NCBI GenBank assembly: GCA_001938485.1
Contig: MQRK01232050.1
Location: 14,961 to 69,152, forward strand
Direction of reading: 5' to 3'
From: Girardia tigrina
Lineage: Eukaryota
Length of the DNA: 54,192 nucleotides
Shown: positions 1 through 54,192 of the stretch, in pieces
Layout: every line of letters begins with the position of its first letter
How positions within the stretch are numbered: the stretch's first letter is position 1
Notes under the pieces: generated by a model
The model's database searches: none
What the model was told of the DNA's origin: nothing
The model's input: only the letters and a program-made list of their open reading frames with translations
Made by a program: the position numbers and the translations under genes

Positions 1-532
1 TTTACATGCCCATTTCATGTTGATGTGAACAGTGTTCCAGAAAATCTGCAAATGGAGCTAATCGAGTTACAGTGCAACGATGAAATGAAACACATTTTTG
101 CATCCACATCAAAAATTGATTTTTACAACACATATATTACATCGGCGAGATATTCCAACTTAAGACATTTGGCACAACGAGTTGTAAGTGCTTTTGGATC
201 GACATATCTTTGTGAAACATTTTTTTCGAGGATGAAATATACNNNNNNNNNNNNNNNNNNNNNNNNNNNNNNNNNNNNNNNNNNNNNNNNNNNNNNNNNN
301 NNNNNNNNNNNNNNNNNNNNNNNNNNNNNNNNNNNNNNNNAAAGAAAGGAAAAACAAGTAAGTCATTAATTAGGACACGAGACTGATTATATTGTATAAC
401 TGTTGCATCAATAAAGTTTTATTCATGTTGTGTTTTTTTTAAAATTTTACAAACATGTGTGTATGAATGGCCCGCGACAAGGGAACGAGTCTTCAAAGTG
501 GCCCTCGTTACCATTTGGGTTGGCCAGGCCTG
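1..532 (+). mobile_element. hAT (Buster/SPIN/GTF2IRD2-like) transposon, 3' end
   Basis: ORF 25-369 has the hAT dimerisation-domain motifs QMELIELQ and FGSTYLCETFFSRMK. Terminal GGTTGGCCAGGCCTG (518-532) is followed by CTCTAGCG, which resembles the NTCTAGAN Buster-type target site. Confidence 0.85.
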
Positions 533-914
533 CTCTAGCGAGTCAAAGTGGATTCCCTGAGAAAATTCTGAAATGATTCTGTAAAGTTCGATGCAGCTAA
601 ATCCGGATCAATACTACCTGACTTGTTTATGTAGTCCGTGTTTTTGATGTATTCTTCGTCGTAAACATCGAAAATTTTGAAATCTGAATTGCATTTCGAA
701 TAGCAGCGCAGTTCACATTTACGCATTATAAAGAACGAGCAATCCAGAACGCTTTCGCTTTATTCTATTCGCATATTTTCCATTTATATAATCACAGATT
801 TAATTCGATATCGATGATTAATAATAGAAATAGTTGCTGAGAATTTCATTGCAACAGTAAATTAAAATTTAAATATGCATTAATACATATTATTATATAT
901 AGGGCCCTTAACAA

Positions 915-1010
915 ATGGCGAAAGGCCCTATTAAAAGTAAAACAGATGTATTATGGTATAAATGAAATAGGGAATATCGGAAACATTTGCGCTATTTGGT
1001 CGAGTCACTT
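915..1010 (+). CDS. GCLM: Possible first coding exon of GCLM (frame ambiguous or disrupted)
   Basis: GT donor at 1011. One frame gives KALLKVKQ..IGNIGNI, resembling GCLM KALL..TGNLLN. ATG915 opens another frame (MAKGPIKSKTDVLWYK) that hits TGA at 963-965. The true start is unresolved. Confidence 0.35.
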
Positions 1011-1069
1011 GTAAATGAGAGAAATATAATGTTGATCATTATAATTATCGCGATAATTAATCACTGTAG

Positions 1070-1132
1070 ATTCTCCGCTGCAGTATCCAAGTGATGAAAT
1101 GCGTCAAGATCGGCGCTCGGTTTGCTGATCGC
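1070..1132 (+). CDS. GCLM: GCLM exon (ILRCSIQVMKCVKIGARFADR)
   Basis: TAG acceptor ending 1069 (alternative CAG ending 1083) and GTAATT donor at 1133. A 55-bp intron joins it in frame to the next exon. Confidence 0.55.
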
Positions 1133-1187
1133 GTAATTTATATTTATGATTGTCAAAGGTGTCAGAGTTGATTGAGTGTTTTGGCAG

Positions 1188-1266
1188 CGAATATCGGACG
1201 TGGAACTCGAGTGTGGTGAGCACAAGGACGTTATATCGGAAAATAAGTCTGATCTGAGACTCAGTG
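1188..1266 (+). CDS. GCLM: GCLM exon (RISDVELECGEHKDVISENKSDLRLS-V)
   Basis: CAG acceptor and G|GTAAAT phase-1 donor. Aligns by eye with GCLM DVLEC...EREEMKVSA. Confidence 0.8.
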
Positions 1267-1482
1267 GTAAATTAAAGCGATATTTCGATTCGAAATTTGT
1301 CTTTGCATTTTGAAAGGAATTTTTCCCATAGTATGATAAAATGTTTTTGTCAAAATAATTTAATCCAGTTGAAATAAAATGATTTAAAAATAAAATTTCT
1401 AAAAGAAGCATGACGTTAATTTAAATATAAAAAAGAACAAATAACATTTTTTAGAATATTGAATATAATAATTTTTATATTA

Positions 1483-3097
1483 TTAGGGTGAACCAAAGGT
1501 CTTTTCGTATTTTCTATTAAAAATTTAAGCATAATTTTACAACAAATAAAAAAAAACATTTAAGTTTCAAAGTAAAGGACATTTGAATCTATAGCTTGAA
1601 CCCATCTATGTGGAAGTTGTGCGATCCCGCAGCGGTACCAATCCTTGCTCTTAGAAGCGAAGAACTGGTGACACCCGTTTTCGACCTCGGCCAGATTATT
1701 GAAGCTGCGACCACGAAGAAAGTGTGCCATAGAGCGGAAAAGGTGATAGTCGGATGGCGCAAGATCCGGACTATATACTGGGTGTGGAAGAAGTTCAAAG
1801 GCGTCGAGATTTTTGATTTTTTCCTTTGTTTGTTTTGCGGTGTGCGGTTTTGCATTGTCCTGTTGTAGAAGAATTCGCTTTCGATTGATCAAAGCGGGGC
1901 ATTTCTCGCCAAGTGCCGCATACATTCGATCAAGTTGGGCACAGTAAAGGTCAGCGTCGATGGTACGACCATTTGGAACCAGCTCGAAGTGAATCACGCC
2001 TACGAAATTCCACCAAACACACAAAAGTGCCTTCCTTGAGATAACGATTTCGTTTGGCTACCGGTTTCGCCATTTGTCCGGGGTCCAACCATTGATTTTG
2101 TTGGTCTGGATTACTGAAGTGAACCCATTTTTCATCGAAAGTTACAAATCGACGGATGAAACGGTCATCGCGCGGATTTTCAAGCAATTTTTGTCAAGTT
2201 TCGAAACGCTTTTCGGATTGAATTTGTATCAATTCATGAGGCACTTCTCGACATCGTCTATTAACCTTGCCAAGAGCGTGAAGGTGTCGTACAATGGATG
2301 TTTGAGGAATATCGAGTTCGGCCGACAATCTGCGAGTACTTATTGACGGATTTGTCTCCAAGGCTTCACGAATTGCTCCGGAATCTGCGGTGATAAGTCG
2401 GCCTGAACGTGCATTGTCTCCGAGGTCAATGTCGCCTTCGTTGAACCTTTTGAACCAATTTTGTGCAGTACGATTTGAGACCACATTATCGCCTTCAACT
2501 TCGCATATCTTCTTTGTTGCTGCAGTTGCGTTTAATCCCTGTTTCCAGTAATGGTGTAAAAGAACTCGAATTTCTAAATTTTCCATGATTTTTCTAAAAG
2601 ACTATAAAAATAATATTAACGACTAATTAGAAGTTTGTCTATTTTATAAAGGAATACATGTTTAATTTTTAAATATTAATAATAATTATAAAGTATTTTA
2701 TAATAATAATTTTTTAACTAATATATATTCTAAATTAAAAATCTTTTAAAATTATGAAAAGATCTGAATGCTCTTAATTTGCATTTGGACATTTGAATAT
2801 TATTCAAACTGTCATAAATACTGCGTTAAAATTTCAATGCATAATATTAAAAAGAAAGTAAAATTTTGTTTTATTAAAGTATTGAAATTTTAAAAGTGCA
2901 GCGAATTCAAATCAAGCGATTTTTAACAATGGAACCAAAAAAAAATGCTCTGCTCTATCTATTATTATATTGTGATAGAGTAGTTCAAGAGCTTTAGAAA
3001 TACATAACACGTGTATATAAAATATCTTTATTTGGTAATAAGAAACAATTGAACAAAAAGACGTAGAAAATACGAAAAGACGTTTGGTTCACCCTAA
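1483..3097 (-). mobile_element. Full-length mariner (DD34D) with frameshifted transposase
   Basis: TIRs TTAGGGTGAACCAAA.GTCTTTTCGTATTTTCTA at both ends with TA TSD. Transposase 2586-1560 is split over 3 ORFs (VPHEL, TFDEKW, QDNAKPH, YSPDLAPSDY). Confidence 0.95.
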
Positions 3098-3411
3098 TAT
3101 TTCCATGCGTTGAAAATTTAACAAGCCGATATAATTAATTAAAATCGACATAGTTAAAAAAAACTATCTAGAAATATAAAGGATCACTTTTAATATATAA
3201 ATGAAAAATAAATACTAAGGATTACTATTATAATAATCCTTCTAACGACTTCATAAAAAATTATTTTCTACTCCTATATTTCTTATTTCTCATGAACAAC
3301 AATGAATGTTAAAAATAGAAAAATTGTTTATAAAAACTTATGTATGCAGAAAAGATTTTTTTTATAAAAATACTAAAAGTGTCATGATGAAGTTTTTATT
3401 TTAAAATAAGT

Positions 3412-3792
3412 TTCCTCAGCGGTGGATCGGTAGAAGTTGTCCAAGGGAGTGGTCTCATCATTCGTCTGACTTAACTGAGTGTGATTACTTCCTCTGGGGC
3501 TACCTTAAGGAGCATGTGTACCGCACAAGGCCTGCTACCATTGCTGAACTCCGAGACAAGATCGAGTATAGCATTAAAGAAATACCACAGGACATGGTCA
3601 GAAGAGCATGCCATGCAGTGTATGAGCGGTTTGAACAGTGTACCGCCTTTCAGGGAAAATAACTGCAAATGTGATCCCATTCAAGATCACTCTTTTTGAC
3701 AGATACAGTTGTACCATTAACTTGACATTTTCTTTTATTTTGTCAGATATGCATACAAAATAATTTCCTACAATAATTTTTGAGCACCCAAT
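3412..3792 (+). mobile_element. Tc1/mariner (rosa-like) transposase 3' fragment
   Basis: A frame not listed in the ORF track reads FPQRWIGR..EWSHHSSDLTECDYFLWGYLKEHVYRTRPATIAELR. TIR-like end TTTTGAGCACCC near 3790. Confidence 0.8.
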
Positions 3793-3899
3793 AGAATCAT
3801 GTTGATATTGGGTTTTCACAAGTTCGTTCGGATTTTTTAACATTTATTGAAAATCAAAATACATTCTAAAATAAAAACTTGTATTAATTATTATATTGT

Positions 3900-4500
3900 C
3901 CATTTTTCGGTATCAATCTGGAAATTGCATAATGTCAAATCTCCAGAAGCTTAGTCCTTACTCTCGAAAAATCTCTCAAGATGAATTTTTGTGTAGTCCA
4001 AAGATGTATTTTTTTTTTATTTAAGATAATTTTGTAGTGAGTTGAATAAAGGATAGTCGGATGATACGATATCCGGGTTATATGAAAGGTGAACTACAAT
4101 ATCCAAACCCAACCCTACTAACTTCTTTACGGTGTTTACAGATGTATGTCTTCGCGCATTTTCATTTAGAGAACATATTTTTCGTCTATTAAACAATGTA
4201 TGTCGTTTTTGTACAAGAGTTGTCTTCAGAATGTAAATTTGTTCACATTATTTGATCGAGTTGATACACAACATCACTTTCTTCGCGTTAAAACTAATCT
4301 TTGATGATGTCTTTTTGAGCACTGTCTTTTTAGACCAAGAAATTTGGTACACAGCATTGTTTTAAAGTATCCATTTTTGTTGCTGTAATCATATTTTGAA
4401 GAAGTGGTTCTTTTTAACAAGCTGATCACAAACAAGTATAAGTTGCATCAGCTGACGCTCATTCAAATCATGCGGAACCTACACATCAGCATGATTGAGA
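3900..4500 (-). mobile_element. Highly decayed mariner remnant
   Basis: Minus-strand VPHDLNERQL (~4480) and NPDIVSSDY (~4070) motifs amid stops. Confidence 0.6.
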
Positions 4501-5083
4501 AATTTAATTGAAAATAATTGTTTTATTCTTTCATATAATCTTCACATACTATTGAGTAGTTTACCATATTTCTTTTGAAATATTTTTGTGAAGAATATTA
4601 TAAATCAATAAATAGAAATTTTGAAAATAATCTTGGAAGTAGTTTTTTTAAAAGAAAATATATTCCTATAATTTTTTGAAAAATTCTAATTAAATGTTAT
4701 TTTGTTATGGCAAATAAGGATAAATTATTTAAAAAAATATGGTAAGAAAGAACTTAGAAATAAAATTGATGTTAATTGTGAGATCCTATTAGGAAGTATT
4801 GCTCTTTGTAAGTTAATTGATTTTTAATTTTAATCTTGTCGGATGAAGGTTTAAATATATTTTAAAGGGGCGTCAAATAAAGATATTCGATAATATACAG
4901 TGCCTTAATACAAAAGGTTTTGTATATATGAGACTCGAATTTTACTAAGAAAATTCTATTAAATAATAGAAAATATATTGCAAAAAAAAATCGGAATGAT
5001 AATTCTTCCTTCATTGCAGAGACATACGGATCATTAGATATTAAGAGGTTGTAGAGTTTGTATATTATTTATTATTTTTTCAG

Positions 5084-5140
5084 TGAAACTATTCTTAATT
5101 GGCACCAAATATCACGAGATACAGAAGCAATTGACTCAGA
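5084..5140 (+). CDS. GCLM: GCLM exon (V-KLFLIGTKYHEIQKQLTQ-I)
   Basis: TTTTTTCAG acceptor and GTAATT donor, phase 1 at both ends. KLFLI matches GCLM KLFIV. Confidence 0.85.
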
Positions 5141-5899
5141 GTAATTGCGATGTTTTATCATTTAACTATTTCTATTTACATATTTTTTAATTTTTTTATA
5201 ATTTTTAAATTTTAATTTATAATCTGTCTCCATGCTGTTGTCAACATTATACTAGGATGCAGGTAATTCATAACATTCACAAATTCTAATATATCTTGTG
5301 AAAAATATTTGAATTTATGAATGCTTATCATATGTCAATTTGATTGTATTAAATTAAGAATTACCCAGTTCAAAAATTGGTGTTTAATTAAAAAGTATTT
5401 ATCATGTTAAAAGTTAAATAAGTATTTAATAACTAGATTGTGAGGGAAAATTCGGAATTTTGTAAGTTTGTTGTTGGTATGTTGTTTAGATTTCGGACTC
5501 CTACTCAGATTGGTTTGATATGTTATTGATTAATTATTTAAATCTAATGATATTAATGTTTACATACTAATTAATTAAAAGTTAATAATTATAAATTTTA
5601 ATAATATTTTTAGTAAACGATTTAATTTATTAAATATAATATATTTTTAAAATTATTTAATGCATTTTTATCCAATGGAATTTCGATAAATTAAAAGTTA
5701 ATATTATTCTTATTCCTTTAATTAATTTAAAGATTTGAATATAGAAAAAAACATTAATCAAGAATGATACTTCCCATAGAAATTGCTACTGAATATGTTT
5801 GTATTGTTAATAAATGTTTACAGTCAAATTGTGATGTTGCTAATATAGATAAAATTTAAATTATTATAAAATAAATATTAATAATAAAATTAAAAGCTA

Positions 5900-7036
5900 T
5901 TCAGTGTTACTTCGATTAACCACCGCAGAAATTTATTTTAAAATGTAGATTCAAGATGCGTTTTTTTCATTAATTAAAAAAAATAAAGTTAAAAAACCAA
6001 TAATTTATTTTAAAATACACAATATCACCAAGCTTTCAAATAGAGAGCAATCGACTTAGTAAAAATTAAGGGAAATCGTCCAGCAGCATTGTAGCTTTAT
6101 GTTGATGAAAAACGAATTCGAGAGTGGATAGAACAGTAAGTAAATGGACAGGTTTTATATCTGGATGCAGAAATTAGAACATGCAATACCACAAAGTGAC
6201 AACGTCTTCTTGATCTTTTTTCCAAAGCACCTACCATTATATCATATATATCATTTTTCGTCGCAAAACAATTCCTAAATTCAATCATCCTTCAAATGTC
6301 ATCGTCTCGGCAAATGAAAAATCATGTATGACTGCTTCAGAAACTCTACTTTGGCATGAAGCAATTTGGATGAAGCGAAAAAATGTAATGTTCAATCGTA
6401 AATCATTACTTATGCTCGATGGTGCTCCTGGTCACAAAACTGATAACGTCAAGGAACAATTCCATCGCAGTGGTACTTTTATGGCTCTGATTCCAGGAGG
6501 TCTAACTAAAAAACTACAAGTCTTAGATATCAGTGGCAATAAATCGTTCAAATCACGTCTTCGAAGCCGGTGGGAAAATTGACTCATAAACGGTTACAAA
6601 AATTACACAAAATCTGGAAATTTAAAGCGTGTATCATATGAAGAAATTACAAAATGGATTTCAGAAGCATGGAATGAAGTTCCAGTCTCAACAATTACAA
6701 GTGGTTTCAAAAAGACAACAAACAAGAAGACATTGATCAAGTCTTCGAAGAAGACACAAATGATAACGATGATGACATGGAAACTAATGATGAAGAAATT
6801 CGTGATAAACTCATTGACATTTTAACGGATGAGAGAAACTTTGGATGTGATGAGGATGATGATAAAGATCAGATTTAAGTTTTTATATTAAAATAAAAAA
6901 AAATTAATTAATTTTTCTAATTTCTTTACTAAGCCTCTACTAGATATTAAGCCTCTATTTTTTACTAAACCTCTACCAAGCTGAAAAAAAATCTTTTTTC
7001 TCTACTAAGCCTGAGGCTTATAACGAGATTTCAGGG
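5900..7036 (+). mobile_element. pogo/Tigger-like (DDE_1) transposon remnant
   Basis: LLMLDGAPGH...IPGGLTKKLQVLDISGNKSFK and WISEAWNEVP. Acidic tail, subterminal TACTAAGCCTCTAC repeats, terminus followed by TA at 7037. Left boundary uncertain. Confidence 0.8.
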
Positions 7037-7079
7037 TAGTTGAAATAACATGTTGAGCTAGGTGATCAGGTTACAGTCA

Positions 7080-7520
7080 AACCGAATTTCGGTAGAAGAC
7101 CCATTTTAATCTCCAAAAAGGACTTATATCGAGGCTTGGTGATGAATGCGCGAAGTGTTTTCTACGCAAAGCTTATTCTCAATCAAATTGTGCGGGACTT
7201 GCAAAAGGTTTCTGTTCAAAAAGTTAAGATTGTGCTGATTGCAATCAATGGTGCTTTTGGAAGGACCGAATTCCTCTGATAGTCTACTCGAACTGCGCTT
7301 TTGTTTCACAAAGATGGCAGAGTTCTGGTAATTCATTGCCTTACTGAAATCATTCAACAGTCTCCTTTATCTTTATACCACTGGAGTTATTGAAAACCTC
7401 ATTTATTTTCGTGCACGATGGCACATCTGCTCATTCTGCGAAAACGACCAAATTATAGATATAGCAAAGAAATATTTCATTACTTCATTGGCCTGCCCAA
7501 TCACCTGATGTGAACACAAT
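7080..7520. mobile_element. Adjacent mariner (-) and Tc1 (+) transposase scraps
   Basis: Minus strand has QVPHNL and an HTH remnant. Plus strand has FVHDGTSAHSAK...HWPAQSPDVN. Confidence 0.55.
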
Positions 7521-8014
7521 ATAGTACATTTCATTTATTCTTCACAAATGCAGAAACAAGCCTTCATGTTTTCATCCTTTGTAAGATACCCTTCGAGACG
7601 AAAGGGCTGCAAACTCCCAAAATATCATTATCTTTCTATCGCCTCACGTGTTTTCACAAAAATAAATTCCGAACAATTGTATTTTTTTCGTTTTTGTAGA
7701 AGTAAAGTGAAGTCCAAACTAAAGAAAAAGGTTTGTGATGCGTACAGTGATAGTGTAATTCAAAGATGGCCAAAAATGATGTTACTGACATTTTAATTTA
7801 TCAAAGAAAAATGTCATTGTCGGCGTAAGATCAATACTGTCCAATTATCCACATTACACAACACGGGATATTGATTAAATTTATAAAATTTCACAATAAC
7901 TTGAAATAGTTTTAAGATATGTAGTTTCGGTTCCGCAGAATTTAATCGGACTTGTGAAACGTAATAGCAACACACTATTTTTAAAGTGAATTTCCACAGA
8001 ATCTTGTACATTAA

Positions 8015-8252
8015 CCCTTAAATGCATGATGATGTATATGTACATTAGTGTTTTCTTCCTTACATAATTTCTAAACGGTAATTCAAACACAGTATTTTTT
8101 ACTTTTAGTATGTGCTAAAATATCAATCTTAGTTTTTGAACGCAAACTGTCATGATATGGCATTTAACTTTTTTAACTCTCAAAATTCGACAGCTTGGCA
8201 CAACACTTTCAAATACATTGTATTTAAAAAGGAAAAATCATGCATTTAAGGG
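8015..8252. mobile_element. piggyBac-type MITE
   Basis: Perfect 16-bp TIR CCCTTAAATGCATGAT flanked by TTAA on both sides. Confidence 0.9.
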
Positions 8253-8299
8253 TTAAGGCGAAACTAAAAGATACTAAAATATTTCTAAAGTCTCTCTAT

Positions 8300-8800
8300 T
8301 AACCACTTTAAGGCTGTTTTTCATCCCAAGAAGATCTTGCTCTATATTTGAAAGGATTGGAAAAGAATACTTTATTTCAAATTGCTTTCGTCTAACACAA
8401 CTATTAATTCTGAGCAGTATTGTTACCAATTAGATCTACTGAAAGCCAATATTGAAGAATAGTGACAAGAACTAATTAGCAGAAAAGAAGAGATCTATCC
8501 TGACGACACGAGACTACGTATATCTTTGCATATTGATAAAAATTATGGGAATTTATTTGAGGATTAGTGACCCATCCTTCATAGCCGTAATAATTTAATG
8601 TTGTGTCGTCATCTCTATTTGTTAAAATCCTTGTAAAATCTGGTTACTGCTAAAATTTTGATTCTGCAGAAGATTGGAAAATGCGTTTGTCAAGATTTGT
8701 CTCTGACAAAAATAATACGTTCTGAGTGAATGAGATCATAAAATTACCTACAGGGTATCAAATAGTTGTAAATCAAAATGGGAAATATATTGTTAAATAA
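8300..8800 (+). mobile_element. Decayed mariner transposase 3' half
   Basis: HPKKILL...TINSEQYCYQLDLLK motifs with many stops. Confidence 0.65.
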
Positions 8801-9989
8801 TTTGCTAATCTTTTTATTGTATATTTTTTATTCAAAACAATTTGACATTACTAATTGACCAATTCAATATTGGTATGATCATAACTCATCTATACAATTT
8901 GTACTTTTTAGCTAATCTGATAACTATTAAGTACTTTATCTTCATAATAATCTAATTTTGACCAAATTTTTAAAATATTTGATATGAAAAATGTATAATT
9001 TTTACTAATTACTAATGGTCAATACATCTCAAAAATATGGAAATATATTTTTTGTGATATTCAATGTTCGGTAAACTCATGTTTGAAAGTTATTAAAAAT
9101 ACCATTATAGTATTGAACCTAAGGTTTTTAGATGGTCCACTCAATCTTTAAACCCTCCGATCTGTCTTTCGCTTCCGAACTTTCTTAACATTCCTGTTAG
9201 AAACTACCAATCATGGATCTTATATTCATGACTGATAATGTCTTTGAATGTATTCGTGGGCTTTACACAGCCGTGAAACGGATATAGTTGAATTCAAAAC
9301 CCCAATTGCGTTTTCATATTTTGGTATGAATTTTTTTAAAATAATTATTTGAACAAAAATTTACATTTTAAACAATTAAATTAATTTTATGACTTCATGA
9401 TTCTTTTATACATTTTGAGAAATTTAATATTTTAATATATTCCAATTAATAATTTACTTAATAAAAATTAATTTAGTTATTTTGATTTTACAAAATTTCA
9501 TTTAATCGATTTGCAAAATTTAGTTTAAACTTTAACAAAATTAATACTCTCATTTAATAATTTCTTTTTAATAGTTAAAATTTTTAAATATATTATGTTA
9601 ATATTTTAAATTTAAATTATGCTTGAACAAAGAATTATTGCTATTAAGAACACCAATATGGTTTTTCACACATTTATTTTCATAACAATTTGAATTGTCT
9701 TTGGGACAATCTTCAGCCAAGCTCTGATAATTTAACACCTCACTAAATTGATAACTTTTATTAATGTCTCGTTAACAAACAATTATTCGAACAAATTTTC
9801 ATTTTAAATAATTTTCATATTTTATTTTTATAAATTTTACTTTTCTAATTTTGTTAATAATTTGATCTAAATATTAATTTAATTTTAAAATGATTTTATT
9901 TAACGAAAAACATTTATTTATTGAATTTCAAAATAAGTTAAAAATTATTTACTTTAAACAAATAAACGCCATTTAAAAATATATTTTAG

Positions 9990-10028
9990 GATAATATATT
10001 TCGAAGGTTTAACCGTCATCATCAGATC
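9990..10028 (-). ncRNA. Minimal hammerhead ribozyme, second (inverted) copy
   Basis: Reverse complement reads GAT-CTGATGA-TGACGGTTAAACCTTC-GAAA-TATATT-ATC. Confidence 0.75.
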
Positions 10029-11017
10029 ACTGATTATGTTCTTTTTTATTGCTTTTATATAAGAAATGAATGATTATGTAATCANNNNNNNNNNNNNNNN
10101 NNNNNNNNNNNNNNNNNNNNNNNNNNNNNNNNNNNNNNNNNNNNNNNNNNNNNNNNNNNNNNNNNNNNNNNNNATCTTATCAACAATGCTTCACATGACA
10201 CTCTCTCCCAATAATTTTTAAAATGCTTGCACAAAATCTTAAAATCATTTATGCTCATATTACATTTACACGTTTTTTTATGCTCAGCAATATTAATCTT
10301 TCTCCCTTTTTGACTGTGTTCTTGGACTCGTTTGCAGGGATGACGGGCAGTCTCTCCGATGTATGTGGCATTGCACCCATTACATGTATATTGATAAACA
10401 ATGTCCGAACACAATCCTAAAGGAGTATATAATTTATTGCAAAACATATTCTCAACTTTAAATGATTGAGAAATAATTTTAAATTTAAAATGTTATCTGT
10501 TGATTTCAAGATCGAATTCTTGATGTGTTTAAAACCGTCAGAGTAAGGTAAGCTTAGAGTATACCCGGGTGTAAAGCAGTTTTCAATGTTTAAACTATTA
10601 ATTTTTTCATTTTTGATTTTTTCTTTTTCGATTATTTTAACTACAGTCTCACGAGTGAGTCTGTCTATGATGGACTTAGAGTAACTGTTATTATTCAATA
10701 ACTTGCTCAATGTATCAATACTTTTAGTAGATTTTGAACACAGTCAAAAAGGGGGAAAGAGTAATATTGCTGAGCATAAAAAAACGTGTAAATGTAATAT
10801 GAGCATAAATGATTTTAAGATTTTGTGCAAGCATTTTAAAAATTATTGGGAGAGTGTCATGTGAAGCATTGTTGATAAGATCATGTGATCCTAAAATCAA
10901 TGTTCAAACAGCACTCTCAACTAGTTAATTTGTTAAGAGTTTTCGATTAGACTTACGTAAGTGATTACATAATTATTCATTTCTTATATAAAAGCAATAA
11001 AAAAGAACATAATCAGT

Positions 11018-11056
11018 GATCTGATGATGGCGGTTAAACCGTCGAAATATATTATC
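11018..11056 (+). ncRNA. Minimal type I hammerhead ribozyme (Penelope pLTR)
   Basis: GAT-CTGATGA-TGGCGGTTAAACCGTC-GAAA-TATA-TT-ATC: conserved core, stem II GGCGGT/ACCGTC, palindromic stem III, stem I GAT/ATC. Confidence 0.8.
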
Positions 11057-11347
11057 CTAAAATATATTTTTAAATGGCGTTTATTTGTTTATAATAAAAA
11101 ATTGCCATCTTTTTTCAAGTTTATTTACTTTAAGAAAATTATTTAATATTCAAATTTAAAACGATTTAATATTTTTAAACTTTTTTTAATATCTTATGTT
11201 GAAATTTAAAATATAAACTATGCTCGAATAACTATTTATCGCAAACATAAAATACCAATTTTACATCTGGGGNNNNNNGGGGGGGGGTTGAAACACATTT
11301 CCAAAATACTAAACTCAATACACAAAATTCAACATACCAATTTCAAC

Positions 11348-11425
11348 AATTGTAGGAAAAAAGGATACCGGAAAAAATGTAAATGGAAAAAAGGTTACCG
11401 AAAAAGAATCCTACATTAATTAATT
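11348..11425 (+). repeat. MULE-type terminal inverted repeat (left-type)
   Basis: ATTGTAGGAAAAAAGGATACCGGAAAAAA...AATCCTAC with internal tandem units. An inverted relative lies at 15455-15518. Confidence 0.6.
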
Positions 11426-11467
11426 ATAATTTTAAAATTAACTTTTTTTATTTAAAGTTAATAAAAA

Positions 11468-11893
11468 GTGTCAGAAAAACCAACTGCCAGCGATCAATCG
11501 TCGACCGGCAGCGAGCGATTATCTCCCATCGCCGTAACTGGTCCAAACAACCGGTCGAAAACCGATCATTACCGGTACAGTCAGCAACGAACCGCAACCA
11601 ACCAGCGCCCCGTGCTACTAAAGCGCTTCCAGACCGGATCCGACCGGCACCAAGCGCCACCGAGGCGCATTCAGACCGAAATTTTTTCGTCGACCGAAGA
11701 ATTTGTCAATGCCAACGATAAACCGACTAGCGCGACCGACCGACCGATGCTGACGACCAGCCCAGACCAACGAAACCCGACTCCAGATCGGCGAAAAGCG
11801 CACTTCGACCGGCAATAGCTGATTCCCGAGCGGTAATAATTTTTTCCCGTCCGACGAAAACCGATAATAACCGGTTAGTCGATTTTTTCTGTG
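11468..11893. mobile_element. Non-autonomous DNA element with CGACCG-rich interior (CACTA/Transib-like ends)
   Basis: Imperfect IR CAGAAAAACCAACT / AGTCGATTTTTTCTG. GC-rich interior with many CGACCG/AACCG motifs. Confidence 0.45.
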
Positions 11894-12140
11894 ATCCCAA
11901 AAACCTTTTGACCCGATTTAACGAAACTTGTGTTAATTTTGATGTTTATAACTATTATTATATCAATGTATACCCGTATATATTTTATTTTTTTATTTCA
12001 TTTGTACCGTTTAACATAAACATGTGGTCACACACACACAAAAATAATACATATGCACACATCGAACAAACAAACGTGACAAGAAAACCCCTTCTCGAAG
12101 ACAAGACACAACAAAATATGATTAAACTAAAAATAAAATA

Positions 12141-13792
12141 CAGTGCGTTCAGAAAGTCACTGTGTACCTTTCATTGTCTGGTTTATTTTTAGATAATCAG
12201 CGTTGTAGCAGACTTTTTTAATGCAAATTTCTATGAAATCGAACTATGAAATAGATTCGTGAACAAAACACATACCTACATACTTTGACCTTGACACTGA
12301 GCGTTTTAAATTAAAAAAAAATATCGTTTTGATATTCAATCTAATCATTGACGAAAGTCAATTTATTGCGAAGTTAATTCCAATTGAAAATGGTTTTGTC
12401 AACGGAGGAGAGAATATTTTTGATTGAACATGNNNNNNNNNNNNNNNNNNNNNNNNNNNNNNNNNNNNNNNNNNNNNNNNNNNNNNNNNNNNNNNNNNNN
12501 NNNNNNNNNNNNNNNNNNNNNNNNNNNNNNNNNNNNNNNNNNNNNNNNNNNNNNNNNNNNNNNNNNNNNNNNNNNNNNNNNNNNNNNNNNNNNNNNNNNN
12601 NNNNNNNNNNNNNNNNNNNNNNNNNNNNNNNNNNNNNNNNNNNNNNNNNNNNNNNNNNNNNNNNNNNNNNNNNNNNNNNNNNNNNNNNNNNNNNNNNNNN
12701 NNNNNNNNNNNNNNNNNNNNNNNNNNNNNNNNNNNNNNNNNNNNNNNNNNNNNNNNNNNNNNNNNNNNNNNNNNNNNNNNNNNNNNNNNNNNNNNNNNNN
12801 NNNNNNNNNNNNNNNNNNNNNNNNNNNNNNNNNNNNNNNNNNNNNNNNNNNNNNNNNNNNNNNNNNNNNNNNNNNNNNNNNNNNNNNNNNNNNNNNNNNN
12901 NNNNNNNNNNNNNNNNNNNNNNNNNNNNNNNNNNNNNNNNNNNNNNNNNNNNNNNNNNNNNNNNNNNNNNNNNNNNNNNNNNNNNNNNNNNNNNNNNNNN
13001 NNNNNNNNNNNNNNNNNNNNNNNNNNNNNNNNNNNNNNNNNNNNNNNNNNNNNNNNNNNNNNNNNNNNNNNNNNNNNNNNNNNNNNNNNNNNNNNNNNNN
13101 NNNNNNNNNNNNNNNNNNNNNNNNNNNNNNNNNNNNNNNNNNNNNNNNNNNNNNNNNNNNNNNNNNNNNNNNNNNNNNNNNNNNNNNNNNNNNNNNNNNN
13201 NNNNNNNNNNNNNNNNNNNNNNNNNNNNNNNNNNNNNNNNNNNNNNNNNNNNNNNNNNNNNNNNGCAAGACCTACGTGATAACATCCTACACCAAATTGA
13301 AGCCATCACCCAAGAGGAAATTCATCGAGTGTTCGAAAACTTGAAACGTCGAATTAATGTTTGTATTCACGAACTTGGTGGGCTTTTCCAGCAGTTGTTG
13401 TGACTCTTTTCTTGTTATTTTTAATAAATTAACCCTTTCGCAGCTGCTGGGACACATATGTCCCAGTGAATGTTTAAAAAGGCTGTTGGGACATATATGA
13501 CCCATCATAAAAGACGAATGGGATATATTTGTCCCAACCTCCCCAGCCGCCCCCTGAATAAATTTCCAAAAAAAACTTTTAAATAATAAATTTCAGACCG
13601 GAATAAACATTATATATTTAACAAAAATTATCTATAACTTAAAACGGAAAGCCGCTGCGAAAGGGTTAAGAGACGGTCATTGTTCTTCACATAAAATAGA
13701 CTATTCAAAATATTTTGTTATTGATTTTTAGAACACAGGATATCGTTCTTGTTTTGAAATTGCAGGTGCACAGTTACTTTTTGAACGCACTG
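12141..13792 (+). mobile_element. Tc1/mariner (rosa-like) transposon, transposase mostly in an N gap
   Basis: TIR CAGTGCGTTCA.AAAGT.ACTGTG.ACCT at both ends with TA TSD. ORF MVLSTEERIFLIEH...RRINVCIHELGGLFQQLL. Confidence 0.9.
13433..13665. mobile_element. piggyBac-type MITE nested in the Tc1/mariner
   Basis: TTAA-CCCTTTCGCAGC...GCTGCGAAAGGG-TTAA. Three internal palindromic TGGGACATATATGTCCCA-like units. Confidence 0.92.
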
Positions 13793-14002
13793 TATATAAA
13801 CAACGAAACATACGCATTACAAATCTCACCACTATTATTGGAAAAAAATACAAACAGTACACAACACTTTCTGTGTAAAAATTATTTTTTAATGTAAAAA
13901 AAATCATGTAAAAAATGATATTTATTTTAAAGTTTGTTTTAATATTTTGTAATTTAAATAAATCTTTGCAAATCACTCTCTTCTTTTTTTATTTAAAGTT
14001 AA

Positions 14003-15329
14003 TAATGTGTCCCATAAATAGTTTGGAAATTTCAAACGTGGTTATTTCAAACAAAATTTGCTTTTTTCGAAATTAGAAACATGTTCAGCTATAATAAAGT
14101 TTTTAATACAAATAAGCTTTAGATATTTCCACCATCGGCCTCAAAACACAAAGGACATCTCTCAATAACTGAGTTAACACAATTAGAAAAGAAACATTGA
14201 GAGAGTGCATGAAATTCATTTTGAATAGCAGTTTTTAGTTCTTCCACTGAATTATAGTTCTTGGCACTCACTTTCATTTTAAGATGGGGCCACAATCCAA
14301 TATCTGCTGGTGTCAAATCGGGTGAATATCCTGGCCAAGAAAAGGGAAACCCTCGGCTTATTACTGCATCTTCTTCAAATTCTCTTTTCAAAAACTCTTT
14401 GGTGTTCAATGCAGTGTGAGGCGTTGCCCCATCCTGTTGAAATATGGTTCTGCTGAACTTTTTGTGCTTCTTTAAGTTCGGAATTACATAATCCTTTAGC
14501 ATTGACTGATAGCTCTTAGCTGTGACTGTAGAATTAAAAAAGAAAGGTCCAATGCACACTCGTAATGAAACTCCCGCCCAGACCATTATTTTCTGGGGAT
14601 ATTGTTTCACAGGGAAACTGGGATTTGGAGGAGAAAAACTGCCTTTTGGTGCCCAAATCCTTTCGTTCTGCTTATTTAAATGAGCATTGCAGTCGAAGAT
14701 GGACTCATCAGTGAATAGGATTATGTCCAGGAAATCAGGATCTGCATCCACTTGTGCGAGGAATTTTTCACAAAATGCATGTCTTTCTTGTTGTGTGTTA
14801 GCAGAAACAAAGTATTCATACTTGTTTTTATATGGGAACATGTTAAGTTTGTGTGTTAAAATACGATGGACAGTAGACTTCGATAATTTTATTAACTGAC
14901 TTGCAGAGAGAACAGATTAAACTTATCCAATATCAGCTATGACATTAACATTTTCATCGTTCTCTTTTCGACAAGGAGGACTTCGTTTTTTTAATGAACC
15001 TGTTTCCAAGAAGTTCTTCAACAAATAATCCACTGTTGAATGGGAATGTTTCACAGAATTATTTGTTATGTTTTTCTCTGTGTAATACCCACGTATCGCT
15101 CCAGTAACCGACTCTGCTTGCAAGTAATAATGCTTCACTAACAGTAATTTATCGCTCAAAGGTAGATTCATATTTGTAAGTCCGCCGTAAAAGTAATAAC
15201 ATTGTCTCAACTATTTAAATAAAACTTTACTCTATGCTGAATCTAATAAAAATAAAATCGTTTTAAATTTTTTATTTTTTGAAGTGTAGGTATTATGTTC
15301 ATATTTCCAACTATTTATGGGACACACAA
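14003..15329 (-). mobile_element. rosa-like Tc1/mariner (DD42D spacing) transposon
   Basis: TIR TGTGTCCCATAAATAGTT. ORFs 15210-14923 and 14841-14119 with FTDES, FQQDGATPH and WPGYSPDLTPAD; 42 residues between the second and third D. Confidence 0.9.
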
Positions 15330-15334
15330 TATAA

Positions 15335-15518
15335 ATGAGCAGCCATTTTTGCTGTTTGATAAGGGTCCCGATTCTCAATCAAGAGTCATCAGGCCAGTGT
15401 TTGGAATTGCTTGCTAGAAACAGCACATGGTTTATGGATGGAAACTTTTTAATTATGATTAATTAACGTAGGATTTTTTTCGGTACCCTTTGTTTCTGGT
15501 ACTCTTTTTCATACAATC
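15335..15518 (+). mobile_element. MULE transposase scrap plus right TIR
   Basis: PFLLFDKGPDSQSRV...LELLARNSTWFMDGNF followed by TIR GTAGGATTTTTTTCGGTACCC...TACAATC. Confidence 0.7.
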
Positions 15519-16247
15519 ATCAAATTATCCATTTGATTTATATTCACTTTCACATATGCCTCGATGTATATAAGATTTGGAGTGAATTACTCTTAAATCC
15601 AACAATATCTTTTTGTAGTCTAATTTTATAAAGTAGCTTCATGATAATATTTAAACATTGTGTCATTACCTTTGAACTATATGTTATGCTACTATTTCAA
15701 TGAGTGACATCACTCATATTTGCAGTGACATGTAACACGCGATAATATAAGTATATTATAATAAATTAAGTGATTAAAGTCTCTGAAAAATAAGTTTATT
15801 TTCAAATAACTTAAAACACATGTTAAACTAGAGGATTCTATTTTGTTGAAATTTAGTTCGTAAAATGACATGTTCAAGCAAAACAGGTATCCGATTCACA
15901 ATATTTTTCTTTGGATTTGACGAAATAAAAGTATCAATATAAAAAATCTGTTAAAAATTGCATCTATCGTTCTGAGGAATATTTTAAATTGTGTATGGAA
16001 TTGTATTAAATTGAATTGGAATTGTGATTCTCCCACCCAGTTGGAAAATTGGTGCGTTATTGTATTTGCAATAACTGTTCATTTGAACAGAATTTACATT
16101 TTTAAAATTAATGAAAATTTAATAATATGATAAAATTTAAATATAATATGGGGTAATTTCTAATAGAAGTAGTCTTTTAAAATTAAAATAAACTCGTTTA
16201 ATGCTAAAATTAAATACATTTAAGAGCTTTGAATAAGTTAGAAATTA

Positions 16248-16807
16248 CGAGGGGCGTTCCGAAAGTAAGTGGAAAAAAGGGAGATGACACCACAAGAAAG
16301 CATTTATTGAAGTAATACAATGTCATTCATCATCCTCATCACTGTCAAACTTTTCAAGATACTCACCAGAAATGCGAATGCACTTATTCCAACGCTTCAC
16401 TAATACCTTGATGCCACTGTCAAAGAATTCCGTCGTCCAAGGATTCACGTTCATTTTCGAATTGACGCACCCAATTTTAGACTGCAGATTTTTGCAGGGC
16501 TCTTCCTTGAAACACATTTGATAAGCGGCGCACAATGTCAGACACTGGAGTATCCTTTTTCCAAAGGAAAAAGATGATGGCACGCTGAGAACATACTGCG
16601 TCTTCCATGTGTTAAACAAAAATAAAAACACTGTCTATGACATTTTCCTCTATGCTGCTCACATGTTGCATGGACCAATGCCACTTGCTCGATTTCTATT
16701 GGCTGGTAAGTACATCACGCCACCACGCCATCTGCCCCTCTGTAAGATGCACACACACGCGCACACCCGCATATAAGTATTTCCACTTACTTTCGGAACG
16801 CCACTCG
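16248..16807 (-). mobile_element. Internally deleted irritans-type mariner
   Basis: TIR CGAG.GGCGTTCCGAAAGTAAGTGGAAA with TA TSD. C-terminal FFDSGIKVLVKRWNKCIRISGEYLEK. Confidence 0.9.
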
Positions 16808-16914
16808 TAGTTTGTGGGCCTCCCATCTCTGTAATGGTATTGAGCCTAAGGCTCTTTAGAGGGTCCACCCAAACTAAAGTCCTTAAGGGCCCCCCGATAG
16901 GCCTGCTACGGGAT

Positions 16915-17290
16915 CAGTGGCCTTCCGCTTCTAAGCAATCGGCTTGCCAGTAACGAACGACCAACCATGGAACTTGGTACCTTTGCCATACATGCCGTTG
17001 GCTGTTACGGTGGACGCATAACAACCACGAAATGGGCACTTGAATTGTCCTCTTGCAGTTTTGTAATCGGCTGGCAGTCGGTATTGTAGGTGCGTCTCTT
17101 CGGCATCGTCGTTCGGCTGTATCATCGGCATACTCACAGTTGCGTCCGGCAACTGAGGATTGGATTGGTTTGATGTCGGCTCTTCCAAGTTTTCTTCTCT
17201 CTGGGCGTTGGATGTTGGCGCTTCTTGATGATTCTTCTGAATATGAAACCTTAGGAAACCAGTGGTCTTGTATTGCCTCGGACAAATTCG
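16915..17290 (-). mobile_element. Possible 5' fragment of an R2/NeSL-like non-LTR retrotransposon (zinc-finger region)
   Basis: GC-rich ORF with degenerate C2H2-like FKCPFRGC...T..GM....KFH. Confidence 0.4.
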
Positions 17291-17551
17291 TTTAAATATT
17301 TTTACACTTTTAAGAAATATTTTACAGTTAAAATTAAAAATGTTTTTGAAAAATTAGGAAATTTGTTCGAATAATCGTTATTAACAATCCAAAAATAGCA
17401 CTAATTAGAACGATTAAAAATGATGAAAGAAAGTTGTGATGACTATAATTGCGATATTAATAAATGCTTGCATTGGTAATTGTGTCGGTATTCTTAGAAA
17501 TCGTCAAAAATGGTTATTTTGCTTTTATAAATATAGTATATACTTTTTTAA

Positions 17552-17804
17552 CCCTTACTATACCATACTGTGTAACATGTACACATTGCTTCTAATAACT
17601 TAAATATCTCTATTATTTTTTTATTATCTCGATATTTTTCATGAATTTAGCAGATAAATTTCATTTATTATCCTATATTGATTTCTATCATAAGCAGTGT
17701 CAATGATTATTTCCATTTACATCGATTTTAAACCATTCGTTTTTGAATGTGTAGCTACTACACAGCACAGTCACACGCGTATTTTTAGCACGGTAAGGGA
17801 TAGG
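17552..17804. mobile_element. piggyBac-like MITE (imperfect ends)
   Basis: TTAA-CCCTTAC...GTAAGGGATAGG-TTAA, with internal palindromic TGTGTA..TACACA motifs near both ends. Confidence 0.55.
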
Positions 17805-17809
17805 TTAAA

Positions 17810-18538
17810 TCTCACATTTATATTAATATGTATTTACTAGAAAAAACCCCGTTATGTATGACGGGGAGTGAAACTTCGTCTTTGAAAGTTTCTATTTTAA
17901 TTAAAAAATAGTAGTTACAATTTATTATTTATTGTTTCGAATCAGTTTTTAATTATTCCATTATTTTAAATTAAATTCTTTTTTATTTTCTTTACAAACC
18001 CTAACCCTATCCTCATAAACCTAACTCTAACCCAACCTTAAGCCTAACCATAACTGTAACCTAACGCTAATCATTAACCTACGTTTTAATGTATCTAGGT
18101 ATAGAGAATTTTATTGTAGCGTCTATTGTGCTGGGTTCTGTTTGTATTACATCTTTATTAATTACATGTCCTAGGACATCAATCTCTTTTTTTTAGAAAC
18201 GCCGTTCAAACGGTGAAAAATTAGATAATGAAAGCTCTATTGATAACTTTAATAAAATTAATTTCAAAAATAAAAATAATTGAAAATTTTTTTAAGAAAT
18301 ATTTAATTAAATAATATTTGTCCTAAATGATTTTATTCTAACATTTATGTTTTACTTTATATATTGAAAAATATAGTAAATTATTTGGTAACCGTTCATG
18401 ACAGTAAATTCGAGTTTTAAGAAACATTAATTTGAAAGTTTTAGAAAAGACTAAATGTATTTCGAAAAATAAGTTTATGAATAAAACAGAAACTTTTAAA
18501 GACGAAAATTTAAGATCACCCGCCGGGATTTTTGCTAG
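17810..18538 (+). mobile_element. Non-autonomous Helitron-like element
   Basis: A|TC start, subterminal ACTAG..CCCCGT..ACGGGG hairpin, 3' CCCGCCGGG hairpin and CTAG|T end. Internal degenerate CCTAAC array at ~17997-18082. Confidence 0.6.
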
Positions 18539-18602
18539 TAATAATAATAATTATTATTATATTTTATATTATTATGTTTATTATTATTATTTTTGAAATC
18601 AG

Positions 18603-18805
18603 TATTCAAATATTTGGAGTTTACCGAGCTTGATTCTCTCATTTTGTCAATTGCTCCTTCTTCTATTCGTGCCCCAATTTGTATGGCAGATATTTACGAA
18701 ATGTGGTCAAAACTCGAGTGTTATGTTAAAACTCACCGGATTCATCAATTGGGCGTGTGTGATTTTACATTGGAACAGTTGAAGGACATGTGGCAAAATG
18801 TCGAG
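18603..18805 (+). CDS. GCLM: GCLM exon (aldo-keto reductase fold core)
   Basis: FKYLEFTELDSLILS...WSKLECYVKTHRIHQLGVCDFTLEQLKDMWQNVE matches GCLM LDSVII...WEELE.LV....I.AIG.SD....L..L. CAG acceptor ending 18602; GAG|GCAAGA donor. Confidence 0.9.
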
Positions 18806-18908
18806 GCAAGATCTTTATCAGCCTTTTAGTTATTTAATTTATGAATAAATAAAAATATTATTTAAAACTGATCGAAATTTATAATTAATAATAGCAAATT
18901 AATACTTA

Positions 18909-19804
18909 CGAGGGTTGTCCCAAAAGTTCACGGACTGAGAGAATATGGCGTGGTCACGTGTGTGCGTGACTGTAACGCGCGGTGTGTGTACGATGACATT
19001 AGGGGGGAACCAACCAATTGTAATTGAGGTGAACTCTCATTGGCTTCCCGTCGGCATGTGTGTGACATACGAATGTATTAATTTGTCATTTTCCTCTCTT
19101 GGAGTTAGTATGGAAGAGGCAGTGAAATTTCAACGAGTAATCATCTATTTCCTTTGGAAGGAAGATATTGTGCACCATTTACACCGCGTCTTTGGTGATG
19201 CCGCTATGGGAACTGCTGTCTTTAAGTGGGTGCAACGATTCCAGGCAGGGCGTCAATCATTGGAGGATGATGAACGCAGTGGGAGACCAACAACGTCCGG
19301 ATATTAAGAAAATGTGAAAGTTATCGAGGAAGTCATTCTTGGTGACAGATGTCTCACTATCCGTGAGATAGCAGCTATTATAGGCGTTTCTAAAAGTCAG
19401 GTGCACCGCATCATGTCAGAGGAGCTGCATATGAGGAAACTGACTGCCAGGTGGGTGCCGCGCCTCCTCAACAACGACCAGAAGGCTAATCGAAAGTCTG
19501 CTTGTCAAGAACTGCTGCAACAGGTTCATGATCTCGGTTAGGCGTTCTGGTCACGGATTGTGACAGTGGACGAAACGTGACTCCCGTTTTATCTTCCTGA
19601 AACCAAAGAGCAGTCCCGTCAATGGTGCCGCCCAGGTGACAGACCCCCTTTAAAGACGAAGACCGTCCCTTCAGCCGTGAAGGTAATGGTTACATTCTTT
19701 TGGGACTGTGATGGGATAATTCACATTGATTACCTTCCAAAGGGGGTCACCATCAACATATTTGTTGTTACTTATCAATCTGCGAACTTTTGGGACACCC
19801 CTCG
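18909..19804 (+). mobile_element. irritans-type mariner with 3' internal deletion
   Basis: TIR CGAGGG.TGTCCCAAAAGTTC with TA TSD. Motifs DDERSGRP, ARWVPRLL and VTVDET; catalytic C-terminus missing. Confidence 0.92.
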
Positions 19805-20339
19805 TAGATTATTTTTAGATTTTTGAAAAGTTTTCTTATTATGTGTAAATTGTAATTATTACTACCGCAGTAACAAATGCAAACCAAATAAAAAATTATA
19901 TTTATAAACAATAAGTTATGTATTATTTCAACAATTAATTGTTCTTATTAGTTTACAATCTGATTATTTCTATTTTATAAGTGGCATTAGATATAAATGA
20001 TTTCATTACTGATTTTTTAAGATCTTTTGTGAACAATTTACTGACATTACTTACATTATTGACTGAAATTCATCAATTTATTAGAGTATAATCAATTTAT
20101 TACAAGTATAATCTTTTATTTAGTTTACCAATGTTATGGTTTTTAAGTTACCCCCAAGAGTTCTTATCATTTAGATAATTCTTTTAATAGATATTGTTTA
20201 TATCCACTATGAATCGGATATCCTTCAACAAGCTATTTGAAGGCCTTGATCACATTTTCCTATGATGTACAGCAAATTCAGCACATCACTTGTTATACAT
20301 TTGAAAACACGAAGAAGTTACATAATGCGAGTGGAGACT

Positions 20340-20500
20340 GTATCGTGGTAGATTAACTTTATTGATATGTATTTGGCGAGAATAACCATCTGAACAGGAG
20401 GATTGGTCCCCGCCTGACCATGGTCTCCAGAATTTGCGGCGGACAACTTCTGTAATTGTGCGCCGCTGCATCTATCGTTTTGTTTTCACTTGAACAGTCC
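20340..20500 (-). mobile_element. Gypsy integrase C-terminal scrap
   Basis: RKFWRPWSG...QIHINKV resembles the GPY/F module. Confidence 0.4.
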
Positions 20501-20994
20501 TAATTGTGAATAATGAAATCCAACCAGACTAACTGAACTAACTCAATGAGCCTGTTTGGATCGTTAAAAAATAGATTTAACAAATAAATAAATGAGCAAA
20601 TTTCGTTTTAACAAATAAAACTTTAATTATTAGAACGATCACTCACAAATATACTATTAATCACTAATGTCAATCGATTTGTTGGTTATTGTCACACTGG
20701 ATGATCACAAAATTTCGGCGAAGTAAAATTATCCGGAAAACTTGGCGAATCGTACAAAAATAGCCGTTTAAAATCACGAATTATTAAGAGCGTTTTCACG
20801 TCGAATTTTCAATTAGAAATTATTATTTGTGTAATGATTATTTTTAATTTTGTATTAAATTATTATTATTATGGAAACGAGCTAGATGAAAATTATTCAT
20901 CTTCATTAGATTTGCTTTCATGTTTTGTGTTTCTTCTTTTCTTTTTATCTTCCTCTTTCTGACCTTAATTCTTTCTTTAAAAAAATAAAATAAC

Positions 20995-21032
<38 letters not shown>

Positions 21033-21299
21033 AAAACAGTCTTTTCAGAGGCACGAGAACAATGGGTAGTACATAGCTAAAAATAAAATAAAAGGTCAGG
21101 AGATTACATAATAAAAAAACATCAGCAAATAAATCAACACGCCGTTACATGCTCGCCGAATACAAAACACATGTTTAGGGGAATTTACCCCAAAGAAAAA
21201 CCGGTGTGTATCCTGTGAGGTTATTACACTAATCATAGGAATGACCGCCATTTGCTTAGCCAACTTGCACTCTCGTCTGAATTATTCAGGATGGGATTC

Positions 21300-21633
21300 T
21301 CCTACAGGTGCTCTCTGCGTTGCTGCAACTTAGTTTCTTGATTAAAACTGTAGATCCAAGATTTGTTACAACTTATTATCTCCCAGGCGAACTGCTACAG
21401 GAGAGAGAAAGCATGAATAGCGAGCGTTGTCACTTTTCTTGTTAATATGGAGAAGTTTAGTCGACATGTGTTTCCACTCAACTTGATAAATATGATTTTC
21501 GTGCAAGACAACGCGAGGCCTCATGTTTCCAAAGTGACGTCCATGTTTCTAGCAAACAAGAATGCTACCTTGCTCCGTCAATCACCATATTCCCCTGATT
21601 ATAACATCTTGGATCGCTTTATTCACCCTTACT
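21300..21633 (+). mobile_element. mariner transposase remnant with inverted 5' piece
   Basis: Plus strand VQDNARPH...QSPYSPDYNILD. Minus strand 21385-21305 reads ISCNKSWIYSFNQETK, a TGDESWIY-like motif. Confidence 0.65.
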
Positions 21634-23863
21634 TNNNNNNNNNNNNNNNNNNNNNNNNNNNNNNNNNNNNNNNNNNNNNNNNNNNNNNNNNNNNNNNNNN
21701 NNNNNNNNNNNNNNNNNNNNNNNNNNNNNNNNNNNNNNNNNNNNNNNNNNNNNNNNNNNNNNNNNNNNNNNNNNNNNNNNNNNNNNNNNNNNNNNNNNNN
21801 NNNNNNNNNNNNNNNNNNNNNNNNNNNNNNNNNNNNNNNNNNNNNNNNNNNNNNNNNNNNNNNNNNNNNNNNNNNNNNNNNTTTAAAAATATTAAATCGT
21901 TTCAAATTTTCATATTAAAATTTAAATAAAGTAAATAGTTTTAACTAAGTTTTGAATTAAATAAATGTTCTTTCTTTCCATAAAATAATTTTTTAAATAA
22001 GATTAATATGTAAATAAAATTATTACTAAAATTACAAAATTTGAACTTTAAAAATAAAATCTGAAAATAATGAAAAATTTGCTCGGATAATTGTTTATTA
22101 AAAAACAGTAACTAAAATTTATTAATTTAGAACGATGTCGAATTACGAAAGTTTTGCTGAGAGTTGTCCGAAAGACAATTCTGATTGTATTGAAAATAAA
22201 AGTTCGAAAACCCATGTTGGTGTTCTTAATAACATCAAGAACTGAAAAATATTTCTGCTGATCGATGGTCATCTGAGATGGGAAAACTGATACAATGCCT
22301 CTCTAATGTTATAAAGAAGAATGGTGATTATGAATGAATGTATTACACAGGGTTGTTGTTTTACATTGCTCGTTAAAAATGATATTGACATTTCAAAAGT
22401 CTCATTCTTTCTCATTTAGATGCGTACGTATTTTAATTTTAATTTTTTAAAACTTGATTTTTAAAGGTAATATATATTTCGATTCTAGGTCGATTCGATT
22501 AATGGTCCTTTCGCCTAAGATAATTTCGATTAACAGTTAAATCATGATTTAAAATAGTTAATGATCAGGTCTCGGACTGATTAATATAATCTTTAATTAT
22601 CATATCTTAGTAAAAAACCTGAAAATTATTTGAATAATTGTTTAGAGTATGTGAATTTTTAAATATTTACACACATACATACATACACACACATATATAT
22701 ATATATATATATATTAGTAAAAGTAATTCTAAATCTCAGAAGGATAAATGAAATTTAATTTATCAAAAATTTAATTTATTTAAAATTTAATTTACAATAA
22801 CGAATTCCCACCTTTTTACAATAATAATTTTTTTAATATCATAGTTTAAAATCTTTTTTATCTATTTTTAAATCATCAAATACATTATTTTATTTAGCTT
22901 TAATTAACATCACAAATCAAAATTTTGATATTTTAATCTCAAATGGGATCCGTCTCAATGTTCAGTGATTCTATGATAACATTATGAGGATTCGGCAAAT
23001 TTCCAATCACATTCGTAATTTTTATTATCATCAAAGAATGTATTCTCGACGATGAAACTGTACTCATACTTGCGAGGAATTGGTGCAAATCTTCATTTTT
23101 TTCATGAAACAATTTATTTGAAAATTCGGCAATTAAACTTTTCTGTTTAGGATTCTGCAACGACTCTTTCCATTTGTTAATAATTATCATTTCGTCCTTT
23201 TTAAATACTTTTACTCACTGCTAGTTTTCCAATATGCTTTCCAGCATATATATCTAGGGTGAACACTTTTCGCCAGGTCTGGCGAATTTTTTTGTTAACT
23301 AAATGCCTGTAAGAAAATACCTGACCGAAATCATATTTATTTTATAAAGATAATTATGTTATTCATTTATCGATTTATTAAATGAATTTATACTTTTAAT
23401 ACCGAATTAATTTAATAATTTTTTAATAATTTTATTACCGAATTTTTGTCTTGACCAAAACAAATGTATCTCTCGAGCAGTGGGTGTTGTAATAATATCA
23501 CTTGGATTGCTACCAAACAAACATAAATAATAAATGTTTGCTTCGGAATATAAAAAATCCACGACTGCGAATTGCCAAAGCGAAGAAATAAAATTAGTCT
23601 TTAATGCGAATGCTATGCACAATAATCATTATTTCTATTCATTATTTTAAAATTATTTTATATATATACATTTATAATTTTAATTTATATATATTTATAT
23701 AGTTATAAATATATTAGTGAATAGTCACTACATGATAGACATTTTTTTACTACGAATAGCATATTGCACTGTGAATAATATGTCATGCTCAGATTTAATT
23801 ATTAAATAGTGTTCAGTGTTAAGAAGGCATCATTATTTTACAGTGTACATATAGGCATATTTG

Positions 23864-24513
23864 GGTACTTTCACTTTATCTCGACCTCTAAAATTTTTGA
23901 TAAAAAAATAAATAAAATTTAAAAATTGAACAAACAATTTATTCAAACGACTTAAATACTCAAAAAGCATTGTTCTTGCGCTTGGTATACACGCTCTCAT
24001 CAATTTCCACGATCATGTCTTGGCCACCAATCTTCCGTTGCGGACGTCGAGTCAATTGTTCGGCAACTGCTTCACGCATATAGGCGTTCCAATCAACGGG
24101 TGTATTCTATCCTGTACCCAACTCTTCCTTGCACCATTTGATTGATGTGTACTCTTTGGACCAACCATAAAAGAAGCGTACAGCAGTGACAAATGACAAA
24201 CGTGAATACACAAACCAAGTACCGGTACTGATATTGACTTTCTTTTTGCAGGCACTTCCAAAAGATTTCTTGACTAAAGTATAGCTTCATATTGTGATTG
24301 TTCGGACAAAATCTTTCGGTCGGCAAGATACTATTCTCTTGGAGGAGAGTAACGGCCTCTTTTTCGGTGCGCGGTAAATCAAAGAGATTCATACTAATTC
24401 ATATAAATTTTAGAATTAAATAAATAATTTATTAATCAATATTTTCTCCATATTTAATAAATATAAAAATTAGTTATCAAAAATTTTAGGGGTCGAGATA
24501 AAGTGAAAGTACC
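23864..24513 (-). mobile_element. Merlin (IS1016/ISXO2-like) internally deleted transposon
   Basis: ~40-bp TIR GGTACTTTCACTTTATCTCGACC.CTAAAATTTTTGATAA and 8-bp TSD CATATTTG/CAAATTTG. N-terminal MNLFDLP...CPNNHNM....FWKC Zn motif. Confidence 0.88.
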
Positions 24514-25471
24514 CAAATTTGTCATATTTTTTGATTATTTAACAACCTCGTGAGGGATATTGTAAGTTTGTTGTTTGTATGCTGTTTAGATTTGTGACTC
24601 TCCTACTCAGATGGGATTGATATGTTTATTGATTGATTATTTGAATCTAATGAAATTAATTTAATGATATTAATTTTAAGTACTAATTAATTAAAGTTTG
24701 ATAATTATGAATTTTAATAATATTTTCAGTAAATGATTTTAACTTATTAAATGTAATATATTTTAAAAATTAATGTTTATTTAAAAAAATTATGTATTGA
24801 CATTTATTGACTTTTATCCAATAAAAAATATGAGAAATTAAAATTTATTATTAAACTTTCCCATTCATTGTTTTTTTAGATTTGAATATATTAACAAAAA
24901 ACTATATCAATCAAAGAAAGATGACAAATGAAAATTGTTGTGAAGAAACTGTTTGTGTTGTCAATAAATGTTTGCATTCAAATTGTGATGCTGTTAATAA
25001 ACCTGAAAAAACTTTGATTTTGAGGAATCGACTATGGTTTAGACTAACCATGAAGGATATTAAATGATCTTTAGCTAATATCATGACTTTATGGCTCAAA
25101 ATTAACTTTAACAGGAAACTCTCAATCGCCTAAGCTTTAATTCAGATTTTAAGGAATCGATATTTGATGACTTTGAGTGACCTTATATTATATTAGACCT
25201 TAGTAACTACGATAAATTAGTGTATGCAAGTTTCCGAGAGCAAACAGCGAAAACTAGAAATTAGACCTTGAGCGATCTTGGGTTATTATACCGGTCCATA
25301 TCAGGATTAACGTGACCTATCCAAAAATAATTAGCTTATGATATCTTGACAGCTTCTGCTAGCCATAAAGAGTGATAAACATATACTTGCTTGATCTTAA
25401 ATTCCTTTGTTTTTTTCGTAAAACTTAATTCTTTTTTCAAAAACTATTTGTTAATTTCGTATTGATTTTAG

Positions 25472-25586
25472 ATAAAACCAACAATTAATCAAATCCATGC
25501 AATGAGGATGTGTTCTGTTTCACAGGAACTAAAGGACTTCGCTTCTGACAATCATATTCAACTTTTGTCACATAATGACAGACCCG
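25472..25586 (+). CDS. GCLM: GCLM exon (IKPTINQIHAMRMCSVSQELKDFASDNHIQLLSHNDRP)
   Basis: TTTTAG phase-0 acceptor and G|GTTTGT donor. Matches GCLM VKPNSNQVNL..CC..PPDLTAFA...DIQLLTHNDP. Confidence 0.92.
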
Positions 25587-26039
25587 GTTTGTCATAGTTT
25601 ATTGTTCTATATTATTTCTTCATGATTTCATAAAATTTTTATTGCCCTATTTTCTTTGATATTTATACTTGAAATATCGAACTAATACAGAAATAGGGGA
25701 ACTATATAGTGACCATAAATCAATTATTATACACCATTTCCAAACCATTAGTATAATTTGCCAAATCAATAGCATAAATATTTAAAAACGAATATATTTT
25801 TTTCATTTTAATTTTAGAATTTTTCATTTTTATAAAATATAAATAGAAAATATTTATAAAAATTTCATATTGACTTTTTTACTTAAATGTAAATATTTTT
25901 TGCTTCTTAATTTTATTCAACTGCTTACGTCCCTGTCTTAAATTCATGTCTTACGTTAAAATATAAAGACGAAAACTATTAAGAATATTTATTATTACAC
26001 CACAAAAATAAAACTAATAAATATTTCAAAATATATTTT

Positions 26040-26345
26040 AAGTGACATATCGTTCTCCAGTTACCACGCTTACCATATTCCACAGTATCCACATCATATA
26101 TTATAATTACTGTAATCTCCCTCAGTAACCTCACCAATTGCTTTCATTATCTGACTTCCTAGAGTTCTTTCACCAATAAAATCGAACCCAAGCAAACTTC
26201 CTACATGTGTCTTAATCTTTGAAAAAACATTTTCTATTGGATTAAGCATATAGGGATAGAGAGATAAGAATTTCAGAATCAAATCAAACCCTGAAATGAT
26301 TCCCTCAAGATCGCTTCTCCCATGGATTCTTGCATTGTCCATATA
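26040..26345 (-). mobile_element. IS630/Tc1-like DDE transposase 3' fragment
   Basis: MDNARIH...FLSLYPYMLNPIENVFSKIK. Confidence 0.8.
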
Positions 26346-26394
26346 TATATAGATTAGTATGATCTATTTTAATATGATTTTTAATATGATATAT

Positions 26395-26790
26395 GAAAGA
26401 TTTTAATATGATCGGATAGTTTACTTTGAACATTTAAGCATGGCTTTAAATGCTTTATTAATAATGTCTCAGTCAAAATTTTTTTTCAGTTTTGAAGAAT
26501 TTTTAAAGATTTACAGTTTTGAAAAAAATTTTTGACACACATGATGATAGTCACTGAGGCATTATTAATAAAGCATTTAAAACCATGCTTAATCGTTCAA
26601 AGTGAATTATCCAATCATATTAAAATCTTTCAATATTAATTAAAAAAAGAATAATTGCGTACCATATAAATGACTTGTAATTTGAAATTTACTTTCCAAA
26701 CTGATGCCGTAATGGCGAAACATGTTTTGCAAAATAAAAAACTTTAAAATGGCGTTTATACTTTATTTTCTTTATAAATAAATTGCCATT
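26395..26790 (+). mobile_element. Penelope-like 3' end with short inverted duplication and degenerate hammerhead
   Basis: GIY-YIG C-terminus TEALLIKHLKPCL.VQS. Inverted arms at 26395-26473 and 26553-26631. CTGATG-CCGTAATGGC-GAAA-CATG-TT at 26701-26726. Confidence 0.75.
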
Positions 26791-27956
26791 AAATCTAAAT
26801 GTAATATATATATATATATATATNNNNNNNNNNNNNNNNNNNNNNNNNNNNNNNNNNNNNNNNNNNNNNNNNNNNNNNNNNNNNNNNNNNNNNNNNNNNN
26901 NNNNNNNNNNNNNNNNNNNNNNNNNNNNNNNNNNNNNNNNNNNNNNNNNNNNNNNNNNNNNNNNNNNNNNNNNNNNNNNNNNNNNNNNNNNNNNNNNNNN
27001 NNNNNNNNNNNNNNNNNNNNNNNNNNNNNNNNNNNNNNNNNNNNNNNNNNNNNNNNNNNNNNNNNNNNNNNNNNNNNNNNNNNNNNNNNNNNNNNNNNNN
27101 NNNNNNNNNNNNNNNNNNNNNNNNNNNNNNNNNNNNNNNNNNNNNNNNNNNNNNNNNNNNNNNNNNNNNNNNNNNNNNNNNNNNNNNNNNNNNNNNNNNN
27201 NNNNNNNNNNNNNNNNNNNNNNNNNNNNNNNNNNNNNNNNNNNNNNNNNNNNNNNNNNNNNNNNNNNNNNNNNNNNNNNNNNNNNNNNNNNNNNNNNNNN
27301 NNNNNNNNNNNNNNNNNNNNNNNNNNNNNNNNNNNNNNNNNNNNNNNNNNNNNNNNNNNNNNNNNNNNNNNNNNNNNNNNNNNNNNNNNNNNNNNNNNNN
27401 NNNNNNNNNNNNNNNNNNNNNNNNNNNNNNNNNNNNNNNNNNNNNNNNNNNNNNNNNNNNNNNNNNNNNNNNNNNNNNNNNNNNNNNNNNNNNNNNNNNN
27501 NNNNNNNNNNNNNNNNNNNNNNNNNNNNNNNNNNNNNNNNNNNNNNNNNNNNNNNNNNNNNNNNNNNNNNNNNNNNNNNNNNNNNNNNNNNNNNNNNNNN
27601 NNNNNNNNNNNNNNNNNNNNNNNNNNNNNNNNNNNNNNNNNNNNNNNNNNNNNNNNNNNNNNNNNNNNNNNNNNNNNNNNNNNNNNNNNNNATATATATA
27701 TATATATATATATATAGATATATATATATATATATGACTTCTGTTAGAAATACGTAGCAAAAAATATTTACATTTAAGTAAAAAATAATGGAAACAAATG
27801 TGTTTTTAAAAATTTAATTTATATTTCAAATCAGTTCAAAGCTAAAAAGTCATTTCCAAATGAAAATTCTCAAGGTAGAATGAAAAATTACATTCGTTTT
27901 TAAATATTTAAAAAATTATGCTAATTATTTGGAAATCGTATATTTATAGTATATAG

Positions 27957-28695
27957 CAAGGGTGACCAGACATTTCTCGACAGGATCCACAAATCAAAAA
28001 TATCAGATTTTTGAGAGCCACAATAAAAACAATGTCGTAATTTATTACAGTAATATATACAGTAAATAAAGAGCCAAGGTTTTAAAATTTTTTTATACAT
28101 TACAAATGAATTGCTTTTAAATATGTATTTTTAATCGACAAATATGTTTATTGTGTGTGTATTTTTTATTTACAAGTCTATGAAAATAAGTTTGTAGGTC
28201 ATTAGTGTCGTACAAATAAGTTTAGTTAAATGTTCGTTAGTCAGGTGGGAACAATGTTTCGATTTAATAAAATTCATTGATGAATGCAAAAATTCACAGA
28301 AGTAAATTGTACCGAAAATTGCGATCAATTTACATTCATTTTTAAGTAGGATATTTCGAATCCGGTACGATTTTCCAAAATTCTATGGTAGATTCCGATG
28401 ATTTATGATGCATCTGTAATGCACGATCTTCTTGAAGTTCTATTAATTCCATATCTGGAACAGTTTTGTTAGATAATAAATTCTTTAGAAACGTAAATTC
28501 TTCACTCATTATATCAACTTTAAATGGATTCACAAGGAAATTAACACAATATCTTAAATTCTTTAAATCTTCAAACCTTATTTGGAAGTGGTCTATCAAT
28601 TTGTGTAATCTACCTTTATCATCTTCAAGCTTTGAATCTTCAATTTCTGGGTATTTATTTTTCAGAGGAAGAAAGTGATTGAATTGTTTATTCGT
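27957..28695 (-). mobile_element. hAT (Buster/SPIN-like) 3' fragment
   Basis: HFQIRFEDL...FLVNPF...MELIELQ...EFWKIVP and FGTIYFCEF. Terminus CAAGGGTGACCAGAC. Confidence 0.8.
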
Positions 28696-28699
28696 CAAA

Positions 28700-28945
28700 T
28701 CGGGACAACTTCCTCCAGGAAAAATGCTTCAAAAACCAAGACGCCGTCAAAGACACCTTTAACGCTTTCATTGCATCCAGAACTTAGGGGTTCTACACAA
28801 GTGGTATCAATTAACTTGTTTCTCGTTGGCAAAAATGTATTGATTCTGATGGTTTTTATTTCGATTAATAAAACTTATTCTGTGCTGAGCTACATTTGTT
28901 TAGAGTTTAGGTTCAAAAACCTGCATTGATTTTGCAACAACCTAA
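28700..28945 (+). mobile_element. cecropia/Hsmar1-type mariner 3' end
   Basis: VSRWQKCIDSDGFYFD* followed by TIR TTTTGCAACAACCTAA-TA. Confidence 0.85.
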
Positions 28946-29518
28946 TAATAAACTTAAAACTAAGGTGATAGACTATAGAATTAATAAAAAACAATCTTTA
29001 ATTCTAAAATTGCTTTATTACTGTTAATCGTTGATTAAACAATCTGAAGGATTTGACCTTTACTGAATCTTTTTATTATAAAGTATTTGTAGAAGTTCTT
29101 TGTGAAATAATACTTAAGTATTTGGTCAAAAGGATTATTTCTTTAAATATATTTCACTATTTAATTTATCTGAAGATATATTTAATTATGAAAATTATGT
29201 TACGAAGTATAATGATTTATTTAACTTAAAGTCTAACTTAATTAAAAATAATAATTCAAAAAATAGTCATAATTTTTGACCTTCAAATTATTGTCTCTTG
29301 ATCTTTAAAATTATGACTTGAATGAAAACTTTGTCTTCAATTAAATTTATCGAATCCTGCCACATCATTTCATACGTATCATCTCCAAAATACAATGAAA
29401 AAAGCTATCTTGCATACCTGTTTTAAGATGAAACCCTAACTTAAAAATCGAAGCCGAACTGAGACGTCAACTTTGTTTCTATCTAAAAATTTGTTGTTAT
29501 GTCCAATATCAATGACAG

Positions 29519-29660
29519 ATTTTGCAGATCGACATGCGAAGATTAATTTAGCATATTATATTGAGTTAATTGGAAAGGTTCAAAGGGAACGATGGAAACT
29601 TAGTCGATTACTAGTTACATGAAAGGCCTTATTTATGTAGCTCATCAAACCAAGGAATAA
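29519..29660 (+). CDS. GCLM: GCLM last exon with frameshifting deletion
   Basis: CAG phase-1 acceptor. DFADRHAKINL...QRERWKLSRLL stops at TGA 29620-22. The GCLM-like terminus KGLIYVAHQTKE* lies in another frame (29622-29660). Confidence 0.7.
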
Positions 29661-30589
29661 TTGTAATGATAGGACCTCGTGGCATCCAACTTTCAATCCA
29701 GACCTGGCACCGCCATATTTTCTCTTTTTAACCATTTATAAAAAAAATCCTCCTTGGAAGTAAATTAAGTTTAAAGGATGAATTGTGGAGCTGTCGTAAG
29801 CCATATGACTACTATACTATATAACTACTACCATATGTCTGGATTTGCTGAACTTCGAAAATGATTACAAAATGTCATAATTTTAATAGTTCATGACTTG
29901 AAAAATAACCTTTATATGTTGTATATGAAAAATATATTTTTTTATAATTTACTTGATTGTTCTTTTCCAGTTTAATTCATGAGGTTTTTAGTCGTATACG
30001 TATCTTATTAGGTGAAAATAATAAAAGGAAATTCATACAAAAGAACAAAATCATAGTGTATGTTAGATTCGTGGTTTTGTTGCGGTGAAAATTTCCGAAA
30101 AATACATTTTTGAAACTTTTATTTACTAACAACAATAAACATATTATGTATACAAATGTTGCTTAAGTAAATTTCTGAGGAACGATTTTTACATTTACTT
30201 GCACAAACCAATAATATCTAAATAATTGTAAATATAAAAATATGTTAATTTATTATTTTTGAAATTTTATATTGTATTTAATTTTTTTAATTTAAAAGCT
30301 ATTATAAACATAAACTATTTTCAAATATTTTATATTAATTTTTCAATTTAATTATATACATATTGTTTTTAAATATTGTATTTTCTTTTGAGTAATCATT
30401 TTATTAAACTTCATTAAAATTTAATATTTATTATGATATTTAATTTTTTTTCATTTTGTATTTACTTTTAAAGTTTAATAAATTCTGTTAAAATATTTTC
30501 CGGATCTTATATTTAATTCCGTTTTAAATCTATTTAATTACGAATTTTATTATTTCAAATTTTAACTAAAGCATTTTTAAATATTATTA

Positions 30590-31070
30590 ATTGCGAGGAA
30601 TATTTTAAATTGTTTGAATGTGTAAATGTATGGATGCTGTATGTTGAATTTAGAATGGTGATTCTCGCACCCAGATGGAAATTGGTATTTTTTTATTAAA
30701 TTTAAAGGATTGATTATTCGAACATACATAAAATAATCATTTGATAAGTTCATATTTATAATTTCAAAATTAAAATTAAGTTTAATAATTTTTAGTAAAA
30801 TTTAAATGAAATGCATTTTTAATAATTTGATGTCATTTTTATTATTTTGGGAATTATTGAGAAATGGTAAAAATTATTATTTTTAATTAATATTTTTAGA
30901 GGTTAAATATTTTCAAAAATAACTTAGAAAAATTGTTCGAATAATCATGATTAAAAACAGAAATAAGAAAACCAATTAGAACGATGACAAACGATGAAAG
31001 ACCTTCAAGAGTTGTAATGACTCTAAATATAGTTGCAAAAAAATTCAAATGAGACTGGTCTAAATGTCAA
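30590..31070 (+). repeat. Representative copy of an unclassified dispersed repeat family (about 8 copies in window)
   Basis: Shared motifs GA(C/T)TCTCC.AC.CAGATGG, TTGTTCGAATAAT and TTAGAACGAT recur at ~5.5, 9.7(-), 16.0/17.4, 22.1, 24.6, 37.0 and 53.7(-) kb. Confidence 0.7.
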
Positions 31071-31141
31071 ATCTATTTCAAATAATAATTTGAAATTCTA
31101 AACCATGACAACATCAATAATAAAAAAAACTTGAAAAAGAA

Positions 31142-31178
31142 TGGCCAAGATGGGGCTCGAACCCACGACATTCGCGTT
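31142..31178 (-). tRNA. 3' half of a tRNA gene (probably Ile), pseudogene fragment
   Basis: Reverse complement AACGCGAATGTC-GTGGG-TTCGAGC-CCCAT-CTTGGCC-A gives variable loop, T arm with B box and acceptor 3' strand, followed by a T-rich terminator. The 5' half is absent. Confidence 0.7.
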
Positions 31179-31179
31179 T

Positions 31180-31410
31180 TTAGATATTTATATATCTCGT
31201 GTGGTTTCAATTTCTTTGTTACAATGCCATTCACTTTAATCAATTCACTGGATTCACAAGTTGGAAAGGAAATGTAAGCACACTTCTCAGGACGATACTC
31301 CATGCCACAATTTTTAGTAAAAGTGACGGCCTGATTGATTAGTTTTTGCTGATCACCGTCACTGTTTGAAACCAACGCGATATCATCAGCGAAAACCAAG
31401 ACCTGAACTG
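31180..31410 (-). mobile_element. Reverse transcriptase fragment of an RLE-type (NeSL/R2-like) non-LTR retrotransposon
   Basis: VFADDIALV...CGMEYRPEKC...YKYL corresponds to RT domains 5-7. Confidence 0.8.
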
Positions 31411-31670
31411 GGAATTGAAACTTTATACCAAATTTTATTGTCTTTACTTATTTTACAAGAAATTTCTATTTTTTAATTTTATAATTAAATATTAATTTTA
31501 AATGTTTTTTTATCTTTAATTCACAAATTTAAGAGGCATCAGAAATCTTTACATTGTATTTGAATATATAAATAAAATACTTTAATATAGATTGTTACAA
31601 AAAGATGCAAAATATATCTTAAGTTATCGTCGCTCTCGAATAAGTATGATAATCATATGATAATAAAGTA

Positions 31671-33255
31671 CACGGGGAAAATTATTTGGCCGACACTAAC
31701 ATTTTTCTAAATAAATATCAAAAATCAAAGAATTTCGTTTCGATTTTTTAAACATTATATTTACTATTTATACAAATATCATAGAAAAAATATTTATAGT
31801 TTTGGATCTTTTCTAGTTTTTATGATTTATTGCATGCTCAAAGTGGGAAATAATTTTACCGACACATGTTTTTTGGGCTTAAGAGTCACATTTTTCTTGT
31901 GAATTGTGTTCAATATTTGGTCCATTTGCCTTTGGCATCATGTAATGCGATGATCCGACTTTGGAGACTGTCATACAGGATACGATTTTGGCCTGGGGAA
32001 TTATTTGCCATGCGGCCGTGATGGCCTCCTTCAATTCGTCTTTGTTGTTGAATTGTCGACCTTCTTTGTAAACTTCTCGAGCTAAAATTAACTAGACCTT
32101 CTCAATAATGTTCATATCTGGTGATTTGGCCGGCCAAACGTCAAAAAGATTGATTCCACGGTCCTGAAAATCGGCTAAAGTTGATCTAGCCACATGTATT
32201 GGAGCGTTGTCTTTTTGAAATTTCCATTCTAAGCCGACGCATTCGTAGCCATATATCGGAAAATGAGGGCCGACCATCTCCTGGTACTGTGTGGCGTTCA
32301 TTCTGGTTGAAATAAATGACAGTTGCATCTTTTTCAAGTACCCCATGGCACCAGATTACATCACAGAACCACAGCCAGATTGGCGCTTGCTGAAAATCTT
32401 TTCTTCGGTGCGCAAATCATGCCAATAATATGCAAATCCATCTGGGCCGTCTAAATTGAACTTCTTTTCGTCGGAAAAAATGATTTATCACCATTCATTT
32501 GTGCAATGGATGTGGTTTAGTGCAAATTTTTTGCGACCCTTAATATTGGCTTTTGATAACATTGGTTTGCGCTTCATTTCCATGTATTTTAGCCGTTTGG
32601 AACCATTCAAAATTTGTCGAACACGACGAACACTAATAAATAAATTGATTTCAACCTTTAATTACCGTGTAGACTTGAAACTATTCGCTGCAGTTCGAAT
32701 TAAGAGTCGTTTTTGCGCTGATGAAACGGTTGATGACCGGCCGGTGTGCTTGTTTATACCATAGTTTTCAGGATTTTTAAGAAAATTACCAACAAGGTCT
32801 CTTCCGCGGTTGCTTTCCTTTGTAATCTGACAGTTTGACATATTCGTGTAATCTTTCAATGTGGTATTTTCACCATTTCGGCTTCCGTTAATCGTTTGCC
32901 ACGCACCATTGTTAACCAAACGATTTTCAGATGAGAAATGAGTCAAATCTACTGTGAAATTGCACAATGAGATTCGAGAAGGCGTGTGTCAGTATATCAC
33001 AACAACACAGATCATAAATATATCAGTAACACAGATTATTTTAAACAAAATGTCACTTGTCGGTAAAATTATTTCCCACTTTGAGCAAGCGATAAATCAT
33101 AAAAACTAGAAATGATCCAAAACTAAATATTTTTTTCAATGAAATTTGCATATATAGTCAATAAATATATAGTTAAAAAATCGAAACGAAATTCTTTGAT
33201 TTTTGATTTCTTTTTTAGGAAAATGTTAGTATCGGCAAAATTATTTCCCCCAGTG
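31671..33255 (-). mobile_element. Tc3-like transposon (DD34E) with long IR/DR ends, decayed transposase
   Basis: ~200-bp TIRs with inner AAGTGGGAAATAATTTTACCGACA repeats and TA TSD. FSDEKKFNLDGPDG, FQKDNAPIH, WPAKSPDMNIIE. Confidence 0.93.
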
Positions 33256-34496
33256 TATAATAGAAACATATCATATATGAATCTTTTATTATCTCAAGTG
33301 GTGTTAAAAATTATCTTAACCAAGTCTTGGAAATACTAACTTAAAATTTTTTATTAGTTCTTAAATTACGGGGTTTTTTATAAAAATAATCGATGTTTTA
33401 TTAGCATATTTTAATTATTGTTCTTGATAAAGATATTTTGCCCGGGAATATTTTCAAAGAGATGTTTCAAGAACTCGTGCCTAATATCATCATAGAGTCT
33501 GTTGAGCCTGAGTGGGTTTGCCGGTATTTCATTGCTTATAGAAACCGTAGTGTCATTAGATCGAAAGGTTATATATCGAAAGTCATGTGGAATTATATTT
33601 GAAAATGATTTATTCACTATTGATTTTGTTTTCATTTATTTTCATTATTCCATTTATTTTTAAATGATAAATAATTTGTTTCATTCTTTTCTTCGTGTTT
33701 CTTTAACAAAAAAGCTCACTTTAACAATATGAGGGGTTAATTTAAATTTTTATCTCGCCTGAATAGTTTATTATATTTTAATTTAAAGCGTAAAATATTT
33801 TTATGTAAATTTGCTTATTAAATATTTTAAAAATTAAAAATTATATAATAAAAGAAAATCATAAAAAATAAAATATTTATTTAAAAATAAAAAATATCTA
33901 TTATGTATCTATTAAATATCTTAAAATTAAAAATGTCAAGAAAACAAAAATATTAAATATTTTTTTATAAATAAAAATATTTTTAATAAGTAATTTTAAA
34001 AATTGATTTTGAAAATAAAGTTTAAATAATTTTTTGAAATAAATTTTCAGGATTTTAAAAATTAAATCGAAAAGAATTTAATNNNNNNNNNNNNNNNNNN
34101 NNNNNNNNNNNNNNNNNNNNNNNNNNNNNNNNATAATTAAATTAAATTAACAGGAAAATTTGTTTTAGAAATGTGAATTGTTATATTAATAAATTTTGGT
34201 GTTTTAAAAAAAATGAATTCTGATATAGACGTTGCAACCACTTCTCACAAACAACATGTTACATTAGACACTAGTATTGCAAAGAATAAAGATCGTTGAT
34301 CGATAATTGCATTGGGTATTATTGCTTCAGTAAAGACATTTATTGTGCCAAAGTAGAATGATATTGGTATTTTACAATGATCCAACAAATTGCTCACACC
34401 GACAAATAAATAAATAATTATTTATTTATTGCTAAAAATATTTTTGAATTATAAAATTAATAAATTTTTCAAAATTATTATTATTTACTTGAAAAT

Positions 34497-34690
34497 ATTT
34501 ATACTTACTGGGAAGATAACTATATTGGGCGCTTGAGACGCAATCGACTTGGTCAACCTCTGTTTCCTATCACAATGTGGAATATGTGAGAACGTGCTGC
34601 TGAAGGTTTGCCTAGAACTAATAATTCAGTTGAGGGTTGGCATAATGCATTTCAGTCATCTGTCGCTTGTCATCACCCTACAATTTACAC
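34497..34690 (+). mobile_element. MULE transposase fragment
   Basis: YWEDNYIG...LFPITMWN...PRTNNSVEGWHNAF...HHPTIY. Confidence 0.85.
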
Positions 34691-36115
34691 ATGTACAGGT
34701 GCAGCCAAGATTGGACTTCGAATTCACGTTCAAGAGTGTGATGAACTTGGACAAAAAGATATCACCTCATCAACATCATCAAGAAGTGACTCCGGCAACC
34801 AACAGTAAATTTCGATGTGTTTGTTGTAACCGACTTGGACACACGCAGAAGACGTGTAGGGTTAAATGCGGAGAAGTCCGCCATATAAAAGCAAACTGTA
34901 ACATGTCGGGAAACTACAGAGGTGAGAAGATCCCGAGTCCAACCTCTCCCCAGTAAATGGTGTAGGACCAAATATCGCAGTAAGAGGGGGTGGTGTAATT
35001 ACCGGCAATAGTTACGCATATAAAAAACCACAACGCCCCGAGAACAACTGTGTCAACAAGGCGGCCGTAAATCGCCTTAAAAATTCGCAATCGCCATTAA
35101 TTTATTCATGTTCAGCTGTTATTCAGAATTTATTGATTCATCAAGCGCTAATCGACGGGGAAATGATGAAGGTGATGATCGACACGGGGAGTAGTGCCAC
35201 TCTTATTAGAAGAGGTTGCACGAAGTCAAGAATCGAAGGAGTTAGAAACATGAACTTGGTAGCGGTCGACGGTAGTCATGTAAATATCCTGGATAAAGTG
35301 CAACTACATGAGATGCTTTTTGACGTTATGAATCTGGGGCCTGTTAGAGCAATTGTGGTTGAAAGGCTGCCTGCAGGTTATTCGAATCAAACTCGACATA
35401 ATAGTGGGAAGCGATGTTATTCTTAAACGTGGACTAACAATACAGTTAGATGATGATGATTTTTTTATAAAATTTGGTAGTAATGGAGCGAAATTGGTAG
35501 CTATTACTGCAGCAACTGGAGTGAAAAGCGGAAGACACTTGCAGATGAAAGAGGATGATTTTATAGCTCAATTTGACGGAAGGTATTGGAGCGCATGTTA
35601 GAGATTTGTCGATGATCATCCGGTGTGCAGAACCTCATGTGTCAATTATGATGTTTCATGCCAAGTCTCGACTGCCAATGATTCGAGATGAGAGTCAGGT
35701 TGAATGTAAATTCATCTCTGAGTGCATCGCAAATGATGAGTATGACACTACGGAGAAAAACCCGTTCAGCATTGATGAGAATGTTTATTTGAGAGTCAGC
35801 GGGAAATGCGATGAATCATGGACGGGGCCGCATGCAATTACATCGTTGAAGTCTGCAGTTTGGGTGGAGCTGGACAACGATGGAATCACGAAGCGTATAT
35901 CCTATATCAGGGGAGCAGTGGACAATCGACAATTGATGTTAGTGGATTCCGATGATCGCATTTCAGACAGTGAAGACGAAATGAGTGGACCGGCAACGCA
36001 AGAGGTAGCTGCAGATTCCACTGAACGATCGGTGTGGGTACGGAAACCCCCTCAGTATCTGGACGATTATGTGATTTGATCTGGAGATCATGGGGGAGTG
36101 TAATTTAATGGGTAA
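34690..36115 (+). mobile_element. Internally deleted Gypsy LTR retrotransposon
   Basis: Gag knuckles CVCCNRLGHTQKTC, protease IDTGSSATL, integrase tail WTGPH...RKPPQYLDDY, PPT GGGGGAG then TGTAAT LTR start at 36099. RT and RNase H are missing. Confidence 0.85.
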
Positions 36116-36229
36116 ATTCTAATTTGTTTGAATAATATAGTTTTTGTAAGTCGAAAAAATCATCTTATTTTAAAAGAGAAGAATTGAAAAACGATTTTAT
36201 TTGAAATGTGTTTTTTTGATATAAACTCA

Positions 36230-36580
36230 TCAATATTGACGAGAATTCATGACAAAGCTACACGTACGCAGCTTTCCAATCGTGCATCAGTCAGTCTTGA
36301 TTGGTGATCATTGTTGAAAAGAATTGTTCGCAAAGATACATACTTCCGAACAGAGACATCATTAACTTTGCATTTTTAAAGCGGGAATTTCACAGGTCTC
36401 ACATCAGATTTATAAAAAAATTAAATTATTTACTGAGAAAAATGCATTTTAAATCGTTATTATTCTGCATATCAATCACTTCCATTTGAAAATCTACGGG
36501 AGCTGTATCTGCATCTGTATTAAATAGCGAGGAAAACATTTTCATGCAAACCGATATCTTCCCAGCTTTAAACATTTTGA
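36230..36580 (-). mobile_element. hAT (GTF2IRD2/SPIN-like) transposase fragment
   Basis: APVDFQMEVIDMQ...SLFGSMYLCEQFFSTM...SRLTDARLESC. Confidence 0.8.
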
Positions 36581-38299
36581 ATCGTAATTAAAATTCGTTG
36601 ATTAAAATTTCTACATTTTTACATACTTTTCAGAAGTAGTAACGTTTTTTTTTCTAAATGTGAAAAATGAGACAAATTATTCACCAAAAGATTATGTTTT
36701 CACAATTGTAATTTGCGATGAAAGCCCTGTTTTTTTCTGTTTTGATTTTGTAATGGTTAAACTTTAACTCACTCTTGGCGAAATTATGTAAGATAGACAT
36801 AGGAGTGATAAGACAACGTCGATAAAATAAATTTAATTTTAGAAATTCTGTGCTGGTCGCATAAACATTTGTAAGGAGTCACCTGGTCGCCGCTAATCTA
36901 GGTTTTTTATGTTACTTGCTTTACCATATCTTAAAGCTATCTACTCTTCATTTGAAATGTTCTATTAGAATTTCATTACGAGTCTATTTGCGTGGGTAAT
37001 ATTTTTGAATGGTCTTTATTGTATGTTGTTTTAGGATTGTGTTTCTCCCACCCAGATGGAAGATTGAAATTTTGAATGTTTTAAAACATCGAATTATTTA
37101 ATTAATTAGTAAATTTAAATAATCAACTTAAAAATTAAAGTAATATTTCATAAATAATATATTAAAAATATATTGCTTAAAATAAATAAAAATTATTTTA
37201 TAATTTAAATTATAAATTATTTTGTAATCGTAAATGAAATTTTAATTTAAATTTGTTTGAATAATATGACATTTACAAATATTATTTAAAAAATATCAAT
37301 CAAGAACTATGACTAGGTACGCAAATTTTGTGGAGAATTGTCCGAGTGGCAATTCAAGTTGTGATACCAATAAATAGTGGTATGTTACTATAATCTTAAG
37401 TTCTCCATTTTTACATTTGTTTGGATTCTGCCTTTACATAATATACCTAAAGCAATTTATTGCAACCCGAAGAAGTCTTAAAGTCGACAGCAATATGCTT
37501 TGTGAAAGAGTCGAAATGGATTCCATGTGTTTAACCCTATTCACACGTAAGGCCACATATAAAGGCTCAAATGATTATGGTACATTTAATAATCTCGCGT
37601 TGTTCGGGATTCAATTATCGTTATGATATTGTTATCATTAATTATATCTATATGTATATGTGAATATTGTAATGGATCCCGCGCTTTCTTTTCTCATTTC
37701 GCCTTGGAAAAAAACTAAGAAACAACTTTTTGTGATATTCTAATTGTTTTTTGTGTTTGTTTCTTTTACTATGAAATTTGTAGAATTTTATTTGGAAATA
37801 ATTTTAATTGTTTTTTTTTACAAACGATCGGAGAAAATTGTTAAAATTTAAAAAAATAATTATCAAAAAATTAAAGTAGTGTTGAGTAAAAGAATTTGTT
37901 TAAATGTTTGAGATGATTTAAAAATTTGGAATTTGAAAAAGATAAATAAATAAGCGAATGAAATTGCCTTTTCTCATTTTTTCGTTATTTTTTTGGAGTG
38001 TTTTGAGATGGCATCGATGACTTGTTTTTTTAAATATCGGATCAGTCGCGCCGAATATCAGGTCGAATGATAAACAGAAAATTTTAATTCATGAATCGTT
38101 GTAAGATTCAACGGTGCGTCGGTTTCAGCTGCAGATAATTAATCAACGTCAAATCAAATTAAAACATGCCTAGCACAAAGAGAAAGTTTTCCTGCGCAAC
38201 CCTGTTACCTCCTTCCGATTCTTGCGGCAACCTGAGTGTCGGGCGGAACACGCGTTATTGCAGTAAGTTTGGCATTCCTTTATATTCCGGGTTTGAGAT

Positions 38300-39000
38300 G
38301 ATTCCATAATTGAGAAAATTCCATATGGAATTTTAAAATTCCATATTCTGAAGGATTTAAAGCATTTAAGAAGAGTATTTGTAGAACAATAAGTAGTGCT
38401 AATGTAGTCTCTGTCACATCCAAAGTTCAAAGTTTCCTCTCAAACAAATCGAAAACAGTTTGTGATTTGCAAGCTAATCTGGTATATAAATTTAATTGTC
38501 ACGGGTGTCAAAACTCGTACATCGGAGAGACAAATCGACATCTCAAAACCCGGATTTGCGAACACTCGCAAATGAGTCGATCGAGTAAGGTTCTTGATCA
38601 TTGGTTATGTTGTAAGGATAGAACCTCATCCATTTCAAAAGATGAGTTTTCTGTTCTACAAAAGAGTTTTGATTCANNNNNNNNNNNNNNNNNNNNNNNN
38701 NNNNNNNNNNNNNNNNNNNNNNNNNNNNNNNNNNNNNNNNNNNNNNNNNNNNNNNNNNNNNNNNNNNNNNNNNNNNNNNNNNNAAAATATTTTTGCCATT
38801 ATTACCCAATAATACATTAATAAATAATAATATAAAATCCCTAATATACCTTTTAAAGTAAATGTATCTATTAAAATTGTGTTATTCAAACAATTCAATA
38901 TTAATATACTAAACATCTAAAAATTGATGATGATGATGTATGTAAACATCGAAACATGCCCAATAGTTGTATAAAAAAAGCTTTAATCAAATTATATTTT
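38300..39000 (+). mobile_element. Penelope-like element 3' part (GIY-YIG) with mutated hammerhead
   Basis: LVYKFNCHGCQNSYIGETNRHLKTRICEH. TTG-aTGATGA-TGATGT..ACATC-GAAA-CATG-cC-CAA at ~38924-38963. Confidence 0.85.
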
Positions 39001-39105
39001 CGAAATACTAAACTTGCGTTCACAAGACTCAATAATATATATATATNNNNNNNNNNNNNNNNNNNNNNNNNNNNNNNNNNNNNNNNNNNNNNNNNNNNNN
39101 NNNNN

Positions 39106-39142
<37 letters not shown>

Positions 39143-40599
39143 TATAAACACGCGTGATATTTTCTATTCGAGTACAAAGAACATGATCCAAGCAATCACA
39201 AATATAAAAAAATACATAAATAAAATGCAATTTGAATTGACACAGTTCACATAGGATTTCGGCCAAAAAAATACGTAACCGGGCTGAGAAAGAGTAAATA
39301 GAATGAAAAGAGATAATAATAGAACGAAGCACCCGTTTTATCGAACTCGAATTGCATGCCTGGCATCTTTGCAAATTAATAATATATACGTAAATATTAC
39401 GCCAAAAAAACAATAAATTCAAAAGCAAAAATACAACAAAAGAAAAAAAATCAACATACCATACCAATAAGTCAGCCACTCTGGCAAAACGGTGTGAATG
39501 GAACTTAATAGATTGTTATGTCGAAATTGTAAAAAAAAATAATTAAATAATCTCAGAATGGGGAAATTAAATTATACTGAACTTATTTGCCTCTACACAG
39601 GTTGTCCAGTACGTCCTTCGTTGGTCCTTTGAGGCTCTCCTCGAATGCAGAGATCTCACATATAAAGTATCAAAATCTCCAGTGCCCCGTAAATATGTAA
39701 ATAGAGAAAACTAAAATAAAAATGTACTCATCCATGTGAACGCTGAGGCCACCGGTCGGGCAATACTCGTCACCGGACCGAACCCGAAGGCGCTCTGAAG
39801 CGTGTACTACTGGTAGATACACGTAGAAGAGGCGCATCCACTCGCCTTAGTGAAGCATAATAAAATCAGATTGGGTGTCTACGGGTAGCCGTTCCGCGTT
39901 ATGAAGGACTGGGGGCTCAGAGTCATCAAAAATATTGTGAGTAGAAGGGAGCGCGACATGTAATAGTTACATGGTACACTACTAAAAATACATTCGAGTA
40001 TGTTGATTAATTATTTAATCATCTAGCAATAATTATTTCATACTCCAGTGATTCAACCTCGTTTAAACGAACAAATGTTTGATTCCCGCGATTTCGTTAA
40101 ACGATTATACGGTTCAATTCAAATACAAAAATTAATGACTGGTGATCGATTCTTCTCTTCGATTCAAAATTCTGAAATATGAATAATAAGATGACAAACA
40201 AAATGAGGTGCGTTCAAAAAATACTCAACCTTAGATGAAAGGAATTTCGGGAGCATATCTTACAACACAGAAAAAAATGCATAACTATCATTTTTCTCTA
40301 TACGTATTAAAAAATAAGACAAATTAAATTTAATAAAATTTCCAACCATTTAAAGGATGTATCAAATAATTAGCAAATAAAATATTATTATTTATGAATG
40401 AACCTTACGTTTGTTTGTCTCTGGATTTGGTTGTTTAATCTTGATAAGTTATTTTTGAGTGATGTGTAGCAGATATAATGTTCGCATAATCATTCATAGA
40501 CGACATCCTATTCGCATCCTACAACCATGACGAACATACACATTATGTAGTACACGACGTCTAAAACTTAATCTTTCATAGTTTAACAACGTGATCATA

Positions 40600-41000
40600 C
40601 AAGTCAACTGGAACAAATGTTCTTTTTTTAAATCGTCAAATCGTCCTCTGGCAAAACATTTCATATAATGGTCACTCATCCTTTTGAGAACGCCTCCAAT
40701 ACTTTAAATCCATAAATCTACTTTAAAAAATCTCAGACCTTTGCAGTTTACTAGGCATGAAAAACTACTACCGTGGATACATTCCAGAACGCTCTACACT
40801 TACAGCACCCTTATCTTCAATCAGTGCAGGAATAAAAAGACAGACCATACAATGGTGGAACGCCTTAAAACAAACATTCGATAACATTAAAACAGCTTTA
40901 CCCAAACCAAATGTTCTCTAGTACTTAGCAAATATTGTACCACTTGAACTCATCGCTGACTCATCAATCTCGACAATGGAGCAGTATTGCAACAAATAAT
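40600..41000 (-). mobile_element. Decayed Merlin/ISXO2-like transposase remnant
   Basis: SIVEIDES motif (~40980-40955) and GVLKRMSDHYM downstream. Confidence 0.45.
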
Positions 41001-41913
41001 CTCTGACTGAGCATAACCACTGGAAATTTTCACCTACAAAATCGAACAATAGAACAACGCTACTCCTTTTATAGCTGCTACACCTTGCTGTAAGTCACTT
41101 AAAACCCTATCTAATCAGACGCACATTCATAATGCTGACAGGCCACAGACCCCCGAGTTCACCTTTTGTCTATGAAAGACCCTTTTTGCGGTAGCGCTTT
41201 GGAAGCGTTTTAATATGGTCCCCCTACGAGGCACCAAAGAGGAGTGTATATTTTTATTGGTTTTATAAAATATTTAATACAGTATTTTTCAAGCTAATTC
41301 GTCAGTGTTGCCTGCAACACTGATGTAATATCTCAAAAAACACAGTAATAATAGTTGTATAAATATATGTACGTTCTATCACCTCCATATTCCAGAGATA
41401 TTTTTTTCTTTGTGTAATAAAACTCACATTCGTATCTTCCCATCGCATTCTTTTTCTCTGCACAAATTCCCGCTATAGCCAACGTTTATAGAAAGTTTCA
41501 CCATCCTGGGTTTGACGTTGCATTCCCATCTTGGATGACACAATCGAGATGATTTGATGTGACGGATTTTCCAGATTCCAAGATATTTTCATTGATATAC
41601 ATAGTACCCATTATTGTAAAAAATTGTGACACTCTAAAAAATTCATATTTTTTTATTAAATTTTTTTTAATTATTATTATAACTGTTATGCGAATTGGAA
41701 TTAAATTCAGAGTGGTCTAAAATTAGAAATTAAAAATCCAATTTCTACAATTAATTAAATTGGATTTAAAAAAACATTCTTGTTTAAATATTCACTGTTA
41801 TCTTGTAAATGTAATGCTATTAAAATTCTTACAAATTCTCTTCTCTGTTAATTTTTTCATGAGTGATTGTTACCGTGAGTTGATGACTCCGCAAAACGGT
41901 CGCCGCCTCAAAA

Positions 41914-41932
41914 TGGTGTCAGAAGTGGGATT
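41914..41932 (+). promoter_or_regulatory. tRNA-Leu primer-binding site of an LTR retrotransposon remnant
   Basis: TGGTGTCAGAAGTGGGATT is complementary to the CCA-containing 3' end of tRNA-Leu and lies 3 nt after a CA dinucleotide. Confidence 0.75.
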
Positions 41933-42344
41933 TATTGCCGCCGTGTTTTTCTTACCGGTAACAGACAACCAGAAATCCACGAACACCGTAAACTCGACCA
42001 GGACCACATATCGCATACTGGTGTCAATTGCAGCTACCTATGTCAACTGCCAATCGACTGTTAGAAAGCGTCTCCTGAACCAGCACGAAAACAAGCGTTT
42101 TAATACATTTATTACTTCCATCACTCAGGCAGATCAAACACCTACACACACGCGTAATATGGCCCTCCATTCGACGAGACGTTAGAAAGTTGACAGAGCA
42201 GTTCACATTGCACTGAAAATTCAAAAACTATCGCATAATCAAACCAAAGAATACAATATATCCTGATTCGATACGGACCTCATCTATTTAGTGAACCTAC
42301 TACCACTAGACCATGATTATAAATGCATCTTGACAATGATTAAC

Positions 42345-42387
<43 letters not shown>

Positions 42388-42395
<8 letters not shown>

Positions 42396-43266
42396 TATAG
42401 TTGGTTTCATAAACCATAATATGACACTTGGCTACTCTGTCCTTTTGGATAAATTTCATCATGTCCTTTGGATCAGCAGAAATATAAATTGTTGGCGTTA
42501 CCAATTTCTTTATTGTCGTTTTGTCTCTTTTTTGATCTCGAGCATTTTCCTCGGCGTTATTCTTGAATATTAATACCGATATTTCCTTAAAACTCGTAGT
42601 TTTCAATAAGGTTAAGTGACATTCTTTTTTATTTATTGTATATAAAATTATTGATTCGCCAGTATCGCAAAAATCATCGTTTGCGATGCAAAATGGATGT
42701 GTCATCCTCTTTCTTGTAACACTATCGAATACTGCTTCGAATTTTCTTAATTCCACAATGTATTGTCGTCGTAAGACAACATTTTACCATTGTTTCCCCA
42801 CAATTCGCCAGTTTCTCTTGCACATCGTTCCAATCTAGACACCCATCCTTTTATATTAAAACCTACTTTCACTATTACTCCCACTTGAACGTTCATTTCG
42901 GTACCATCCAACTTGATTTTCTTTGCAATAAAAGCCTTGTCACATTGGATCATCGAAATTTGTATTGGATTAGGAGTAGGTTTTAATTGTGTGTCTAATG
43001 TTCCTCCACAATTGAATGCATTCTCCACATATTTAACTACACATTCTCTCGCTTCAGTGTATATAAAATCTGATTATTGATACACATTTAGTGTTTTATC
43101 CGGTAATGTTTCAATACTAATCGGACATGCTTCTGGGCATTCTTCTACATCGAGAAGAGAATATTTCTGTCCAAATTTCGGTTTCTCGCAATCATATGTG
43201 ATTATAGCATTTACACCTTGTAATGTTTCACACATCATAATTATCATTATTAATATCATTGGCCAT
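42388..43266 (-). pseudogene. Chuvirus-like (class III) envelope glycoprotein, N-terminal half
   Basis: Hydrophobic WPMILIMIIMM...GVNA|IITYDCEKP...YSLLDVEEC, then C..K...FNCG, C....DFCDTG and KCHIMVYETNYKGIYI. The Cys pattern matches what I recall of chuviral G. Truncated at a (TA)n run. Confidence 0.72.
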
Positions 43267-43339
43267 GAAGTTGATTTTTTCTTTTTGTCATTTTGACTGC
43301 ATAATTTTTCTTTGAAAGTTTTAATTATTATATATCTTC

Positions 43340-43610
43340 TTCGGAATCTTCGTTCCGATTTTCCTCTGCTCGGATTGCTTTTTGCCATCCTCCTTGTCTT
43401 TGAATCCATGGATTTATACATTTATTTATTAGTGCAACTGCCAATTCCACATAGGTATTTTGCGCTGTCGGTAAAAGATTATCTTTTCGCCATTATCTTT
43501 TACTGTAACTTTTTTCAGTAAACATTTAACAATATTTTCTGTTTCTGAATCCTCATTTTCATTTTTACCTTTACCTTTTGCAATTCCTTTTAATTGTTGA
43601 GCAATATTTT
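43340..43610 (-). pseudogene. Bcl-2-like domain (BH3-like plus BH2)
   Basis: BH3-like IAQQLKGIA at 43605-43579. After a frameshift, YVELAVALINKCINPWIQRQGGWQKAI (WIxxxGGW at 43408-43385). Confidence 0.7.
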
Positions 43611-45350
43611 GACTTTTGGTTGGATTGTATTCCAATTTAAAATTTTCATTTTCTGCTCTTTTAGGCCTTCTTCACGGTCTCCTTGTGGATGTCACTGCCT
43701 CATTGAACTTGACTGGTATTTCCTCACAGTCATCAGTTTCATCTTGATCAACATCATGTATTGGGTTTTGATCTACATTTATTTCATCATCGATTTCCTC
43801 TTCATCAGGTGGCTCCTCAAATTGACTAGGTTCTGTACCTTCTTCATCATCGTTGTATTCGTCGAGATCGACTTGTGGGAAATCCTGGAATCCAACTTTC
43901 TTTTCTGCCACTGAGCTTCTGTCTATAACAGCTACTGCTCGTACGATATTTATTCCGTCTTGTGCTAATCCAGCACATATTAGATGCTCCCTCGGATTCA
44001 TCATAATTTTATTGAAGAATAAATTAAGTTTGTCTAAAGGTTTCAGTGGTCGTCGCCACACTTTTTTAACGTTATTTATCACTATTTATTTTGGCGCAAG
44101 GATGCACCTGAAGCCGTAAGATCTCAGTATCATGCGGAAAATTTGTATCCGTGACTACGGAGATATCTATTGGCTTTTGCTTATTTCTATTAAGCACAAT
44201 ATATGAGCCATTTGTTTCAATTAATTTAATTATACCTGTTTCTCTCAACTTTTCATCTGCTATAGCTATCCTCAATTAAGGCATTATTTCTTTTAATTCT
44301 TCTCCTGTGATTTTGTCAATGATTCTATCGATCATTGCTTGAATTAGTTCATAGTTATATGGAGATTCTTTCAACTCCTTTTCTAATTGCTCAATTATAC
44401 CTTCAAATCTATTTGCCATTTCGACTGTGTCAATAGGCCTAATATTATTATTATATTTGAGTCTTTGTCTCTGAATTGTTAATTCTTCTACCTCATCTCA
44501 TAAATTGTCAAATATTTTTCTTTCTAACATCCCTAATGGCATGTATTTATCATTCCTAGATTCAATCATTTTTAATTTTTCGAAGTCTTCTTTTAATTTT
44601 TCAAACTCATCTCGTTCAATGCCGTGAATTGGCTTATTCTGTGCAAAATTATATTTATTTTTGTGACAAGCTCTGCTAGTATGCCCATATTTTTTACAAA
44701 TATAACATTGTATTTCGCCTTCGCTATTTACCGTTTCTCGTTGTGACTTTGATAAGTCCTTTGCTCATAATTATTTTTCTGATCTCCTCGATCATTATTT
44801 TGATAGTTATTCCTGCTTGTGTCTCTGTTAAAAATTCTACTCCTAATATTCCCTCTGTTATTTCCTCGTCCTCGGAAAGTTCTCGAATTATTGTTATTAT
44901 TTCTGTAATATTCCTGATTATTATCACTTCTACTGTTATTATTCTCTTGATAATTTCTATTATTATTTTGATAATTTTTTCTACTGTTTCCTCTTTAATT
45001 ATTGACCTTGTAATTATCATTATTTCTTTTATTGTTATTTTTATTATTATCATTCTGATAGTTGTTTTTATAACTATCATGCTGATAGTAGTTCGTGGAT
45101 CTGTTTTCTCGAACAAGTCCTCGTCGCATATTAAACCCTCGTTGGTTTACTGTATCTTTTGTTGAATTTCTATTACCATTATATTTTTTATTATCTTGTG
45201 ACGGGTTAAAAGCGTACAATTTCAAGTTCGGTGTTTTCCTACTCACATAGCTGGCTTCAATACACCTAGCTTTTTGTACCAGATCCTTCAAATCAACAAA
45301 ATCTACAATTGCTAATGCATTTTTAAATATTTGTGCACGCCACTCTGAAA

Positions 45351-48300
45351 CTGATCAAGTATTAAATTGTTTGGGCAAATCAGTCGAAATTGTTCTAACA
45401 GACAGCCATTGGTTTTTTTCTTGTGCGGGAAAAAGGCATATAAGCGAACTCAATGTCCAGAGATACGCTGTGAAAAATTTGGCCGCAATAGCATCTTGCA
45501 GCGGCATGCTTAGTGAACTCTAACTGACAGAATAATGGTTACGACAATGGAAGATCGAGAATGCAGTACAATGATCGCAAATTTAAAATCAACACAATGA
45601 ACGAAGATGAAGAACGCACATTTGATGATAGTGAAGAAAAAACGATAAAACGTACCCAAACGACTGGGCTCCGCCAATTAGGGAGTTGGTGGGAGCCAAA
45701 TGCCACTGACTTAAGAAGATAATTCCCACGGATTCGGATGCGAGCTACATGTGCGAACGATGAATAAGGTCTATGGATTTGTGAAAAAAAAGTTTGAGCA
45801 AGTATTCGGCATATACCCATAACAGCGAATTACATAACAGCGAAGACCAAAACAGCGATTTACTATCCAAATAGAAAAAAAGTCAATTAGATATAAAATT
45901 TTATTTTAAGGAAATTCCAACTTTAAATACACTGTAAAAATGCAATTGGTTTGCTTTAACTGAAAGAAATTCCACAAATAAACTCCATGACACCGATTTC
46001 ACCATTATCAAAACGCAGTTGCAAGTTTAAAATACGTTGACTTATTAAATTATACTTTTTATTTGTTTTGTTAATAACTTGCCCAGCATTAATTTGAGTC
46101 ATGAATGTTTCTGTAAATCCTTGTTCCTTTATTATGCATGATATTAAAACTTAAATATTCGGGTGATGCTTAACAACTAAATTATTGAAACTGTTGTGCC
46201 ACCCATCAACATCATTGTTAGTGCGCCGTTTGATGCCACACATATTCCACATTTCTTTTTTAATTCATTTCTTTTTTATTTTCGTTCTAAGTTCCTGATC
46301 ATTACTATAATCGACACTAAAACCTAATTTCTGAACTTGTCAAAACACCGCTTGGCAGAAATGAAAATAACAACCGCGTAGACGACTTTGCGGAAACTCC
46401 TGTTATAACGCAACTATTAAATCTTTCTCGAAATCCAATGTGATTTAATTTGGTGTAAGAATAAAAATTATGCTCCAGACATAAATAATATCTTACGAAA
46501 AACTGATGTGTATGTTTCAGCTTTTTAATCTATTATAATACAATAAATTAATGGAAGTACTTTACTTTGGAGAAGTGCATGGATTGTAAATATTTGTTTA
46601 TAAAATGGAGGTGCTACCCGAAATGTACCGTCCATGAACCAATGATTATTGCTGGATAACATTTGTAAATTACTTATTTTTCCAAGTAATATAATTGATT
46701 TATCCTCACTGATAAACAATAGGAATAATTGATCTGAAATAATTTGTGTCAATTGATCAGGTATGTGGATGTCATTTAAACTTTGAGGCAAAACCTGTAA
46801 TTTCTCGTGACGTGCTGGGTACAAAACGTTCTTTATAGATTTGAAAGCTAGAAATATAGCGGAAGCTAAAGTATTACTAGAAATTTCAGCTGCCGCATCT
46901 GAATATATAGTCGGATTACTGTGCGTTTCTGTTTTTGCCCGTTGCTTCATCTTACAAATAGTAGAATTTAAGATACTGATTTCTGGTGCTGGTGGATGGG
47001 AATGCCTTGTTTTTCAATCGGATGAGAGTTATCAATATCTGACCAAAGTCTTCCTTTTTAGAGTTGTTAATATTTCCATTTGCTTTTTTCACAAGTAAAA
47101 CTTAAAAATAATGTTATGAAGAAATCGAAAATTGAAATAACCTTAAAATTATATTATTAATAAAATATATATTATAAAAAATATGTTATTAATCAAATAT
47201 TATTTCTCCAAAAAATATCTTATTAATATAAATATTCTCCAATTTAAATGACAAAACTCTCATTTTAAAATGAAAATTTTCATTCGCTGTTTTGAGAATT
47301 CGCTGTTTTGTAATTCGCTGTTTTGAGACTTCGCTGTTTTGAGATTCGCTGTTTTGGGATTCGCTGTTTTCGGGTATAACCAAGTATTCTATGTTAATGC
47401 GTTGATTGAGGATCAGAAATCAGAGATATATTTTAGTAAAATGCTGGGGCGTCCAAGCGTTACAGTGGAAATTCAGGGGAAACAGTAGGAGTGTTTGTTG
47501 GATACAGGAGTACGTATTAATGTTATGAGTAAGAAGTATTATCAAGATTTGAATAATTTGGTGTTAGAAAAATGCGATATCAATTTGAGAAGTGCCAACG
47601 ATGGAAAATTGAAAGTATTGGGTAAAATAGAGGTAGAAGTAGATACATATCAGACAAGAAAAGTAGTACTATTTATTGTTGTGGAGAGTGTGGTTCCGGA
47701 ACTGATAGGAGGCATATTATTCATGAAAAATTTCGGTAATTCCATACAAAGAAACGAATCTCAAGACAAAATTGTATCAAGGGAAGCACGAGGAAATGTG
47801 TGTAATATCGAGGCGAAATTCGGCAGGGTGATAAGACCTGGAGAGAGATTAAAAAGAGCGTTAGATTGCATAGGTAAAGTAGATTTAAAACTGTTAGAGG
47901 TCATTCAGAATCAAGCAGAAGTATTCATGGCTGACAAATGGGATATCGGATGTACCAGTTTAGCAAAACATCCTATTAAGACGAATGGAGAGCCAATTAA
48001 TTTAAAACCTTTTCGACAACCAATGCATCTGGAAGAAAAAATTATGGAGACTATAAAAAAAGTGTATGATAATAATATCATCCGGAAATGTAATTTACCT
48101 TGGAACACACCATTAATTTGTGTGTGGAAAAAAGAGAAAAAAGATATTCGTATCTGTTTGTATTTTAAGTGTTTAAATGCAATAACGAAAAGACAAGCTT
48201 TTCCAATGCCCAATGTTGATGAGATGTTGGATGTTTCATGAGGTGCAAAGTATTTTAGCTCGATTCGCCTTGGAAATGCTTATTATCAGGTTGAGCTGGA

Positions 48301-50420
48301 CGAAGAATCTCAGGAGAAAACGGCCTTTTCTACAATGCAAGGATAATATTGTTTTACTCGTATGCCGTTTGATATAGCGGCTGCACCGGGAACTTTCCAA
48401 GAGATGATGACAAAGTATTCGGAGGAATCAAGGGTGTCATTGTATACTTAGATGATATCTTAGTATACACAAAAGATCGGGAGCAACACTATATTGTTTT
48501 GAATCAAGTTTTAGATAATATTAGGAAAGTAGGATTGCGGGTGAACCCAGAAAAATGTCAATTGTTGAAACGGTAAATCAAATTCCTTGGACATATAGTT
48601 AAAGAAGACGGTGTTAAGACGGACCCGTCTAAGATTGAAGCAATAAGAACGTTTGGGAAGCCAAAGTGTGTTAAAAACTTATGCAGTTTTTTGGGCATTT
48701 GTAACTATTATCGACGATTTATAAAAGAGTATACAAAGAATGCCAGAGTATTAGAACAATTATGCGGATGGAATAACAATAAAAAACTGATTTGGATAAG
48801 CGGACTAGAGTTAGCATTCAAAGAGATGAAGAATGCATTAATTACAAGCCCGGTATTGTGTTTTCCAGACATGAAAAGAGATTTTATTTTAGATACGGAT
48901 GCTAGTTTCAACACCATTGGAGCCGTGTTAGTACAGAAGGACGAACAAGGAATGGAAAGAGTTGTAGCTTATGGGTCGCGATCAATGAATAGCCACGAGA
49001 AGGGCTATTGTCTTACAAGAAAGGAATTGCTTGCCATGTATTATTTTTGTAACCATTTTAGACATTTTCTATATGGTAAATGGTTTACTGTGCATACCGA
49101 CCATAAGGCAATTACGTTTATACTGAACACTATTAAGTCAATTACATCGCAGTTTCAAACGTGGATTAACTATCTGAGCAGTCTGGATATGAAGTTAGAA
49201 TTTCGAAAAGGATCTTTGCACACGCATGCTGATATGCTTTCAAGGATGAATTGTGATACGTGTACTCAATGTTTGATGCAACACGAGGAAGCTAAGGAAG
49301 AAAAAAATCAAAACATGTGCACTGGATGTTGTATCAGAAGATGAAGCCACAAAGCCACTTTATTATCTCGGAAACCCATCGGATGTTGGCACACACGGGT
49401 GCAAAAAAAGTTGAGTATTATTTAAGAGACTCTAAGGATTTTGACAAGCTGAAAGGTAAGAACAAAGAGATTGTACGCAGTTGTGAATCATGCCAAAAGT
49501 ATAAAACATATATGGCAAAAACAAAAGAGAACACGATAAAATTAGAAGCTGCTGAGGTTTTTGAATGTATTTATGTGGATATTTGTTGACCGTTAAAGGA
49601 GACTTCTAGGAAAAAGAAATATATTCTAGGAATCATTGATCAGTTCAGTAAATACATTACGTTATTAGCAATATCGAAACAAGATGATGAATCGATAATA
49701 ATGCGGAATTGGATACTGAAATTTGGTTCTCCCAAGGCGATGAATGTGGATTGCGGTAAGGTTTTTGTATCAAAAAAGATGAAAGAGTTTGAAATTAGAT
49801 TCTCCAGCCCATATCACCATAACACAAACGGACAAATTGAACGACAATTCAGTACAGTGTGAGAATTGATAAATGTAATATTGCATGAAAGAAGAAGTTC
49901 AGACTGGGCAGAGATTCTACCAGAGATCGAGTTCTCAGTAAATACCACATTACAGACGACTCCTCGGGATGAGTCCAGCTGAAATCATTTTCGGAAGACG
50001 CATTAGCAGGGAGAAATTGGATGGAAAAAAATAGCAATACATTTCAATGTGAGCGGGACCAGGAGCCTTTCACTCGAAGACAATTCTTCTCAGGAGATGA
50101 TGTATAGGTAAAAGTAGAATCTAGAACAAAAGATCAAGGGAGATACGACGGGCCATATAAAGTCGTTCGAAAAGTACATGATAGAAGATATGTTCTTGAA
50201 GATATGTCTGGTAAAACATGTGAAAGAAATGTGGAGAAAATTAAAAAATTCTTGCGTGCGGGGGTGTAAGAGAGTGTTGTTGTTAATTTTTTAATTTTCG
50301 GAAATTAGAATTTTGGTTTTTAAAAATTTCGAATTATAATCGAAATTAAAAAAGATAATGGAAAATAGAATTAAAAAAAGAAAATAAAAAAATGAAAATT
50401 TGTTTAAATAACAAATTTAA
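45351..50420 (+). mobile_element. Gypsy LTR retrotransposon (5'-truncated, decayed gag-pol), interrupted by a MULE
   Basis: Degenerate double zinc knuckle at ~45410-45510, protease LLDTG, RT YLDDIL, RNase H FILDTDAS...HTDHKAI, HHCC and integrase core, PPT then TGTAAG LTR start at 50265. LTR end uncertain. Confidence 0.92.
45808..47380 (-). mobile_element. MULE/Mutator transposon
   Basis: 9-bp TSD CAAGTATTC (45799-45807, 47381-47389). TIRs built from tandem AAAACAGCGAA units. WFMDGTFRVAPPFYKQIFTIH and RTNNDVDGWHN. Confidence 0.93.
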
Positions 50421-51639
50421 CATGTGTTAGTTAATAAATTTTGCAATTCTTAATTTCATTTTGATTTAGAATGGATGATAATTCCAAACCTAACAATAAC
50501 AAATCACTAAAATATAAAGTTAAATTGGAAATAATAAAATAACCGGTAATAACAATCACAAAAATATGTAATCAATGTACATAACCCCAACATAAATAAA
50601 AAGAAATTTTTAAGTTGTATAATATTTCAAATTCAAATTAAATATAATTTGAGAATGAGAACGACCACAAATTTATGACATATGAACATTTATGATCAAT
50701 GGATTACTTAAGTTGGATTAATTATCAATTTTCGACAATAATTTAGATGACCAAATTAAAGAACCAAGTTTCAAGACAATTTTATTTATAGTTAAACGAT
50801 TAATTATAACAGTGGTACATATTCTGTCGCCTGAATTCTCAATGAACGACTGAGCAACAGACGCCAATATATAAAATAGAACAAAGTAGGGATACCGCAA
50901 ATTGGTCAACAATGAAAGCACCGGGTCTTATAAAGCCAAAGATAATGCCATAAGTATTGAACTTTGATGACTCCGAACCTTCTGAAACAACGCAAATTAA
51001 ACCGCAGGCACCAGGCTTTGTGCAACCAAACAAATAGAACCGAAAACACTGAACCTTATCATTTATACAAATATATTTTGATACTGGTTCAAGAATAACA
51101 GTAATAAAAACAACTATTGTAAAAATCCACGAATCGAAAAATTAAGAATGGTTTATAGTCATTATTATAATTCAAAAAAATTATATGGATATTGGGCTAC
51201 ATCATCTTCAATTAATAAAATATAATAAACTCAAAATAATATTAATAAACAAAAATAATACAATCAAAGTTCTGCAAAAAAACACATTATTTTCCTTCTG
51301 ATTTTATGAATTAATATATTCAATGGATGTCGGGTATGATGGTAGGCCTATTTGAATAATTATTCGTTAGTGTTTTTTGAATAACAATCTACGATTGTTT
51401 GCGATCGATTTAGTGTAGTAAGAGTAAGTAGATTTTTATTTCAATAACTTTATTTATTGGCAATTATTATTACGATTTATATTCATTTACTCAGTTTGTC
51501 TGCTTGTTTATCTGTTTCGTAGAATATTTAAGCCATCATTTATCCTAATTTTCATTATTAACGTTTACATATTCAAAAACGTTAAAAATTTTGAATCACT
51601 TATTTGTGAAATGGAACGAGTAATTTTGTATAAACGTGA

Positions 51640-51950
51640 GGATCACACACTGTCTTTCGGGTTTCACCCAAGGCATCGCTGAGGGATTGCCGAACTATAA
51701 ACCGAAGATGATGCTGAACTAAACGGATATCTCAGGGAAACCGTCCGAGACATCTTCCACGAACTAGAACAAGGGACTTTGTCGGCCAAGGCAGAATTCA
51801 GAAATCTGCATGAGCATCAGGGGCCACCGCCTGGTATATTTGAAGCACGATGGCCGGCGCTACGTCCGATCAGTATTTCGGCTGACAGTAACTTTCACAG
51901 TTGAGTGGACTAAATGAGAGCTGACTCGAATGACTTGTCGGGCACCACTA
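51640..51950 (+). repeat. GC-rich SINE-like or non-LTR tail sequence
   Basis: Non-coding GC-rich island. ACAGTTGAGTGGACT resembles a motif common in invertebrate SINE/RTE tails. Confidence 0.3.
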
Positions 51951-52493
51951 TCTAAATAATATTTTTGTCCGATAAATTTACGAATCCCTTATTTTAATTT
52001 AATACTTATTTTATTACTGCTATGCTAGTAAATAATTTGGAACAGATGGAATGTATCGAGGGTGTCGAACTGTCACTAGAGTGAATAATCACATTTGGAG
52101 TGAATGTAAAAATAAAATGAAATACTCGGGTCCTCGAATGCTTCGAACTGCCGCTTGGACCACCTTATGTTCGATTCAACAGGTGCATTGGCGATTGATT
52201 TTATCATATGATCTCCCTCCTAAGTATCTAAGATCGGATGGGTAACTCAATCCACAAAAATATGTGTAGAAATTAACATCCTTCATTTAATTATCGAAGC
52301 TTGGTATATGATTCTGAATAAATATGTTTTATGATCTAATATATAATATAACCCAAACAAAGTGGACTAATTTCGATTACCTGTCTAAAACACATAGCAG
52401 AGTCACGGCTCATACTCCAGCATTTTAATTATTCTCAACAAGCATCACATATATTTTTCCATTCTTTTTATCAACTTACTTTCTATATATATA

Positions 52494-53087
52494 CAGTGAG
52501 GTGCAAAAGTTTGTGAACACTTGTTTCTATACTGCTTTTTGTTGTTGCACTGCATGTTTGTGTATTCCTTGTTAAGTATACATAAACCATTTAAATGATT
52601 AAATTTATCTTTTATTTTTATTACTTTCAAGTTATAAATTGTCATTATTTATTTTAGAATCATGCCTGTCCGTGGCAAGGAGCTAACAACAGAACAGTGT
52701 GCAGCAGTTTTGGCATTGCAGAAGCACGGCGTTTCTTAACGACAAATAGCTACAACTCTTAACGTTTCTCTTGGATTTGTGTGTCAGACTGTTAAGAGAA
52801 AAAGGGAGACTGGTTCCTTATGTTCAAGATCTGGATCTGGTCGGCCAAGATCAATCAGTCAAAGAGACTGGTTGAAATATTAATATTAAATATCAATATA
52901 CAAAATACTAAATATACACTGGTTTTTCATGGTTATGTGCCAGTTATGACAAGTTTTGATAAATTTGTGTCTTATTATAATGTCCTAATTAAATCTTTGT
53001 ATTTTGATGTGCTTTTGTCAATATAATTGCAGTTGGGTGCAAAAGACAATTTAACAACAAGCGTTCACAAACTTTTGCACCTGATTG
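52494..53087 (+). mobile_element. Internally deleted Tc1 element
   Basis: TIR CA.T.AGGTGCAAAAGTTTGTGAAC with TA TSD. N-terminal MPVRGKELT...SGSGRPRS paired-like HTH only. Confidence 0.9.
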
Positions 53088-53829
53088 TATACATATGTGT
53101 GTGTGTGTGTCCATGGAATTTAGAAACATACACACAAACACCGATAAGTGTATAAATCAAGTGCGTCCGGTGTTTTTATTTGAGTGTACTTATGTACATA
53201 ATTGTGTGTGAGTATGTGTGTGTCAAATATAAAATGAGACTTGATGCGAGTTTTATTTGATTATGACCATTATCCAACCAACGATTCGGAAACAATTGTT
53301 GTAAATCTGTGATGGCGTTTTTTATACTGAAAAGATTTTATTTTACCATTTTAAATAAAGTAATATTTTTATAATATATAAATATTAAATTATTTTTTAT
53401 GAATGTTTGTGTTTGTTTTTAAATGATTTTTTAATTAAAACTTTGTTGGCAAAGTAGAGTTCTGTCCGCATAAAGAATGAATAAAAAAATTAATTTTTTG
53501 ATTTACTAGTTACAACATAGAGATTTTTAATTTATAATTCTAAGGCTGATTTAGTGTATTACAAACGTAAAAAATATAGCATAGAAATAGTATATTGGTG
53601 ATTTCTTTTATAACAATAAAGAAATATTATAATTTTAAGTACAACGTTAATAGAAATAGCACAACGGAAAGAATAAAGATGAGTCCGCAAGAGAATAGTA
53701 TAGAATAATCAATCCCATCTGAGTAGGAGAGTCACCAATCTAGACAACATACAAACAACAAAATCACAACATTCACAATTTTCGTTCACAATCAGTTCAG
53801 TGATTATCATACTTTTTATCGCGTATATA

Positions 53830-54192
53830 CAGGGTGGCCGAAAAGTCCCAGGACACTATACATGTATTTTTAATAAAACACAATATTTTTTAATGAAATA
53901 CACAGAAACATATATATTCAACAAAAAAGAGAACTTTATTAGAAANNNNNNAGAAAACAACTAGAGTAATTTAGTGGTCTAGGGGATCAGTATGTTGGCC
54001 CTCATTGTTTTTGCACAATTCCATTCGCCTCCAGGTTCTTTGTGCCATTTTTTTGAGAGAATTCCTTGATACTCTAGCAAAAGCTGCAATAATCGCATGC
54101 TTCAGCTGATCAATGGTTTCGTATCTAATACTAGAAACTTGACCTTTAATTAAACCCCATAATGAGTTGTCTGGAGTGGTTAAGTCGGGGCT
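53830..54192 (-). mobile_element. rosa-like Tc1/mariner 3' end (runs off window)
   Basis: SPDLTTPDNSLWGLIK...RRMELCKNNEGQH. TIR TA-CAGGGTGGCCGAAAAGTC. Confidence 0.88.

Follow-up and report, generated by a model that had tools for sequence, protein, structure and literature searches.

A predicted Bcl-2 fold in the polyprotein of compact Burro-like Ty3/Gypsy elements of Girardia tigrina, with a possible role in cell survival

The locus considered here raises the question of whether a retroelement can carry a Bcl-2-like domain of its own and, if so, of what kind. The analysed stretch of Girardia tigrina DNA (54,192 nucleotides of contig MQRK01232050.1; hereafter, the window) contains on its minus strand, in a frame absent from the list of open reading frames, the string WIQRQGGW, which fits the BH2 pattern WIxxxGGW. 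A second string, IAQQLKGIA, lies in another frame 57 codons upstream, where about 55 had been estimated. The original prediction read the two strings as BH2 and BH3 of a Bcl-2-like domain limited to these motifs and carried by a retroelement. The pattern WIxxxGGW occurs once in the six frames of the window and in none of 100 local shuffles; 24 of the 100 shuffles contained the BH3-like half pattern, which therefore carries little weight alone.

The window DNA is AT-rich, of animal type and full of repeats. Both strings belong to a dead internal fragment, about 3 kb of a multi-copy element (Table 1), whose edges are the points where blastn matches to other genomic copies (78-91% identity) stop. 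Many stops and frameshifts are spread over the fragment, gag and env included, and it has neither an LTR nor the pol of its own element. The element's 5' side is cut by a high-copy repeat (45372-47400) with no Pfam match at 1e-3, part of which is, judging by motif, presumably a decayed MULE transposase. Other decayed elements of the window (1560-2601, 6214-6582, 14119-14916, 31073-31447 and 48053-49344) comprise mariner/Tc1-type and DDE transposases, an RT fragment and an unrelated Gypsy RT-RNase H.

Table 1. Features of the dead element fragment, in window coordinates.
Feature	Position	Strand	Basis
Dead internal fragment of a compact Burro-like Ty3/Gypsy element (3' part of gag to 5' third of env)	42381..45370	-	blastn, translation
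Gag CCHC zinc knuckle	44666..44707	-	translation; zf-CCHC in sister copies
End of post-CCHC helical region and acidic linker	43672..44085	-	translation; no Pfam family
AT-hook-like motif (RPRGRPKR in sister copies; stop inside in the window copy)	43657..43686	-	
Extra amphipathic helix IAQQLKGIA ahead of the Bcl-2 fold; first half BH3-like, without Asp	43579..43605	-	
Helix 1 of the predicted Bcl-2 fold (BH4 position)	43507..43545	-	AlphaFold2 model, translation
Deletion junction; helices 2-5 (BH3 and BH1 positions) gone from the window copy	43488..43508	-	
Helices 6-8 of the predicted Bcl-2 fold, including BH2 WIQRQGGW at 43385-43408	43373..43471	-	
Basic stretch and hydrophobic segment; putative Env signal peptide, possible tail anchor of the Bcl-2 domain	43206..43286	-	hydropathy; PF24664 begins here
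Env, N-terminal third (fusion glycoprotein of Monjiviricetes type), interrupted by stops	42381..43205	-	PF24664, E 1.7e-4 (2.3e-87 in a related copy)

What had been taken for a simple frameshift near 43490 is in fact a deletion. In pairwise alignment all eight copies compared have additional bases at this point (196 in seven copies, 193 in one), and the bases lost from the window copy encode about 65 residues, corresponding to helices 2-5 of the fold described below. A DNA search of the same genome (1.43 Gb assembly) with the 501-base query 43250-43750 gave 76 matches, 40 of 232 candidates being scored; the window copy alone matched in one piece, and the other full-length matches were split at the deletion point. 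The layout with BH3 and BH2 only, as originally proposed, is confined to the window's dead copy, because helices 2-5 are deleted there, and sister copies encode the complete domain of eight predicted helices.

Protein searches of the genome revealed related lineages A (that of the window), A', B and C, as well as a distant pair, D/D'. The fold alignment comprised 40 stop-free copies of A, A', B and C chosen by a BH2-like pattern, so that BH2 conservation in it is by construction. With these copies and without rows of host Bcl-2, AlphaFold2 produced a model with pLDDT 83.6 and pTM 0.78 (pLDDT 75.6-83.6 over five models), with helices at residues 2-13, 20-38, 50-73, 79-86, 93-113, 115-132, 134-139 and 143-146 and an eight-helix bundle arranged around a central hydrophobic helix 5. 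A first model, built on 13 near-identical copies, had scored poorly (pLDDT 53); the Foldseek matches listed for it were all Bcl-2 proteins. When the model was compared with 48,161 chains by VIA-align, ranks 1-36 were all occupied by Bcl-2 folds, the first unrelated row having Z 5.3. The highest scores belonged to Bcl-xL (Z 12.7, rmsd 3.4, 129 aligned) and Bak (Z 12.7, rmsd 3.0, 133 aligned), followed by canarypox CNP058 (12.5), Mcl-1 (11.9), Bfl-1 (11.8) and BOK (11.7), with BFK at 7.5, BID at 4.9 and the poxviral A52, B14 and A46 at 6.1-7.5. As Z 12.7 is near the level that helical bundles can reach by chance, the case for the fold rests on the uniform Bcl-2 ranking. The matches that Foldseek listed from the PDB were likewise Bcl-2 proteins only (TM 0.65 to A1/Bfl-1, probability 1.0, best E 1.5e-3), and the named top rows from BFVD were viral Bcl-2 homologues; no match in either PDB or BFVD had E below 0.001. 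Thus, the AlphaFold comparison suggested with the original prediction bears it out in its main point: on the predicted structure, the element carries a genuine Bcl-2-fold domain of eight predicted helices.

The sequence support for Bcl-2 identity is weak but consistent. The Bcl-2 family profile PF00452 matched 30 of the 58 copies with E<=1, the lowest E being 7.3e-5, with no element copy reaching its cut-off of 31.4 bits (best 23.7 bits); a distant metagenome relative, P0008, scored 31.4 bits. A profile-profile comparison matched the host Bcl-2 genes (85%, E 6e-6), and a sequence match to Bfl-1 (E 0.11) extended across residues 53-149. With a single sequence as query, the sole phmmer match in the PDB was to BH2 (E 2.1), and word-index protein searches gave no match. 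The nearest clusters in the ESM Atlas were BCL2L15 (0.90), BID and BCL2L14 (range 0.86-0.90), to be taken as a lead only. The suggested likeness to Bcl-G and Bfk is only partial: it persists in this lead, but the model fits the structures of Bcl-xL and Bak better in Z than those of BFK and BID; the element domain is neither a canonical PF00452 member nor a Bcl-G/Bfk protein.

The BH2 motif itself is well preserved. Among 25 other copies that cover it (three duplicate loci were left out, and four copies fall short of BH2), WIxxxGGW is kept in 19, interrupted by stops in four and changed by substitutions in two; in seven of the 25, the stretch from IAQQL to BH2 is readable as a single stop-free frame. 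The predicted lack of an NWGR-type BH1 proved correct for the residues and wrong for the helix. NWG is absent and NWGR was not found, but sister copies possess a BH1 helix (INKNKIVTALLY in copy L029) that aligns to NWGRIVT of A1/Bfl-1, with N/E-K/R-I in place of WGR-I. The Arg position of this helix is occupied by Lys or Arg in all six lineages, whereas Trp and Gly are lost in every lineage, the Gly position being Asn, Glu, Pro or Ala. According to the available parts of two papers (PMC9027176, PMC7719400), the BH1 Arg pairs with the BH3 Asp, both Gly and Arg of BH1 are important for BH3 binding, and ORFV125 tolerates SPGR at lower affinity. In the element, the BH3 signature LxxxGD was found in no lineage, either in helix 2, the true BH3 position, or in the extra helix. 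The reading of IAQQLKGIA as BH3 was not sustained: this helix (model residues 2-13, pLDDT about 62) precedes helix 1, falls outside the part of the model that aligns to Bcl-2 structures (residues 18-151), and carries Lys or Glu at the Asp position. Lineages A, A', B and C retain its hydrophobic pattern and D does not; Asp is never present. The RGRP motif about 155 residues before BH2, which in the window copy (43657-43686) we take to be an AT-hook, is kept in A, A', B and the metagenome protein P0006, and is absent in C and D. The same module is seen in metagenome proteins, the order being Gag-CCHC-ubiquitin-Bcl-2 in P0006 and Bcl-2-signal-Env in P0007; another candidate relative, P0005, was a false match driven by repeats.

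Across the copies, the order of the element is capsid, CCHC, helical region, acidic linker, AT-hook-like motif, Bcl-2 fold, signal-like segment, Env (PF24664) and PR, followed by RT, RNase H, integrase, ankyrin and a second membrane protein, with a DEDD exonuclease ORF in one copy. Frame continuity was established piecewise: L109 reads from gag to Env without a stop or gap, L107 from BH2 through Env to PR, and L103 from Env through PR to RT. In other copies, the Bcl-2 domain thus lies in frame between Gag and Env, ahead of PR-RT-RH-IN. A hydrophobic segment follows BH2 by 38-47 residues and directly precedes the Env ectodomain in A, A', B, C and D; in P0007 the distance is 27 residues, and the single D' frame examined stops short of the segment. 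It is short, with a 15-residue mean hydropathy of 1.9-2.6 in most copies and 1.4 in one.

The sole copy with both LTRs measures 17.4 kb from LTR to LTR (2,046 N included). Its LTRs of 1.1-1.2 kb (L031:7797-8918 and L033:3960-5191) are 99.8% identical apart from a 110-base duplication and have TG...CA ends; the copy also has a target duplication of 4 bases and, behind the 5' LTR, a stretch resembling a TGG-type primer site. Stops have already arisen in its ORF. The PR-RT-RH-IN order, TG...CA LTRs, target-site duplication and primer site are those of Ty3/Gypsy elements, and the LTR identity together with the target duplication indicates that the compact family inserted recently. Several parts of these elements lie outside the gag-env region. 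A post-integrase signal-like segment together with a predicted membrane protein of type I, which may be another surface glycoprotein, was found at L033:3-1694 (+), L097:1-1242 (-) and L164:5549-9064 (+); in compact lineages it follows the ankyrin repeats, and it has no match in Pfam or the ESM Atlas. A second ORF ahead of the 3' LTR (L033:1604-3850, +) encodes a DEDD-type exonuclease (PF00929, E 4e-9) in one copy.

The same genome contains a giant family, D (L163:3434-10000 and L164:1-9064, +; 438 candidates at first look), with capsid, CCHC, ubiquitin-like, Bcl-2-like, Env, PR, dUTPase, RT, RH and IN, which fits the published Burro layout and has the BH2 variant GIQDLGGW. In compact elements the open frame runs for about 840-850 residues before BH2, versus at least 2,120 in family D. 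Pfam matched ubiquitin and dUTPase in family D, and neither BIR nor MATH; in compact copies no BIR, MATH, ubiquitin/SUMO-like or dUTPase match was obtained (E 0.05; E 1 over the PR-RT span), with the proviso that Pfam may miss BIR and MATH. The RTs of compact elements and family D are about 41-49% identical, and compact lineages form their own 100/100 branch in an RT tree that, with 14 of 16 rows and a single outgroup clade, leaves the sisterhood of compact and giant elements aside. One row previously labelled 'other' (L048) falls into lineage A in this tree. A giant-family fragment on the opposite strand (L004:1634-3243) begins just past the break of a compact copy inside the Bcl-2 domain, possibly as a nested insertion.

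The proposed comparison of dN/dS across copies revealed purifying selection on the Bcl-2 fold, with values of 0.27 among A copies, 0.13 among A' copies and 0.23 from A to A' (pairwise Nei-Gojobori over all alignable copies, including broken ones; the pairs are non-independent, a few loci share contigs, and dS between lineages is near saturation). The corresponding values were 0.21-0.25 for Env, 0.05-0.23 for the capsid and 0.38-0.46 for the acidic linker; the AT-hook with the extra helix had 0.13-0.29 within lineages, and all lineage pairs of the 40 selected copies ranged over 0.14-0.53. The Bcl-2 domain is thus constrained like Env and more strongly than the linker. Purifying selection implies some protein function and does not tell which one. 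Caspase-like DxxD sites in the acidic linker were considered and dropped, as they are not conserved between lineages.

The window fragment comes from an enveloped Ty3/Gypsy element, deleted and dead in this copy, whose Gag-Env-Pol polyprotein includes a predicted Bcl-2 fold. We give about an even chance to the reading that this domain is ER-bound and pro-survival in the manner of viral Bcl-2 proteins. The putative signal peptide of Env, which follows BH2 at a distance of about 40 residues, would enter the ER and, when cleaved from Env, would stay behind as a C-terminal anchor, of the kind usual in Bcl-2 proteins, for a Bcl-2 domain facing the cytosol. The element protease would free this domain from Gag. 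Its groove, in which the BH1 Arg position is Lys or Arg, would take up the BH3 helices of host proteins of the Bak/Bok type, delaying the death of particle-making cells. A pro-survival role is taken as the most likely one because the BH1 basic residue and BH2 are kept, the killer BH3 is absent, viral precedent exists, and the IAP of Burro1 is reported to be anti-apoptotic. The lost BH1 Gly, a helix 2 lacking LxxxGD and scores below the Pfam cut-off would argue against it; the anchor step appears weakened by the shortness of the segment, its moderate hydropathy and its 40-residue distance from BH2, the usual Bcl-2 tail anchor being nearer.

The loss of both Gly and Trp from BH1 in all lineages would also agree with a groove that is closed or self-filled, perhaps by the extra N-terminal helix, in a domain acting on innate-immune or stress signalling instead of Bak/Bax, as the poxviral Bcl-2 folds A46, A52 and B14 do. 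The extra helix retains a BH3-like hydrophobic face in four lineages and P0006 and, together with the AT-hook, has the low within-lineage dN/dS given above. However, the model fits the groove-open Bcl-xL, Bak, Mcl-1 and A1 better than the three poxviral proteins, the BH1 basic residue is retained, and family D does without the extra-helix pattern; we consider a closed groove unlikely. Quite unlikely, too, is a structural part of the particle, a helical membrane adaptor tying Gag to the ER via the Env signal segment and leaving cell death unaffected. Such a role would suit a domain made once per Gag, always placed immediately ahead of the Env signal peptide (in compact elements, in giant ones and in P0007) and kept where ubiquitin-like and dUTPase domains were not detected, but the hydrophobic segment alone would suffice as a tether, and lineages whose synonymous divergence is near saturation still share BH2 and the BH1 basic residue. 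Finally, a pro-death or pore-forming domain (Bak-, Bok-, Bfk- or tBid-like) that aids particle release is distinctly improbable, for although Bak ties for the best structural match, with BOK not far below, and the ESM lead points to BCL2L15, BID and BCL2L14, the BH3 Asp needed by killers is missing from both helix 2 and the extra helix, an enveloped element can exit by budding, and the single tested Burro accessory domain is reported to be anti-apoptotic (Lee et al. 2026, as cited in PMC13465017).

The pro-survival reading may be extended to a recently active enveloped clade, in a scheme that we regard as doubtful. One hydrophobic segment would serve both as the signal peptide of Env and as the tail anchor for a captured Bcl-2, making an ER-bound sink for BH3; the AT-hook and the pseudo-BH3 helix would be a cleavable autoinhibitory lid; and the survival module ancestral to the Burro group would be Bcl-2 and not IAP, acquired in a single capture and common also to distant elements known only from metagenomes. 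Capture of Bcl-2 is familiar among large DNA viruses. In the host genome, 13 Bcl-2-family matches above the Pfam cut-off (L049-L061) were found, some of them near-identical, with subfamilies that we take to include NWGR-type and Bok-like ones. The domain tree, whose branches are long, separates 16 element rows from 8 host rows with support of 93/94 (not starred) and points to no particular donor; the BH3 exon of host Bak was looked for and not identified. Contigs from RNA libraries cover the element family, including the part deleted in the window. The non-repeat flank 40022-41117 had zero depth in two RNA runs, and the adjacent high-copy repeat was covered too; RNA coverage is not counted as evidence of expression, since DNA carry-over is possible.

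Of the known systems, the cellular proteins Bcl-xL, Bak, Mcl-1 and A1/Bfl-1 share with the element domain the predicted eight-helix fold (Z 11.8-12.7), the BH2 motif WIxxxGGW and an aligned BH1 helix, but the element domain is 9-17% identical to them, lacks NWG and the BH3 Asp and lies within a polyprotein, and any anchor of it, unlike cellular Bcl-2 anchors, would be an Env signal peptide. The viral proteins CNP058, ASFV A179L, KSHV Bcl-2, BHRF1, BALF1 and ORFV125 resemble it in fold (Z 5.8-12.5), low identity and eroded BH motifs, but they are encoded by free-standing genes of large DNA viruses; moreover, KsBcl-2 keeps NWGR and ORFV125 keeps GR, so far as the available parts of the sources go, whereas the element domain has lost the Gly. 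With Bfk (BCL2L15), Bcl-G (BCL2L14) and BID it has in common the lack of NWGR and the nearest language-model clusters; it differs in a weaker structural fit to BFK and BID, in having no canonical BH3, and in that only the copy with the deletion shows a two-motif layout.

The closest system is Burro, a group of giant Gypsy-like LTR elements of planarians, compared here by published description and by family D of the same genome. The available part of one paper (PMC6431247) describes a BCL2-like motif in Burro elements and, between BCL2 and PR, an Env that matches mononegavirus fusion proteins, and calls for experiments. In the literature searched, a retroelement Bcl-2 was found only as this motif annotation, with no test of fold or function; compact families or the BCL2 domain may already be treated in Grohme 2018, in Lee 2026 or in the supplements to either, and the accessible parts of PMC8532177, PMC11410931 and PMC13238120 add nothing on BCL2. 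Both Burro (GYPSM1) and the compact element have Gag, a BCL2-like domain, a mononegavirus-type Env between gag and pol, PR-RT-RH-IN and ankyrin in one polyprotein. Burro differs in its size (more than 30 kb, with an ORF1 of about 5,000 aa, versus about 17.4 kb with 1.1-1.2 kb LTRs). Its BIR, MATH, ubiquitin-like and dUTPase domains had no Pfam match in the compact element, subject to the proviso given above. New here are the fold prediction, the selection evidence and a compact relative with Bcl-2 as the only apoptosis module detected. The RING-BIR (IAP) region of Burro1 is reported to protect stem cells from apoptosis (Lee et al. 2026, as cited in PMC13465017) and explains the stem-cell benefit reported for Burro1; the compact element would allow the function of Bcl-2 to be tested in the absence of IAP. 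If the domain does promote survival, the host has a retroelement family of high copy number that tunes cell death via the mitochondrial pathway. The element family of the window is compact, recently inserted and Burro-like, and is not a giant Burro.
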